From: a virus
Lineage: Duplodnaviria > Heunggongvirae > Uroviricota > Caudoviricetes
IMG/VR virus record: IMGVR_UViG_2531839667_000010
Coordinates: 1-48,410 of that record
Length of the DNA stretch: 48,410 nucleotides
Reading direction: 5' to 3' (one strand)
Shown: piece by piece, positions 1 to 48,410 of the stretch
How positions within the stretch are numbered: position 1 is the stretch's first letter
Layout: every line of letters starts with the position of its first letter
Position numbers and translations under genes: made by a program
The notes under the pieces: generated by a model
The model's input: only the letters and a program-made list of their open reading frames with translations
Database searches by the model: none
Told to the model about the DNA's origin: nothing

Positions 1-8
1 AAGAAATT

Positions 9-38
9 GGGCTTCCACCTGGGAAGCCCTTTCTTTTA
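9..38 (+). terminator. Rho-independent terminator of an upstream host transcript
   Basis: Stem gggcttcc/ggaagccc (loop acctg) followed by tttctttta. Confidence 0.5.
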
Positions 39-164
39 TAGTTCGGCTGTATGTAGGGTACAGCTCGATGAATTTGTTTGACGCGCAATAGTGACAGATT
101 TGATTATCAATTCCTATTTTGTTCTAAGGATAAAACCTTAGGTTGTGATCATCCGCACAATCCC

Positions 165-407
165 TTAGTAACGCCAGCGGTCATAACGCTGATATTTCGG
201 CACTTTTGGTGCTTTAATCGCCCTGATCACCCACACCACCGCAACCGCCAACAGCAGCCACGGCAGCAACTTAATCATCAATGCCAGCATACCGCCGAGG
301 AACATAAAGGCCGTCGCCACAATCAGCGCGGCGATAATACCCAGCAACGAAACACCGGTGACCATCAGCATGACAAAAAAGCCAATTACAAAAAGTAGTT
401 CCAGCAT
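165..407 (-). CDS. pspG: Phage shock protein G (small inner-membrane protein)
   Basis: 80-aa hydrophobic product starting MLELLFVIGFFVML, matching my recollection of E. coli PspG, which neighbours dusA. The listed ORF 165..617 is an upstream over-extension. Confidence 0.85.
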   Translation of the reverse strand: MLELLFVIGFFVMLMVTGVSLLGIIAALIVATAFMFLGGMLALMIKLLPWLLLAVAVVWVIRAIKAPKVPKYQRYDRWRY

Positions 408-440
408 GATGCTCTCCCAAATATGAAATCTCTTACTGGC

Positions 441-458
441 ATTACAAGAATCATGCCA
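441..458 (-). promoter_or_regulatory. Putative sigma-54 (-24/-12) promoter of pspG
   Basis: Minus strand reads TGGCAT-N5-TTGTAAT about 35 nt upstream of the pspG ATG; psp promoters are sigma-54 dependent. Confidence 0.4.
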
Positions 459-480
459 AAAATAATCTATTGATTTAACA

Positions 481-510
481 GCAAAACGCCCTGCGACGGG
501 GCGCAGGGCG
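481..510 (-). terminator. Rho-independent terminator downstream of dusA
   Basis: Perfect 9-bp stem cgccctgcg/cgcagggcg with a 6-nt loop, followed on the minus strand by TTTTG. Confidence 0.55.
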
Positions 511-540
511 TGGTGAATTTGACTACTTTTTGGTGAAAAG

Positions 541-1578
541 TTAACGCTTATCCGCCACCAGTTTGAGCGCGTGTTCCAGCACATTAATGTCTGCACCCGC
601 TTTATGGGCATTTTCACTTAAATAACGCCGCCACTGCCGCGCGCCAGGAATACCCTGGAACAAGCCCAGCATATGCCGGGTAATATGGCCGAGATACGTA
701 CCCTGGCTGAGTTCACGCTCAATGTACGGATACATGGCGCGCACTACCGCCACCGGATCAGCATCAGTATCCGAGGAACCAAAAATCTCTCGGTCTACCG
801 CCGCCAGAATCCCCGGATTCTGATACGCTTCGCGCCCGACCATCACGCCATCCATATGTTGCAAATGCGCTTTAGCCTCTTCCAGCGACTTGATGCCACC
901 GTTAATCGACATCGTCAGATGCGGAAAGTCACGCTTCAGTTGATACACACGCGGATAATCGAGAGGCGGGATCTCACGGTTTTCTTTCGGACTTAACCCA
1001 GAAAGCCAGGCTTTACGTGCGTGGATGATGAACATCTCACACTCACCTTTGCCGGAAACGGTGTTGATGAAATCGCAGAGAAATTCATAGCTGTCCTGAT
1101 CATCGATGCCAATACGCGTCTTCACCGTCACCGGAATCGACACCACATCGCGCATCGCTTTCACGCAGTCGGCAACCAGCTGCGCATTACCCATCAGACA
1201 CGCACCAAACATGCCGTTCTGCACCCGGTCAGACGGGCAGCCGACATTCAGGTTGATCTCATCGTATCCACGCGCTTCTGCCAGCTTCGCACACTGTGCC
1301 AGCGCCGCCGGATCACTACCCCCGAGTTGCAACGCTACCGGATGTTCTTCTTCACTGTACGCCAGGTAATCACCTTTACCGTGAATAATCGCCCCTGTGG
1401 TCACCATTTCGGTATACAGCAACGTATTGCGGGAAAGCAGACGCAAGAAATAGCGGCAATGTCTGTCCGTCCAGTCGAGCATAGGAGCAATGCTAAACCG
1501 AGAATTCCAGTAAACACCAGTTTTTTCAGGCATCACGCTGGTTTGATTAATTTTTTGTGTTTCATGATTATCGTGCAT
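541..1578 (-). CDS. dusA: tRNA-dihydrouridine synthase A
   Basis: 345-aa ORF with the Dus/TIM-barrel flavoenzyme pattern ([19 protein letters not shown]); near-identical to my recollection of E. coli DusA except the first ~30 residues. Confidence 0.95.
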
Positions 1579-1666
1579 TTTTGAACATTTCAGGCTATTT
1601 TTCTCGCGTTAGGTTCCCGCACAGGTTCCCACGTTTTATGGGAACCCGAAATAACGAGGTCGTGTA

Positions 1667-2764
1667 ATGGCGTACTATAACATAGAGAAACGACTAAAAT
1701 CCGATGGCACACCACGCTATCGCTGTAATGTGATTATCAAAGAAAAAGGTGTTATCACTTACAGGGAAAGCAAAACATTCCCTAAACATGCTCATGCCAA
1801 AACATGGGGCACACAGAAAGTGATGGAATTAGATCTATATGGCATTCCATCATCAAATGCAGTTGACGGACTTACAGTCCGTGACTTACTACACAAATAT
1901 TTAAATGACCCAAATGCCGGAGGTAAAGCAGGCCGTACTAAAAGATATGTGCTGGAACTGCTTATGGATAGTGACATCTCCGCGATCAAACTATCTGAAC
2001 TGACAGAAAATGACGTAATTGAACATTGCAGGCTAAGAAACAACGCTGGTGCAGGTCCAGCTACAGTTAGCCACGATGTTAGTTATCTTGGCAGTGTTCT
2101 GGATGCTGCCAAACCTGTATATGGAATTAATTACACATCAAACCCAGCAAAAGCCGCTCGTCCATATCTACTTAAACTTGGTTTAATTGGTAAATCAAAC
2201 CGTCGTAATCGTAGACCAGCATCTGATGAACTGGACATGCTCATTGAAGGCCTTCAACAACGATCTACTCATAAATGCTCAAAAATTCCGTTCGTTGATA
2301 TCCTCAAATTTTCTGTGTGGTCCTGTATGCGAATCGGAGAAGTATGCCGGTTACGATGGGAAGATCTCGACCAGGAACAAAAATCTATACTCGTAAGAGA
2401 CAGGAAAGATCCACGCAAAAAGGAAGGCAACCACATGAAAGTAGCCTTGCTTGGGGAAGCCTGGGATATCGTCCAACGACAGCCCCAAAAATCGGAATTC
2501 ATTTTTCCATATAACAGCACTTCTGTTACTGCGGGATTTCAGAGGGTAAGAAGCAAATTAGGTATTAAGGATCTGCGATACCATGATTTGCGTAGAGAAG
2601 GGGCAAGTCGCTTATTTGAGGCTGGTTTTAGTATTGAGGAAGTAGCCCAGGTTACAGGGCATCGTTCATTAAACGTGCTATGGCAGGTATATACCGAACT
2701 GTATCCAAAATCTTTACATAATCGTTTTGAAGAGCTCCAAAGGAGCAGAAATAAGATCTCTTGA
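1667..2764 (+). CDS. int: Tyrosine-type phage integrase (dusA-associated arrangement)
   Basis: 365 aa; C-terminal catalytic region with LRYHDLRREGASRL (H-x-x-R) and GHRSLNVLWQVYTEL (Tyr nucleophile); divergent from and immediately beside the dusA 5' end. Confidence 0.9.
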   Translation: MAYYNIEKRLKSDGTPRYRCNVIIKEKGVITYRESKTFPKHAHAKTWGTQKVMELDLYGIPSSNAVDGLTVRDLLHKYLNDPNAGGKAGRTKRYVLELLMDSDISAIKLSELTENDVIEHCRLRNNAGAGPATVSHDVSYLGSVLDAAKPVYGINYTSNPAKAARPYLLKLGLIGKSNRRNRRPASDELDMLIEGLQQRSTHKCSKIPFVDILKFSVWSCMRIGEVCRLRWEDLDQEQKSILVRDRKDPRKKEGNHMKVALLGEAWDIVQRQPQKSEFIFPYNSTSVTAGFQRVRSKLGIKDLRYHDLRREGASRLFEAGFSIEEVAQVTGHRSLNVLWQVYTELYPKSLHNRFEELQRSRNKIS

Positions 2765-2812
2765 CACTGTTTATCCATACAGTTAAAAATAATACTGTAT
2801 ACAAACACAGTA
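2761..2812 (+). promoter_or_regulatory. SOS-regulated promoter with two LexA boxes
   Basis: TTGACA at 2761-2766 with TAAAAT about 17 nt downstream; two CTGT-N8-ACAG motifs (ctgtttatccatacag 2767-2782, ctgtatacaaacacag 2795-2810); AGAGGGA Shine-Dalgarno before the ATG at 2826. Confidence 0.6.
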
Positions 2813-2825
2813 TAGAGGGACTTTT

Positions 2826-3044
2826 ATGCGTATTGAAATCTGCATAGCCAAAGAAAAAATGACTAAAATGCCAACCGGTGCTGTGGATGCGTTAAAGGAA
2901 GAATTAACCCGACGCATCAGTAAACGTTATGACGATGTAGAGGTGATCGTAAAAGCCACCAGCAACGATGGCCTTTCTGTTACACGCACCGCAGATAAGG
3001 ATTCTGCAAAAACTTTTGGGGTATTCGGGATAAGTAGTTGTTGA
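2826..3044 (+). pseudogene. dinI: DinI-like protein, 5' portion, interrupted by an IS after codon 64
   Basis: [31 protein letters not shown] resembles the DinI N-terminus as I recall it; the frame runs into IS sequence at 3019 and ends with unrelated residues. Confidence 0.7.
3011..3018. repeat. Target-site duplication (left copy), AACTTTTG
   Basis: Identical 8-mer directly flanks the IS at 5679-5686. Confidence 0.65.
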
Positions 3045-3095
3045 AAACCTTTTGATAAGATCTGCAATTCATTTTTATAGACGGTGAAAGTTGTT

Positions 3096-3123
3096 GTTGA
3101 CCTCCTGATCGGATTCCTATACT
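3096..3123 (+). promoter_or_regulatory. Putative sigma-70 promoter inside the IS
   Basis: GTTGAC(C) then TATACT; spacer 15-16 nt, so sub-optimal. About 250 nt upstream of the ORF6N gene. Confidence 0.3.
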
Positions 3124-3369
3124 GTTTGTCTCACGAGGCGTAGAAACCTCTCCAAAAGCGGTCCGAACCAACCCCGATAGTGTTGGATTTTTTATGCCTG
3201 TTATTCAGTGATTGCACTGTATGCGGTCACACCCCGATCAATGTCGGGAGGGCGACGAATACAACACCCAGCGATGGGGAATAAGTTCGCGGTATCTTTT
3301 GGGCCGTTTCTAACCTCCCGACACCCACTTATGTGGATTTCCGTAGAAAGAAACCAAAAGAGGTCAGTC

Positions 3370-4262
3370 ATGACTAACCATTCTCCAGTAGAAAGCCTGC
3401 CAGTTGTTACCTATAACAGCCTCCCGGTGATCACCACCGAACTGCTGGCAAAACTCTACAATACCGAACCCAAATACATTCAAACCAACACGGCGCGTAA
3501 TGAATCACGTTTCGTTGCTGGAAAGCACTTCTTTAAACTGGAAGGCACTGAATAAAAGACTTTAAGAACAGACCATCTTCAAGAGGGTTAGTTGGTTCTC
3601 GCGCTCGTAGCCTTGTTCTCTGGACGGAGCGCGGTGCCGCTCGCCACGCCAAAATGCTCGAAACCGATCAGGCGTGGGAAGTGTTCGAAAAGCTGGAAGA
3701 CTTCTATTTTAGCCAGAAGGAAAAGGCCGAGCAGATTCGTAAGAATCGCCAGTGTACAGCTACCCAGCTTATCCCGCTGCGCCAAACGGCAGAACGGTTA
3801 ATCACGACAGGCCTCGGCAAAATCTATCCCGACATATGGAAGCTGGTTCATCAGCGCTTCGATGTTGAGCATATCCACCAGTTGCAGCCTGAGCAGGTCG
3901 GTGAAGCCATCGAGTATCTGAACGTGCTGGAAGGTGAGTACCTGGGGCGCGAGACGCTTCCGGCAACCCCATCAGTGCATTTCACCAACGAGGAGCTTTG
4001 CGCTCTCTGCTGGGTATGGAATGCCGCCGAATACATGCGGGAGAAGATAGAGCTGGCCTATCCCGCAATGAAAACTCTCAAGTCTGAATACGCACCGAGC
4101 TTCTACTCAATGGCATTTGAGTATCAGCGAACACTGGAAGCCGGTAGAAAGGTTCTCGAACGGGAAACAAAACACATCGTTCCGCATCCTCACAGCGTGT
4201 CAGATGAAAACTGGCGGCGAGTCCTGCCTCGTCTGCGCCAAAATAGCTTACCTCGCGGATAA
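3370..4262 (+). pseudogene. ORF6N-domain (antirepressor-type) protein gene with a frameshift near 3550
   Basis: N-terminal frame (ATG 3370, GAGG Shine-Dalgarno) ends FFKLEGTE at TAA 3553-3555; a second frame continues ...SLVLWTERGAARHAKMLETDQAWEVFEKLEDFYF to 4262, matching my recollection of the ORF6N family; consistent with loss of one T at ctgaa-t-aaaag. Confidence 0.55.
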
Positions 4263-4276
4263 TAAGGGACAAAACG

Positions 4277-5599
4277 ATGAGCGAGATTGCACCAACGAGC
4301 CTGTTACACCCTCTGAAAGCTACCGTTCTGGATTTTCAGGAGGATGAGCACGACTATCAGTTCAAGGTTGAATACCCGGAGCCGACCTGCTGCCATGCCT
4401 GCGGTGCAGTGTCTGACATCATCCGCTTTAACAAAAAGCTGGTGAAGTACCGGGATGTTCCCATGCACGGGAAGCGCGTCACGCTCTGGGTCGTAACACG
4501 CCGTTATCAGTGCAAATCATGCAAAGGCACATTCACCCCGGCCATCCCCGAGATGGCCGAAGCCCACCGCATGACAAAGCGCTGCTATCAGTACATCATT
4601 AAACGTGCGCTGACCGGCACTAACGCCAGCGTCGCGCAAGATGTTGGCTTTGATGAGTCCGTCACCCGTGGGGTCATCAAGTCCTACTGCGAGCAAAAGG
4701 CGAAGACCTATAAGCCTGTGCTGCCGCGAGTGCTGGGCATTGATGAGCTGTACCTGAACAAAACCTTCCGCTGTGTCCTGACCAACATCGAGCAGGGAAC
4801 CATTATTGACATACTGGAATCCCGGCAAAGTAACGTCATCTACAACCGTCTGGCGCATATGGAAGGCCGTGAGAACGTGCAGATCGTCTGTCAGGATATG
4901 TGGAAGCCATACCGTGACGTTGCCAGCCAGCTATTCCCTAAAGCCAGCATCGTCGTTGACCGCTTCCATATCCAGCGCATGGCTAACGAGGCGATGGAAA
5001 TGCTGCGTAAGTCGCTCAAAAAGGATCTGACAGTACACCACCGACGGCAGCTTAAAGGCGACCGTAAGATGATGTTGATGCGTAAGCGTGACCTTAACCC
5101 TATGCAGCAGATGATTATCGAAACGTGGCTGGATCACTATCCTGAGTTGGGTCTGGCCTATCAGCTCAAGGAAGAGTTCTTTGATATCTGGCTGGCACAG
5201 ACTGAACCTGAGGCCAGAATGCGCTATCAGAACTGGCTGGCAAAGATACCCGAGCATCATAAAAAGCACTGGAAGCCGCTGATAACATCCATGACGAACT
5301 GGGAGAAAGAGATATTCGCCTACTTCGGCCCGGCCCAGCGGAAGACCAACGCCTTTACGGAATCCATCAACCGCAAGATGCGCGATCTGAACCGTGATTC
5401 GCGCGGAATGTCCTTTGAGATGTTCAGGGCTAAAACACTGTTCACTCTCAAGCATAAGTTCAGCAAGCCTAAACCAGTGAAAGAATCACCGTTCACGGTT
5501 GGCTATGTCACCGCTGGTTCGTGGGATCTGGATGATGAAATCCGGGACGATTACGGCGTATCTATCGACGCTATTCTGGAATCCAAAATCGGCGAATAA
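4277..5599 (+). CDS. ISL3-family transposase
   Basis: 440 aa; N-terminal zinc-finger/HTH pattern (CCHACG ... [10 protein letters not shown]) typical of ISL3 transposases; sits between ISL3-like terminal repeats with an 8-bp duplication. Confidence 0.75.
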
Positions 5600-5678
5600 A
5601 TAGCCGCCAACAACACACCCATCATTTTCCATTTAACGGGGTTCGGGATGTCCTAACAACAGGATTTCCCGAATACCC

Positions 5679-5686
5679 AACTTTTG
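5679..5686. repeat. Target-site duplication (right copy), AACTTTTG
   Basis: Identical to 3011-3018. Confidence 0.65.
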
Positions 5687-5742
5687 TTCAGGAGACTCTG
5701 AAAGATACCTGGGAATCTGCTGACGAGTGGTTTGTTCACTAA
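5687..5742 (+). pseudogene. dinI: DinI-like protein, displaced 3' end
   Basis: Joining 3018 to 5687 gives ...[23 protein letters not shown]-stop, resembling the conserved DinI C-terminus. Confidence 0.6.
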
Positions 5743-5885
5743 TTAACACGTAAAATCGGTAACGGCTGGAAATCATTCAATACTCGCACTATCGAAAGTT
5801 CGCCAGCCAGCCGCAGCACGTTCTTGCATACGACGTGGCTGCGGCTTCCAACATTAGACAAATAACTCTTTAAATTGCTTTTAAA

Positions 5886-6449
5886 TTATTTCGTTTGAAT
5901 GCCAGTAACAGGAAATCGTTTATATAGGGTTGATAGCCCAACGTTATAGATACGTGCAACATAACGCCGTGATTTCCCTGCCGCTATGAGCGCTCCCATC
6001 TGTTGCCACTGCTCGTCGCTAAACTTCGGTCTACGCCCACCAATCCGGCCTTTGGATCTGGCAATAGCCAAACCAGCTAAAGTTCGCTCGCTATTCAAAT
6101 CAGATTCATACTGCGCAGCAGAAAGAATATTACGGAAATTATAGCGACCACTTGCTGTTTTCAGGTCTACGCCATCTGTAATACTGCGGAAGTTGATACC
6201 CTTTTCCTGTAACTGCTGGAACATCAACAGCGCATGCAGAACGTTGCGGCCTATCCTGTCCAGCTTCCAGACCACCAGTTCATCCCCCGGCTGCATAGTG
6301 GCGATCAGCCGTTTTAGAACCGGCCGATTCGATTTCCTCCCGCTGGCATGCTCTTCAAAAATTTTCTCACAACCCGCTGACTTGAGCGCCGTTAGTTGCA
6401 ATTCAGTGTCCTGGTGGTTTGTTGATACTCGGGCATAACCGTAAATCAT
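5886..6449 (-). CDS. Serine recombinase / DNA invertase (Pin/Gin/Hin family)
   Basis: 187 aa from MIYGYARVSTNHQDTELQ (catalytic Ser region) with a C-terminal HTH; AGGAG Shine-Dalgarno. The listed 278-aa ORF is an upstream over-extension. Confidence 0.85.
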   Translation of the reverse strand: MIYGYARVSTNHQDTELQLTALKSAGCEKIFEEHASGRKSNRPVLKRLIATMQPGDELVVWKLDRIGRNVLHALLMFQQLQEKGINFRSITDGVDLKTASGRYNFRNILSAAQYESDLNSERTLAGLAIARSKGRIGGRRPKFSDEQWQQMGALIAAGKSRRYVARIYNVGLSTLYKRFPVTGIQTK

Positions 6450-6501
6450 GGGATTTCTCCTGTTATGAAAACAGGAGAAACGGCGAAGCATCACCAGATT
6501 T

Positions 6502-6972
6502 TTGATGGTTATAAAAAAGGTTGGTTTGGGAGAAGGCTCTGCATTACCTGTTGGTGTCCCTGTTCCGTGGCCTTCAGCTACGCCGCCAACAGGCTGGCTG
6601 AAATGCAATGGCGCTGCCTTTGATAAGGTTAAATATCCCCGTCTTGCTACAGCATATCCATCAGGGAAACTACCTGATCTCCGCGGTGAGTTTATTCGTG
6701 GCTGGGATGATGGGCGCAGCATTGATACAGGGCGTGCTTTATTGAGTATTCAGAGTGATGAAGTCAGAAAGCTCGCATTAAAATACTGGGGACCAGCTTC
6801 AAACAGTTCACCATCAAAAACATTTGCACTCAGCGACAGTGCCGGTGGCGGGTTGTACACGGATGGAATAAGTCAGGCAAGCGGTGGGATTATCAACGCT
6901 TTTCAGCTCCCTGGCGGTAACGAAACCCGCCCACGAAATGTTGCATTTAACTATATCGTGAGGGCTGCATAA
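6502..6972 (+). CDS. Alternative tail-fibre C-terminal cassette, currently in the silent orientation
   Basis: No ATG (the frame opens after TGA 6466-6468); carries the conserved tail-fibre C-terminal motif PWPSATPPTGWLKCNGAAF...DLRGEFIRGWDDGR; preceded by a crossover site that shares reading phase with the expressed fibre. Confidence 0.6.
   Translation: MMVIKKVGLGEGSALPVGVPVPWPSATPPTGWLKCNGAAFDKVKYPRLATAYPSGKLPDLRGEFIRGWDDGRSIDTGRALLSIQSDEVRKLALKYWGPASNSSPSKTFALSDSAGGGLYTDGISQASGGIINAFQLPGGNETRPRNVAFNYIVRAA
6509..6534. other. Invertase crossover site (hix/gix-like), left
   Basis: TTATAAAAAAGGTTGGTTTGGGAGAA; its reverse complement TTCTCCCAAACCAACCTTTTTTATAA resembles hix and shares 14 bp with the right site. 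Confidence 0.6.
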
Positions 6973-7574
6973 TGGATAATGCTGTATTAAATAGCGAGTT
7001 TATTGCCACGAAGGCGGGGAGTATTACCGTCTATAACTATGATAGTGAAACACGGGAATATATTTCCACGTCAACTGAATATCTTGCTGTGGGTGTCGGT
7101 ATTCCGGCATGTTCCTGTCTTGATGCACCTGGCATACATAAGGTTGGTTATGCAATCTGTCGTTCTGTGAATTTAAATTCATGGGAATATGTGCCAGACC
7201 ATCGCGGTGAAATCGTCTATAGCACCGAAACAGGAGAATCAAAAGAAATCACAGCTCCGGGTGATTACCCTGAAAATACAACCACTATCGCCCCTTTATC
7301 TCCATACGATAAATGGGATGGTGAGAAATGGGTGACCGATACTGAGGCACAGCATAGCGCCGCAGTAGACGCGGCAGAAGCACAGCGCCAGTCACTGATT
7401 GATGCTGCTATGGCTTCCATCAGTCTGATTCAACTGAAATTGCAGGCCGGACGGAAACTGACGCAGGCAGAAACAACCCGACTTAACGCCGTGCTGGATT
7501 ACACTGACGCGGTGACGGCAACAGATACCAGCACCGCGCCGGATGTCATCTGGCCTGAACTGCCGGCGGCGTAG
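6972..7574 (+). CDS. Tail fibre assembly protein (partner of the silent cassette)
   Basis: 200 aa; C-terminal ...LNAVLDYTDAVTATDTSTAPDVIWPELPAA pattern typical of Tfa chaperones; immediately follows the alternative fibre cassette. Confidence 0.7.
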   Translation: MDNAVLNSEFIATKAGSITVYNYDSETREYISTSTEYLAVGVGIPACSCLDAPGIHKVGYAICRSVNLNSWEYVPDHRGEIVYSTETGESKEITAPGDYPENTTTIAPLSPYDKWDGEKWVTDTEAQHSAAVDAAEAQRQSLIDAAMASISLIQLKLQAGRKLTQAETTRLNAVLDYTDAVTATDTSTAPDVIWPELPAA

Positions 7575-7998
7575 GCCATTTAATATCTGGCGCACCGGAA
7601 GTATCGACCAGTTCCAGTGCGTCCAGATAATCCAGCCACAGATTATATTGCGCCAGTTCCTCGCCTTTCAGACGACCAATAGCCGCTTTACCAGGCCATT
7701 GTTTACTGTTCATATAATCGTTGGCCTGATTAATTAGTAGCTGTCTTTCTGATTCAGTAATTTCAATAAGTTCTTCATGCGTAGGGGCAGGAATATCCGC
7801 CCACGCGGGCAGCCCATCACCTCCGGCAATACGGATTTTTCCTTGTGGCGGTTCAGCCATAAATTCACTGATAATATTTTGACTCACCTCCTTAGCATCT
7901 GATAAATCCCATCCCTCTGATTTATATTTATCAATCATATCCACAGGGAAAAAAGCATTATGCCTTGCGCTATAAACATATTCGTTCATATAAATCAT
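7546..7998 (-). CDS. Tail fibre assembly protein (expressed orientation)
   Basis: 150 aa; C-terminal ...LDYLDALELVDTSGAPDIKWPTPPAV Tfa motif; convergent with the other tfa, as in invertible G/C-segment systems. Confidence 0.7.
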   Translation of the reverse strand: MIYMNEYVYSARHNAFFPVDMIDKYKSEGWDLSDAKEVSQNIISEFMAEPPQGKIRIAGGDGLPAWADIPAPTHEELIEITESERQLLINQANDYMNSKQWPGKAAIGRLKGEELAQYNLWLDYLDALELVDTSGAPDIKWPTPPAVQAR

Positions 7999-8009
7999 CC
8001 TGAATAAAA

Positions 8010-8858
8010 TTATTCACCAACAGCCCACCAACTGTAAATCATTGACACCTTGTCGCTGGTTGATGCAGTTCTGTAAGCAGAATTAAAGCCGGTTAATGTT
8101 GGGCCTTCTACGGACATAACGAATCCACGCCCTGCACCAAAAGGCGCACCGCCATCGCCAGAATGGGTAAGAATGGCGATATCCGCTTTTTTAGGGAAAG
8201 GGATAGGAAATGTAATCCTCATTGTTTGCGTCGATAATTTCGGCATAGCCTCACCTCGACCATATTGCAGGATTTTCCCGTTGGGTAATTTCATCCATCC
8301 ATCACCACTGGCAAACGAGGCCATGTCCGGTATCTGATTTTCCCCTGTCCCCACATTCCGTTTTGCCGCTTCTCCCAAACCAAGGTTTGTGCGAGCGTCT
8401 GCGGCATTCGTTGCGCCGGTTCCGCCGTCTGCGACAGTAACCGCACCGTTGCTCCCTTTCTGCGCAAGTTTACCGATGCCAGGGATGGTTACGGTGGTCC
8501 CGTTGATGGTAACTGTGATGCTTTGGTTTGCTGAGGTAGTGGCGAACGTCTCCCACGCGCCAATGTTCTCGTCATACTCTTTGATGAGCTGCGACATTGC
8601 CTGGGCCAGTCCGTCCACGGAGATAATGTCTGACACCAGAATGGCGTATTTCTGGCCGCTCAGCGCCGGGGAAGCGGCAGGCGTAACCGTCATTGACGTG
8701 GCGCTGTTCACGGATGAAATCTGGAACAGTTGCACCGGGTTAGACATCACGATAATTGTCTGCCCAGCGCGAACCTGGCTGGCGGGAGCTGTCCAGTTTG
8801 TGCCGGAGCCGGTTGCGGTATTTCCTTTAATAGAGATAGTTCCGGTGCTATAAATCAT
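8010..8858 (-). CDS. Side tail fibre protein (constant N-terminal part fused to the currently selected variable C-terminus)
   Basis: 282 aa; a crossover site lies in-frame at 8370-8395 (encoding ...TNLGLGE...). Confidence 0.8.
8370..8395. other. Invertase crossover site (hix/gix-like), right, inside the tail fibre gene
   Basis: TTCTCCCAAACCAAGGTTTGTGCGAG; inverted relative to the left site; same codon phase (GLGE) in both contexts. Confidence 0.6.
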
Positions 8859-8935
8859 AACAACTCCTAAATTTAGACAACATGAAGCCCGGAGAGGTAT
8901 ATAACCATCACCAGAAATAATTTCTGAATTGGTTT

Positions 8936-9238
8936 TTAATACATGTTGGGCAACGCCAGTGTTGGCATAGCTATAGTTGTATCAAATGCCATTGACCACC
9001 CACCCCAATAATAATTGCCGACTACTTTATTCCTTTCCGCTATGACATTCCCACCTGTCATTACAATTCCTTTATACCTAATATTTCCGTAACCACCAAC
9101 GTGTCGACAGTTAGCCCCGGTATAAACAATCTGGCAAAATTCATCACCAATATTCAGGTTCGCATTGTCGATATTTATTGTCCCATCAAAAATGAATGGC
9201 TTCGTGCAAGTAAGAAGACGTTTGCGTTGACGATTGGT
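8936..9238 (-). pseudogene. Start-less remnant of a tail-fibre/tailspike-like gene
   Basis: About 100 open codons with no start codon between stops, encoding ...GTINIDNANLNIGDEF...GGNVIAERNKVVGNYYWGGW..., a repetitive beta-rich pattern. Confidence 0.3.
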
Positions 9239-9363
9239 TTATTCAATCCATCAACTAAAATACCATGTAAACGAATTGCCATAACATTTCCCACTTTATT
9301 TTACTTACTCAACACAACAAGTATATTAAAATTGAACCTTGTCAACAACACAAAGGAGTCCCA

Positions 9364-9597
9364 ATGAAACTCGCTCTAATTATGCTGCCATTATGTCTGT
9401 CCCTCACTGCATGTGGTAATGGTTTAAATACCGGTAAACCAAATTCCGGTGTCATTCCAAAACCTTTGGATCGAGATGGTAACGGTTCTTTAATTTATGA
9501 TACCGAAAACCTTCCAATGACGGGGCAGTGGTGTCACGAGATTGATCACGAATACCGACGAATCGGTAGCCCTTCTAACTGTGTTATAGACTACTAA
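9364..9597 (+). CDS. Small lipoprotein, Cor-like superinfection-exclusion candidate
   Basis: 77 aa with signal peptide and lipobox LTAC; strong AAGGAG Shine-Dalgarno; antisense to the tail operon just downstream of J, where cor sits in phi80/N15/HK022-type phages as I recall. Confidence 0.5.
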   Translation: MKLALIMLPLCLSLTACGNGLNTGKPNSGVIPKPLDRDGNGSLIYDTENLPMTGQWCHEIDHEYRRIGSPSNCVIDY

Positions 9598-9600
9598 ATA

Positions 9601-9630
9601 TTAACCCCTCAAAAGAGGGGTTAATATTTT
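9601..9630. terminator. Bidirectional rho-independent terminator between cor and J
   Basis: Perfect 10-bp stem ttaacccctc/gaggggttaa, loop aaaa, T/A runs on both sides. Confidence 0.55.
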
Positions 9631-12600
9631 AACCTGTGAATGAACCAGATCCGTGTGATACTATGACAGTAGGCGAATAAATGGACGCGCCCCTGTTATT
9701 TTGAGCGGACACTTTAATACGTACTGTTACGTTTGGACCTGTTACAACAGCAGAATGCATAATAAGTCTCTCCACGTCTTGCACAGATGAACCACTCTCA
9801 TTGCCGTTAATATTGATTAGTCCTGCACCATTACCTTTAACGTTTGCTATAACACAGACGTGTCTTGCGTGCCCAGAACTGGATGAATCCTTATAAGTTA
9901 TTACCTTTTCTAAAAGGCCGTCACTAGACCGACTAACGTCAGTTCCGGTGTGCATATTTGCAATGTCCCCGATAAAACTTTGGGCTTCCACAGTCCCTTT
10001 GAATTTACCGCTTGTTGCTTGTATCTCACCAGTAAATCTACCGCCACTAGCATATACTACACCTCTGACGGTCACATTGTTGAATTCAGCATCTCCAGCT
10101 TTATTCAACTTCCAACCAGCAGAACCAGCTGCATAGTTGTTGGACTGGATATAGTTGCCGATTTTTGCGTTCTCAATGGTGCCGTCCTGGATGAAGCTGG
10201 CCCGGATGAATGTCTGTCCATTCTGGATCACAAACGGCAAAGCCACGCTATTTCCGGCTGCCGTGGTGACGGCGAAGCGATCAGCCAGGAAGATAACCTG
10301 CGACTGCATGCCGGATGGCGTATTCTCCACGCCGATACCCATCCCCGCGGCGTAATACTGACCGTTGCTGGAAACGCCAACCTTGATGTTGTACATCGCG
10401 CTGAGGTCGCCATTAACGTTTGCTATCGCCTGAGCGTTAGTGGTGATGGCGGAGGTATGCCCGTTCACGGTCGCCGTAATGCCGTTTATCTGCGTGGCCG
10501 TAGCCTGCTGATAGTCGGAGAACGTCTGATTCAGGCTGTTTATGGATGCCTTGTTGCCGTTGACATCCGTCTGCAGGCTCAGCAGAGAACGCGCCGTTGC
10601 CTCCTTCTCGTTAACGATTACCTCATCAATACGATCCAGCTGCGCACTGTTCCCTGCGACCGAAGCTGACAACGATTTACGCGTAGCCACTTGTGCCAGC
10701 CCGTTCTGGATAATTGCGATAGCAGAGTTCTTCACCCCGCCCGTCATGCCGTCCATAGACACGCTGATGCTGTCGATTCGCTGGCCCAGTGCGGTATCAG
10801 CAGTCGCAACAGTCTGCTCAAGATCTGAGAGAGAAGACGACACATCACCGACCGTGCTAGAAAGCTCATTAACGCTGGTCTGAACCTGCCCGATGTCCTG
10901 CGCGTTTTTTGCGATTTCCTGCGCCTGGAGTTCAAGTTCATCGTTGGCCTGTTTGATGTCGTCAGCCATGCCAGCAATTTTTTCATTGCTGTCCACAGCG
11001 TTCTCGATCAGGTCTTTGAACGTCTCAGACCCTTTGATGTCTTCAAGGATCACATCTGTGATGTCAGAAACATCGATACTGGCCTGCCCACGAACCCAGC
11101 TGGTATAACCTGACTCGTTACCGCTGCGGTCAACCAGCTGCGCGCGGTACCAGAAAATCTGCCCCGCTTTAAGGCCCATCTGCTGATATTTGCGCTGCGG
11201 GTAAGGCACATCGGCCAGCAGCATGGCATCGTCTTCAGTACCGGTCAGGCTGTACTGAATTTCCGTCTTCAGCGTGTCGTCGGTATTCGCCTGGAATCCC
11301 CAGTTCAGCTCGATACCGAACACCACGTTTTCAGAGGCGATAAAGCCAACCGGCTTCGGTGGATTGCCCACTTTACCCGTCAGCGTTTTCTCTTCTGAAT
11401 AGCCCCATCCGGATGAAATTTCTGCGGCATTGATTGCGCGCACCCGCACCAGGTAGCGCCCGGCATAAATCCCCGGGACGTCGAATGACGTGGTGGAGGT
11501 GCGCGGCACGTTAACCCAGTTCCCGTCGTTGCGGCGCCATTGCGCTTCATAGGCGATAGCGTTCTGCGCCTGGTCCCAGCTCACGCGCATTGTTTCGACG
11601 CTGATATTTTGCTGAACCACGGAAAACGAGCTGATCACGATATTCGCAGGCGGCGACTGGTTGCCCGGCGGGATCACGCTCACCGGCCGTTGGTCAATGA
11701 TGGCACCGGTATCGATACGCGCATATTTATCCGGATCGTGCAAAGCGCCAGCAATCGAATACGTTCCGTCATTATTATCCGTAACGCTGATAACGCGATA
11801 TTGCTGCGCGTAAAGCTCTTCAGACTCGACAATCCACACCGATTCCACTGCAGGTGTTTCGCTGTATGCCGTTGTCACAGTGACGGCCCGCCCGTTTACG
11901 CTCTGTATCGTCCTGCTCTGCGATGCGCCGGACGGAAGGTTAACCATCAGACGGCTTCCGGGAGCGGCTGCCGAATCACGATCAAGCGTGATAACGCGAC
12001 CGTTAACCGCGCTGATGCGCCCTCCCATCACTTTTCCGGAAAGCAGCTCATCGGCAACCGCGATGATATAACCAGGCTGTGGGATCTTACCGTCAAGACC
12101 AACATCGAACGACACGATGCGATCCTTGTTATTGGTCAGGATACCCCAACGTCCTTTGCGGTTTGCCTCTGACTGCCGGGTACAACCAATGGCTGTCATT
12201 TCGAGCTGATTTGTGCCAAAGCGAGCAACGAGATCCTGCTCAAATACAGGCTCCATCGCATCCGCGTAGGCATTACCCGGATCGGACCAGGAAACCAGTG
12301 CCGTGGTATAGCGGGTTTTGGTGGTGCTGCCCGAATAGGTAAAGCGCCCATTAACCACGTTTGCACGCGTGTAGCTGTAATCCACATCGCGGGGCATATC
12401 CGCCAGCGCAACGATTTGATCGCCACCCCAGTACGTCATGCCCCGGAATATCGCCGCAAAATCACGTAACACGGTATAGGCGTCATTCCTCTCCTGCACG
12501 TACACGTTACAGGTATAGCGAGGCTCAGTGCCGCTACCGCCTTTACCATCAGGAACCGGCTGATCGCAATATTGCGCGACCTGATAAAGCGTCCATTTAT

Positions 12601-13519
12601 CAATATTGGCCGCCGTCAGGCGATTGCCCAGCCCAAAGCGGTCGCTCACCACCAGATCGTAAAAAATCCAGGCTGGATTATCCGTCCACGCCCACTTAAA
12701 CGCCCCTGTCCATGTGCCGCTGTAGGTGCGGGTCTCCGGGTCATACGTATCCGGAACGCGGATTACACGCCCTCGCGGTTCGCAGGATATTTGCGGGATA
12801 GAGCCGTTAAACTGGCTTGAGTCGAATTCGATGTACAGCAGCGCGGTATTTGGATAACGCAGTTTGGCGTCAATAACCTCTGTGTAGCTCTGCAGCGTCA
12901 TCGTGTCGCCAATTTTCGCGCTGTTGGCATCCGCCGTAAGCTTACGCAGGCGCACCGTCCATGTACTGCCTGCCTGTGGTAAATCGATACGATGGCTGCG
13001 TTCGTAGCCGGAAGTTGTCTTGCCGGTTACGCTGGTATTAAGTACCGTCTGCCAGGTGCCGCCATCGGTCTGCAGATCAATAGCGTAGTTAATTGAATAG
13101 CCAACCAGATCGCCATCATCCTCCTGTTTAAAAAGCGATGGCCACTTGAGGCGCAGGCGAACGGCTGACAGTTGCGTGTTGGTAAAGGTATGTGTCCAGC
13201 CGGTGGTGCTTGACACTTCGGTGCCCACGCTGATTTCATTTTCTGTGCCGGGGATACCCTGAATATATTTTTGTGCCTGAGTCCCCGGACGAAATTCCCA
13301 CGCCACGCCACTGAAGTTTTGCGATCCGTCTGCATTCTCCAGTGGCGTGCCATCGAGATAGATATCCTTCGCCGTCAACTGCCCTGCAAATTCGCCCTCT
13401 CCCAGTGCAACAAGAATTTTGGCTTTCGCTACGGACTGGAGATCGTCTGGTTGTTCAGTCGGGGTGCGTGAACTGGAGCTGCCGCCCTTGCGGCCTCTAA
13501 TCGGAGTAGATGTAGCCAT
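9629..13519 (-). CDS. J: Tail tip / host-specificity protein J
   Basis: 1296 aa; recalled lambda J motifs (YCDQPVPDG...TEPRYTCNVY); position after tail assembly protein I. Confidence 0.9.
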   Translation of the reverse strand: MATSTPIRGRKGGSSSSRTPTEQPDDLQSVAKAKILVALGEGEFAGQLTAKDIYLDGTPLENADGSQNFSGVAWEFRPGTQAQKYIQGIPGTENEISVGTEVSSTTGWTHTFTNTQLSAVRLRLKWPSLFKQEDDGDLVGYSINYAIDLQTDGGTWQTVLNTSVTGKTTSGYERSHRIDLPQAGSTWTVRLRKLTADANSAKIGDTMTLQSYTEVIDAKLRYPNTALLYIEFDSSQFNGSIPQISCEPRGRVIRVPDTYDPETRTYSGTWTGAFKWAWTDNPAWIFYDLVVSDRFGLGNRLTAANIDKWTLYQVAQYCDQPVPDGKGGSGTEPRYTCNVYVQERNDAYTVLRDFAAIFRGMTYWGGDQIVALADMPRDVDYSYTRANVVNGRFTYSGSTTKTRYTTALVSWSDPGNAYADAMEPVFEQDLVARFGTNQLEMTAIGCTRQSEANRKGRWGILTNNKDRIVSFDVGLDGKIPQPGYIIAVADELLSGKVMGGRISAVNGRVITLDRDSAAAPGSRLMVNLPSGASQSRTIQSVNGRAVTVTTAYSETPAVESVWIVESEELYAQQYRVISVTDNNDGTYSIAGALHDPDKYARIDTGAIIDQRPVSVIPPGNQSPPANIVISSFSVVQQNISVETMRVSWDQAQNAIAYEAQWRRNDGNWVNVPRTSTTSFDVPGIYAGRYLVRVRAINAAEISSGWGYSEEKTLTGKVGNPPKPVGFIASENVVFGIELNWGFQANTDDTLKTEIQYSLTGTEDDAMLLADVPYPQRKYQQMGLKAGQIFWYRAQLVDRSGNESGYTSWVRGQASIDVSDITDVILEDIKGSETFKDLIENAVDSNEKIAGMADDIKQANDELELQAQEIAKNAQDIGQVQTSVNELSSTVGDVSSSLSDLEQTVATADTALGQRIDSISVSMDGMTGGVKNSAIAIIQNGLAQVATRKSLSASVAGNSAQLDRIDEVIVNEKEATARSLLSLQTDVNGNKASINSLNQTFSDYQQATATQINGITATVNGHTSAITTNAQAIANVNGDLSAMYNIKVGVSSNGQYYAAGMGIGVENTPSGMQSQVIFLADRFAVTTAAGNSVALPFVIQNGQTFIRASFIQDGTIENAKIGNYIQSNNYAAGSAGWKLNKAGDAEFNNVTVRGVVYASGGRFTGEIQATSGKFKGTVEAQSFIGDIANMHTGTDVSRSSDGLLEKVITYKDSSSSGHARHVCVIANVKGNGAGLININGNESGSSVQDVERLIMHSAVVTGPNVTVRIKVSAQNNRGASIYSPTVIVSHGSGSFTG

Positions 13520-13529
13520 ATTGCGCCCA

Positions 13530-13555
13530 TAAAAAAGGCCACCCTGAGGTGGCCT
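13530..13555 (-). terminator. Terminator-like hairpin between I and J
   Basis: Stem aggccacc/ggtggcct with loop ctga, followed on the minus strand by a U6 run, 10 nt before the J start. Confidence 0.35.
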
Positions 13556-13571
13556 GAAAGGAGGTTTTTAT

Positions 13572-14162
13572 TTATTGCTGGTCTTCGACATAAATCCCGG
13601 CAGAAATAATCGCACCGCCGATTTGCCGACGACCATAAAGAAGCGGTACCGGATAGCCCTGCGCGGCGGTGTTGGTGACTCCACCGAACGCGTATGAGGC
13701 GCGGTTATCTGAACTCTGTTTGCTGGCCAGCCCCGCTGGTTGAGGGGAAAGCATCTGAACAACCCCGCCAATCATCATTGCGGCACCGAATTTGTATAAG
13801 AATGGTGATGCCGCAGCCCAGGGTGTGAAATTAAGCACCGCCCCAACGGCAACCAGAACTGCACCAAGTATTGTCTGGAGTAATCCGGCCTTTTTGCTCC
13901 CGATAATCACCGGGACAATGCGAATGACATCGCCGGTGACCGGGTAACCCAGGTCATCAACACCAATATTCTTTTTCCCTTTGAATACTGAATAAGTGAG
14001 ACCACGGCGTTGGCTGGAAATCATAAACTGCTCAAAGCCCGGTATAGTCTTTGCCAGCGCAACACTCGCTTCGTTCACGCGGGAAATCAGGCGATGGTGA
14101 ACTTTACCGAATGTTTTCCCGAGCACGCCGCCAAGCTCAATGCGGGTCATTACTTCCTGCAT
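13572..14162 (-). CDS. I: Tail assembly protein I
   Basis: 196 aa; lambda-type gene order I-J; hydrophobic central segment. Confidence 0.8.
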   Translation of the reverse strand: MQEVMTRIELGGVLGKTFGKVHHRLISRVNEASVALAKTIPGFEQFMISSQRRGLTYSVFKGKKNIGVDDLGYPVTGDVIRIVPVIIGSKKAGLLQTILGAVLVAVGAVLNFTPWAAASPFLYKFGAAMMIGGVVQMLSPQPAGLASKQSSDNRASYAFGGVTNTAAQGYPVPLLYGRRQIGGAIISAGIYVEDQQ

Positions 14163-14920
14163 GTTTCACCTGCCATTACATCTTTATAGCGAACGATCTT
14201 CATTGTGCGCTCCTGCCAGTATCCGCCATAAGGAACACGTTGACTCAGATGCCCGTAAAGATGGTGCAGCAGCATGTTACCCTCCAGTAAAATCCCGGCA
14301 TGATTCCACTTATCGGCCTGCACCTGCATGATGACGAGGTCCCCTTCCTGAGGCGGACCATCAAACTCCCTGAATCCGCACTCGTACCAGCACTCCTGAT
14401 AGAAATTGTCCGGGTAGTCGTTTTCCCACCAGGGATAATCCACCCGGTAATCGTGGAGCTCGATACAGTGGGTCTGCCGGAAATAGCTCATTACCAGACC
14501 CCAGCAATCGAAGTGGCCAAGCACGAACGGACGCTCCAGCAATGGCAGCTCCCCGCGTGGCTGAATGGTACGTAAATCCCCCTCTGGCCAGCTCACAATA
14601 TGCCAGGGCAGCAGCGTTGCATCACACTGCGCCTTATCCAGCTCGCTGGCCTGCGTCGTCGCATCAGGATGGCTGTGAACAATGGCCACCACCGTCCCCC
14701 AGTCTTCTGCCGCTGCGTAATCTTCGGGGGACAGGTGAAAATGTTCAGTCGGCTCTGCTGCGAGATTACGACAGGGAAAATAGCGCTCAACCCGGCTTTT
14801 CTGTGCCACCACGCCGCAGCACTCTCGCGGATATTCCGCTGCAGCGTGTGCCATGATGGCATCAATGGTTTTCTGGCGCATATCAGCTCCTGATAAGAGA
14901 TGTACCGGGGAAACCGCCAA
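14150..14920 (-). CDS. K: Tail assembly protein K (MPN/JAB plus NlpC/P60-like)
   Basis: 256 aa with HSHP metal-binding motif; overlaps I and L as in lambda. Confidence 0.85.
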   Translation of the reverse strand: MAVSPVHLLSGADMRQKTIDAIMAHAAAEYPRECCGVVAQKSRVERYFPCRNLAAEPTEHFHLSPEDYAAAEDWGTVVAIVHSHPDATTQASELDKAQCDATLLPWHIVSWPEGDLRTIQPRGELPLLERPFVLGHFDCWGLVMSYFRQTHCIELHDYRVDYPWWENDYPDNFYQECWYECGFREFDGPPQEGDLVIMQVQADKWNHAGILLEGNMLLHHLYGHLSQRVPYGGYWQERTMKIVRYKDVMAGETCRK

Positions 14921-15638
14921 ACGGCAGCTCGTTGCTGTCTCCGTGCCGGAGCTTGCAGGCCGTCAGCGTGCCGTTGCAGACATCCAGCGATGGATCGTCA
15001 ACCGGATTATTGTTTTTGTCGAAATAGCGCGTTCCGGCATAGTCGCAGCCGTCGCCGGTCCGGTACTTGTTCCGGATGCACCAGCTGCATAACGAATGCA
15101 GCTGCCGCGTGGGTATCATCTGGCCCTGTAAATCCATCGGACTGGAAAGCGTAAATTCAACAGATTCATCCGTCTCGGTGCTTCTGGCATCGATATAAAA
15201 GACCTTCAGCTTTTCCTGTGACGGGTCTGCAGTGGGATTGCCCTGCGGAAAATTTCTGGCGTCCAGATACTGTGCCAGCGTGTCGTGGATACTCACTTTC
15301 GCCTGCAGCAGATCGTCATACGCCAGACAGAGCGCTGAGATCGAGCTGTCCAGGTTCGCCACACTCAGTTTTGGCTGTGGACTGGTACCGTCCGTAGTCG
15401 CTTCAATACCCTCAACCTGACATGGCCAGGCTTTATACTCCTCCCCCTGCCACCAGATGGACTTCGCCGGAAGTTTATTCTCATCCCCGCCTGCAGCCTC
15501 AATCTCTTCCGGGGTATGCGCGATATTATGTGCGTGGAAGCGGAGTACATCTGACATACCGAACGCTGTGCCATCGACAGAAAAAAGCCGGACTTCATTG
15601 CCCGGCTCGAGTTTTTGATAATCAGCATTAAGACTCAT
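14883..15638 (-). CDS. L: Minor tail protein L
   Basis: 251 aa, cysteine-rich C-terminus; lambda gene order. Confidence 0.85.
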   Translation of the reverse strand: MSLNADYQKLEPGNEVRLFSVDGTAFGMSDVLRFHAHNIAHTPEEIEAAGGDENKLPAKSIWWQGEEYKAWPCQVEGIEATTDGTSPQPKLSVANLDSSISALCLAYDDLLQAKVSIHDTLAQYLDARNFPQGNPTADPSQEKLKVFYIDARSTETDESVEFTLSSPMDLQGQMIPTRQLHSLCSWCIRNKYRTGDGCDYAGTRYFDKNNNPVDDPSLDVCNGTLTACKLRHGDSNELPFGGFPGTSLIRS

Positions 15639-15982
15639 GGTGCAAATGCCTGTTCAAACGTTGCGGTTACGGTTATCACTTTTACGTTTTTAACCACCTT
15701 TTTGAGCGTGTCAGCCTCGACACGCCACAGCGCGGTATCGCCGAAAGGCGGTGTGAAAATAAACGACTTCACTTTATGCCGCCGAAGGAAAGCGTGAATT
15801 TCATTCGCTGTAGTCGGATCCCCTGAAAAGGAATATTCATAGGTACGAATCTCATCATTCAGGCCGGAGCCGCTCACCTGTGCGTACCCGTCGCCGAACT
15901 GGACCTTCCTGACTGTGTCTTTGCTTCCCTCGGTGGGCTGGCTGGAAACCTTAATGCCCCAGGGGAATGTTTCTATCGTCAT
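15635..15982 (-). CDS. M: Minor tail protein M
   Basis: 115 aa; stop overlaps the L start. Confidence 0.8.
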   Translation of the reverse strand: MTIETFPWGIKVSSQPTEGSKDTVRKVQFGDGYAQVSGSGLNDEIRTYEYSFSGDPTTANEIHAFLRRHKVKSFIFTPPFGDTALWRVEADTLKKVVKNVKVITVTATFEQAFAP

Positions 15983-15987
15983 AACTG

Positions 15988-18504
15988 TTACCTGCGATTG
16001 GTCGCATTCCAGATAAGCCCACCGGGCTGGATTGCCCTGGCGATACCATCGTTGACAGATTTGTTAATCACCTGCTGATACGCCTTACCTAGCCTGTCTC
16101 CGTCGTTTTGCTGCTGTGCGTTACCGGAAGCATTCTCGACCGTCACCGGGGCATATACACTGACACCGAAAGGTGCTGCAGCCGGGCCTGTACCACCGCC
16201 CCCGACATACCCACCCGTGGCATACCCTTTCATCATCCGGTAAAGATTGCCGACGCCGATCCGGCTGGTAGCCTCTTTGGTGAAAACAAATTCACCACGG
16301 TGAACGACACCTGCAGGTTCATATTTCCCGCCTGAACCGGTATAACCGCCACCTGCAAATCCCAGCGCGGTTGTCGCTGAATCCACCAGGCCTACCATCG
16401 CCTGTTTCAGCAGGATCTGTGTCAGCATGGAGAGCGTGGAGCGGGTGAAGTCAGCCCAGTCAGCCTTTCCGCGCGTCAGCATGTCAGCCATATTTTGCCC
16501 GATGCCATCAAACGCACTGGTGGCAGCCGACTTCATCTGGCCATAAGCATCTGAAGCAGAATCAACATAATCTGCCCATGCGGATTTGGCTCCGGACTGC
16601 CAGTCGTCCCGCAGCTTATCCTGCTCGGCGTAATACGCCTGCAGCGCCTGCAGCTCATTCTGATAACCAGCATCGTTCTCCGAACCACCACCATTTTTCC
16701 AGCCCTGAAGAAGCTGGGCCTCTTCATTGCGACGTTGTGCTGCACGACTGCTCATACCAGCACTTTCCGCAAGGGCTCGGGTTTTCTCGCCGATCTGCGT
16801 GACGTATTTTTGGGACGTATCCTGCAGGCGATTAAGCCGCTCCTGCGCCACTATCTGATCGCCGAGCTTCGCATTCAGCTCCGCACGGGAAAGCACCTCA
16901 CTTTTACTGGCCAGCAGGGATTTTTCCTCAGCAGAAAGCGTTCGGGTCTTCGCGGCCTCTTCCAGAACCGTAAAGCGGGACTGCTGACGCCACAGCTCCT
17001 GACGCTGCTGGCTGATGGTGTCATTGATGCTCTTATGCTCCTGCAGGGTGCGCAGCTGTGTCTGTAGCTCCAGCGTCTGGGCACTGGCCGTATCGGTGGC
17101 ACGGGCACCTGCGGGGGTTCTGATTGCCGGGGTCTTCTTCGGCTTTTTAAGGGTGTCTTCGTACTCTTTTTTCGCGGCGGCCAGGTTGATGTTGTAGTCA
17201 GCCTGGAGGATCCGCCCCTCTTTCAGAGCCTTATTGAGCTCGCTCTGCCTGGCCGTGTATTTCTCAAGGGCAGTTTGGGTTTTGGCATAGTTGGCCTGAG
17301 CCTGCGCGGCATATTTCTGACGATCGGACTCTGCGACCGCTTCACGGGAAGCATTCTCTTCGTTCGCTTTGGCAATACCAGCCTGCTGCTGCGCCATATC
17401 CAGCGCAAGCCTGGCCGTTTCACGATCATTCCAGAACCGGGCGCGGGCCTCATCATTCACATAATGATCGCCTTTACGCAGATTCCAGATTTCATCAGCC
17501 TTTTTAAACGCGGCCTGGGCTTTTGCCACCATCTCCTGGGCGGTGTCAGGTCTGCCAATATCAAGTGCAGCATCCCACATCGACTTGAAGGCACGCTTCA
17601 GGGAATCCGCTGAAGACTCAATCGTCCCCATATTGTCGCGGATGGCCTTGGTCTGATCGTTGAATCCGGCAGTAGCAGCCTGATTAGCCGCCTGCAGTGC
17701 GCCAGCCTCATCACCGGCACGCTGCAGCTGTGCCACATGGGCAATCTGTTCGGCCGTAACGTTGTGGAACTGCTGAGCCATCGCGATCAGGCCTGATGTA
17801 GGGTCAGTAGTGAGCTTGCCGTATGCGGCTGCGACTTTTTCCACCGGCACGCCGGAGGCATCAGTAAATCGCGCCACCGCCTGGCTCATTTCATCAAAGC
17901 GCGAACTCGCGCCCACCCCCGCGTTGATAAGCTCGCTCAGGGCTTCGCTGGTCTGATTGAACGTCAGCCCCGCTGCCTGGCCGTTTCGTGCCAGCGCCAA
18001 CATACGATCGGCAGTCAATCCGGCCGTGTTCCCCGACAGTACCAGCGTTTTGTTGAAGTCAGATAGTGTGGATGAGCCCTGGTACCAGGCATAGAACAGC
18101 GCACCCGTTGCGGCGGACAGCGCACCGATGCCGACCATCAACGGTGAGATCGTACCCAGTAAGGCCCGGAATGTTGGTATTATCCCGCCAAAGGAGTCCT
18201 TAACCTGACCGCCCTGCTGAAGCAGAATCAGCCATGGGTTCTGCCCGCCCGCTAGCTGCGTAGCTATATCGGTAAACTGCGCCGGAAGCATACGCATTGC
18301 TGCGTTATACTGGCCTATTGAAATACCCGCCTTGCGCGCGGCGTTCTCCTGGCGGCTAAAGGACTGCTGGATCCGTAGCGCTTCGTCGTTCGCCGCGCTG
18401 CCAGTCTGCTTTAATTCTTTTTTGACGTAGTTAAGCTGCTCGTTAAATTTCGTCGAGTTAACGTCAAGGTTAACGACCAGATCACCCACTGCCGTCTGGG
18501 CCAT
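15988..18504 (-). CDS. H: Tail tape measure protein H
   Basis: 838 aa, Ala/Gln-rich coiled-coil middle region; follows G/T. Confidence 0.9.
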   Translation of the reverse strand: MAQTAVGDLVVNLDVNSTKFNEQLNYVKKELKQTGSAANDEALRIQQSFSRQENAARKAGISIGQYNAAMRMLPAQFTDIATQLAGGQNPWLILLQQGGQVKDSFGGIIPTFRALLGTISPLMVGIGALSAATGALFYAWYQGSSTLSDFNKTLVLSGNTAGLTADRMLALARNGQAAGLTFNQTSEALSELINAGVGASSRFDEMSQAVARFTDASGVPVEKVAAAYGKLTTDPTSGLIAMAQQFHNVTAEQIAHVAQLQRAGDEAGALQAANQAATAGFNDQTKAIRDNMGTIESSADSLKRAFKSMWDAALDIGRPDTAQEMVAKAQAAFKKADEIWNLRKGDHYVNDEARARFWNDRETARLALDMAQQQAGIAKANEENASREAVAESDRQKYAAQAQANYAKTQTALEKYTARQSELNKALKEGRILQADYNINLAAAKKEYEDTLKKPKKTPAIRTPAGARATDTASAQTLELQTQLRTLQEHKSINDTISQQRQELWRQQSRFTVLEEAAKTRTLSAEEKSLLASKSEVLSRAELNAKLGDQIVAQERLNRLQDTSQKYVTQIGEKTRALAESAGMSSRAAQRRNEEAQLLQGWKNGGGSENDAGYQNELQALQAYYAEQDKLRDDWQSGAKSAWADYVDSASDAYGQMKSAATSAFDGIGQNMADMLTRGKADWADFTRSTLSMLTQILLKQAMVGLVDSATTALGFAGGGYTGSGGKYEPAGVVHRGEFVFTKEATSRIGVGNLYRMMKGYATGGYVGGGGTGPAAAPFGVSVYAPVTVENASGNAQQQNDGDRLGKAYQQVINKSVNDGIARAIQPGGLIWNATNRR

Positions 18505-18802
18505 AGCGCACGCCTCCTGAAATACCTGCAGCCTTCGCCATCAGCGTATCGTCATCCGGCTCATCAACGTCGATGCTTTCCGATACAGGGGAAAGGATGC
18601 TGAAACTGTCCGGTGTTAATTCCGGATCAGCAAAAAACAGGGTTGAGATGGTGTAGAGCAAACCGGAGAAATGAGCATCCAGCTGCGCATCATGAAAGTA
18701 ATTGTCCTGGTAGAAGATTTTCCAGTCGCCGTATTCCGTTGAGGACATGCCAGCAAGCATGGCACGCCAGTCCGGGCGACCGAACTCACGCGCCAGTTTC
18801 AT
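18482..18802 (-). CDS. T: Tail assembly protein T (probably made as a G-T fusion by -1 frameshift)
   Basis: ORF in the -1 frame relative to G; the T frame is open for only about 9 codons upstream of the G stop, so the shift must lie within 18814-18840. Confidence 0.7.
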   Translation of the reverse strand: MKLAREFGRPDWRAMLAGMSSTEYGDWKIFYQDNYFHDAQLDAHFSGLLYTISTLFFADPELTPDSFSILSPVSESIDVDEPDDDTLMAKAAGISGGVRYGPDGSG

Positions 18803-18810
18803 GGCAAACT

Positions 18811-19233
18811 TCAGCTCACTGGCGAGGGCTTTTCCGCAGTAACAGGTTCAGCGGGTTCATTACGTTCTTCACCGGGCTCAGCCTGGTCATCAGTGACCGG
18901 CGCAATCATCCCGGACAGGAGTTTCACCTTATATTCGGCTTCGGCAACAAGTTCGGTCGGCCATGTCTGCATGACCTCATCCTGAATCTGCTCCACTTCC
19001 GCCGCCGCGTTTTCTCCCTGCGATCCTTTAAGCGCGTGGCCATGCCAGAGTGACATTGCCACCAGATATGCTCCACTCTTCACGGTAAGGGTAATGGCAG
19101 CCTGAAAATCACCAGCTTCAACCGCCTCAAGTTGTTTCAGGTATTCGAGGTATTCAATACGCTGCAGCGCCGACAGCTGGAACAATGTGACGCTGCTGCC
19201 GTTACTTTCAAGCAGCTCGCTCTTTAGAAACAT
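18811..19233 (-). CDS. G: Tail assembly chaperone G
   Basis: 140 aa, acidic; positioned between V and T. Confidence 0.75.
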   Translation of the reverse strand: MFLKSELLESNGSSVTLFQLSALQRIEYLEYLKQLEAVEAGDFQAAITLTVKSGAYLVAMSLWHGHALKGSQGENAAAEVEQIQDEVMQTWPTELVAEAEYKVKLLSGMIAPVTDDQAEPGEERNEPAEPVTAEKPSPVS

Positions 19234-19269
19234 AATTACTCCGGGGGAACGGGGCTTTCGCCCCGGTTA

Positions 19270-20007
19270 TCAGGAAACAGTGACTTTGCAGATCGCCACA
19301 AAGTTACCGTCATTGCTCATTACGATGATCTCGACGGTGCCTGCCGCCACGCCGGTAACAGTCAGGGTATTGCCGCTGACGGTGACCGTTGCTTTTGACG
19401 GATCAGAACTGGCTACGTGGAAAGACTTATCTGAAGCACTTGCTGGCAGGACAGAAACAACCAGTTGCGTCGTGGCCGCGACAGCCACAGCCGCCGTGGA
19501 TTTATCCAGGCTGATCCCCGTAACGGCAATCGGCGCGGTACCACTGTCTTCGGCCAGCGATGGTTTGCCATTGTTGGTGATTTTTGCCGTGCGGGTCATG
19601 ACCTCTTTAGACGAGATGGTCTTGCCGAGACTGCTCACCCAGCCCTTAAAGACATCGACAACACCATTCGGATATTTGATTTTATACCCCTTCACGGTGC
19701 CTTCATCGAACCAGTTCACCAGGTCCTGCTGACCGGAATCCTCCGGCATCCATGCGAGCGTCAGGTTTGTTTCACCGGCTGATTTCTGCCCCTGCATCGT
19801 TGATGTCCAGTCGGCATTCTCATCATCGATGTAGGTGTCATCTTCCGATTCAGCTGTCAGTTCTCCGGGCTGCAGGTCTTTAATCTTTGCCAGGCGCAGC
19901 CAGTCAACGTCTGAAAGCGGATTGGCGTATGGATCACCAGTTCCGGTGTAAACCCAGAGGGTGGTACCAGCACCTTTTGTTGGTGCCAGCGGGTTTGGTG
20001 TGGCCAT
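19270..20007 (-). CDS. V: Major tail protein V with C-terminal Ig-like domain
   Basis: 245 aa; C-terminal ...[31 protein letters not shown]... Big_2-type pattern. Confidence 0.85.
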
Positions 20008-20014
20008 AGGGTCC

Positions 20015-20413
20015 TCACATGTCGTAAGTAATGGAATATTTCAGGTCGGCAGAACTCCACAGCGCCATATCGTCATCGCGCTGGTAGTCATAGCCCTGCT
20101 GAACCATTGTGGTGATAAGAGATTCAAGCCCCGGAACCTCTGCGAGAACCGGATACACTCTCGTCTCCATCCAGTCATCCAGATCAGAATCAGGTACCTG
20201 AGCCTCAAGAAAGACTTCGATATGCAGAATGGCCTGCCAGCTATCGGCGTCCAGTTCTTCCCCTGTGTATTCCGCATCTGTCAGGTAGACGGCAACAGCG
20301 GGAAAATCACCCTCTTCGAGCACTGCAGGTCTGCCGTCAAAATAAATGACATCAGTACCAATCGCGCTTTCCAGCGCGTCAATAATCACCTTGCGAATAT
20401 CGCTGTGTTTCAT
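20015..20413 (-). CDS. U: Tail terminator protein U
   Basis: 132 aa; lambda gene order. Confidence 0.75.
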
Positions 20414-20964
20414 CGTGTCAGAATTAACCTGAGTTGGTTGGTAAGGGATGCCCGGAGCTCTTTGGGCATATCTGACTCCATGAGCTTCGGCAGTTCTTCT
20501 TTAAATGCCGTAGTTAATGGAGCTGCCAGCGGGATGCTGACCACTTCAATGGGGTAACGAGGTTTTGAAGTCCGCCTCATGACATGCCAGCGACCATTTT
20601 TAAGTTGCTGGATAAAGCCGCCCGGAAAACGAAATGGCCCTATGCGCAGAACGCTGTTGGCCCCTTTCTTGTCCCGTTTTCTGCGGGAAAGTCGCACGCT
20701 TGCGGTACCGAGTTTAATGGCCGGTAAATTTCCCCGGTTTACCCGGATAAGTGCACGAGGTCTATTGACCGTCGCACGCTTCACCCTGGCGCGTTGCTTT
20801 ACCAGTTTTCGCGGTACGCGCGTATCTTTTGATACGACTGCCACGCTGCGGCTGACGGCCCGGTTTGCCACGCGGTTAACGGCCTGCGCCGATGCCCGCG
20901 GAACAGCCGTTTTGCTGATGCTGTTAAGGTTTTCTATGGCCTGTTCAAGGCCTTTTATGGACAT
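20410..20964 (-). CDS. Z: Tail completion protein Z
   Basis: 184 aa; overlaps the U start by 4 nt. Confidence 0.75.
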   Translation of the reverse strand: MSIKGLEQAIENLNSISKTAVPRASAQAVNRVANRAVSRSVAVVSKDTRVPRKLVKQRARVKRATVNRPRALIRVNRGNLPAIKLGTASVRLSRRKRDKKGANSVLRIGPFRFPGGFIQQLKNGRWHVMRRTSKPRYPIEVVSIPLAAPLTTAFKEELPKLMESDMPKELRASLTNQLRLILTR

Positions 20965-20973
20965 ATGCGCTCC

Positions 20974-21327
20974 TTAACGGCGACGCGAAGATGCAGGTGG
21001 AGAGCCGTTACCCAGACAGATATGACAGGAGCCACAGTCATCCGGACCAATACGTTCAACCCAGAATTGCCGACCGTTAATCGTCAGCGTGTCCATACGC
21101 TGCAGCTGCCTGACAGTGGCGGTTTCCACAAACAGGGTCGGGCTGGTTCCTTCAACACGAATCCCGGCACCGGCATATCCGATATTTTCTGGATCATCGA
21201 ATACACCGACCAGGGTGGCACCTGACAAAGCGCCTGACATCACCTTTGCCTCTGTGCCCATCACACCACGGATAGCGCTATCAGCTCGCGACATGGCCTC
21301 GTCAAAGAGATTATCGAAATCAGCCAT
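20974..21327 (-). CDS. FII: Head-tail joining protein FII
   Basis: 117 aa; lambda gene order. Confidence 0.75.
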   Translation of the reverse strand: MADFDNLFDEAMSRADSAIRGVMGTEAKVMSGALSGATLVGVFDDPENIGYAGAGIRVEGTSPTLFVETATVRQLQRMDTLTINGRQFWVERIGPDDCGSCHICLGNGSPPASSRRR

Positions 21328-21337
21328 GTGGCCCCCT

Positions 21338-21754
21338 TCAGACTTCGAAAGCCAGCCCCTTTGCGATCAAGTCGTCGGCATCCTGTTCAGATACGCGGAT
21401 AATCACACCAGGCTCTACGATAGATACCGGCTCGTTACGCGTGGCATGCAGAGCGTCAATATGCAGGGTGGCCAGCGTTTCTACTGATACCAGGTCACCC
21501 GTTGTGGCCGATTCCGTTTTTACTTTTGCCACGTTAGCAACATTGTTGTCGGTGCTGTCGGTGCTGTCGGTGCTGTCGGAAGCATTCTGCACGCCGTTTT
21601 CACCGTCAACTGACCCGGCATTGCCATCCAGTTCCTCTTCAAGCTCAGCAATACGCATCGTCAGTTCCTGAATGGTGCCGCTGGTACTGACCTCGCGGTT
21701 AAGCTGGGTCCCAAGTTCATTCAGGCGGGCGACCAGCTTTTCTTTTTCTGTCAT
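21338..21754 (-). CDS. FI: DNA packaging protein FI
   Basis: Starts MTEKEKLVARLNELGTQLNREV, close to my recollection of lambda FI; the listed ORF extends 12 codons further upstream. Confidence 0.7.
   Translation of the reverse strand: MTEKEKLVARLNELGTQLNREVSTSGTIQELTMRIAELEEELDGNAGSVDGENGVQNASDSTDSTDSTDNNVANVAKVKTESATTGDLVSVETLATLHIDALHATRNEPVSIVEPGVIIRVSEQDADDLIAKGLAFEV
21548..21579. repeat. In-frame 9-bp tandem repeat (3.5 copies) inside FI
   Basis: (gtcggtgct)x3 + gtcgg, encoding (STD)3 in FI. Confidence 0.6.
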
Positions 21755-21799
21755 GGGAAATACTCCAGAAAGGTGGCCCGACAGGGCCACTGGGGGAAG

Positions 21800-22825
21800 T
21801 TATGCCAGTTTGACGGAGACGAATGCGTCAGGGTCTGGCAGCAGCATCAGCGGAGCTGACTGAATCATGGTGAATTCGCGCGCCGGATCCCCCGACTGCA
21901 CCCAGTTTTTCGGGTAGCGTGTCGAGGCATTGATACCTTCGCGCTGGGCATCAGCATCAAGAATGCAGCCATAGGTACGCAGGCCACGAGCCTGGGTATT
22001 CCCCAGCACCATTGTCAGGTCCGGCAGATAATTCTTTTTGACGTCGTTTTCGACGTACTGGCCGGAGTACACCACGATGGCCACATCGCCAAACATCCCC
22101 TTGTATGAAACAGCCATACCCAGGTCTTTCACGGCAGTTTCCAGCTCAGAGTTAGAACCACGACGCGTATCCAGCTTCTTCTCAACAGCCTTGAAGGAAC
22201 GGAACAGCGCCCAGCCTTTCGGATCGAACACAATGATGTTGACCACACCGCTGGCGTTGAGCGCGTAGGCTTCAATGTCATCGGTCGGGTCATACGTTTC
22301 TTTGTCGCGGGTTGACCATGCAGCCGCACCGGCCTGGACAATGTTGTTACCAGCGCTGCGGCCCATATCGACTTCAACAGGCTCGAACGCTTCCCCGGTC
22401 ATGGTGTATTTACCGCTGAGCACCGCCGAAACAGCCTGTTTCTCTTCGACCTGAGCAATCGCCAGCTCTTCATCCTTCATGTTCTGAAGGATAATGCGGC
22501 GACGGCGATAGACCGGGTCAGCGAGATTCTGCGGATCCTCATCCGGCAGGCGGCGGAGAGTCATCAGTGGGTTAACTTCGTGTTTCGGCTTCACATAACC
22601 CGGCGTGAATTCAGACGTGCTGCCGCCACGGGAGCGGATCACTTTGCCGGAGACAATCGGCGAGACGTAAAGCGCCATATTGACCAGGCCAGGAATTTGC
22701 GACAGGTAAACCTTCTCTGTACTGAAGGGATAGGTTTCGCGGAAAAAGATACGCAGGAAAAGCGGATCGAATTTGAATTTCTTCTCATTGACCGCCAGCA
22801 GTTGGGCAGTGGTGTAAACGGACAT
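21800..22825 (-). CDS. E: Major capsid protein E
   Basis: 341 aa, same length as lambda E as I recall; lambda gene order. Confidence 0.9.
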   Translation of the reverse strand: MSVYTTAQLLAVNEKKFKFDPLFLRIFFRETYPFSTEKVYLSQIPGLVNMALYVSPIVSGKVIRSRGGSTSEFTPGYVKPKHEVNPLMTLRRLPDEDPQNLADPVYRRRRIILQNMKDEELAIAQVEEKQAVSAVLSGKYTMTGEAFEPVEVDMGRSAGNNIVQAGAAAWSTRDKETYDPTDDIEAYALNASGVVNIIVFDPKGWALFRSFKAVEKKLDTRRGSNSELETAVKDLGMAVSYKGMFGDVAIVVYSGQYVENDVKKNYLPDLTMVLGNTQARGLRTYGCILDADAQREGINASTRYPKNWVQSGDPAREFTMIQSAPLMLLPDPDAFVSVKLA

Positions 22826-22892
22826 AGATTTTTCCCGTAAAAAAAGCCGCGCAAGCGGCTTTTATGAATGATGATGGTTGTAGAAATGCGGA

Positions 22893-23225
22893 TTAAACGA
22901 TGCTGATTGCAGTACCGGCGAACGCGTTACGTTTAATGTTGTCGTCGGTGACGGCAGATGGCCAGAGGACATCTTCAATACGGAAAGAGCCAGATTTGTA
23001 ATATGCCAGTTCCGCGCTGTTCTGGTCTGCGGTTACAGCCAGGATGCCCATTGCCGCGCCAGCATGAGCACCATCCCAGACGGTCAGCTTGCCAGAAGTG
23101 GCATCCAGCATGAGCGGCGTCATGGCTGGAGTGGAAGCCGTCAGTTCGCCAGGACCATACGCAGTGTGCGCCGGGTCGCTGTTACCGAGCGGCTGGTTAT
23201 GTGTGAAAACTTCAGTAATTGCCAT
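22893..23225 (-). CDS. D: Head decoration protein D
   Basis: 110 aa; directly upstream of E. Confidence 0.85.
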
Positions 23226-23234
23226 GATAGCCTC

Positions 23235-24578
23235 TTAAACGGGGGTGTTTAACAAATCGTCAGCGGCATCAGAAGATGCGCTACCTGCTGGGAGTGCACC
23301 GGGTGCTATTTCCATCAAACGATCCAGCGCCGTATCGGTACGCGCCTGGGCACTTTGCGGTGCAGCAGCCAGAATGCGCTGTGCGCTCTCTACCGTCATA
23401 CCCGGCGTTTCGGCCAGTGCTCGCGCCTGTGACTCACGCCCTTTAGCCTCATCGCAGTTCAGGATGCCCATGATGCGGCTATTCTCTGCAGCTACTGCTG
23501 CAGTAACCTGCGCACTGACATCTACAGGGGCCGCTACGGAAGCAATGGTCGTGTCAACGGTAGTGACCTGTTCAGCTGAGGCAGTTGTCTGAGTTGCTGC
23601 CTGGTCAACTGGCTTAGTGGTCACAGCTGAAGCAGAAGGTGATGGCATAGTTCCTCCAAGGGTTGTTTTTTTGCGTCTGTCGAGTGCTTCGCGCATCACG
23701 CCGAGCGCATCGGTATTGTTAACAAGTTCATCCGCCAGTCCGTTATCCAAAGACTCCTGGCCGGAGAATACTGCCGCTTCGGTGTCCAGCACGTCCTGAA
23801 CAGACATGCCGGTATAAGCGGAAACCTTTTCGGCAAACATCTGACGAGTGGCATCGATACGCGTCTGGAAATCAGCACGCACATCTTTCGGAAGCTTTTC
23901 GTAAGGGTTGCCGTCGACCTTGCGATCGCCGCTGTAAATCAGCGTGACCTCAACGCCGTTAGTTTTGAGCGCAGCGCCATAGTTGCTGTGCGCCATCATG
24001 ACCCCAATGGAGCCGGTTCTGGCCGTTTGTGTGACCAGCCGTCGCGATGCCGAACTGGCTATAAGCTGCCCTGCACTGCAGTTCATGTCATTGGCCAGCG
24101 CCCAGATGGGTTTGATATCGCGCATACGGGCTATAATGTCGGCGCAGTCAAACGCCCCGGACACCATTCCACCCGGCGTATCCATATCCAGAAGAATGCC
24201 GTCAACGCCGGGGTCACTGATTGCCTGCTGCAGGCGAGCAATGATCCCGTTGTAACCCGTCATGCCGGAATAAGGCTGAAGCGCACGGGTTTTACTGACC
24301 AGCGTGCCGGAAACCGGCAAGACCGCGATACCATTTGCCACCTGATAGCTGCGTGATGGACGGGGATCCATGTCATCATCCTCACCAAACAGCGCCAGCG
24401 GTTCGGCTATTTGTCCGGCATCAAGCGTGATGCCAGAGACGGTATCTGTCAGCCGGGTGATGCCCAACTGGCCAGCCAGCGCGCAAAAGAAAACCCGCGC
24501 ATAGGCGGGTTCAAGCATCAGCGGCTCATTAAAGGCCATACTGGCAATATGCGGAAGATTACGCAGCTCGTGCGCCAT
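23235..24578 (-). CDS. C: Head maturation protease C (S49/ClpP-like)
   Basis: 447 aa; a scaffold (Nu3) is expected nested in the 3' portion as in lambda. Confidence 0.85.
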   Translation of the reverse strand: MAHELRNLPHIASMAFNEPLMLEPAYARVFFCALAGQLGITRLTDTVSGITLDAGQIAEPLALFGEDDDMDPRPSRSYQVANGIAVLPVSGTLVSKTRALQPYSGMTGYNGIIARLQQAISDPGVDGILLDMDTPGGMVSGAFDCADIIARMRDIKPIWALANDMNCSAGQLIASSASRRLVTQTARTGSIGVMMAHSNYGAALKTNGVEVTLIYSGDRKVDGNPYEKLPKDVRADFQTRIDATRQMFAEKVSAYTGMSVQDVLDTEAAVFSGQESLDNGLADELVNNTDALGVMREALDRRKKTTLGGTMPSPSASAVTTKPVDQAATQTTASAEQVTTVDTTIASVAAPVDVSAQVTAAVAAENSRIMGILNCDEAKGRESQARALAETPGMTVESAQRILAAAPQSAQARTDTALDRLMEIAPGALPAGSASSDAADDLLNTPV

Positions 24579-26151
24579 CTTGCTCCTCCTCGTTTGATTT
24601 TTTCACTCCGGCCTCAAAAGCTGCAGCGGCCCATGCCGGTGGTTTCAGACCCGCAGCACGACGCTCCATGGTTTCCCGGACCTGCTGGGCAAAAATCTCC
24701 TGATAATCATCACCGCGTTTGGCGCACTCTTTTTCATACGTGCTGAGACCTGCCTCAATGAGCATGACGGCCTCCTGTACCTCTTTCAGCCCGTCAATTG
24801 CCATTCGACCAGAGCCAATCCAGTTGGCATTCCCCCAGGCTGTTCTCGCCTCCTGGAAACTGAACCGGGCTTTCGAAGGAAGCGTGACCACGCGGCGGAC
24901 AATCGCCTCTTCAAGCCAGCAAAGAAACATCTGACAGGCCTGTCGGGATGCCACAAACTTGCGACGCCCCATAAAGTACGCCCAGGACTCGTTAGCACTT
25001 GCGCGTGCGGTCGAGTAGCTCATCTGCGAATAGTTTCGCGAAAGCTGCTCATACGACACACCAAGCCCAGCGGCAATATAACGCAGCAGGGACTGTTCAA
25101 AAGTCGAGTAGCCGTTATCGGTATCCTGCGCCGACTGAAGGTTGAGAGAATCACCCGGCAACAGGTGTGGAACCCTTGCCCCACCCAGGCGAACAGGCGC
25201 AGCTGAGTAATAGGACGCCATTTCACCGAGCCAGCCCGTAAGTTTGCTCTGCTGCTCTTTATTATCCGCGCCGAGAATAAAGTCCATCGCCGATTGGGTA
25301 TCCAGTTCACTCTCGATGGTAGCGGCATACATAGCCTTCACTATCGCGCTCTGGAGCTGGGTATTTTGCAGGGTATCGAGCATTTTCATCTGCTCCATCA
25401 CGCTGTAAAACGCATTGGCCCCACGGGTCTGTCCATCCTCCATCGGTTCGAATACATGGATAAATGAAGGTCGACCGCCGGGTAGTTCGCGAGGAATGTA
25501 GGTCCAGTTCTGCGCCATCCAGCCGGGATAACCATCGTCGCTGACGTAATATCCCAGCGCAGCACCGCTATCATTTATTTTCACACCGGCGCGACAGTTC
25601 CGGGTATCACCGATATTATTCGGATTGCTGACGCGCTTCGGACTGACCATTTTGAACTGAGTACGGAAAAGACGCGTTGAATCGCTGTCCCAGGTCGCCT
25701 GCGTGCATAATTCACCGTTAAACGCGTGCATGGCCACACCTTCTCGGATCATCATCGTAAACGTTCGCTTACGCTCGGCATCAATCCCGCAAAAGTCGTC
25801 CTCGGCATACTCATTCCATGCAGCTTCCACATCCCGCGAGAATGCCCGTGAATCCTCCTCATTTATTCCCAGATAACGCCAGCTTGGTCGATAACTGAGT
25901 CTGAAAAATGACCCGACGATGTGGTCCTGGTGGAGCTGCACGGCGTTTGCCGCGTAGCCATTATTTCGCACCAGATCGTCAGCGCGGGCATTTCCGCGAG
26001 AATAGTTGGGTAGGAGTGCGGCATCTGCACTTTCACTCGGCGGATTCCAGCCTCGCAGCTGCCCACCAAACCCGCCTCCACCGCCATGATATCCTGCGTA
26101 TTCCCGAAGGGATGTTTTCCCGTCAGGTCCCACCAAAGATGGTATTTTCAT
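24559..26151 (-). CDS. B: Portal protein B
   Basis: 530 aa; near-identical over long stretches to my recollection of lambda gpB ([12 protein letters not shown]...FGGQLR..., ...[38 protein letters not shown]...). Confidence 0.95.
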
Positions 26152-26354
26152 ACGTAAAACCCTGCTGGCCCCCGGCGTCGTGATGTGGTGCCAACCTGAG
26201 ATTCAAGGTCAGCAATATATTTTTTGAGATCGCTGACTGAAGTGGCTGTAAATTCCACTCTTCGACCGTCTTTCTGTACCGTCGCCACGCGCTTTCCCAT
26301 CATCAGGTCATGTAACGCAGCGCGCGCGGCATCCAGTTCAGTCTGTGTTGCCAT
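26148..26354 (-). CDS. W: Head-tail joining protein W
   Basis: 68 aa between the terminase large subunit and portal; overlapping stop/start codons. Confidence 0.7.
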
Positions 26355-28276
26355 TATTCATCTCCAGATAATGCCCGCGCGTAATCCGCCAGGGTCTTGT
26401 TATTGTTACGGCTGCCTTCTTCCTCCAGCAGGCTGGCCAGAAGTGAATCAAGATTTAGCTGCCAGCGGGATATGCTTATACGCAGCGCCGCCAGTGCATA
26501 AACAAAGCAATCGAGCGCCTCATTTCGTCGTTTTTTGCTGTCCCAGACGATCTTTTTCTTTCCGTCTACCCATTTTTCCACCTGCTCTTCAGCTGTTAGT
26601 TGTTGGGCCTCTGTTAGATCGTAGATTTCTGGGTTATTCGGGAAATGAACCGCTCCCGCCAGCGGCTCGTCTCTTTGCGCCACCAGCGTGAAACGGTTAT
26701 AAATCTGCTCTTTTGCGGTGTCTGTTCCTACCTCTGTGAGGTAAACACCATTCTTGTTACGCTTGCGTGGCATGTTCGCCACTGGCTTTCCATAAACCGA
26801 CGCCCCCTTTATAGGGATCACACGAAACAGACCGTGTTTTTTTGAGCGGTTGTAGACGATGGTGGGATCAATGCCGCCAATATCCCAGCAAGTGCGGGAT
26901 ATAACCATTTCGAGACCGTTCTGGCGCTTATACGTCCTGTTGATCGCTTCATCAACTCGAGCGAGAGTCGACTCATCATCATGACGACCCATAATGATAA
27001 TTTTGTCGATAAGCCAGCTTTCCTCTCCCGGCCCCCATCCCCAAACACGCATTTCGTAACGGTCAAGCTGGGAGTCAATACCCGCTGTCAGATATGCCAC
27101 TCGCTCCGGCACAGACGCTTCAAAGTGCTCTTTTCGTTCCGCTAAAACTTCAGCATCGGGTCGTTCACCTATTTTCGGTTCCCACGTTTCGCCCAGGGTC
27201 GTGTTAACGAAAGTTTTTCGCTTACCCGTATCACCTTTTGTTTTTATCCAGTCCTTGACGATCTGCACCCAGGTTGTGAACGGGCTATATGCGGTCCAGA
27301 TGTGGAATGTAACGCTGTCAGGAGGTTCAATTTCGGTACCGGATGAAGAAAACCAGTTAAGGCCGTCTCGTGTCCAGATACCTGTTTCATCACAAATATA
27401 CCTGGCCTCCAGAAATTCCAGCTCCTGTTGTTTAATCACACAGGCATTGTGTTCACAGAGGTAGTAAACGCTGGCAGGTTCTCCCGGAGACCATTTGAAG
27501 CCAAATGGTGTCTCTTTATCACCGAATTTCAGATACTGCTCTTCCCCACAGTGTGGGCATGGAACATGGAACCGAAGAAAATGTTCAGACTCCTTAGCAG
27601 CTCTTTCTATCTGGCACGTACCTTTGACTTTCGGTGTAGATCCGCGAATGGATTTCGGCCATACAGAACCCTCAATACGCTTATCACCCAGAAAGGTGGG
27701 AGAACCTTCTTTCTCGATGTCATCATCGAAAGCGGCGAGCTCGTCGTAGCCAGCCACATCAACTGATTTTTCACGGTAGTTTTTTGCAGCCTTACCGCCC
27801 AGGCACCAGAAACCACGACCATTCGAGAAACGCTTCATGCTCAGCGTATTGTCCCGGTGTTTTTTACCGTACCAGGGAGCAAGCGCCAGCAACGTCGGAA
27901 TATCACGAATGGTCGGTTCTACATGAGACTTCATGAAGTTTTCAGCATCACCGTCGGTTGGTAACCATATTAGGGAGTTACGCTGTTTATGTTGGATGAA
28001 ATATGCGTAAACGCCGAGCAACATTTTTGAGTAGCCGACACGAGCCGATTTAACGACATTCACCTCGCGAATATAGTCATTACCCATCGCATTCATAATT
28101 GCACACTGAAATGGCAGTGTTTCCCAGCGCCCTTCCTGGTAGGCAGACTCTTTCGGGAGATAATAATTCTCATCTGCCCATTCAACTGCTGTTTGCGGTT
28201 GCGGCCGGTACAGCGAACGTAACCCCGCCCGCGCAGAGTGCTGCAGCCCCTTAACCTGACTGTTCGATATATTCAC
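26354..28276 (-). CDS. A: Terminase large subunit A
   Basis: 640 aa (lambda gpA is 641 as I recall); follows Nu1 with an overlap. Confidence 0.95.
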
Positions 28277-28796
28277 TCAGCAACCCCGGTATCATTTCAT
28301 CCAGCGCAGCTGCCTTGTTCATGGCCTTAATGATGTCCTTCTTGAGGAAATCAATATGTCGGTTCTCCAGCTCCGGGAAGCGCCGCTGAACCGACAGAGG
28401 TATTCCATCGAGAATGCTGGCGATTTCTCCGGCTACCCGCGACAGCACGAACGTGCAGAATGCGGTCTCCACCACTTCAGCGGACTCTTTTGCATTTTTT
28501 AATTCCTGAGCGTCAGCCTGAGCTCGCGTAAGTCGGTGTCGCTCATATTCAATCGTGCCAGGTTGAAGATCGGACTCAGAAGCGATACGGAGATCTTCAA
28601 CTTCCTTCCGCAACTTTTCATTTTCTATAGCTGCATCGCGCGCACTGTACCATTCGATTGCAGCAGCAGATTCAAAGAGAACCTCATTACCTTTGCCACC
28701 ACCGCGGACAACCGGCATACCTTGCTCCTGCCAGTTCTGAATCGTTCGGACGCTTACCCCGAAAATTTCGGATAAGCGTTTTTTGTTAACCTCCAT
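28251..28796 (-). CDS. Nu1: Terminase small subunit Nu1
   Basis: 181 aa; begins MEVNKK and has a wHTH N-terminus, as I recall for lambda Nu1. Confidence 0.9.
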   Translation of the reverse strand: MEVNKKRLSEIFGVSVRTIQNWQEQGMPVVRGGGKGNEVLFESAAAIEWYSARDAAIENEKLRKEVEDLRIASESDLQPGTIEYERHRLTRAQADAQELKNAKESAEVVETAFCTFVLSRVAGEIASILDGIPLSVQRRFPELENRHIDFLKKDIIKAMNKAAALDEMIPGLLSEYIEQSG

Positions 28797-28959
28797 GGCT
28801 TACTCCTGGCAAAAAACAGAGAAAGGAAACAATCAACGGTAAACTTCCGTTTTCCTTGCTCAGCATTTCCTTTCTGGAGAGAGGACGTTTTTAACAAAAA
28901 CAATGAGTAAACAAGAAGAAGAACGGAAATGGCATAAACCAGAAAATTTTCATAAATAG

Positions 28960-28992
28960 CGAGAATCTGCGCGGACGCCGCCCCGTAACAGG
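28960..28992 (-). other. cos site (cosN region) of the lambda-like packaging system
   Basis: Minus strand reads ...TTACGGGGCGGCGTCCGCGCAGATTCTCGCTATTTATGAAAATTTTC..., closely matching my recollection of the lambda cohesive end GGGCGGCGACCT and following sequence; about 170 bp upstream of Nu1. Confidence 0.6.
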
Positions 28993-29044
28993 CCGGATCG
29001 CCGGAAAGGACCCGCAAACGATATTAATTATCATTTGCATATCA

Positions 29045-29773
29045 TCATCGACGGCACTGCCACCAGATAACACCACCGGGTAAACATTCCATCATGATGG
29101 CCGTGCGGACATAGGAAGCCAGTTCATCCATCGCTTTCTTGTCTGCTGCCACTTGCTTTGCGACATCCAGCGCTGCACATTCAGCAGCGTTTTTCAGCAC
29201 GTTTTCAAGCAACGCTTCAATGTTGGTATCAACACCAGGTTTAACTTCGAACTTATCGGCACTGACGGTTACCTTGTTCTGCGCTGGCTCATCACGCTGG
29301 ATACCAAGGCTGATGTTGTAGATATTGGTCACCGACTGAGGTGTTTCGAGTGCCGCTGCGTGAATAGCACCATTTGCAATAGTGGCGTCCTTGATGAATG
29401 GCACTCCATTGCGAATAGGCTCGAAGGAGACGGTGTCACGAATACGCTGGTCCAGCTCGTCGATTGCCTTCTGTGCAACTGAGGTATTAATCTCAACGCC
29501 AAGCGTCATCGAAGCGCAATATTGCTGCTTACCAAAACGCGTATTGACCAGGTGTTCAATGGCAAATTTCTGCCCTTCTGATGTCAGAAAGGTAAAGTGA
29601 TTTTCTTTCTGGTATTCAGTTGCTGTGTGTCTGGTTTCAGCAAAACCCAGCTCGCGCAATTCGGCTGTACCAGATTTAGAAGGCAGGTCACCAGACAGCA
29701 ACGCGCCGCGGAAAAACAGCGCATAGAGCACGTCAGTAGCAGCGCCAGATAGCGTAATAATTTTCTCAGCCAT
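29045..29773 (-). CDS. Hypothetical protein (cos-proximal accessory gene)
   Basis: 242-aa ORF with no family I recognise; start 4 nt after the stop of the upstream 61-aa ORF. Confidence 0.55.
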   Translation of the reverse strand: MAEKIITLSGAATDVLYALFFRGALLSGDLPSKSGTAELRELGFAETRHTATEYQKENHFTFLTSEGQKFAIEHLVNTRFGKQQYCASMTLGVEINTSVAQKAIDELDQRIRDTVSFEPIRNGVPFIKDATIANGAIHAAALETPQSVTNIYNISLGIQRDEPAQNKVTVSADKFEVKPGVDTNIEALLENVLKNAAECAALDVAKQVAADKKAMDELASYVRTAIMMECLPGGVIWWQCRR

Positions 29774-29776
29774 TAT

Positions 29777-29962
29777 TCACTCCTTTTTAAGCCCGGCTAA
29801 CTGGTTGAAGGTAGAAGGACGACCACTGCGTAAGACATGTTTATCATTACCGAGTACACCGATAACAATGCGTGCTTTTCCCTTTTTATCGCTGATGAGC
29901 ATCGTTCCGTCATTACGAATAAACGCCCTCAACCCTGACTTTGGTTTTTTGCCGAATTGCAT
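29777..29962 (-). CDS. Hypothetical small basic protein
   Basis: 61 aa, lysine/arginine rich; tightly linked upstream of the 242-aa ORF. Confidence 0.45.
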   Translation of the reverse strand: MQFGKKPKSGLRAFIRNDGTMLISDKKGKARIVIGVLGNDKHVLRSGRPSTFNQLAGLKKE

Positions 29963-30119
29963 AGCTATTTCCTTTTAGACGTGAGCCTGTCGCACGGCAA
30001 AGCCGCCGAAAGTTTACGGTTTGCCCAGGCTCATAGCTGAAAGACTTTCTTTGATGTGCGCGTGCGATGCGCATAAAAAAGCCCCGCTTACGCGAGGCCG
30101 GACTGTCAGAGGGGGTTAC

Positions 30120-30329
30120 TTACATGCCATAGACGAAATCGTCACTATCGAGTCGGTGAGAGCCGTAGTGAGCTTCATAATCCGCACCGAGAGTAGCTGC
30201 TTTTGTTTCAGCAACGTCTTTGGTGGCGTAAACACCGGCTAAATGCCAGGGGGCATTACGAACAACACCCCACCCTTTAACCCATCCTTTATTATCAAGA
30301 TCGGGCTTTAAACCTTCCGCAACAAACAT
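30120..30329 (-). CDS. Hypothetical protein
   Basis: 69 aa from the internal ATG with a strong AAGGAG Shine-Dalgarno 7 nt upstream; the listed ORF extends to 30380. Confidence 0.5.
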   Translation of the reverse strand: MFVAEGLKPDLDNKGWVKGWGVVRNAPWHLAGVYATKDVAETKAATLGADYEAHYGSHRLDSDDFVYGM

Positions 30330-30388
30330 AGTTATCTCCTTTGGGTACCCGGAGATCATGCTATTCAATTGCGGAAACAAAACAAATA

Positions 30389-30634
30389 TTATTCAACAAG
30401 CTCTGCGGTAATCGTTAACCATGTCAAATCAGGGCGGTTATGCGTAACGTTAATAGCATCATCACTGGCGTTAACATCATACATTTTCGAGAATGGATGC
30501 GTCGCCTTACCAGATAGTGAGTCTTCAGCCAGCACACGTCTATTCTGAATTACCTGGAAATTAACTGTCGCGCCTTGAATAACTTCATCACAGTATTCCT
30601 CAAGGTGAGCAATCGTAACTTTTAACTTTTTCAT
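30389..30634 (-). CDS. Hypothetical protein
   Basis: About 81 aa from MKKLKV (GGGGG Shine-Dalgarno-like); the listed ORF extends to 30667. Confidence 0.45.
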   Translation of the reverse strand: MKKLKVTIAHLEEYCDEVIQGATVNFQVIQNRRVLAEDSLSGKATHPFSKMYDVNASDDAINVTHNRPDLTWLTITAELVE

Positions 30635-30698
30635 CATTTCCCCCATGCATTGCATTATCGCAGACACTCAGTGAATGCCTGCTGTAGTGCCTGACAGA

Positions 30699-30929
30699 TT
30701 AAGAGAAGGAGACGCCTAAATTAACCAGTACGGCTCTTTTTTCCTCAATACGACGGTCAAGCTCAGCCACAGCATGTGGGCGTATAGCATCCAAAAAGGC
30801 ATTATCCTGATAGGTAGATTGGATTGTTACCCCAAGCCCTGCACCACTCTCCAGAATGTTTTTCTGTCGCTGTAGTTCTTTTATCTCGTTATTGAGGTAA
30901 TACGCTTCACTTAGGTTTTCTGCGTTCAT
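30699..30929 (-). CDS. Hypothetical protein, translationally coupled to Rz
   Basis: 76 aa; start overlaps the Rz stop. Confidence 0.5.
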
Positions 30930-31450
30930 CGTGTAACCCTGTTGTTATTCGACTGTCTCACCGAGTCGTAAATCCGCTCACACGTCATTCCGGCGCGGTA
31001 GCGTTCGTCAGCGATTCCAGCATAACGTTTAGCTTCTGCTGCAATATCTCCGAGCATGTCGGCGAGCATTCTGGCGTCGGCTCCGGCTGTTTTGCTTCGG
31101 ACGGCAGCGGCAAGATCTGCGGTGTGCTTTGCGGCGTCCAGGCTGGTAGCGAGTTTTTTGGCTTGTTGCTGCAGCTTGCTAACAGTGGCAGACAGGCCAG
31201 CAGCAGTGGCAGCAGATTTAGCGGCTTGTGCTTGTGCATCTTTTACAGCCTCATCACGGGCAATAATTCGCCCTTGTTCAATCATGCGGGCGGCGGTCTG
31301 CGCGTTCGCTGTTTGCGATGATTCCGCGCTGTCACGTTCCGCCCACTTTTTTTCCCAACCTCGGTTACTCCAGACGCTTCCGGCAATAAACGCACAGCCC
31401 ACCAGCAGAAACACAGCAAAGGTTTTACTCACTGGTCTATCCCCCAGCAC
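30926..31450 (-). CDS. Rz: Rz-type i-spanin
   Basis: N-terminal transmembrane segment then Ala/Gln-rich coiled coil; contains the embedded Rz1 ORF. Confidence 0.75.
30985..31239 (-). CDS. Rz1: Rz1-type o-spanin lipoprotein, embedded in Rz in another frame
   Basis: Signal peptide with lipobox LASC followed by a proline-rich sequence; lies wholly inside Rz. Confidence 0.6.
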
Positions 31451-31968
31451 GTCAACGCGCTTTCCTGGTCCCGTCGCTCAACCTGACCATAGCAGCCATT
31501 CTTCTGGCCTTTGGTTAGACGACAATCACGGCCACCGTCTTTAATCCACCAGCGGATTGCCTCGCATGCACCGATGCGGTCACCTGCGTTGATGCGCTTA
31601 TAGAAGGTCGATGGGAAGCATTTACCGGGGCCGATGTTATACGGGCAGAAGGATGCGATACCCACCTTCTGAGGCTCTGTCAGAGGCACTTTGATATTGC
31701 GATCAACCCAGGCTAATGCCTTATCGCGTTCAATAGCGTTAACCTTCCGGCATTGTTCCTCAGTGGCCGTCATGCCCTTAACAACACGCCTGCCATCGAT
31801 AACGGTCACGCCGTGACATAAAGACCAGACCCCACCCGGATCAACAACGGCCACCAGCGCATTGCCTTCTTTCTCGCTGATGAATTGGTCGAAAATGAGT
31901 GGAGCAGATGCCCCTGACGCGATTAGCGCCAGCACTGCTGCGCTGAGCTTTGCTTTGTTCGACATCAT
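31429..31968 (-). CDS. R: SAR-type endolysin (lysozyme)
   Basis: 179 aa; hydrophobic Ala/Gly-rich N-terminal segment (signal-arrest-release type) then a lysozyme-like domain; follows a 71-aa holin. Confidence 0.8.
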
Positions 31969-32180
31969 TCACCCCGCGCAGCTTTGCGGCGATCCGCTTT
32001 GATTTGGAAGTACAGACTCGTTAACCACGTCAGCAAACCAAACATGAGGCTACCGAGCACACCAATGGCCGCCCATTGAGATGGGGAGACTTTATCGAGG
32101 AGCTGAAGCAACCAGTATCCGGTCCCCCCTCCCGATGCGCCGTATGCTATACCCGTCGTGATTTTTTCCATTCGATACAT
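31965..32180 (-). CDS. S: Class II holin (pinholin, S21-like)
   Basis: 71 aa, two transmembrane segments, possible dual start (MYRMEK); resembles my recollection of phage 21 S. Confidence 0.8.
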
Positions 32181-32250
32181 GCTCTCACCTCGCTACGTTG
32201 CGGGTGTCCAGTTGAGGTAATAAAAAGGGCCGCGATAGCGACCCAAGCTT

Positions 32251-33303
32251 TTATTCCCCTGCCAGCTGCCTTACCTCACTTACCGTCTGGTTGAAACGTT
32301 CCTCTTCCAGTTCTACGCCGATAGCCTGGCGGCCCAGTTCAATGGCTGCTTTAACAGTTGATCCCGAGCCCATAAAGAAATCAGCTACCACATCGCCGGG
32401 CCTGCTGCTGGCGTTGATGATTTGCCGCAACATATCAGCGGGCTTTTCGCACGGGTGTTTGCCTGGATAGAACTGGACGGGTTTATGTGTCCAGACGTCT
32501 GTATAGGGCACGGCTACTGTCACAGAGAAATGCCGCCGAAGAGATTTGTACTCTTCCAGCAGATCAAGGTATTTCCGGTTCAACGAATGCCATGTGGCCA
32601 CCAGCTGGTGATGCGGTGCTTTGAGTTCAGAGGCGCGGTGCTTCTCAATGGCGATCTGAGTGAACAATTCCTGCAGCTTTTCGTAATCCTGCTCGTTTGG
32701 TAGTTGCCACTGACTGGTACCGAACCAGTGAGACGCCATATTTTTCTTTCCGGTAGCGTCAGCTATTTGCCTGGACGTGACCCCCAGTTCGGCTCGTGCA
32801 TCACGAAAGTAGGTGATTAACGGAGCCATGACGTGCTGTTTGACCTCGTTGCTTTTCTCAGCAAATCCGTCGCTTTTCGGCTTATATGGCCCCTGATAAT
32901 GCTCAGCGAAAAGGATGCGTTCCGTCGCGGGGAAGTAAGAGCGCAGGCTTTCTTTATTACAACCGTTCCAACGCCCTGATGGCTTCGCCCAGATAATGTG
33001 GTTCATGACGTTGAAGCGTTCACGCATCATGATCTCAATATCAGATGCCAGGCGATGCCCACAGAACAGGTAAAGGCTTCCGGCAGGTTTCAACACCCGC
33101 CAGAACTGGGCCAGACAGAGGTCCAGCCACTTAAGGTAATCTTCGTCCCCTTTCCACTGATTGTCCCAACCGTTAGGTTTCACCTTGAAGTAAGGCGGAT
33201 CGGTAACAATCAGGTCAATGGAATCATCAGGCAGGGACTGAATAAAATGCAGGCAATCAGCGTTGATTAAATCAACACTGTTTATTTTTACAGTATTTTT
33301 CAT
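32251..33303 (-). CDS. DNA methyltransferase (N6-adenine/N4-cytosine family, DPPY motif), orphan
   Basis: 350 aa with IVTDPPYF catalytic motif; no adjacent restriction endonuclease gene seen. Confidence 0.85.
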   Translation of the reverse strand: MKNTVKINSVDLINADCLHFIQSLPDDSIDLIVTDPPYFKVKPNGWDNQWKGDEDYLKWLDLCLAQFWRVLKPAGSLYLFCGHRLASDIEIMMRERFNVMNHIIWAKPSGRWNGCNKESLRSYFPATERILFAEHYQGPYKPKSDGFAEKSNEVKQHVMAPLITYFRDARAELGVTSRQIADATGKKNMASHWFGTSQWQLPNEQDYEKLQELFTQIAIEKHRASELKAPHHQLVATWHSLNRKYLDLLEEYKSLRRHFSVTVAVPYTDVWTHKPVQFYPGKHPCEKPADMLRQIINASSRPGDVVADFFMGSGSTVKAAIELGRQAIGVELEEERFNQTVSEVRQLAGE

Positions 33304-33453
33304 GGATCAGTAAGCGTAACTCTGGTAGGCTCACTCTGCTTTTGCGCTAAAGCAGTGGGCCGTGGTTCGCTTGTGACCAGTAAGCATGAGCGAATGGCTG
33401 GCAGGTGCTACCAACACCCACCAGCCGCCCATTTTCACAGCAGGAAACCGCCA

Positions 33454-33681
33454 TTACTGGCAGCGTCTGAATTTATTCCCGTACCCGCCGTTATCCTTCG
33501 CCAGACCCGCCAGAACTAACTGAGTCAGTATTAACTGGCACCGGGCTTCGCTTACTCCGGTAGTTCTCGTCATCATGCGTGGCGTTACCCACTTGTCAGC
33601 AGGTAAGAAATGAAGGACTGCTGCGGCGGTTTCTGTCATATCTTGCTGTTTTAGCATGTCTTTTTCCCTTCTGGTTAACAT
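33454..33681 (-). CDS. Hypothetical small protein, possible wHTH
   Basis: 75-aa ORF between the late terminator region and the methyltransferase. Confidence 0.35.
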   Translation of the reverse strand: MLTRREKDMLKQQDMTETAAAVLHFLPADKWVTPRMMTRTTGVSEARCQLILTQLVLAGLAKDNGGYGNKFRRCQ

Positions 33682-33759
33682 GACATACCAATAACTCTTG
33701 TCTAAAAAGCCAGCAAGATAAAAAGTCAGTATTCACGACTACCAGCGTGTTTACTGTAC

Positions 33760-33909
33760 TGCTCCAGGTTTACAGGTACAAAAAAACCGCTCAGTGGCGG
33801 GTTCTTAAATCTTATCAACGGTAGACATACAAAGCCCATCGTTGGGAAAATCTTATCCATATTTTTTGAAAAATGCAAGCATCATGTCGCCATCTTCGGC
33901 GAAAATCAT
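33760..33909 (-). promoter_or_regulatory. Late promoter region (pR'/qut analogue) with a short terminated leader
   Basis: Region immediately downstream of Q; weak hairpin followed by a U7 run on the minus strand (plus-strand aaaaaaaccgctcagtggcggg). Position-based inference. Confidence 0.35.
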
Positions 33910-34662
33910 TTATCTTGTCACTTTTCTCAATTGTGTCTCTGCATATGCTTCTTCCTGCCAGCACTTTGTAACCAGTTTATCAATGACATCTGCATATCCT
34001 TTGTACCACTGATAATCCGTCAGATCCGGTACCAGCTTCTGGACATGATGCCGCGCCAGTGTGGTTGGTAAACGGCTAAACCGGTTTCCATTGCAACGCC
34101 CACAAATCTTATAAACAGGCGTGCCATGAAGCCGGGTCCTTTTTTCATCCAGGACAATACCTTTACCCTTACACCCTCTGCACGCTGTGCTGACTTCTCC
34201 CTTACCATGACAATGCTGACATAGTTCCTTCACCCACTCTTCCTTGATAACAGATTCCCCGCTTCTGGAGTGTTTCACCACTTCGCGCAATACATTATGA
34301 AATCCAGTACCAGCACAATGCTCACAGCGAGCCTTACTTGCCGCAGACCTGGAATAATCAGCAAAGGCAAAATTCACAAGGTAAGGGATGATCTGTAACC
34401 GGGTTTCTTCACTCAATTTGTTCAATGTCGGGTTATCCAGTGCCATCGCGTAATTGAGCAGACCTTCAATCGCAAATTGAGGATCCTGAACACCAACTTT
34501 TGCCAGGAATAAGGCAAACCCAAGCGGTGCTTTCGACTGCACCATCCCCTGCGCAGCCATCACATCCGTAATCGTTAAACCACCTGAGCCTGTCGCCGGT
34601 GCGTCATCGCTCAATTTTGGAGATTTTGGGGAGTAATATTTTGGTAAGGCTTCAAGGTTCAT
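33910..34662 (-). CDS. Q: Late antiterminator Q (zinc-binding type)
   Basis: About 250 aa from MNLEALPKYY (GGAG Shine-Dalgarno); several CxxC pairs; the listed ORF extends 14 codons upstream. Confidence 0.8.
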   Translation of the reverse strand: MNLEALPKYYSPKSPKLSDDAPATGSGGLTITDVMAAQGMVQSKAPLGFALFLAKVGVQDPQFAIEGLLNYAMALDNPTLNKLSEETRLQIIPYLVNFAFADYSRSAASKARCEHCAGTGFHNVLREVVKHSRSGESVIKEEWVKELCQHCHGKGEVSTACRGCKGKGIVLDEKRTRLHGTPVYKICGRCNGNRFSRLPTTLARHHVQKLVPDLTDYQWYKGYADVIDKLVTKCWQEEAYAETQLRKVTR

Positions 34663-34675
34663 GCTCGTTCTCCAC

Positions 34676-35671
34676 TTACGCCAATACGCCAATTGCCAGC
34701 GCACGATCGATAAAACGAAATATCAGCTCCAGCTGAGAGCCATACTTCTCTTCAAATGCCACGGTATCCGCATGCAGCTCGTCGTGATGCTTTCTGCACA
34801 AAGGCAACACAAAGAGGTCATGCGCTTTTGTACCCATTCCACCCTGACCGTGGCCTATCAGGTGGTGGGGATCATCAGCAGGCTTTCCACAACATGCACA
34901 CGGCTGTGTCTTAACCCAGCGCGTGTACTTTTCATTAACCCAGCGGCGGCGTTTTGGGCGTAACATAAAAGACTCCGGCGACTCCGGATCCACTTTCAGC
35001 GCCAGCACCTTTTTCGCCTTATCCTGGATGATGCTGGTGGCAGGAACCGAAGGCACAAGGTCACTTTCCCGGGTGACAGACGGCACAACAGGCTTCGGTA
35101 ATCTCAGTGCCTTACGGGCTGCACTTTCCGGTAAGGCATCCGCCAGGTCATTACGAATCAGCCACCAGCACAGTTCCGGCATTGTCACGGCATGGTTATC
35201 ATCAAAACCGAGATCCAGACGGACTACAGACAACACCCAGCGGGCACAGTTATCCGTTGCCATTGATTCCAGCCGTTCCGTGAACTGATCGCGCAGCTGG
35301 TTATCGCAGTGCCAGCACAGACGGATTGCGCCCGGAGCGTGTCGCATTGTGGTCATGTTCTCGCTGTGCCAGTCGGAATGAGGCCACTGGCAGCCTTTTT
35401 CACGAAGTAACCAGCTTTCAAGACATTCCACGCCACCAGCACGACGGATCACTGCCTCATTGCGGAACACGGCCCTAACGGCAGGATCATCCGCCAGCGG
35501 TTGTGATGCCGCCGGAACGGCACCACTGGCGAAAGATGAATAACGTTCCGGCTCAGGCTCCAGCAGGACACGCCCCTGCATAAACAGGGGCATCAGCTCT
35601 GAACCTGGTCTGAACAATACAATCCCCATACGCGGGGCTATTTCAGGGGTCAGTAGTGCTCTCACGGTCAC
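34676..35671 (-). CDS. nin-region protein with C-terminal HNH/zinc-finger-like motif (DUF968/NinG-like)
   Basis: 331 aa; C-terminal ...CACCGKPADDPHHLIGHGQGGMGTKAHD...PLCRKHHDELH... Confidence 0.5.
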   Translation of the reverse strand: MTVRALLTPEIAPRMGIVLFRPGSELMPLFMQGRVLLEPEPERYSSFASGAVPAASQPLADDPAVRAVFRNEAVIRRAGGVECLESWLLREKGCQWPHSDWHSENMTTMRHAPGAIRLCWHCDNQLRDQFTERLESMATDNCARWVLSVVRLDLGFDDNHAVTMPELCWWLIRNDLADALPESAARKALRLPKPVVPSVTRESDLVPSVPATSIIQDKAKKVLALKVDPESPESFMLRPKRRRWVNEKYTRWVKTQPCACCGKPADDPHHLIGHGQGGMGTKAHDLFVLPLCRKHHDELHADTVAFEEKYGSQLELIFRFIDRALAIGVLA

Positions 35672-35672
35672 C

Positions 35673-36482
35673 TCAATGAACGGTATCGAGCAGCTTTAAC
35701 AGCTCAGGGAATCGGGATTCGAAGAAATGCGGCTGCGTCTCACGCGGATTTGCGGGACTGGTGATGTTCTTGCCGAACATGCAGCCTTTCGCCGTCAGCG
35801 ACCAGAATTTTTTGATGTTGTTAATCCCGGTACGGCTGTATCGTTCGCGCTGCTCGACGATCCCCAGCTTCACCATCTGGTGATATGCCTGATTAGCCGT
35901 CAGGCGGATACCATACTGCTTCAGCAGTGCACTCAGCGACAGCGTCGGGCGGCTTGAGCCATCAGGCGCGTCAGCAGGTGCATCAATGGCATAGCGCGGT
36001 GCCAGATTCGGTAAGCCAACAGCCTCCTGGAGTTTCTGACAGGCCCCAAGCACAGATGAGTTAGACAGATTTAACTCCCGGCGCATAAAGTCCAGCAGAA
36101 TCACGCCAGCCTGCATCTTGTCAGCAGCCTGTCCGGATAATTTTTCCGGTGCGCTGGTTACCATATCGAAAGTACGGATCACCTTCAGATGGAATGACGG
36201 GCTGATCCACATTGCATAGGCATACACCAGTTCCTTACAGACATACGTTCCCCGTTCATTTCCCCCATGAATCACACTCACCGGGTCAACACCCAAATTC
36301 TGGGTGTTGGTCAATTCATGAACAAGCTCAACAGTCTGTTGGCTGGAAAGAAACTTTCCTGGCTCCTTGGTTCTGGCATTTGCACCAGATGCTACTGCTG
36401 CGCGATGCAGATCGTTCAGGCTGTAACGCCCATAAGCATCACGACGAACTTCAATACCATCAATAACCATCAGATTATTCAT
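35673..36482 (-). CDS. KilA-N domain protein (antirepressor-like)
   Basis: 269 aa; N-terminal MNNLMVIDGIEVRRDAYGRYSLNDLHRAA... fits the KilA-N pattern. Confidence 0.6.
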   Translation of the reverse strand: MNNLMVIDGIEVRRDAYGRYSLNDLHRAAVASGANARTKEPGKFLSSQQTVELVHELTNTQNLGVDPVSVIHGGNERGTYVCKELVYAYAMWISPSFHLKVIRTFDMVTSAPEKLSGQAADKMQAGVILLDFMRRELNLSNSSVLGACQKLQEAVGLPNLAPRYAIDAPADAPDGSSRPTLSLSALLKQYGIRLTANQAYHQMVKLGIVEQRERYSRTGINNIKKFWSLTAKGCMFGKNITSPANPRETQPHFFESRFPELLKLLDTVH

Positions 36483-36501
36483 ACTTCGTTTCTCCTCTTA
36501 A

Positions 36502-36891
36502 TCAGGCGGCTGCACCCGCCGTTTTCTCGTACTTACTGATAGTGATTTCGACCTTCCCTTCCGGGATAACCGGCCCCCACTCCACCAGCATTCTTTTCAC
36601 CTGGCTGTCGTCCACCCACACACCCGCGTGGGTCAGGGCGTCAAACAGCGCCTTGTTATAGTTGTCCAGATCGCGAAGCCGGTTATCCGGAGGAAACAAC
36701 ACGATCTCCACTGAAGCTGGTGCCGACGTTGGTTTCGGCAGACGACGTAACTGCTCAATGATGGCTGCACACGCTGCGCTCTGGAATTTTCGCCCCGCCG
36801 CGCTTATCAGGCTCTTACCTGCAAGCGCCCCTTTGTTGGGGTGTCGCCAGTACGTGTTCACGCTGGGCGGAAAAGGCAGTATTAGCTTCAT
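36502..36891 (-). CDS. rusA: Holliday-junction resolvase RusA
   Basis: 129 aa; MKLILPFPPSVNTYW... with RusA catalytic Asp residues. Confidence 0.9.
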   Translation of the reverse strand: MKLILPFPPSVNTYWRHPNKGALAGKSLISAAGRKFQSAACAAIIEQLRRLPKPTSAPASVEIVLFPPDNRLRDLDNYNKALFDALTHAGVWVDDSQVKRMLVEWGPVIPEGKVEITISKYEKTAGAAA

Positions 36892-37214
36892 ACTTTCAGG
36901 CCCCTCTCATGTAACCAGTGGGCTGCACGCAGCCTGGCGTTTGCCTCACCGGCAAGCAGTGCGCGGATAATCCCGACCGCCTCGCTGTCGTCGTCCTTCA
37001 CCGCGGTATGAAGCGTGATGCCCCGGGCCACGCCACGCTTTATCGTGATGACGCCTTTTTTCTCCAGTGCGCGAAGATGCTCCACCGCTGCATTCACTGA
37101 ACGGTATCCCAGCATGGTTGCCACCTCCTGATTGGTTGGCGGGAAGCCACGTTCTTTCTGATAAGAAATCAGCATATCCAGCACCTGCTGCTGGCATTGA
37201 GTTAACGTCGTCAT
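36888..37214 (-). CDS. LexA-type winged-helix DNA-binding protein (no protease domain)
   Basis: 108 aa; ...NQEVATMLGYRSVNAAVEHLRALEKKGVI... resembles the LexA N-terminal domain. Confidence 0.55.
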   Translation of the reverse strand: MTTLTQCQQQVLDMLISYQKERGFPPTNQEVATMLGYRSVNAAVEHLRALEKKGVITIKRGVARGITLHTAVKDDDSEAVGIIRALLAGEANARLRAAHWLHERGLKV

Positions 37215-37864
37215 GCCGCCATCTCCCTGACCAGTTTTTCTGCCTGCTGGCGAACCTGCGCCAGAAAGGCCTCACCACATGCCTCAAGTTCATCGCGCCC
37301 GATGTAGCTGATTGCCGGTCCCTTCCAGGTCTTGTCGAAAACAGCAATAGCACCAGCGAAGAAAGCGCCTGTCGGCACCTGCTTCTCATCCTTCGGGATA
37401 AACCAGGCAGGCAGTTCAAAACCAATACGCCCGCGAATAAAAGCAATATGATCTGCATCTTCCGGCCACCACACTTCGCTGGTGGCAGCTTTGATCAGGA
37501 AAACATAGCGCCCGCCTTTATCACGCATGGCACTGGCATGCTTCATGATGTAACGCATGCCGGTGATGTATTGCCCCTCATGCTGACTGGCGCGGCTGTA
37601 TGGGGGATTACCAAAGGCAGCACCTTTAAGCTCCGCAAGGCGTTCTGACCAGTCATGCGCCAGCGCGTTGTCTTCCGCCGTGTAATACGCAGCACATTTG
37701 GCGTTATCACCGTCAGTGAACAGATCCAGAACAAACGGGCCAAACAGGGTGTTAATTCCCCAGAAAATGTTGTCCGGCGTGCGCCACTGATCGCCCACTT
37801 CCTTCAGTTCATGGGCTGGTTTGTTCCGCAGTTCCGCCAGCGCCTGGCAATATTTATTACTCAT
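37211..37864 (-). CDS. Phage Dam-type N6-adenine DNA methyltransferase, orphan
   Basis: NPPY motif (GAAFGNPPYS); ATG 37862-37864 overlaps the upstream stop (TAATG); the listed ORF starts at a GTG at 37897. Confidence 0.8.
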   Translation of the reverse strand: MSNKYCQALAELRNKPAHELKEVGDQWRTPDNIFWGINTLFGPFVLDLFTDGDNAKCAAYYTAEDNALAHDWSERLAELKGAAFGNPPYSRASQHEGQYITGMRYIMKHASAMRDKGGRYVFLIKAATSEVWWPEDADHIAFIRGRIGFELPAWFIPKDEKQVPTGAFFAGAIAVFDKTWKGPAISYIGRDELEACGEAFLAQVRQQAEKLVREMAA

Positions 37865-38358
37865 TAAGCCCCCACGTAATTCCCTGAGAGATACCACTCT
37901 TCACCTGATGCAGCCCGCTTACTGCTTTTCCGTAAACACCGTTCACGACGCGCCAGAAAATTGTTTCGTTCTGGCTGGGAGTGGCTTTCACGGAATGCCG
38001 CCATCCACACCGTTGCAGCACGACGGTATAAGCCCCTCGACTCCAGTTCTTCCGCCTGGCGGGTCAGGCACAAAATCACCCGCGGGTCGTTAGTGCCGAC
38101 ATAGAAATTGCGCACAGGTCTGGTTTCACGAACTGGTTGTGGTTCCGGATCCTGCGCTCTCTCAGTCAGGCGCTGGAAATGTCTGTGTGTATCTCCTTCA
38201 CAACGGTGAGCCACACGCCCACTCTGACGTAACTTGCTTGCTGACTGCAGAACGCGCTGCCGTGAGTAACCTGCAAAAGCATCCGCAATGTCTCCGGAAG
38301 TACACCCCGGATGGGCTTCAATGAATTTCTGAACTTCATTCAAAAGACTCATGATCAC
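37864..38358 (-). CDS. Hypothetical regulator (PerC/ANR-like C-terminal region)
   Basis: 164 aa; motif ...LESRGLYRRAATVWMAAF... resembles PerC/ANR regulators as I recall; coupled to the O-like gene (ATGA overlap). Confidence 0.4.
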   Translation of the reverse strand: MIMSLLNEVQKFIEAHPGCTSGDIADAFAGYSRQRVLQSASKLRQSGRVAHRCEGDTHRHFQRLTERAQDPEPQPVRETRPVRNFYVGTNDPRVILCLTRQAEELESRGLYRRAATVWMAAFRESHSQPERNNFLARRERCLRKSSKRAASGEEWYLSGNYVGA

Positions 38359-39347
38359 CCCCTGAATCCTGCCGGGATCTGGCTGTAGTCCACATTGTCG
38401 TAACTGGCTTTGAAGTACGGGTCTTCGCGTTTTTCTGTGTACGTGCTGACGGACGGCGATAAGCGCAGGGAAAGCTCATCCCATTTTTCCCGCAGCTTCG
38501 ACGGGCTGAGCACGTTACGGCACCAGAACGGATCGCGGCTGACGCGGCTGTACATCTCGCAGATTTGTTTGTGAGTACGCCCATCCTGTACACACATCAG
38601 GCGAATTTCGTTTGCCCAGGCTGTCCAGTTCGGTTCTTTAGGACGTACCACTTCGCCGTCACATTCGGCGGCCTGCTCGTACAGAGCGATGATTTTTTTC
38701 CAGAGCCACTGTGCGCAGGTCAAATCATCCTGCGTTCCCCACTGGCGCTTTTTAGGGCTGAATACAACCGCATCAGGATGGCGAGTTAAAAAATCCTGTT
38801 CAGCCATCTGCGTGTCCGGTTGCGAAGCGTCCGGACGAGAAGAGGTTTTATTCTCTGTAGTAATCTCTGTTGTATTCTCTGTAAGATCATTGGGCCATTT
38901 TGACCCGATGACAGCGTGTCGTTTTGAACCAATGGATCGTGTCATTTTGCGCTCATCCATCAGGTCACTTTGACCCGATGGAGAGGTGCATTTTGACCTG
39001 ATGGATTCGTTCACTTTGACCTCTTCTAAAAGCTCACTTTCATAGTTGATCGTGTAGAAGTTGGTCATGTCACGCTTCGATTTATTGAGTTGCTCGCGAC
39101 GCAAAACCCCAAGTGATTTCAGGCTTGCAAATGTGCGTTTCAGAGTGGACTCTGACCAGAACGGAAACTGCTCCAGCCACTGTTCTGTCGTGTTATAAAC
39201 CCAGCGAATTCCGCCATGCTCAGTGCCTGAATTCGTTTCATTCAGCCAGTAATGAAGCTGCTGCAACACAATTGCCTCATTCAGACCAATACGGCATGCA
39301 AGATCACGATTTATCACAATGGGCTGGGATGTCATTAACAGGCTCAT
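38355..39347 (-). CDS. Replication initiator (lambda O-like) containing the origin iterons
   Basis: 330 aa with wHTH-like N-terminus; the gene body carries six 23-bp-spaced iterons, as lambda ori lies within O. Confidence 0.7.
   Translation of the reverse strand: MSLLMTSQPIVINRDLACRIGLNEAIVLQQLHYWLNETNSGTEHGGIRWVYNTTEQWLEQFPFWSESTLKRTFASLKSLGVLRREQLNKSKRDMTNFYTINYESELLEEVKVNESIRSKCTSPSGQSDLMDERKMTRSIGSKRHAVIGSKWPNDLTENTTEITTENKTSSRPDASQPDTQMAEQDFLTRHPDAVVFSPKKRQWGTQDDLTCAQWLWKKIIALYEQAAECDGEVVRPKEPNWTAWANEIRLMCVQDGRTHKQICEMYSRVSRDPFWCRNVLSPSKLREKWDELSLRLSPSVSTYTEKREDPYFKASYDNVDYSQIPAGFRG
38893..39030. repeat. Origin of replication iterons
   Basis: Six copies of about YTTTGACCYGATGGA starting at 38899, 38922, 38945, 38968, 38991, 39014 (constant 23-bp phase), followed by a moderately AT-rich stretch. 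Confidence 0.65.
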
Positions 39348-39568
39348 GCCGCACCTCCGAGATGCTTCATGTTTTTTCCGGAGCGAAAGGCTATAAGCGG
39401 CATACTGACGCGGTAATTACGGCCCAGCGGTTCACAAATCACCTTCTGGCATTCACGGTCAACCAGGCTAACACGTAGAACATGCCCTGCAGGCGTGGTG
39501 TACCACTGACCGGGGCGAGGACAACGGAAAGTCTGATTGGTAAATCGTTTGAAAATATTCCGGATCAT
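39344..39568 (-). CDS. Hypothetical small protein
   Basis: 74 aa; ATGA overlaps with both neighbours. Confidence 0.45.
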   Translation of the reverse strand: MIRNIFKRFTNQTFRCPRPGQWYTTPAGHVLRVSLVDRECQKVICEPLGRNYRVSMPLIAFRSGKNMKHLGGAA

Positions 39569-40725
39569 TTGCGCCCCCTTACCTCTGAAGAGTTCAGCGA
39601 CGAATGAATAAGACGGGCAAGAAATGCCGCATCGTTAATTCGGTCATACAGACTTACAGCCAGCGGTGATTCAGCTTTTTCCAGCATGGGATAAAGCTGC
39701 TGCAACCAGACCTGATGAATTGATGAAATGTAGGAATAGAGAACGCTGGCGTTATGTGCAACGTCGCTCAGTACAGAGGGATTTGAAAGCTGTTTCTCCA
39801 TCTGGTTAAAGGCATTGATGTATGCCTCTTTGAACCGGGCAGCACGTTTACCAGTGAAGCCCATAGCAAGGAACGCGAAGCCATCGCGGGTTATTTGATA
39901 GCAAGGTAGTTTGCGAGTACCGCCGTTGGGCTGGCGTACCAAAATTGATGTCTCCGCAAAATTGCGGGCACAAAACTCTGGAGAACAATCCAAAATGCGA
40001 ATCTTTTTCAGAACATCGTCATGACGTTTAGAGAAGAAGTCAGCAACAGCCAAAGAAGATGTAACAGCCTGACCATCAACGATGGCAATTTCAGGTTGAG
40101 AGAGGGTTGGGACAGTAGCCATGATGGCAGCCTCCGTATGCAATGGATAACTTCCACCACCGGAAACGCCAATTTCGCTGGTGGTGAACTGAGCAGGGTT
40201 GGCGTAACCGGCGCATACGGAAACCGGCGCACCTTTCGGTGCCCCCACCCAGCCCACCATAATTTGGGTATAGCTGAGTTGTAGCAACAAAAAAGACGCT
40301 AACGCGCCAATTGTCGCCGTATGCAATTCCAGGACGCCAATCCCGGCACCCGCTTTATAAGGTGCCTGAACAGTGTAACGTCCCGGAATGGCAGAATCAA
40401 TGTGCTGGTGGTCCTTCACACTCAACAAAATCACGCCTGAATTTCCACAAAGGACTAAAGCACTCATGCGGGTAGTCTTTGCGAAGATAGATAACGCGCT
40501 GTGTTTCTGGCTCCCAACGAATAACATGGACATAAAGCCCTCTTCCGTCACGAAACCAGCGGTTAAGTTCCTGCACAACTCGCCCCCCACAGTCAGGTAA
40601 AGTTCTCTGTGGTTACTTACAGCCAGGTGATTTGGTAATCTGCATTCATGCCGTAACAACAGGTGTTCAGCGACGCTGACCACCAGCTGTTGCGACAAAC
40701 GGTTATTTGCCGTTAAACTGTTCAT
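39565..40725 (-). CDS. Rha-domain phage regulatory protein (start uncertain)
   Basis: Rha-type domain (...IVDGQAVTSSLAVADFFSKRHDDVLKKI...) in residues about 205-300. The longest ORF starts at 40725, coupled to the upstream stop; an internal ATG at 40121-40123 with a GGAGG Shine-Dalgarno would give a 186-aa Rha protein. Confidence 0.55.
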   Translation of the reverse strand: MNSLTANNRLSQQLVVSVAEHLLLRHECRLPNHLAVSNHRELYLTVGGELCRNLTAGFVTEEGFMSMLFVGSQKHSALSIFAKTTRMSALVLCGNSGVILLSVKDHQHIDSAIPGRYTVQAPYKAGAGIGVLELHTATIGALASFLLLQLSYTQIMVGWVGAPKGAPVSVCAGYANPAQFTTSEIGVSGGGSYPLHTEAAIMATVPTLSQPEIAIVDGQAVTSSLAVADFFSKRHDDVLKKIRILDCSPEFCARNFAETSILVRQPNGGTRKLPCYQITRDGFAFLAMGFTGKRAARFKEAYINAFNQMEKQLSNPSVLSDVAHNASVLYSYISSIHQVWLQQLYPMLEKAESPLAVSLYDRINDAAFLARLIHSSLNSSEVRGRK

Positions 40726-41291
40726 GCGTTAGTTTCTCCACAACCAGAAGCAATCGACGCCACGACGCCCGGAGCTGCACACTCGCGGGCGTTACTCTTT
40801 TCCGGCGCACAAAAAACACGAAATAACAGTGTTAAATGCTCCTGCCACTTCGCCATTACTTGGTAGCTGTTCTCTTCGATTTGCTCACGCTCAGCCTGGT
40901 CAATAACTCCATCAGCAGTTGCCTTGCGTAAGTACTGGGAATGCTTGCCAATCCATTCTATTGACTCCATCAGCCGCTGATTAATGTCACCAATGACCAC
41001 CAGCGGCACAAACACCCCATTACTACGACGGGCTATTGCATCTGTTACATGCCTGGTACCACTGGCATCCTGTAAAACCATGGCCCACTCAAGTGGAAAA
41101 ATTTGATCCCCACCGCTACGCAGTCTGTTATGCAATTGATCTTTTGCTGGGGTGATATCATCAGATTTATACAAACCAAGAATTTCTGCTGCTTCCTCAT
41201 AGCCATGAGGTAAATCAGCAATCGTTCTTCGTATTGCTGCCACCAGCCATGCTGGTTGTTTATCAACTTTCCATTCAGGTTCTTTACCCAC
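40722..41291 (-). CDS. Putative CII-like early regulator
   Basis: 189-aa ORF immediately after cro in the rightward operon; family assignment is positional and from a weak recollection of the CP76-type CII family. Confidence 0.4.
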   Translation of the reverse strand: MGKEPEWKVDKQPAWLVAAIRRTIADLPHGYEEAAEILGLYKSDDITPAKDQLHNRLRSGGDQIFPLEWAMVLQDASGTRHVTDAIARRSNGVFVPLVVIGDINQRLMESIEWIGKHSQYLRKATADGVIDQAEREQIEENSYQVMAKWQEHLTLLFRVFCAPEKSNARECAAPGVVASIASGCGETNA

Positions 41292-41318
41292 GGTTAATTC
41301 CTCATTTCTGTGGTGTTT

Positions 41319-41516
41319 TTATGCCGCAGCACTGTTAGTCTTTTGATATAAAGACACGTCAACTTTCAGTTTCCCGTTAGTAATTTTTTCTAACTGGTAC
41401 GCTCGGCCTTCAGGAATAATCTCAGGCCACTCTGAAACAGACGGATGCTTAATACCTAGGGCTTCGGCGGTTTTACAAACTCCGCCGAAATAATTAATCA
41501 CGTCGGATTTCCGCAT
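41319..41516 (-). CDS. cro: Cro-like repressor
   Basis: 65-aa HTH protein divergent from cI across an operator-rich 95-bp spacer. Confidence 0.75.
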   Translation of the reverse strand: MRKSDVINYFGGVCKTAEALGIKHPSVSEWPEIIPEGRAYQLEKITNGKLKVDVSLYQKTNSAAA

Positions 41517-41548
41517 TTCTGTCTCCCGTTAAATTACGTTAAGCAGAA

Positions 41549-41611
41549 ATGTAGGATATCCAACATACCAATGTCAAGAATCCTACATGGGCATGTGGTA
41601 GGATTGCCTAC
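41549..41611. promoter_or_regulatory. OR operator cluster with divergent pR/pRM
   Basis: 18-bp palindrome ATGTAGGATATCCAACAT (41549-41566) plus degenerate copies at 41571-41588 and 41593-41610. Confidence 0.6.
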
Positions 41612-42265
41612 ATGATGAACATGAGTGATCGTATTCGCCAAAGGCGAAAAGAACTGAACCTGACACAACAAGCACTGGCTGATTTGACTGGTGTGAACCG
41701 TGTCACGGTTACTGGATGGGAAAAGGACGACTACCAACCAAATGGAGCCAACCTTCAAGCCCTAGCCAACGCACTTAAATGCGATCCTCTGTGGCTTGTT
41801 AGCGGAAAAGGCTCGCCTGAACCAAAGATAAATCTAAAACCTGAAATATTCGCAGTTAAAAAAGTCCCCCTCATCTCGTGGGTTCAGGCGGGTTCATGGA
41901 CAATGACGGAGCCTGGTGTCAGGAAAGAAGATGCTGAAGAGTGGGTTTATACTACCGCCATTGTATCAGAAATGGCATTTGCACTACGGGTCCGTGGTGA
42001 TTCAATGACCAATCCCCTCGGCTCACCATCGATACCAGAAGGTTCTATCGTTATCGTAGAGCCAGATATTATTGATACAGAGTGTATTAACGGAAAAATC
42101 GTTGTTGCCCATATCAATGGTGGGCAAGAAGCGACACTCAAAAAATTTGTTGAGGACTGGCCGAACAGGTATCTCGTCCCACTAAATCCTAACTATAAAA
42201 CTATTGAATGCGGTGAGAACTGCAGAATAGTTGGTCTTGTCAAACAAGTAATAATGGATTTTTGA
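41612..42265 (+). CDS. cI: CI-type prophage repressor (HTH plus S24 LexA-like autopeptidase)
   Basis: 217 aa; N-terminal HTH (LTQQALADLTGV), C-terminal RVRGDSM Ser nucleophile and downstream Lys. Confidence 0.9.
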   Translation: MMNMSDRIRQRRKELNLTQQALADLTGVNRVTVTGWEKDDYQPNGANLQALANALKCDPLWLVSGKGSPEPKINLKPEIFAVKKVPLISWVQAGSWTMTEPGVRKEDAEEWVYTTAIVSEMAFALRVRGDSMTNPLGSPSIPEGSIVIVEPDIIDTECINGKIVVAHINGGQEATLKKFVEDWPNRYLVPLNPNYKTIECGENCRIVGLVKQVIMDF

Positions 42266-42286
42266 CACATCTTCCTCACTATCGCA

Positions 42287-42311
42287 AAACCGGGGTATCC
42301 CCGGTTTTTTT
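42287..42311 (+). terminator. Rho-independent terminator after cI
   Basis: Stem ccggggtatccccgg followed by T7. Confidence 0.7.
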
Positions 42312-42327
42312 ATGAGCCTATCTTTTT

Positions 42328-42385
42328 ATGTAGGATAACCAACATAAACTCTTGACACTCACATGTTGGATATCCTACATTTGTT
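42328..42385 (+). promoter_or_regulatory. OL operators and pL promoter
   Basis: Two copies of the 18-bp operator (ATGTAGGATAACCAACAT 42328-42345; ATGTTGGATATCCTACAT 42363-42380) flank TTGACA (42352-42357); the second operator overlaps the -10 region. Confidence 0.6.
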
Positions 42386-42445
42386 TTTAGAGTAGCCGCC
42401 GGTGGCGTATGAATGACCGGATGATTCGCTGACAGAAAACTTAGG

Positions 42446-42829
42446 TTGGGGGTAGAGGTTTACATGAATCATTTATTCACATGCTCATTTTGCGGAGCAA
42501 CCGAACTGGGAGCGATAAAGATCGTCGCAAAAGGTGGTAAGGACGAACCTGCCATCTGTTCGGAATGCGTAGTCACATGTGTAGAAAAAATGATCCTGAC
42601 TAAAAAATCAGAGGCTGAAAAACCAACCTCTGATAACGAAATAATATCAGTCGATAAAAAACTATTTAAAGAGCTTCTTCAGCTTGTCCTCAACCATCCT
42701 GATTTCGGAAGTAAGCTGGCTGCTGTTGACATTGATAGTAGCTCCACATCGACAAGTGAAACTTTTGTTCGACTTGAGCCAAGCGATTTTCTTCTTCGTC
42801 TTAGTGCCGCACTTAGGGCATGCGGGTAA
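42446..42829 (+). CDS. ClpX-type C4 zinc-finger protein, first gene of the pL operon
   Basis: 127 aa; N-terminus FTCSFCGATELGAIKIVAKGGKDEPAICSECVVTC resembles the ClpX zinc-binding domain (CSFCG...ICxEC) as I recall; GAGG Shine-Dalgarno 6 nt before the ATG; no AAA+ domain. Confidence 0.55.
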   Translation: MGVEVYMNHLFTCSFCGATELGAIKIVAKGGKDEPAICSECVVTCVEKMILTKKSEAEKPTSDNEIISVDKKLFKELLQLVLNHPDFGSKLAAVDIDSSSTSTSETFVRLEPSDFLLRLSAALRACG

Positions 42830-42942
42830 CGTAATTTCCTGGTTATCAAAAGCGCCCATAAACATCCCTCTTGGTTGTGTGAGAACACCAAGATACCACC
42901 GCGCCTGATGTGGTTAAAAGCAGGCTAAAGCAATAACAAGTA

Positions 42943-43003
42943 ACTCCCTGTTCTGGCGGCCCGGTGTTTTCCCGTGTATTTCCGGTAACCGCCAGCCTTT
43001 TTC
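42943..43003 (+). terminator. Terminator-like hairpin after the first pL gene (tL1-like position)
   Basis: Stem ctggcgg/ccgccag around a 29-nt loop, followed by CCTTTTTC. Confidence 0.3.
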
Positions 43004-43171
43004 AGGGCACAACAGAAAAGGGCATCACCGGGCGACGGGCTCATAACCCAATCCACCCGGGCAAAAAGAAAGCGGTCTCTGCAAGCCGCCGACCAATGCA
43101 GGTGCCCTTCTCTGTTGTGTATGGAGAAACTAACTTTTTAGCGCCGGTGCAGAGGCGTTGAGGAACCGAGA

Positions 43172-44089
43172 ATGAACAATCCGTTTTTCAAAAATATGTT
43201 GGTGTATCGCATTAGTCGCGATTTCACCATCAACCAGGAAGAGCTGGAACAGCAGCTTGAACTATTTCGCTTCACTCCATGCGGTAGCCAGGATATGGCA
43301 AAAACCGGTTGGGTATCACCACTTGGTCAGCTGTCAGATCGCTTGCATCACACTGTCAATAATCAAGTGTTGTTGGTTATTCGCCGGGAAGAAAAAATAC
43401 TGCCATCTCCTGTCATTGCTGAAGAACTGCGCAAGCGTGTGTCGCGTCTGGAATCCGATCAGGGGCGTCGCCTCAAAAAAACTGAGAAAGATTCGCTGCG
43501 TGATGAAGTGTTGCACTCCCTGCTTCCTCGGGCGTTCTCCAAAAACTCGACTGTTAGTTTGTGGATCAACGTCACCGACGGTCTGATCATGGTTGATGCA
43601 GCCAGCGCTAAACGTGCCGAAGACTCACTGGCCCTGCTTCGTAAAACTCTCGGTTCTCTCCCGGTGGTACCGCTGACTATGGAAACGCCGATCTAACTAA
43701 CTATGACCGAATGGGTTCGTTCCGGTAGTGCGCCTGCTGGCTTTGGCCTGGGTGATGAAGCCGAACTGAAAGCTATTCTTGAAGATGGCGGTATTGGACG
43801 CTTTAAAAAACAGACTCTGGTCAGTGACGAAATTCATGTGCATCTGGAAGCTGGCAAAGTAGTTACAAAGCTGTCTATCGACTGGCAACAGCGCATTCAG
43901 TTCGTTCTTTGCGATGACGGCAGCATCAAACGCCTTAAGTTCTCTAATGAGATTACAGAACAAAACGACGATATCGACCGTGAGGATGCGGCTCAGCGGT
44001 TCGACGCTGACTTTGTTCTGATGACCGGCGAGCTTATCTCTCTCATTAACGGATTAACAACCTCTCTCGGCGGCGAAGCCAAGCGATAA
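43172..44089 (+). pseudogene. rdgC: RdgC-like recombination-associated protein, interrupted by one in-frame TAA
   Basis: Listed ORFs 43172..43696 and 43703..44089 are in the same frame, separated only by TAA at 43694-43696; together they resemble full-length RdgC as I recall ([11 protein letters not shown]..., ...[19 protein letters not shown]...). Confidence 0.75.
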
Positions 44090-44170
44090 ACACCAGGCAA
44101 CAATTACCCCCATAAGCATGGGTTGGGTTGCTGCACGCTAAATTCAGCAATTCATTAATTTAATGGCGCG

Positions 44171-44737
44171 GTGCAGCGCGCCAATATGGAGAAAACCATG
44201 AGCTACATTCAGACATTATCCGGCAAACATTTTAATTACCTCGATATCCAACAGGACGATATCGTGATCGAGGATATTGCTACCGCGTTGTCTCATATCT
44301 GCCGCTTTGCAGGGCATCTTCCTGAGTTTTACAGTGTCGGCCAGCATAGCGTTTTAACCAGCCACCTCGTTCCGCAGGAGTTTGCATTAGAAGCACTGCT
44401 TCATGATGCTGCTGAAGCCTACCTGCAGGACATCCCCTCCCCACTTAAGCGCCTGCTTCCGGATTACCAGGCAATCGAAGCTCGTGTGGACGCAGCCATT
44501 CGGCAGAAGTTCGGTCTACCAACTGAGCAACACCCAACCGTGAAATATGCCGACCTGGTGATGCTCGCCAGCGAACGCCGCGATTTTGAGATTGACGAAG
44601 GTTCCATTTGGCCATGCCTCGAGGGAGTTGTCCCAACGGATTTATTCATTATCAACCCAGTTCGTCCTGGCCAGTCATACGGCATGTTCATCAATCGCTT
44701 TAACGAGTTGATGGAGCAGCGCCAATGCGCCGCATGA
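44171..44737 (+). CDS. HD-domain phosphohydrolase
   Basis: His and His-Asp motifs (SVGQHSVL..., ALLHDAAEAY); likely true start at ATG 44198 (GGAG Shine-Dalgarno). Confidence 0.7.
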   Translation: MQRANMEKTMSYIQTLSGKHFNYLDIQQDDIVIEDIATALSHICRFAGHLPEFYSVGQHSVLTSHLVPQEFALEALLHDAAEAYLQDIPSPLKRLLPDYQAIEARVDAAIRQKFGLPTEQHPTVKYADLVMLASERRDFEIDEGSIWPCLEGVVPTDLFIINPVRPGQSYGMFINRFNELMEQRQCAA

Positions 44738-44901
44738 AGGTAAAAGAACTCGTAGCGGAGGCGTTTGCCTCCGTTGCTGAATTGCCACCAAAGCATGCGC
44801 CGCTTATGCGCGAAGTCGCCACCAGACTGGACGCTACGTTCGCAGCATTAAAAGAGTCTCTGGTGCAACTGGAACAGGAACGTAAAGATAAAACGCCATG
44901 A
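44734..44901 (+). CDS. Small protein (55 aa), not in the ORF track, coupled on both sides
   Basis: ATG overlaps the HD gene stop (ATGA) and its stop overlaps the next start (ATGA); product MKVKELVAEAFASVAELPPKHAPLMREVATRLDATFAALKESLVQLEQERKDKTP. Confidence 0.4.
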   Translation: MKVKELVAEAFASVAELPPKHAPLMREVATRLDATFAALKESLVQLEQERKDKTP

Positions 44902-45152
44902 CCGTATTTGAATATCTCCAGGCTCATCCGAATACCACCAGCGGTGAAATCGCCAAAGGTATGAACAAAAAGACCCCAGCGGTCGCCGGAGCATTATCTC
45001 AGCTCTATGGCACCGGTCGGATCGTGAAGTCTGGTGTTCGCAAGGGTATTCCAACATACCGCATTAACGATATGCCGTTTGGTTGCAGTAACAGCCTAAC
45101 CATGATGTTTAACCAGCTCTTGAGCAGAGCCAGACAAGGAGCAGCCCAATGA
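44898..45152 (+). CDS. Hypothetical small protein, possible winged-helix
   Basis: 84 aa; ATGA-coupled within the pL operon. Confidence 0.5.
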   Translation: MTVFEYLQAHPNTTSGEIAKGMNKKTPAVAGALSQLYGTGRIVKSGVRKGIPTYRINDMPFGCSNSLTMMFNQLLSRARQGAAQ

Positions 45153-45496
45153 CAGCACTCAACAAACAGGCGCTGCGTGAAGAATTCCAGTTCATGCAGG
45201 ACAACTATAGCGACCCGGCAGACCACGATCGGCAGGTGATTTACATCGAGGCGGAGGCGCTGCTGGATGAGTTGGAAGCCAAAGACTCAACGATAGCAGC
45301 ACAACAACATGAGATCCGTATGTTGCTGAATGCGCTTGAGGAAAAACCATGCCCGAAATGCAACGACACAGGAATGACTGATAGTGGCGGCACGCAGCCA
45401 TGGGGCGAGCCGATTGAGATTGAATGCGACTGCCGACAGCAGGATGCCAACACCGCAGAACTTGTAGCCGCTGGCATTGGCGTGAAGGGGGAGTGA
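45149..45496 (+). CDS. Hypothetical protein with C-terminal CxxC...CxC zinc-ribbon motif
   Basis: 115 aa; CPKCNDTG...ECDC. Confidence 0.5.
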   Translation: MTALNKQALREEFQFMQDNYSDPADHDRQVIYIEAEALLDELEAKDSTIAAQQHEIRMLLNALEEKPCPKCNDTGMTDSGGTQPWGEPIEIECDCRQQDANTAELVAAGIGVKGE

Positions 45497-45497
45497 G

Positions 45498-45806
45498 ATG
45501 GATAAATTAATCAAACCTACCGCCAAAGGTAAATATGACGGTTCATGTGATTATCTTTGCTCGGAAGATGCGCGATTCATCGTTATGCGCGGCGATTATA
45601 CGGAAGCGGAAATAATTCAGGCTTCTGTGTCCCAAGATGTAATCGACTCGGATGGTGCGGCTGATTTTGCAAGTAGCGCCCGCTATTATCAGTGCTGGTA
45701 CAAAGTTAGCCCAATAGGTGGTCAGGATGGCTATTCAGGCTGGCATCATCCTCGTGATTCGCCGTGTCGCGGTGCATATTTCGCATCAGTTTTGCAATGG
45801 GATTAA
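45498..45806 (+). CDS. Hypothetical protein
   Basis: 102-aa ORF in the operon. Confidence 0.45.
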   Translation: MDKLIKPTAKGKYDGSCDYLCSEDARFIVMRGDYTEAEIIQASVSQDVIDSDGAADFASSARYYQCWYKVSPIGGQDGYSGWHHPRDSPCRGAYFASVLQWD

Positions 45807-45819
45807 GGAGGACTAACCC

Positions 45820-46287
45820 ATGACAACTAACAACCACCCGGCGCACGGTCCTGTATCACTCGATCGCCTGCACCAGATACGCGAACACCTGCTGCATGAT
45901 ACCCAATACTCAAACGGCGGGAACAGAGCCTACATTCTCGCTGATGTATTGAAGGTGATTGATGGGGCTATTGCCCGCGAGCTGGTACGCCGTGAGCATG
46001 CAGCGTGGTCACAGGCTACTTTCGGCGATGTCGGTCCAGTTGGTCCGCTGAAGCACCTTTCCAAAGAAGCGCTCGAGGCTGCTGCTGAACCAGGCGACCT
46101 TAGCGAATGGGCTGACATGCAATTCCTGTTATGGGATGCGCAACGTCGTGCCGGTATCAGTGATGAGCAGATTACCCAGGCAATGATAAAAAAGCTGGCT
46201 ATAAATAAGGTTCGCCAATGGCCTGAGCCGAAAGACGGGGAACCTCGATTGCATATCAAAGAACAGTCAGAGCAGGAGAAAAAATAA
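45820..46287 (+). CDS. Putative nucleotide pyrophosphohydrolase-like protein (MazG/DUF550-type)
   Basis: 155 aa; assignment from weak recollection of prophage dATP/dGTP pyrophosphohydrolase-like proteins. Confidence 0.35.
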   Translation: MTTNNHPAHGPVSLDRLHQIREHLLHDTQYSNGGNRAYILADVLKVIDGAIARELVRREHAAWSQATFGDVGPVGPLKHLSKEALEAAAEPGDLSEWADMQFLLWDAQRRAGISDEQITQAMIKKLAINKVRQWPEPKDGEPRLHIKEQSEQEKK

Positions 46288-46289
46288 GA

Positions 46290-46544
46290 ATGTTTAGCCT
46301 GATTCGGCGCGGTCAAATCTACACGGACAGTAGCAACTGGCCCGTAATTATCCATAGCTGTAGTGATCACTCGGTCCGAATTAAACGCAATGATGGCGAG
46401 CTGAGAACGATTAGCATCAAACGCTTTAACGAAGATTTTGAACGAGTGGAGCATGATGAGTATCGCAAAATATGTGCCGAAATAGAGCAGGAAACAAACC
46501 TGAAAAACCTACGTGCGATGCGTCGCGGCAAGATTACTGAATAG
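46290..46544 (+). CDS. Hypothetical small protein
   Basis: 84-aa ORF in the operon. Confidence 0.45.
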   Translation: MFSLIRRGQIYTDSSNWPVIIHSCSDHSVRIKRNDGELRTISIKRFNEDFERVEHDEYRKICAEIEQETNLKNLRAMRRGKITE

Positions 46545-46565
46545 CCAAACAGGAGAATATTTAAC

Positions 46566-47138
46566 GTGAACAACTTAATGATCGACCTTGAGTCCATGGG
46601 CAAAAAACCGAATGCCCCTATTGTCTCCATTGGTGCCGTATTCTTCGATCCGCAAAGCGGTGAACTGGGTCAGGAGTTTTACACCGCTGTTAATCTTGAA
46701 AGCGCTATGGAGCAGGGAGCGGTGCCGGATGGTGACACTATTCTGTGGTGGTTAAGACAAAGCTCAGAAGCACGATCAGCAATCTGTGTTGATGATGCGA
46801 TGCCGATATCATCTGCCCTATCTGAACTGAGCCATTTCATTAATCAGCATGCAGACAATACAAAATATTTAAAAGTCTGGGGTAACGGGGCCACCTTCGA
46901 CAACGTAATTTTACGTGGAGCTTACGAGCGAGCAGGACAAATCTGCCCGTGGGCGTACTGGAATGACCACGATGTACGCACGATCGTTACGCTTGGGCGT
47001 TCCATCGGATTCGCCCCCAAAATGGACATGCCTTTCGATGGCGAACGGCACAACGCCCTGGCCGATGCCCGTCATCAGGCAAAATATGTTTCCGCTATCT
47101 GGCAGAAATTAATTCCTGCCACCAGCACAGAATTATGA
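46566..47138 (+). CDS. DEDD-family 3'-5' exonuclease (DnaQ-like)
   Basis: N-terminal IDLES (Exo I D-x-E) and C-terminal HNALADARH (Exo III) motifs; AGGAGA Shine-Dalgarno. Confidence 0.75.
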   Translation: MNNLMIDLESMGKKPNAPIVSIGAVFFDPQSGELGQEFYTAVNLESAMEQGAVPDGDTILWWLRQSSEARSAICVDDAMPISSALSELSHFINQHADNTKYLKVWGNGATFDNVILRGAYERAGQICPWAYWNDHDVRTIVTLGRSIGFAPKMDMPFDGERHNALADARHQAKYVSAIWQKLIPATSTEL

Positions 47139-47147
47139 TTTTCCCGG

Positions 47148-47456
47148 GTGCAGCCGGTTTTGATGGAGAAAATTATGAACACCTTGTTTTTACTGATGGC
47201 TGAATTCAATACCCCTAACATTGAACTCTCAGCAGTTAGCCAAAAGTACTTTGGCATGAGTCCAGCCACGGCAGAAGCAAAAGCAAACGCTTGTAAGTTG
47301 CCCGTTCCAACATATCGCATCGGCACATCACAAAAAGCAAAACGTTGCATCAATATTCAGGATCTTGCGGAATACATAGACAAAAGACGAGAAGAAGGAC
47401 GTATCGAGTGGGAACAGGTCAGAACAGGCAAACAGAAGGGCAAAGAACATCACTAA
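47148..47456 (+). CDS. PrtN/AlpA-like small DNA-binding protein, possible excisionase
   Basis: Likely start at ATG 47175 (GGAG Shine-Dalgarno), about 93 aa; resembles excisionase-like PrtN-family regulators as I recall; last gene of the pL operon. Confidence 0.5.
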   Translation: MQPVLMEKIMNTLFLLMAEFNTPNIELSAVSQKYFGMSPATAEAKANACKLPVPTYRIGTSQKAKRCINIQDLAEYIDKRREEGRIEWEQVRTGKQKGKEHH

Positions 47457-47486
47457 AGAAAAAACCCGCCTAAAGGCGGGTTTTCA
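47457..47486. terminator. Bidirectional rho-independent terminator
   Basis: A-run, stem cccgcc/ggcggg (loop taaa), T-run. Confidence 0.7.
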
Positions 47487-47503
47487 AAAAGCACCAGCTA
47501 TGA

Positions 47504-47677
47504 TCATGCTGCTTTGCGACGACGAAGCTTACCCTGCTGCTCTTTACCAGAGACAGTAGCGTGAGTGAACGCATTAGGAGCAGCCTTCATCAGAACTTCA
47601 ACAGCAGCACCCATACCTGCGAATGCTTTCATTGTGTCGAACTTAACCTGTGGCTTGGTTGCTTTTTGATCTTTCAT
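47504..47677 (-). CDS. Small basic protein (57 aa), not in the ORF track
   Basis: ATG at 47675-47677 preceded by GGGAG; product MKDQKATKPQVKFDTMKAFAGMGAAVEVLMKAAPNAFTHATVSGKEQQGKLRRRKAA; ends at the bidirectional terminator. Confidence 0.35.
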   Translation of the reverse strand: MKDQKATKPQVKFDTMKAFAGMGAAVEVLMKAAPNAFTHATVSGKEQQGKLRRRKAA

Positions 47678-47737
47678 AGAAAACTCCCGAGACAGTAAAG
47701 GCGTCTCTAACCCTCTCTTTAAAGCTAGCTTGTTTCG

Positions 47738-47758
47738 CTAACTTATGCCAATCGATCA
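47738..47758. repeat. Perfect palindrome CCAATCGA-tcatg-TCGATTGG
   Basis: 8-bp inverted repeat with 5-bp spacer in the intergenic region between the two minus-strand genes. Confidence 0.4.
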
Positions 47759-47873
47759 TGTCGATTGGTGACATCGTTTCTTAGTAGTTTAAGCACAAAA
47801 CGACTGCCATAGATGTACCTTTAAGGTAATCTGGACGGGTATCCTACAATTTGTAGACCCTTCTCGTCTATAC

Positions 47874-48410
47874 CTACTGAGCAAATTTAAGAAAGATATC
47901 CTGCAGCTCATCAATGACTGCAGACATCACATAACCGCACTGTTCCATGCGGAAACCAAAAGACTCGTAATACTGCACCAGTTCTGGTACTGGCTCTACA
48001 ATGTGGACAACTTTACATTCAACAGCTTTACAAAATATAAAAGCACTCATAAGAGTGAGTAAAACCATGCGCCCTTTCAATGGGTGAGATTCATCTTCTC
48101 TAGAAAACCTTTCGATCATATGGATACGAAAGATGTTTTCTTCAACCCCATAAACACAAATTGCTGCTCCTGATGGTATTCCCTGAACCCGACCTTGCTG
48201 AACAAGTTTTATGCAGAACTCATACTTTTCTCTGGAGTTGCCATAGGTGCTTAACGCATAGTCCCATTCAAGCTCACCATAGCCACCACACAGAATCTTG
48301 TAATCATCATCACTGAGCGGACCAACAGCAAGAGGTAAGCCGACATGATCAATAATCAACTGGATATTGTTACGTACAGATTGACCTATCTCGTCTAGGG
48401 TAAGCATCAT
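47874..48410 (-). CDS. Hypothetical protein, possibly GNAT-like acyltransferase fold
   Basis: 178 aa; C-terminal ...PLKGRMVLLTL...VVHIVEPVPELVQYYESFGF loosely resembles GNAT motifs; start coincides with the window edge. Confidence 0.4.
   Translation of the reverse strand: MMLTLDEIGQSVRNNIQLIIDHVGLPLAVGPLSDDDYKILCGGYGELEWDYALSTYGNSREKYEFCIKLVQQGRVQGIPSGAAICVYGVEENIFRIHMIERFSREDESHPLKGRMVLLTLMSAFIFCKAVECKVVHIVEPVPELVQYYESFGFRMEQCGYVMSAVIDELQDIFLKFAQ

Follow-up and report, generated by a model that had tools for sequence, protein, structure and literature searches.

The window analysed here, that is, the whole 48,410-nucleotide stretch of DNA presented above, is from E. coli 3003 and contains a lambdoid prophage integrated at dusA. 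Read from the left, it carries dusA, the integrase gene, the tail, head and terminase genes, the lysis genes, a Q-like antiterminator gene together with genes of the replication region, and then a minus-strand cro-like gene and a plus-strand cI-like gene. After these comes a series of early genes, likewise on the plus strand, the last of which, close to the right attachment site, encode a 3'-5' exonuclease and a PrtN-like protein. Within this early run lies a homologue of rdgC that is interrupted by a single in-frame stop codon; its position, along with those of the other features discussed below, is given in Table 1.

Table 1. Features of the dusA prophage and of its interrupted rdgC gene, in window coordinates
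Feature	Position	Strand	Basis or remark
dusA	541-1578		
Integrase gene	1667-2764		
dinI-like gene, two pieces	2826-3017 and 5680-5742		Split by ISL3-family element
ISL3-family element, 2,660 bp	3019-5678		Inside dinI-like gene
ORF6N fragment, antirepressor-like ORF	3208-3555		In ISL3-family element
sRNA-Xcc1 match	3243-3330		Rfam; in ISL3-family element
P22_AR_C antirepressor-like ORF	3654-4262		In ISL3-family element
ISL3 transposase gene, 440 aa	4277-5599		In ISL3-family element
C4 antisense RNA	40177-40264	-	Rfam, 80.7 bits; within ORF 39565-40725 (-)
isrK	40289-40365	-	Rfam, 61.2 bits; within ORF 39565-40725 (-)
cI-like repressor gene	41612-42265	+	Pfam HTH_3 and Peptidase_S24
Intrinsic terminator after repressor gene, CCGGGG-TAT-CCCCGG and seven T	42286-42311	+	Fold -17 kcal/mol, z = -3.5
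Two 18-bp palindromic operator-like sites (42328-42345 and 42363-42380)	42328-42380	.	Repeat search
Inferred early-left promoter, TTGACA, 18-nt spacer, TACATT	42352-42381	+	Consensus scan
ClpX-type C4 zinc finger protein gene, first of inferred early-left operon	42464-42829	+	Pfam, RefSeq of relatives, PHROG 20296
rdgC homologue, 305 codons, interrupted at codon 175 (pseudogene in E. coli 3003)	43172-44089	+	Pfam, 2OWL, PHROG 724
N-terminal ORF, 174 aa and TAA	43172-43696	+	ORF list; GenBank EII88631.1
Ochre stop TAA, T at 43694 in place of G of GAA (Glu175)	43694-43696	+	Allele comparison
C-terminal ORF, 128 aa, from in-frame ATG	43703-44089	+	ORF list; GenBank EII87881.1
HD-type deoxyribonucleoside 5'-monophosphate phosphatase-like gene, next downstream	44198-44737	+	PHROG 318, E = 8.8e-97; RefSeq start in relatives

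The earlier note on this DNA had described two adjacent ORFs in the same frame that are split by a TAA, and this is borne out by both the sequence and the list of ORFs. The two ORFs share one frame and have between them only the TAA and two sense codons, with positions 43688-43714 reading CCG ATC TAA CTA ACT ATG ACC GAA TGG, i.e. P I stop L T M T E W. The N-terminal piece matches the Pfam RdgC family, PF04381, with E = 9.6e-64 and 215.9 bits over profile positions 2-168, and the stretch after the stop matches the same family with E = 2e-45 and 155.8 bits over positions 173-298 (of 298), both scores being above the gathering score of 25 bits that serves as the threshold for RdgC membership. The two matches follow each other colinearly within a single frame, with no part of the profile unaccounted for, and a two-half match to RdgC of this kind is far beyond chance. 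The claim that both halves are well-conserved RdgC sequence therefore stands, and the alignment that had been proposed as a check, in which a lack of colinearity would have told against the idea, has now been run and finds the halves colinear with RdgC. The Glu that the note had placed at the site of the stop (PIELTLTEW) is likewise present in E. coli chromosomal RdgC, as PDB entry 2OWL reads ENPIELTLTEW with its Glu aligned to the stop; Pseudomonas aeruginosa RdgC (2OWY) has Thr at the same position, such that the residue is not conserved universally. In its intact (repaired) form, the product matches PHROG 724 over residues 1-304 (E = 3.9e-125), and this full-length match, combined with the location in a prophage, places it among the phage RdgC/HrdC proteins. 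However, the centre, tip and base domains of RdgC are not encoded here in one uninterrupted frame, and because of the TAA at codon 175 the gene is classed as an rdgC pseudogene rather than counted among the functional members of the family.

Among known relatives, the intact allele has 67% identity to E. coli RdgC (2OWL) over 301 residues without a gap (E = 9.2e-136), and it shares with both 2OWL and the P. aeruginosa protein 2OWY the same order of domains (centre, tip, centre, base) as well as conserved tip-interface motifs. The prophage product differs from these two proteins in being cut at codon 175, and thus in being without the base domain of interface B (PMC1885664), and it differs from chromosomal RdgC in its location, as it is encoded in the early-left region of a prophage and not at the chromosomal rdgC locus. 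It belongs to the same phage branch as the HrdC proteins of P1 and P7 and PHROG 724, P1 hrdC having 56% identity. Homologues are encoded by 355 phage records, and this copy is set apart from the other phage RdgC homologues by its nonsense mutation. Its place just beyond a cI-like repressor gene is that of the lambdoid RdgC genes described in PMC12315714. Lambda RexA, whose gene adjoins cI, is a structural relative of RdgC (PMC11077077); however, only the folds are alike, the prophage protein being a bona fide RdgC by sequence, and no rexB-like partner was identified. A role as a defence system was also considered and rejected, since PADLOC gave no hits to RdgC or to its neighbours.

The direction of the change can be read from intact alleles. 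A megablast against 5,426 complete E. coli genomes returned 35 records (33 genomes) with 99.0-99.9% identity, all of them under rdgC features. Three of the 35, one per identity group (AH04, Nissle 1917 and the O68:H12 strain 97.3), were read in detail, and each has an uninterrupted 918-nt CDS (305 aa) with GAA at codon 175. The closest intact allele is that of E. coli AH04, AH02, CT01 and ET5; over the 1051-nt query, the window and the AH04-type allele disagree at position 43694 alone, where AH04 has G and the window has T, and this is the sole difference in the 918-nt gene, the next-nearest differences lying at 42415 and 45354. With a 71-nt probe centred on the stop, all 35 records matched at 98.6% or 97.2% (one to two mismatches) and none was identical. 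The exact intact allele is present on 474 contigs, and the other members of its 90% cluster (243 members) that reach past the stop site read PIELTMT. Based on these comparisons, the T at 43694 is a derived G-to-T transversion that converted the GAA of Glu175 into an ochre TAA. The TAA allele was found neither in GTDB representative genomes nor in JGI metagenomes by exact 20-mer scans, and a megablast of the phage collection yielded only a 78-nt match and no near-identical phage record; the allele is restricted to the E. coli 3003 strain or lineage. Because 1051 bases of the nearest intact allele differ from the window in this T alone, the nonsense mutation is read as recent, a single derived substitution unaccompanied by secondary decay. 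Of the explanations that the earlier note had left side by side, it is thus the very recent nonsense mutation that agrees with the alleles, there being no other difference between 42415 and 45354.

How the gene would be expressed was assessed from its surroundings. Three palindromic operator-like sites of 18-19 nt (ATGTAGGATATCCAACAT) were found, one at 41549-41566, between the cro-like and cI-like genes, and the other two beyond the repressor gene. A divergent promoter at 41577-41548 (minus strand) has hexamers identical to those of the early-left promoter on the plus strand; both promoters face outward and each overlaps an operator. By consensus, then, rdgC appears to be the second gene of a repressor-controlled early-left operon with a putative promoter and putative operators, and the repressor transcript probably ends at the terminator that follows the repressor gene. 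In a few lambdoid phages, RdgC homologues lie just left of cI and are perhaps within the cI transcript (PMC12315714). In the present prophage, the presence of a terminator and an operator-covered promoter between cI and rdgC suggests that rdgC is an early lytic gene rather than a part of the cI transcript. Since it would lie behind a repressible promoter, rdgC would be silent in the lysogen, where the mutation is probably neutral. The premature stop could exert polarity on the phosphatase-like gene next downstream.

Several other features of this neighbourhood deserve mention. The terminator looks bidirectional and divides the repressor gene from the early-left operon, with the promoter and operator regions at 41535-41579 and 42328-42394. 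Upstream of rdgC is a 342-nt untranslated gap with a long-range stem at 42998-43130 (plus strand), the arms of which (43008-43024 and 43103-43119) are 94% complementary; the upstream-gap fold (186 nt) has -71.2 kcal/mol and z = -3.2, and it matches no Rfam family. Indeed, Rfam found nothing near rdgC, the three hits in the window all being elsewhere. Antisense to the 3' half of the ClpX-type zinc finger gene is an unannotated ORF at 42662-42865 (minus strand; 67 aa) with a CPKC...CRC zinc-ribbon pattern, which on its own strand leads into a strong terminator-like hairpin (42634-42607; stem of 12 bp, T-run). For this ORF, Pfam gave only a sub-threshold match (Lar restriction alleviation, E = 0.0056), and there was no match in PHROG or PADLOC.

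The likely consequence for the protein follows from the known structure of RdgC. In P. aeruginosa RdgC, the centre domain consists of residues 1-73 and 121-167, the tip of residues 74-120 and the base of residues 168-306, and the ring dimer is closed by interface A, involving tip and centre, and interface B, a β-sheet between the two bases (PMC1885664). In the alignment with 2OWY, codon 175 falls on P. aeruginosa residue 173, such that the stop appears to be about five residues or less from the boundary between centre and base; the 174-aa product would therefore be essentially centre plus tip, and the 128-aa ORF would encode nearly the whole of the base domain. With no base domain there would be no ring closure via interface B, and hence the most likely outcome is loss of function by truncation, with ring-shaped DNA binding gone. 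Altogether, we consider it very probable that the locus holds a real, recent and lineage-private nonsense mutation that has made a pseudogene of rdgC in an otherwise intact prophage, the TAA being an ordinary gene-inactivating mutation and not a special decoding signal. In the course of events that we propose, a G-to-T transversion at 43694 would have turned the GAA of Glu175 into an ochre TAA in the dusA prophage of E. coli 3003, and in the lysogen, with rdgC repressed and unexpressed, the mutation would have been selectively neutral. On induction, translation would stop after 174 residues, i.e. after centre and tip, and the product, without a base domain, would fail to close the RdgC ring dimer and would lose ring-shaped DNA binding, while the base domain may be made to some extent as a separate fragment, by re-initiation at the ATG 6 nt beyond the stop. 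In most respects the gene resembles ordinary prophage pseudogenes that arise by point mutation or IS insertion, as here too an accessory gene that is not essential carries one derived lesion while the prophage is otherwise intact; what sets it apart is only that the stop coincides with a domain boundary.

That coincidence is the starting point for a different reading, namely that the gene has been split into two working parts, the 174-aa centre-and-tip piece and a re-initiated 128-aa base fragment, which would associate or act separately (the N-fragment might, for instance, use the tip interface to pair with host RdgC), so that RdgC-related activity is altered and not lost. We judge this to be very unlikely. 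It would account for a stop at the equivalent of P. aeruginosa residue 173, when the base domain starts at 168, and for the retention in the N-fragment of the tip-interface motifs KILPSPV and LLPRAF (PMC1885664). There is also an ATG at 43703, separated from the stop by a spacer of 6 nt, and a functional protein in two pieces would require just such a layout of boundary, stop and ATG; however, the 20 nt upstream of that ATG contain no Shine-Dalgarno-like sequence. For lacI and T4 rIIB, it is established that translation can restart near a nonsense codon, and low-level termination-reinitiation near a stop is possible. The nearness of the stop to the boundary also has to be set against chance: 79 codons are one substitution from a stop, by 88 paths, and three of the 88 paths (3.4%) are in codons 165-180, meaning that roughly 3% of nonsense paths would hit the boundary by chance. 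Being a post hoc observation, the coincidence is noteworthy but weak evidence. Moreover, no more than one strain or lineage has this arrangement, and other split rdgC genes break at other positions. A two-piece product is conceivable, though without support.

The other broken genes are instructive in their own right. Within the same 90% cluster, one allele ends ...RRLKKN(stop), which is consistent with an extra A in an A7 run (an apparent homopolymer frameshift), and another shifts frame near residue 121, the 58.8-kb contig that carries it having also a matching C-terminal ORF of 166 aa. In the P1-like phage vB_EcoM-813R1 (locus L008), two genes are annotated RdgC1 and RdgC2, the pieces ending at about residue 100 and starting at about residue 149 in converted coordinates. 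The idea of recurrent splitting at one site was rejected, as vB_EcoM-813R1 and the other broken prophage alleles break elsewhere; the broken rdgC copies look like sporadic decay and not like a conserved two-gene architecture. Two PHROG entries, 13439 and 21369, are half-length RdgC families, one profile being N-terminal (181 positions) and the other C-terminal (154). These families, as well as RdgC1 and RdgC2, may be fragments of broken rdgC/hrdC genes that were catalogued as separate families.

Another proposal, raised in the earlier note, is that the TAA is decoded by an ochre suppressor tRNA of the host, or is passed by leaky termination, to give useful full-length RdgC. The base after the TAA is C, and UAA followed by C was reportedly placed among the weaker UAA contexts in E. 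coli by Poole, Brown and Tate in 1995. The remaining evidence, however, points the other way. Programmed read-through would go with a stop conserved among orthologues, whereas the stop is conserved in none of the 35 E. coli records (the three alleles that were read having GAA) and is absent from GTDB representatives and JGI metagenomes. A suppressor tRNA gene or a stimulatory RNA would be expected nearby; however, ARAGORN found no tRNA genes in the 48-kb window, and the RNA 3' of the stop forms no stimulatory structure, folding no better than shuffled sequence (z = +0.92). The flanks of the stop are identical to those of intact alleles, so nothing has evolved around it in adaptation. Finally, UAA is the main stop codon of E. 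coli, a species in which very little basal read-through occurs and in which ochre suppressors work weakly and at a cost. Useful read-through is, accordingly, highly improbable.

A sequencing or assembly error, with G as the true base and an intact gene, is comparably hard to credit. A single-base difference from otherwise identical alleles is what such an error would leave, and errors of this sort do occur in old draft assemblies. However, an exact-sequence look-up found the 174-aa and 128-aa products in E. coli 3003 (GCA_000194665.2, contig AFAF02000002.1, 2.7 Mb) and also in a second NCBI assembly, GCA_002466085.1 (contig NJLO01000029.1, 57 kb); both products are recorded, in addition, from a Logan read-based assembly, and there was no occurrence beyond these three assemblies. 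The window has no mismatches to the AFAF02 and NJLO01 contigs over 15,239 and 9,706 compared bases, respectively, and no difference separates the two contigs from each other in a comparison of 14,992 bases that took in host flank. Their different accession prefixes and very different contig structures mark them as separate assemblies that carry the identical T, which makes a random base-calling error unlikely. The change is, furthermore, a substitution outside a homopolymer, and such substitutions are not typical sequencing-platform artefacts. The sequencing error that the earlier note had listed as an alternative thus fares poorly, given the same T in two NCBI assemblies and the truncated product in Logan. 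The two NCBI assemblies could represent one strain sequenced twice or two related isolates, and only two isolates would speak for persistence of the mutation in nature; no papers were found on strain 3003 or on either assembly.

With the TAA taken as an ordinary inactivating mutation, its significance is mainly one of annotation, beyond which the case has little importance. EII88631.1 and EII87881.1 are best treated as fragments of one rdgC pseudogene and not as separate gene families, and the half-length RdgC families of PHROG may have a similar origin. The TAA allele could also serve as a natural null for probing the role of phage RdgC during induction.

The rest of the prophage is in good order. 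When the prophage proteins of strain 97.3 were compared with the window by tblastn, rdgC was the sole aligned gene with an internal stop, and all 25 of the 25 matching structural, packaging, lysis and methyltransferase genes (gpJ through DNA methyltransferase) were full-length, with 93-100% identity. Having just two lesions, both in dispensable genes, the prophage appears to be a recent arrival or to be functional still. The second lesion is the ISL3-family element in the dinI-like gene; its terminal inverted repeats (GGGTATTCGGGA...) are imperfect and 24 nt long, and 8 bp of target, AACTTTTG, are duplicated. DinI and RdgC both modulate RecA, and so both prophage homologues of RecA modulators are disrupted. 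We regard the damage to both genes as a coincidence worth recording and not as evidence of selection; that the lysogen was selected for altered RecA control, with a functional centre-and-tip fragment that, for example, pairs by its tip with host RdgC and blocks ring closure, seems most improbable. One further observation concerns the minus-strand ORF at 39565-40725 (386 aa), which matches Pfam Ash over residues 117-211 and Rha over residues 222-311 and whose Ash-coding part is overlapped by the C4 antisense RNA and isrK genes; the ORF probably reaches too far at its 5' end, or else this is an overlap of RNA and coding sequence such as that in P1- or Gifsy-type immunity regions.

Follow-up and report, generated by a model that had tools for sequence, protein, structure and literature searches.

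The run of plus-strand genes at 44171-47138 of the window (the whole 48,410-nucleotide stretch of phage DNA analysed here) appears to be the distal accessory portion of the early-left (pL) operon of a lambdoid prophage integrated at dusA, a reading to which we give a probability of about 0.6. The cluster is probably best seen as a mosaic of small genes, each exchangeable on its own, rather than as one pathway, and its position suggests, with reasonable confidence, that it is the counterpart of the exo-xis region of lambda and the ea region of P22. The features on which this account is based are as follows.

42352..42381, + strand: pL-like sigma-70 promoter (TTGACA, 18 nt, TACATT), from a consensus scan
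43172..44089, + strand: rdgC, interrupted; Pfam RdgC matches on both halves
44198-44737, + strand: predicted YfdR-like HD-domain phosphohydrolase, 179 aa (K-12 YfdR, phrog_318, PDB 2GZ4)
44725-44901, + strand: conserved two-helix protein, 58 aa (phrog_12248, WP_001253785.1, conservation)
44898-45152, + strand: orf84, 84 aa, MarR-like winged-helix PHROG match (phrog_1687)
45149-45496, + strand: orf115, Ead/Ea22-like, 115 aa (P22 EaD, lambda Ea22, phrog_19867)
45498-45806, + strand: orf102, 102 aa, of a family confined to Enterobacterales and their phages
45820-46287, + strand: predicted DUF550/MazZ-type all-alpha dNTP pyrophosphohydrolase, 155 aa (PF04447, 7ODY)
46290-46544, + strand: DUF4222 protein, 84 aa (PF13973, E 2e-10; phrog_285)
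46566-47138, + strand: predicted DexA/Rv2179c-type DEDDh 3'-5' exonuclease, 190 aa, GTG start (PF16473, phrog_255)
47175-47456, + strand: PrtN-family excisionase (recombination directionality factor), 93 aa (PF11112, phrog_1300)
47460..47485, no strand assigned: G+C-rich hairpin, flanked by the excisionase gene and a convergent 57-aa gene on the - strand

The window as a whole is a lambdoid prophage integrated at dusA: dusA and an integrase gene lie at its left end and an excisionase gene at its right end, cI, cro, pL and pR follow a lambda-like order, and an O-like initiator is encoded (phrog_391, E 8e-102), while no N-like antiterminator was recognised in the phage. Positions 43100-47500 match E. 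coli AH04 at 99.9% identity and a Nissle 1917 prophage at 97.6%, and both records carry annotations for all the cluster genes. The early-left transcript covering the cluster probably starts at the pL-like promoter, whose hexamers recur identically on the minus strand at 41577-41548, before a cro-like gene; the same consensus scan returned no plus-strand promoter-like site within 44171-47138. The operon probably ends at the hairpin at 47460..47485. A terminator scan scored this element on the minus strand only, as an 11-bp stem with a T run behind it; on the plus strand the stem can be read as followed by just TTTTC, and the terminator-like Rfam matches here were all sub-threshold. The proposed transcription unit is a prediction from consensus scans. 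Its last gene is the PrtN-type excisionase (PF11112, E 4e-23; phrog_1300 'excisionase', E 1e-39).

The sequence-only reading that preceded this analysis had set the block where lambda carries exo, bet and gam. Instead, the Ead/Ea22-like and EaA-like genes adjoin xis, which places it in the exo-xis/ea accessory region; orf115 and the DUF550 gene lie close upstream of xis, as their counterparts do in P22. In lambda and P22, the accessory genes of this region occupy the stretch from the recombination genes to xis (PMC7093339, PMC8614690). The orf115 product combines an N-terminal Ead/Ea22 module with a C-terminal motif, C68-x2-C71 ... C93-x-C95. Its residues 1-55 are 65% identical to the N-terminus of P22 EaD, which itself matches Pfam Ead_Ea22, and a direct protein comparison gave a weak match to the N-terminus of lambda Ea22 (38% identity, E 0.002). 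The protein encoded by orf84 matches the 'MarR family' phrog_1687 (E 7e-25).

The plus-strand gene run was confirmed where it had been reported, but within 44171-47138 it comprises eight genes, not nine, the ninth being the excisionase gene outside that range. The claim that the genes are linked by ATGA or short overlaps is borne out at three junctions, two of them ATGA, and not at the remaining five; from the HD gene to the excisionase gene, the gaps are, in order, -13, -4, -4, +1, +13, +2, +21 and +36 nt. Gaps of at most 2 nt occur at 5/8 cluster junctions as against 25/48 in the closely related AH04 prophage minus the cluster region (Fisher p = 0.71). The tight spacing is normal phage packing, and the arrangement is ordinary. 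True translational coupling is likely to be confined to the junctions joining the HD, 58-aa, 84-aa and 115-aa genes. Alone among the cluster genes, orf84 is missing a Shine-Dalgarno sequence, and it therefore plausibly depends on the ATGA by which it overlaps the 58-aa gene.

All three domain assignments of the earlier reading survived profile searches. The HD hydrolase matches K-12 YfdR (64% identity over 178 aa, E 2e-80), phrog_318 (E 9e-97) and PDB 2GZ4 (E 4e-13). Its HD motif can be aligned to that of YfbR (2PAQ), the motif residues being R36-F37, H50, H69-D70, E73, D78 and D119, and Pfam PF12917 (YfbR-like) scores 21.7 bits, below the curated cut-off of 25.9. The start previously assigned to this gene, GTG 44171, is replaced by ATG 44198, which has GGAG 6 nt upstream and agrees with the start of K-12 YfdR. 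The characterised relative, YfdR, is a weak 5'-deoxynucleotidase of low nucleotide affinity that binds DnaA; at multicopy it affected initiation, an effect that required yfdQ plus yfdS or yfdT, and deletion of yfdQRST gave no phenotype for hydroxyurea (HU) resistance or initiation (PMC4776307). We found no homologues of YfdQ, YfdS or YfdT in this phage.

The small ORF that follows, described earlier as 55 aa long at 44734..44901, is a genuine gene, conserved and under purifying selection (dN/dS = 0.09-0.17), but its real start is ATG 44725, giving 58 aa and an overlap of 13 nt with the HD 3' end. This start was chosen over 44734 because divergent homologues retain the first ATG together with the GGAG ahead of it, while their codon 4 is variously GTA, GTG or ATG. 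Nor is the gene unannotated, as had been supposed, since it is represented in public records by RefSeq WP_001253785.1 and by phrog_12248 (E 1e-34). An intact ORF of 58-66 aa overlaps the HD stop in 78/80 HD-anchored loci, and the reverse scan found the HD gene directly upstream of the small ORF in 79/80, including HD variants 69-73% identical. The 58-aa gene is an obligate neighbour of the HD gene lineage. An AF2 model of its product has helices at 6-18 and 25-56 (pLDDT 82.8).

The protein earlier called MazG-like is a predicted pyrophosphohydrolase of the DUF550/MazZ type, matching PF04447 (E 4e-44, profile positions 2-96 of 97) and S-2L MazZ (7ODY, E 8e-4). Residues 1-52 form a shuffled N-terminal module and residues 53-151 the catalytic domain, in which E83, E86, E96 and D99 align to the MazZ metal ligands E35, E38, E50 and D53, and K125, N129, R132 and W134 to MazZ K76, N80, R83 and W85. 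The core is 84% identical to that of P22 EaA, a DUF550+DUF551 protein; Pfam detected neither a DUF551 tail here nor a DUF551 domain elsewhere in the cluster. PGAP flags the gene as 'missing C-terminus', treating it as truncated, although an identical protein occurs on at least 1000 contigs. In Z-genome phages, DUF550 proteins hydrolyse dATP and dGTP (PMC12884076); the window ORFs that were scanned yielded nothing resembling PurZ.

The DEDD exonuclease call was likewise upheld (PF16473, E 6e-74), and none of the DEDDh residues is missing. The protein also matches phrog_255 and, at E 8e-8, PDB 8KEN/8KEL. Aligned to T4 DexA, it conserves D7, E9, D112, H162 and D167, and its W132 corresponds to DexA W152, while DexA D169 and D90 align to S146 and S83.

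The HD and 58-aa genes keep together, and all the others assort independently. Among the 80 HD-anchored loci the exonuclease gene is present in 47, orf84 in 39, the DUF550 catalytic core in 16, DUF4222 in 9, orf115 in 5 and orf102 in 4; that core accompanies the HD gene in 16/80 and 19/80 loci. These frequencies argue against a single catabolic pathway, in which dNMPs would arise from DNA by the exonuclease and from dNTPs by DUF550 and would then be turned into nucleosides by the HD enzyme, much as in a DatZ/MazZ-like system without PurZ. The predicted reactions are indeed consecutive, DatZ pairs with MazZ or DUF550 in Z-genome phages (PMC12884076, PMC8342488), and DUF551 ties the families together, being fused to DUF550 in P22 EaA and equivalent to YfdS, encoded after yfdR, in K-12. 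Nevertheless, we regard such a pathway as quite unlikely, given the lack of a PurZ-like protein in the window ORFs scanned and of DUF551 in the cluster, the low nucleotide affinity of YfdR (PMC4776307) and the fact that the DatZ and DUF550 proteins of Z-phages fall in their own clades.

The same lack of joint inheritance of the HD, DUF550 and exonuclease genes also counts against the suggestion of the sequence-only reading that they could counter nucleotide-based host defences. Such proteins would destroy nucleotide second messengers, or restore or alter pools, against CBASS, Pycsar, Thoeris or dNTP-depletion systems. Early expression, together with three proteins acting on nucleotides or nucleic acids, is circumstantially compatible with this, and lambdoid early-left accessory regions are annotated as carrying anti-restriction and anti-RecBCD genes (ral, gam, abc). 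However, within the literature searched the three families include no described anti-defence enzyme, and the substrates of characterised relatives are dNMPs, dNTPs and DNA ends, not cyclic nucleotides. The link thus found no support, and we consider it very improbable. PADLOC, whose library models defence proteins and so gives no direct test of counter-defence, returned a single generic DEDDh match and otherwise no defence-system model.

Another possibility is defence encoded by the prophage, or superinfection exclusion, in which the exonuclease would digest the 5hmC DNA of T-even phages while DUF550 and the HD protein lowered an invader's dNTP and dNMP pools. The E. coli DexA homologue EcD digests T4 DNA and protects cells from T4 (PMC12153337); the exonuclease here has the DEDDh residues and a Trp equivalent to DexA W152, and, like EcD, is without the tetramerisation Asp (D90 -> S83). 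An exclusion role has also been suggested for phage RdgC from its RexA-like fold (PMC12315714). Set against this, the genes lie in a repressed pL operon with no plus-strand promoter-like site inside the cluster, DexA D169, the proposed 5-hydroxymethyl reader, is Ser146 here, the EcD sequence is a different one, PADLOC offers nothing beyond the generic match, and rdgC is broken in this copy. We therefore judge exclusion unlikely.

The phage does have an rdgC gene upstream of the cluster, as reported, but it carries an in-frame TAA at 43694-43696 where relatives have GAA (a single G-to-T change in the AH04 and Nissle alignment), and from its sequence this copy is a pseudogene or split gene. The earlier observation that no lambda exo/bet/gam homologue is present was confirmed by tblastn (E <= 0.01), and P22 erf and abc are also absent. 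The window has 19 Chi sites where 1.9 would be expected. The strand that encodes Nu1/gpA carries 15, with 11 of them in the lysis-to-cro interval adjoining the Nu1 gene, the presumed location of cos. The 19 sites fit a predicted reliance on host RecBCD. They also count against the idea that RdgC and the 3'-5' exonuclease make up a substitute recombination module in place of Exo/Bet/Gam. That idea draws on the missing Red, Erf and Gam homologues and on the DnaQ-like nucleases found within some lambdoid Rec modules, but rdgC has its premature stop, no single-strand annealing protein was detected with lambda Bet and P22 Erf as the queries, and rdgC and the exonuclease gene sit at opposite ends of the operon, an arrangement described as not a Rec module (PMC12315714). 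It is a highly improbable reading.

Under the preferred reading, an accessory portion of the pL operon, inactivation of the CI-like repressor would most likely lead to transcription of the cluster from the pL-like promoter at 42352, stopping at the post-excisionase hairpin. By analogy with studied relatives, the YfdR-like HD protein, with its 58-aa partner, would then bind host DnaA and dampen oriC initiation, and might show weak dNMP phosphatase activity, while the phage would replicate via an O-like initiator of its own. The DUF550 enzyme would hydrolyse dGTP and dATP to monophosphates, the DexA-like DEDDh exonuclease would trim DNA 3' ends, and the Ead/Ea22-like orf115 protein may bias the lysis-lysogeny decision. 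These activities and roles are predicted from relatives sharing 30-64% identity or linked by profile alone, whereas the sequence itself shows the identities of the genes, their homologies, motifs and linkage, and the excess of Chi.

Compared with known systems, the cluster resembles lambda exo-xis and P22 ea in pL-operon position, orientation and small, tightly packed genes (PMC7093339, PMC8614690), and likewise has a gene of the Ead/Ea22 family and a DUF550 gene of the EaA type, the latter without DUF551. It differs from lambda in that orf60a, orf63, orf61 and ea8.5 homologues are absent (tblastn) and ea22 is weakly matched (E 0.002). Further differences are the YfdR-like HD gene, the DexA-like exonuclease gene and the lack of exo/bet/gam upstream.

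In the K-12 cryptic prophage CPS-53 (yfdQ-yfdR-yfdS-yfdT; PMC4776307), the HD gene, whose product shares 64% identity with the full-length HD protein of this phage, similarly lies in an early-left operon upstream of an excisionase gene (torI), and its 3' end is overlapped by the next gene (10 nt, against 13 nt here). This phage, however, has no YfdQ (DUF2303), YfdS (DUF551) or YfdT; RdgC takes the upstream place of YfdQ, and the 58-aa helical protein that follows is unrelated to YfdS (hhalign probability 1%).

T4 DexA and EcD ('HREX'; 8KEL/8KEN; PMC12153337) share the DEDDh residues and the W152-equivalent Trp with the exonuclease, which lacks the DexA-specific loops and, as reported for EcD, has no Asp at D90. 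In contrast, the protein is 30% identical to DexA, has Ser at the D169 equivalent, and differs at its termini from EcD, whose primers give a MIDTE... start and a ...TIPETYD end; its gene belongs to the early operon of a repressed prophage.

The DUF550 protein belongs to the same PF04447 family as S-2L MazZ (7ODY) and the DUF550 protein of SH-Ab 15497 (PMC8342488, PMC12884076), and conserves the pocket residues of the second chain along with four of the five MazZ metal ligands. MazZ E34 is replaced by Lys, however, and the O6-reading N20 by Phe; the Z-phage DUF550 members form a clade of their own, and neither a PurZ-like protein (among the window ORFs scanned) nor a DUF5664 fusion is found here.

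Finally, as a Rec-less, Chi-rich phage, this prophage matches, from its sequence, the class of Chi-rich lambdoid phages without a Rec module described in 2025, the phage LLS class (PMC12315714). The same paper reports RdgC genes near cI and stray genes for DnaQ-type nucleases near int, and does not treat them as Rec modules. Four Chi sites here lie on the other strand, unlike in that class. As in the class, Exo, Bet, Gam, Erf and Abc homologues are all absent, rdgC is close to cI, and a gene for a DnaQ-type nuclease is close to the excisionase end.

The window is a lambda-like Escherichia coli prophage whose insertion site is dusA. A gene for a LexA-family CI-like repressor faces a Cro-like gene, and the two are flanked by outward-facing promoter-like sites that share the same hexamers; the cluster at 44171-47138 therefore lies in the early-left (pL) operon, read from the + strand of the window. 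The features of this setting and of the operon are as follows.

[quoted passage not shown]
1667-2764: tyrosine integrase gene, next after dusA at the left end
41319-41516, - strand: Cro-like gene
41612-42265, + strand: LexA-family CI-like repressor gene
41577-41548 (- strand) and 42352-42381 (+ strand): promoter-like sites
44198-44737, + strand: gene for an HD-domain protein, 179 aa
44725-44901, + strand: small ORF, 58 aa
44898-45152, + strand: orf84, 84 aa
45149-45496, + strand: orf115, 115 aa
45498-45806, + strand: orf102, 102 aa
45820-46287, + strand: DUF550 gene, 155 aa
46290-46544, + strand: DUF4222 gene, 84 aa
46566-47138, + strand: exonuclease gene, 190 aa
47175-47456, + strand: PrtN-family excisionase gene, 93 aa, just beyond the cluster
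47460-47485: G+C-rich hairpin 3' of the excisionase gene

Region 43100-47500 is 99.9% identical to the corresponding DNA of E. coli AH04, AH02 and CT01, and an E. coli Nissle 1917 prophage matches 93% of the region at 97.6% identity. All genes of the cluster are already annotated in AH04-type and Nissle 1917 records, and public collections contain the exact proteins, at least 1000 contigs being recorded for several of them. Despite the 99.9% identical early-left region, the AH04 locus (NZ_CP081706 4455733-4504142) carries a contractile-tail annotation (sheath, tube, baseplate), unlike the window, which has Nu1, gpA and portal genes of lambda type on its - strand, together with a 1296-aa - strand ORF. 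For AH02 and CT01 the early region is also found on separate records of ~43.7 kb, possibly excised phage circles.

Several other genes were seen outside the cluster. With the integrase end on one side and the tail-fibre assembly genes on the other lie an ISL3-family transposase gene (4277-5599) and a serine resolvase/invertase gene (5886-6722). The first gene past the pL-like promoter (42464-42829, + strand) encodes a ClpX-type C4 zinc-finger protein (phrog_20296), and the 3' part of this gene is overlapped by a 67-aa - strand ORF (42662-42865) with a CxxC...CxC pattern and no PHROG match, past which there is a strong terminator-like hairpin (42634-42607; 12-bp stem and T run). In the nin-like region, a 108-aa protein (36888-37214, - strand; 'LexA repressor' in RefSeq) has a LexA DNA-binding domain (PF01726, E 3e-19) and nothing else. 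Finally, past the excisionase gene and before the prophage ends on the right, two - strand genes (47504-47677, phrog_2741, and 47874-48410, phrog_4350) occupy a place typical for moron or cargo genes and are without a Pfam or PADLOC match.

The sequence-only reading had described nine consecutive genes linked by ATGA or short overlaps. The genes are present, the HD gene starting at 44198 and not at 44171, but only three junctions overlap: from the HD gene to the excisionase, the successive gaps are -13, -4, -4, +1, +13, +2, +21 and +36 nt. Gaps of at most 2 nt occur at 5 of 8 junctions in the cluster and at 25 of 48 same-strand junctions in the remaining AH04 prophage (Fisher p = 0.71), so gene spacing in the cluster is ordinary for a phage. 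A GGAG-type ribosome-binding site precedes every start except that of orf84, the translation of which probably depends on its ATGA overlap. Antisense ORFs of the region, including a 174-aa ORF at 45930-46454, are without family support, one weak match excepted; a regulatory RNA in the spacer between rdgC and the HD gene was rejected (fold z-score -1.65), and an Rfam search over 41200-48410 yielded no family at threshold, with sub-threshold terminator-like matches only.

The assignments of an HD hydrolase, a "MazG-like" pyrophosphohydrolase and a DEDD exonuclease, made from the sequence alone, all hold under profile searches. For the HD protein this is confirmed by homology to K-12 YfdR from the cryptic prophage CPS-53 (64% identity over 178 aa; tblastn E 2e-80), a phrog_318 match (E 9e-97) and the H...HD...D metal-binding motif (H50, H69-D70 and D119, with E73 and D78 also present). 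Atu1052 (2GZ4), an HD-domain protein, aligns along the entire sequence (E 4e-13), and the segment around H69-D70 aligns to residues 60-100 of the 5'-deoxynucleotidase YfbR (ALLHDAAE versus AMYHDASE). The HD protein does not reach the Pfam threshold for YfbR-like proteins (PF12917; it scores 21.7 bits, E 1.8e-4, where 25.9 are required) and scores 17.8 against 122 for the NCBIfam 5'-deoxynucleotidase; it groups with YfdR rather than the YfbR equivalog. T5 Dmp was rejected as a model, since the two proteins are unrelated (BLASTP E above 3) and T5 Dmp is a member of phrog_415; T5 is therefore not the origin of the name 'dNMP phosphatase' that PHROG gives to this HD family. K-12 YfdR is a structural homologue of YfbR with a much lower nucleotide affinity, and 5'-deoxynucleotidase activity and binding of DnaA domain I have been reported for K-12 YfdR only (Noguchi and Katayama, PMC4776307). 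In that study purified YfdR bound DnaA, an interaction for which DnaA Phe46 was important, and initiation at oriC was inhibited when yfdQ and yfdR were supplied in extra copies along with either yfdS or yfdT.

The small ORF at the end of the HD gene is a real gene, as had been proposed; it encodes 58 aa from a start at 44725, not 55 aa from 44734, and, contrary to the earlier claim that it is absent from annotation, it is annotated in AH04-type and Nissle 1917 records. Among 80 IMG/VR loci carrying the HD gene at 85-100% identity, the HD stop codon is overlapped by an intact ORF of 58-66 aa in 78, by 13 nt in 38 loci and by a one-base TAATG in 41. The first ATG and a GGAG 8 nt upstream are conserved, whereas the codon at 44734 is GTA, GTG or ATG. 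The protein occurs as 36 distinct variants, down to about 45% identity, which share the core KVK-LV-A...LPP..A.LM...A.RL..T..AL.E, and dN/dS of the gene is 0.09-0.17 where dS is unsaturated. In a reverse scan anchored on the 58-aa protein, the HD gene lay immediately upstream in 79/80 loci, including HD variants only 69-73% identical. In an AlphaFold model (pLDDT 82.8), residues 6-18 and 25-56 form two helices, and the loop that connects them contains the conserved LPP motif. A wider homologue search returned close relatives only (at least 76% identity over most of the protein), the divergent members having been taken from the IMG/VR loci.

An overlapping gene 3' of yfdR is also present in K-12 and phage mEp460, but there it is YfdS (DUF551), which is unrelated to the 58-aa protein; a relationship to the N-terminal part of YfdS was rejected (hhalign probability 1%). 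The HD/58-aa gene pair is now documented as a tight linkage, and it alone among the features of the cluster had no published description that we could find. The pair might be a conserved two-protein cassette in which the small protein is the needed partner, as a targeting subunit or regulator, of a phage factor that, soon after induction, stops DnaA-dependent initiation of host replication or alters dNMP pools; we consider this unlikely. If true, the pairing would stand in for the YfdQ/YfdS/YfdT helpers of the K-12 system.

The pyrophosphohydrolase matches PF04447 (DUF550, now named dATP/dGTP pyrophosphohydrolase) with 149.4 bits (cut-off 23; E 4e-44) over profile positions 2-96 of 97, and the solved MazZ of cyanophage S-2L (7ODY) with E 8e-4. 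When MazZ residues were mapped after Czernecki et al. (PMC8342488), the metal ligands E35, E38, E50 and D53 corresponded to E83, E86, E96 and D99, while E34 was replaced by K82, so that four of five ligands are kept, including the classical ExxE...ExxD set. The second-chain pocket residues K76, N80, R83 and W85 correspond to K125, N129, R132 and W134, and D60 to D106. In Z-genome phages, DUF550/MazZ acts with DatZ, a YfbR-like HD enzyme, and PurZ (PMC12884076). No adenylosuccinate-synthetase (PurA homologue) match was found among the 300-390 aa ORFs scanned in the early-right and nin regions and at the left end, and a Z-genome reading of the HD and DUF550 genes was rejected because there was no PurZ among the ORFs scanned.

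P22 EaA is a fusion of DUF550 and DUF551, the middle of which is 84% identical to the catalytic core of the window protein; the latter carries the PGAP label 'missing C-terminus' because it ends right after DUF550. DUF551 is also found, as YfdS, in the gene after yfdR in K-12, and so connects the HD and DUF550 families at the level of domains; the window lacks it. Residues 1-52 (45820-45975, MTTNNHPAHGPVSLDRLHQIRE...KVIDG) are a separate shuffled module that elsewhere precedes other, unrelated C-terminal domains, one example being P0036, a 224-aa Citrobacter protein with DnaJ-like CxxCxG motifs.

The exonuclease belongs to PF16473 (Rv2179c-like; 248 bits, E 6e-74) and phrog_255, its nearest solved structures being 8KEL/8KEN (E 8e-8). 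Aligned to T4 DexA (30% identity), all five DEDDh residues (D7, E9, D112, H162, D167) are invariant. W132 is the equivalent of DexA W152, the Trp of the 5hmC pocket, and the position of the pocket Asp, D169, is S146. Like EcD, an E. coli DexA homologue reported to digest 5hmC-containing T4 DNA and to protect cells (Kang et al., PMC12153337), the protein is without the DexA-specific loops and the tetramerisation Asp (DexA D90 = S83); its termini differ from those of EcD. The primer sequences of EcD give a related but different protein, so the two are not the same. Of the pocket residues W152 and D169, the Asp is noted by Kang et al. to be poorly conserved. The EcD precedent makes a role in prophage defence plausible, against which stand the position of the gene in a repressed operon and the missing D169 equivalent. 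In PADLOC, only a generic Cas-associated DEDDh model matched the exonuclease (E 4e-5) and nothing matched the other nine proteins tested; membership in a defence system was rejected for want of a useful match.

It had also been suggested that these genes lie where lambda has exo, bet and gam. A reading of the region as a substitute Rec module (nuclease, annealing protein and anti-RecBCD function) is contradicted by several observations. The gene rdgC, the first large gene past the repressor region, has an in-frame TAA at 43694-43696, where AH04 and Nissle 1917 have GAA (Glu175), so that two ORFs, of 174 and 128 aa, replace the intact gene in the window copy only. Tblastn queries with the lambda proteins Exo, Bet, Gam, Kil, CIII and N and the P22 proteins Erf, Arf and Abc1/2 found nothing in the window at E <= 0.01, and hence no annealing protein was detected with these lambda and P22 queries. 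Moreover, the whole window holds 19 Chi sites (GCTGGTGG) against 1.9 expected, a number reached in 0/100 shuffles.

Positions of the Chi sites: 2956, 26680, 31399, 31546, 31851, 32598, 33418, 35033, 35162, 35433, 36582, 37478, 40177, 40404, 40680, 40997, 41240, 44935, 47119

Fifteen of the 19 are on the - strand, from which Nu1 and gpA are encoded, and 11 of those 15 fall between the lysis genes and cro; two sites lie inside the cluster. Lambdoid phages without a Rec module that rely on host RecBCD and show a Chi excess have been defined as a class (PMC12315714); the paper also records RdgC genes beside cI and isolated genes for DnaQ-type nucleases close to int, neither of which it regards as Rec modules. 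The Chi excess of the window and its missing Red, Erf and Gam homologues fit this recently defined class, to which we assign the prophage.

Among the remaining genes, orf115 encodes a CxxC...CxC motif and, at the N-terminus, an Ead/Ea22 module that shares 65% identity with P22 EaD and a weak similarity with lambda Ea22; lambda Ea22 is reported to favour lysogeny (PMC7093339). The product of orf84 has a MarR-like winged-helix PHROG match, and DUF4222 is a domain of no known function. Co-occurrence with the HD gene was counted in the 80 HD-anchored loci with 7-kb flanks.

58-aa gene: 78/80
Exonuclease: 47/80
orf84: 39/80
DUF550 catalytic core: 16/80
DUF4222: 9/80
orf115: 5/80
orf102: 4/80

A first DUF550 count, 36/80 and 74/80 loci, had seemed to speak for a trio of HD, DUF550 and exonuclease genes; these values were too high because the shuffled 52-aa N-terminal module was counted. 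In loci anchored on the 58-aa gene, that module is present in 71/80 and the DUF550 core in 19/80, and with the core in only 16/80 and 19/80 loci a co-inherited trio was rejected. This weak co-occurrence also argues against a single catabolic pathway in which the three enzymes work together. The HD/58-aa pair excepted, the genes of the cluster behave as independently shuffled modules. The sequence-only observation is borne out in part and its domain calls are confirmed; its interpretation has partial support only, and for the counter-defence role that it offered as speculation we found no evidence.

On the best-supported reading, the cluster groups accessory early functions that are independent of one another and driven from pL. 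To judge from relatives of each protein, the YfdR-like protein and its 58-aa partner would act on DnaA-dependent host initiation, the phage itself encoding an O-like initiator (phrog_391); the DUF550 enzyme would hydrolyse dGTP/dATP; the DexA-like nuclease would act on DNA 3' ends; the Ea22-like protein may modulate the lysis-lysogeny decision; and the last gene of the operon is that of the excisionase. A suggestive-looking cluster thus turns out to be a routine mosaic accessory region, of a known kind and built of catalogued genes, whose enzymes have studied relatives and which holds little new biology. Since a near-identical block is present in a prophage of the probiotic Nissle 1917, an understanding of these early genes has some practical value. 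As in the lambda exo-xis and P22 ea regions, the genes lie in the pL operon next to xis and include Ead/Ea22- or Ea-family members, and the independent shuffling seen here is typical of those two regions, whose position the cluster occupies.

Follow-up and report, generated by a model that had tools for sequence, protein, structure and literature searches.

A GNAT-fold protein and a small basic partner as a recurrent phage-borne cassette at the end of an mEp460-like prophage

Two minus-strand genes at the far end of a prophage, one for a GNAT-like protein and one for a basic protein of 57 amino acids (p57), raise the question of whether they belong together and what they might do for the phage or its host. 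The whole stretch of DNA analysed (48,410 nucleotides; the window) represents an mEp460-like prophage of E. coli integrated at dusA (dusA, 541–1578; integrase, 1667–2764). Following the sequence past the window end places the pair inside the prophage, with attR and the displaced 5′ remnant of dusA about 150 bp further on, i.e., at its attR-proximal end, as was expected from the original prediction of attachment-site proximity. In the mEp460 virion genome, the pair resides between xis and attP/int; hence, it is part of the phage, and the alternative that the genes lie in the host core genome does not hold. The GC content of the cassette (43%) is below that of the window (51%), and the pair is still intact in a decayed, non-inducible prophage of O157:H7.

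The larger gene occupies positions 47874–48407 of the minus strand (177 aa from the second ATG; stop codon TAG, 47876–47874; phrog_4350). The predicted 178-aa frame starting at 48410 (47874–48410, minus strand) is indeed present; since the family alignment begins at the second Met, the likely start is 48407, and public records annotate the 177-aa version. Its product, an acidic protein (pI 4.8), matched 0 families of Pfam and NCBIfam at E ≤ 1; a Pfam scan of 74 distant relatives from an exhaustive HMM search gave a single marginal match to Acetyltransf_1, and a PDB profile search returned no sequence relative. It is structure prediction together with fold search, not sequence models, that assigns to it the mixed alpha/beta GNAT fold (beta1-alpha1-alpha2-beta2-beta3-beta4-alpha3-beta5-alpha4-beta6). 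Thus, the GNAT-like character proposed earlier stands as a predicted fold and does not extend to recognition by the curated models; nor does any non-GNAT family of Pfam or NCBIfam match the protein.

The nearest structural neighbours of the GNAT-fold protein are N-terminal acetyltransferases and tRNA-acetylating toxins of the TacT/AtaT type. TacT3, AtaT, and KacT are among the best fold-search matches, aminoglycoside and polyamine acetyltransferases also occur among the matches, and the protein is structurally no closer to toxin GNATs than to many housekeeping GNATs; a fold search of BFVD yielded only generic GNATs. At the place of motif A (beta4-alpha3), the family displays an invariant H109-P110-L111-x-G113-(R/K)-M115. 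Compared with the canonical Q/RxxGxG/A, this HPLxG[RK]M motif retains the central Gly, deviates at the first and last positions, and sits in a loop some seven residues longer. The family alignment also features invariant E100, H97, and Y148, which seemingly take the usual positions of GNAT catalytic residues; since the pyrophosphate-loop motif is non-canonical, even catalysis is presumptive. In PHROGs, both cassette proteins match families of unknown function only. Overall, the GNAT-fold family represents a small orphan GNAT branch.

The p57 gene was found where it had been predicted, at 47504–47677 of the minus strand (phrog_2741), and its product is lysine/arginine-rich as described (9 K, 3 R; pI 10.5). 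It was called unannotated before, but public records do carry it, under the label “hypothetical protein”, as both mEp460 gp24 and WP_000654815.1. The frame is open in all orthologues; substitutions between them fall mostly on the third codon position (e.g., 1/2/13 and 1/2/15), and synonymous change is well above non-synonymous. Judged by this coding-type pattern, which contradicts the view of p57 as a small ORF that is not translated, it is a true protein-coding gene under purifying selection. The conserved core reads FDTxxAFxxMGAAVExLxKAAPxAF...QGKxRxRKAA, and AF2 modelling of p57 alone (pLDDT 62) suggests one helix (residues 15–32), the rest being disordered. No relative of p57 turned up in Pfam, NCBIfam, PADLOC, or PDB, and the Pfam and PDB searches revealed neither a DNA-binding domain nor a likeness to known antitoxins.

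A tblastn search provided 121 loci from which both genes could be extracted, and in all of them (121/121) a p57 homologue lies 80–200 nt downstream of the GNAT homologue. The GNAT-then-p57 order was the same in every locus examined, covering about ten genera (Edwardsiella, Serratia, Brenneria, Salmonella, Enterobacter, and Morganella among them) and eight prophage positions. The adjacency holds at 100% down to ~41–47% identity and over at least eight unrelated insertion sites; as this would be hard to explain otherwise, functional coupling is suggested, and the comparative evidence supports the view, already put forward in the original prediction, that the genes function as one unit. The two proteins also co-diverge (Spearman 0.93, 28 distinct pairs). 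In Enterobacteriaceae, conservation is higher for p57 than for the GNAT-fold protein, the reverse of the usual antitoxin pattern.

Of 5426 complete E. coli genomes, 358 encode the full unit, O157:H7 among them, and the contigs of Salmonella and Enterobacter hormaechei that carry the pair number in the hundreds. About 200 of the 5426 E. coli genomes, as well as Shewanella baltica, carry p57 without the GNAT gene, and the GNAT gene without p57 was never seen among the loci examined. Despite being so common, the unit has no entry in Pfam, NCBIfam, PADLOC, or Rfam and does not figure in the literature searched: neither protein has a match in PADLOC-DB 2.0 at E ≤ 1 or a description in the literature searched by accession and by topic.

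The genes are separated by a spacer of 196 nt, most of which folds, according to folding and covariation analysis, into a structured RNA leader of p57 (~160 nt; 47678–47835, minus strand). It comprises, on the same strand, five hairpins, H1 (47811–47832), H2 (47769–47809), H3 (47748–47768), H4 (47722–47744), and H5 (47689–47707), and includes the Shine-Dalgarno sequence GGGAG (47684–47688). The sense strand has an MFE of −49.2 kcal/mol with a z-score of −4.25 (−2.27 for the antisense strand), and RNAalifold recovers H1, H3, and H4. In the leader alignment, 88.6% of cells are paired vs. 29–43% in slid controls, with compensatory change in 17 pairs (95 cells). The covariance model R1 detects the leader in 21/21 long-spacer loci of Enterobacteriaceae and not in the Panacea allele (see below); Rfam offers no family for it, only sub-threshold matches, all of them on the terminator hairpin.

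Hairpin H3 is the palindrome CCAATCGA-N5-TCGATTGG, occurring once in the window, which had been noticed before between the genes and taken for an operator. It does exist there, ten bases away from the position first reported (47738–47758). Perfect 8-bp inverted repeats with spacers of 3–8 nt are expected ~0.1 times per 196 nt at the window's own rate, and the palindrome alone is only mildly unusual; it is its conservation in other genera that makes it real. The helix is 97.8% paired, with C-G replaced by U·G in 8 and 5 sequences and A-U by G·U in 7, and with the compensatory changes C-G to U-A and G-C to A-U; the arms become G·U-compatible and DNA-asymmetric in 5–8 of 17 sequences, and the loop spans 3–7 nt among the loci (3, 5, or 7). 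Since G·U wobbles would break the symmetry of a DNA site and the loop length varies, the palindrome is better understood as a hairpin of the RNA leader than as a DNA operator. Two other candidates were set aside in this region: a 43-aa ORF (47643–47774, minus strand) overlapping the leader and the p57 start was treated as spurious in view of indels and hairpin covariation among orthologous loci, and a long-range AGAC/GUCU pairing proposed by RNAalifold was rejected, since its 5′ arm is an invariant −35-like box that precedes the probable start of the transcript.

That box, TAGACG (47865–47870, minus strand), directly follows the GNAT stop codon, is invariant in 14 aligned intergenic regions, and is a consensus-level candidate for the −35 element of an internal p57 promoter. 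The −10-like box TAGGAT (47841–47846, minus strand) lies 18 nt after TAGACG; its T-A-x-G-A-T positions (TAGGAT or TACGAT) are invariant, and the spacer sequence is variable. Equivalent −35-like boxes are found at this position in the P2-like Edwardsiella phage as well as in Xenorhabdus, Serratia, and Brenneria, and the −10-like box takes the form of TAGAAT in the P2-like locus and of TATAAT in Shewanella. Another conserved −10-like box lies ~30 nt upstream of the GNAT gene. These elements were revealed by comparative alignment, a generic promoter scan having failed to flag them. A conserved promoter-like element before the second gene is also encountered in toxin-first toxin-antitoxin modules, which need extra expression of the antidote.

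At its 3′ end, the cassette is closed by a Rho-independent terminator hairpin (47460–47485; terminator scan), where the convergent xis transcript also ends. On the minus strand, the hairpin carries a strong T-run, and its A-tract/T-tract layout suits the plus strand too; so, the earlier description of a bidirectional terminator was sound, but its attribution to the early (pL) operon was not. The terminator scan places a terminator at the equivalent position in locus L003, and p57 is followed by the same CCCGCC-loop-GGCGGG hairpin with a T-run in Pseudescherichia, Franconibacter, Enterobacter, Serratia, and Xenorhabdus, with other genes downstream. As the hairpin travels with the cassette into unrelated contexts, it belongs to the cassette. 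By sequence comparison, the unit thus has the features of a moron: its own putative promoter and terminator, unrelated flanks, variable presence, and deviant GC.

Copies of the cassette reside in the P2 gpA-gpQ locus of the P2-like Edwardsiella phage (a defence hotspot as defined in PMC9122126), directly after a cI-like repressor gene, between Q and the lysis genes, at prophage ends, and inside a tail operon; a Serratia copy is located near an Acb2/Tad1-like anti-CBASS gene. The idea of p57 as a part of the xis-side phage backbone was ruled out, since tail operons, P2 hotspots, and Q-lysis slots, to which the pair moves jointly, have no xis nearby. In sister prophages of E. coli, the same xis-to-attR slot holds a Panacea-domain (PanA) antitoxin and a partner gene; Panacea cassettes are toxin-antitoxin systems (PMC8832971). 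The PanA cassette, whose proteins are unrelated to the GNAT-fold protein and p57, has taken the place of the GNAT gene in some 200 genomes of E. coli, with p57 likewise remaining downstream, but this allele lacks the p57 promoter and leader, its homology to the window ending at the foot of H5. A HEPN-like cassette can also stand in place of the GNAT gene with p57 kept behind it. The retention of p57 behind unrelated cassettes could equally mean a cargo-independent job of this protein.

Thus, the cassette occupies sites used elsewhere for defence or toxin-antitoxin cargo, and this recurrence makes it a good candidate for such a system. It resembles known morons and hotspot cargo (such as rexAB behind cI in lambda and old/tin in the gpA-gpQ interval of P2; PMC9122126) in the self-contained promoter-gene(s)-terminator layout, lower GC, variable presence, and the slots themselves; it differs in its gene content, which is new and not in PADLOC 2.0. 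The hotspot papers that were searched for acetyltransferase or GNAT do not contain it either.

The account that we favour, to which we would give somewhat less than an even chance, is that of a moron acting as a GNAT effector with an antidote or regulator, probably in defence or addiction; the toxin-plus-small-partner reading of the pair is a best guess. The cassette would be composed of its own upstream region, the GNAT-fold acyltransferase gene, an internal promoter, the structured leader, the p57 gene, and its own terminator. By analogy with its nearest structural neighbours, the acidic enzyme may acylate an alpha-amino or lysine group on a translation-related or a phage/host protein target. 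The basic, intrinsically disordered p57 would bind the enzyme and neutralise or gate it; the complementary pIs (4.8 vs. 10.5) and the predicted disorder of p57 alone were counted in favour of this. The separate promoter would make p57 in excess, and the hairpin leader would determine how efficiently the p57 mRNA is translated or how stable it is. In the lysogen, the pair might then serve as a toxin-antidote type module for exclusion of other phages and/or prophage retention, and the p57 left over after a swap of the GNAT gene would be an orphan antidote.

A more specific version of this account is rather doubtful: a novel type of phage-borne toxin/defence module with two components, distinct from the GNAT/RHH family, in which a divergent GNAT is checked by p57 or acts via p57 acetylation, the hitherto undescribed five-hairpin leader controls p57 synthesis, and p57 persists as an orphan antidote (anti-addiction element) wherever Panacea or HEPN cassettes displace the enzyme. 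The pair is a concrete and cheaply testable candidate for a new prophage-encoded system of defence or addiction that relies on an acetyltransferase. Should the two proteins prove to be enzyme and partner, GNAT toxin mechanisms would extend beyond the RHH-antitoxin type, the cis-regulatory RNAs would gain a new member, and prophage-end cargo swapping that leaves an antidote gene behind would have a worked example.

Among the competing explanations, the best survivor, unlikely as we deem it, is an enzyme-substrate pair: the GNAT would acetylate the N-terminus or a conserved lysine of p57, and the modified p57 would be active, e.g., by binding the ribosome, RNA polymerase, or nucleoid; in a type-VII-like variant, acetylation would turn p57 off. 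It fits poorly with the fact that p57 stays intact behind Panacea and HEPN-like cassettes, where the enzyme is missing, and a simple operon of that kind needs no separate p57 promoter.

An anti-defence or host-takeover function seems improbable. AcrVA5 acetylates and inactivates Cas12a, and the GNAT could similarly inactivate a host immune or metabolic protein for the phage, with p57 as a cofactor or specificity subunit. The GNAT fold itself, the copies in lytically expressed slots (Q-lysis, tail operon), and the closeness of the Serratia copy to the anti-CBASS gene are in line with it. However, other copies are situated where lysogenic expression is expected (after cI, in the P2 old/tin locus, at prophage ends with their own promoters), and the pair is kept in the decayed, non-inducible O157 prophage; it is for these reasons that a benefit to the lysogen is favoured.

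There is only a slim chance that the genes are independent neighbours, i.e., a lysogenic-conversion enzyme (for small-molecule, antibiotic, or microcin detoxification) and a separate single-gene moron sharing a terminator. Small molecules are common GNAT substrates, the fold matches include aminoglycoside and polyamine enzymes, and p57, with its own promoter-like boxes, leader, and terminator, does occur without the GNAT gene; however, the unbroken adjacency down to ~41–47% identity at no fewer than eight unrelated sites speaks against it. A conversion enzyme beside an unrelated small gene would be of modest interest.

A classical type II GNAT/RHH toxin-antitoxin system (like TacAT, AtaRT, or KacAT) in which the palindrome serves as the operator is very improbable: the structural matches to TacT3, AtaT, and KacT, the small adjacent partner, and the perfect palindrome between the genes recall such systems, but there is no Acetyltransf Pfam match for the enzyme and no DUF1778/RHH match for p57, the gene order is reversed with a 196-nt spacer, the palindrome behaves like a hairpin in RNA, with a loop of varying length and G·U wobbles, and not like a symmetric DNA site, and the true TacA-TacT pair in Shewanella baltica (L201) looks quite different. 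The unit departs from every testable defining feature of this family, including the antitoxin-first order, as the original prediction had rightly remarked. With TacA-TacT, AtaR-AtaT, KacA-KacT, and ItaR-ItaT, it shares a ~175-aa GNAT-fold enzyme and a small partner on mobile DNA, and the asymmetric occurrence (p57 alone, never the GNAT alone) fits a toxin and its antidote. Unlike in those systems, the enzyme is outside the Acetyltransf families by sequence and encoded first, the spacer is long and structured with a predicted internal promoter, and the partner is a disordered basic 57-mer lacking an RHH/DUF1778 domain.

The layout resembles that of higBA, mqsRA, and hicAB, toxin-first modules with an extra antitoxin promoter: the putative effector is upstream and the putative neutraliser downstream with a promoter of its own, so that the second product could be made in excess. 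The antitoxins of these modules are DNA-binding autoregulators, whereas p57 displays no DNA-binding domain, and the proteins are unrelated; to our knowledge, no comparable structured RNA leader has been described for them. Finally, the cassette enzyme is 9–14% identical to NatD/Naa40, Ard1/Naa10, and RimI, from which it is distinguished by being phage-borne and tied to a small partner as well as by the long beta4-alpha3 loop, the invariant HPLxG(R/K)M, and an extra N-terminal helix.

The window represents a prophage inserted into the 5′ end of the host dusA, as judged from its left end, where host pspG (leftmost) and dusA (541–1578, minus strand) are followed by the integrase gene (1667–2764, plus strand); integrases of the dusA-specific family are described as acting at this site (PMC4482086). 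In the virion genome of phage mEp460, xis is followed by the two minus-strand genes, the phage's own copy of the dusA 5′ end (attP), and int, and in a lysogen 100% identical over 47400–48410 the displaced host dusA remnant lies ~150 bp past the window end. Hence, the two-gene unit belongs to the phage, lies at its attR-proximal end, and runs convergently to xis; the original prediction rightly placed it near an attachment site within the prophage. This 1-kb region is 99% identical to mEp460, and of 5426 complete E. coli genomes 564 carry it. The replacement dusA 5′ end is supplied by the prophage beside its integrase (6136–6258 of the related locus L001). Just past the window end (4155–4460 of locus L003), the displaced 5′ remnant and a promoter-like site, TTAACA-17-GATTAT (4460–4432, minus strand), are directed towards the GNAT gene, and no terminator is predicted in between, so the old dusA promoter may co-drive the cassette in the lysogen.

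The larger gene (47874–48410, minus strand) is present as the proposed 178-aa ORF; the family alignment starts at the second Met, suggesting a start at 48407 and a length of 177 aa. Its acidic product (pI 4.8) appears as “hypothetical protein” in public records and belongs to phrog_4350, a PHROGs family of unknown function. Homologues are confined to Enterobacterales, Shewanella, and Plesiomonas. When 1.84 billion representatives were searched exhaustively with a profile, just 99 proteins emerged, the distant ones likewise unrecognised by Pfam GNAT models. The AlphaFold2 model, based on an alignment of 40 sequences, is confident (pLDDT 89.9, pTM 0.88) and displays the GNAT order of elements. 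Foldseek returned 291 PDB matches at E ≤ 1e-3, the best of those listed all being GNATs (Gcn5, SpeG, AtaT, TacT3, KacT), and the viral structure library yielded generic GNATs only. The invariant residues (I96, H97, and E100 on β4; H109-P110-L111-x-G113 in the β4–α3 loop; Y148 and G152-F153 on α4) coincide, in the alignment and the predicted model, with CoA-binding and catalytic places of GNATs; the pyrophosphate-loop motif is non-canonical. The predicted structure thus establishes the GNAT fold suspected earlier from loose motifs, though Pfam, NCBIfam, and PADLOC give no match; enzymatic activity and substrate are inferred.

The smaller gene, p57 (47504–47677, minus strand), does encode a basic 57-aa protein (9 Lys, 3 Arg; pI 10.5), but it is not unannotated, as had been thought, since public records list a hypothetical protein. 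It corresponds to phrog_2741 and has no matches elsewhere in Pfam, NCBIfam, PADLOC, and PDB searches. Against eight orthologues from other genera, substitutions fall mostly at the third codon position (e.g., 1/2/13 or 1/2/15), synonymous changes greatly exceed non-synonymous ones, and the annotated frame alone stays open, all of which marks p57 as a real protein-coding gene. Predicted alone (pLDDT 62), the protein is mostly disordered apart from a single helix spanning residues 15–32; its conserved core reads FDTxxAFxxMGAAVExLxKAAPxAF, then QGKxRxRKAA.

A p57 homologue lies 80–200 nt downstream of the GNAT gene in 121 of 121 loci from which both genes could be extracted, and the same order recurs in separately fetched loci of Edwardsiella, Serratia, Brenneria, Salmonella, Enterobacter hormaechei, and Morganella. 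Taken pairwise, sequence identity of the GNAT protein rises and falls with that of p57 (Spearman 0.93 over 28 distinct pairs, a descriptive value only). The insertion contexts are diverse: between xis and attR of dusA phages (E. coli, Salmonella), beside the integrase (Morganella), at the prophage edge (Shewanella frigidimarina), at a prophage edge close to a cI-like gene (Pseudescherichia), straight after a cI-like repressor on the same strand (Brenneria), between antiterminator Q (or the nin region) and lysis genes (Serratia, Edwardsiella, Enterobacter), within a myovirus tail/baseplate operon (Photorhabdus), and between gpA and portal gpQ of a P2-like phage (Edwardsiella tarda), the latter position being the old/tin defence hotspot (PMC9122126).

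The linkage is one-way: the GNAT gene never occurs without p57, and p57 sometimes occurs without the GNAT gene. This xis-to-attR slot is occupied in ~200 E. coli genomes by a SocA-like Panacea-domain antitoxin gene and an overlapping 139-aa gene of unknown family (3318–4306 in both L004 and L005), with p57 merely 39 nt downstream; homology with the window ends at ~47688–47690, the foot of the last leader hairpin. In Shewanella baltica, a 269-aa gene and a HEPN-like gene precede p57. There (L201, 1610–4174), a canonical TacA-TacT GNAT toxin–antitoxin pair stands before these genes, the whole stack lying at the prophage end and converging on the early operon; the same slot in a sister Shewanella species (L021) holds GNAT and p57.

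The genes are separated by a 196-nt spacer with the palindrome, which occurs once, at 47748–47768, ten bases from the predicted 47738–47758; from their rate across the window, ~0.1 repeats of this kind would be expected in a spacer of this length. Single-sequence folds from nine Enterobacteriaceae lineages share five hairpins (H1, 47811–47832; H2, 47769–47809; H3, the palindrome; H4, 47722–47744; H5, 47689–47707). The sense strand of the window folds at −49.2 kcal/mol (z −4.25, 0 of 200 shuffles), vs. z of just −2.27 for the antisense strand. RNAalifold on a plain MAFFT alignment recovered H1, H3, and H4 and gave six compensatory pairs. From six close sequences we built a covariance model, which matched all 21 long-spacer Enterobacteriaceae loci at full length and gave no match in the Panacea allele or more distant genera. 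In a 17-sequence alignment, whose fitting to this model somewhat inflates pairing, 88.6% of cells are paired vs. 29–43% with partners slid by 1–3 columns; two-sided changes affect 17 pairs (95 cells) vs. 4–8 pairs (4–20 cells), and the covariation score is 0.357 vs. ≤0.094. The palindrome helix has one-sided C-G to U·G and A-U to G·U changes in 5–8 sequences along with compensatory ones, and its loop has 3, 5, or 7 nt. This pattern suits a stem in coding-strand RNA and does not suit a symmetric DNA site bound by a protein, i.e., the operator proposed initially. Rfam holds no matching family; candidate roles of the leader are mRNA stabilisation, processing, or feedback by basic p57. A 43-aa ORF (47643–47774, minus strand) overlapping H3–H5 and the p57 start is a probable artefact, given that the sequence there changes in the manner of RNA stems and has indels.

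At the GNAT stop codon, TAGACG-N18-TAGGAT (47870–47865 and 47846–47841, minus strand) is invariant in 14 aligned spacers, and the sequence between the boxes varies. Equivalent boxes exist in Xenorhabdus, Serratia, and Brenneria, with TAGATA-N16-TAGAAT in the P2-like phage and TATAAT in Shewanella. This comparative, consensus-level support suggests a candidate internal promoter before p57, which a generic promoter scan did not call. In all contexts, a −10-like box (TATAAT here, just outside the window; TACAAT or TAGAAT elsewhere), often preceded by the neighbouring gene's terminator, stands ~30 nt before the GNAT start codon. The conserved box ACATCTTTTACAAC, found in L065-type upstream regions and in L010, L088, L014, L090, and L099, lies ~80 nt before the GNAT gene; its distance of ~32 nt from the −10-like element is too large for a single sigma-70 promoter. 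The box may represent another promoter or the binding site of a regulator. The hairpin at 47460–47485 is a good terminator on the minus strand, and its A-tract/T-tract layout is that of a bidirectional one, as predicted. Its assignment to the end of the pL operon does not hold: being conserved after p57 despite unrelated downstream genes, it is part of the cassette, whose GC content is 43% vs. 51% in the window.

The cassette is tentatively read, with somewhat under an even chance, as an effector-plus-antidote (or gated effector) module for excluding other phages or retaining the prophage. This reading is favoured by the one-way dependence, the separate putative promoter of the downstream small gene, the disorder of p57 and its charge opposite to that of the GNAT protein, structural neighbours acetylating protein α-amino groups or aminoacyl-tRNA, placement in defence and toxin–antitoxin slots, allelism with the Panacea cassette, and retention in a decayed O157:H7 prophage. 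The unlikely reading of p57 as the enzyme's substrate would agree with the similarity to N-terminal acetyltransferases; p57 surviving where the enzyme is absent disagrees with it. An anti-defence role seems quite improbable, and mere adjacency of the genes more doubtful still. The classical GNAT/RHH toxin–antitoxin type is contradicted by partner domain, gene order, and sequence family; the original prediction, which raised a GNAT toxin with a small partner as one possibility, had already noted the unusual gene order.

Neither the proteins nor the leader occur in the curated libraries or literature searched. As a kind, phage morons that pair a GNAT enzyme with a small partner are familiar; the architecture seen here is not. 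The cassette is a widespread, well-delimited, and readily testable candidate whose function we infer. The dusA prophage of O157:H7 TW14359 (L188) is decayed, with internal stops and truncated exonuclease and DUF2303 genes, yet both cassette genes remain intact there and encode proteins identical to those of other lineages. The excisionase (47148/47175–47456, plus strand) is of the PrtN/pyocin-activator type (PF11112) and starts in public records at an internal ATG (93 aa), not at the GTG of the 102-aa ORF. A Salmonella variant of this prophage end (L193, 4381–4848) carries an additional gene, encoding an HTH and two transmembrane segments, inserted between p57 and xis. In a Serratia liquefaciens prophage (L183), a gene of the Acb2/Tad1-hairpin family (7488–7769; anti-CBASS/Thoeris sponge-like) lies just past the lysis genes, ~1.6 kb downstream of the GNAT–p57 pair.
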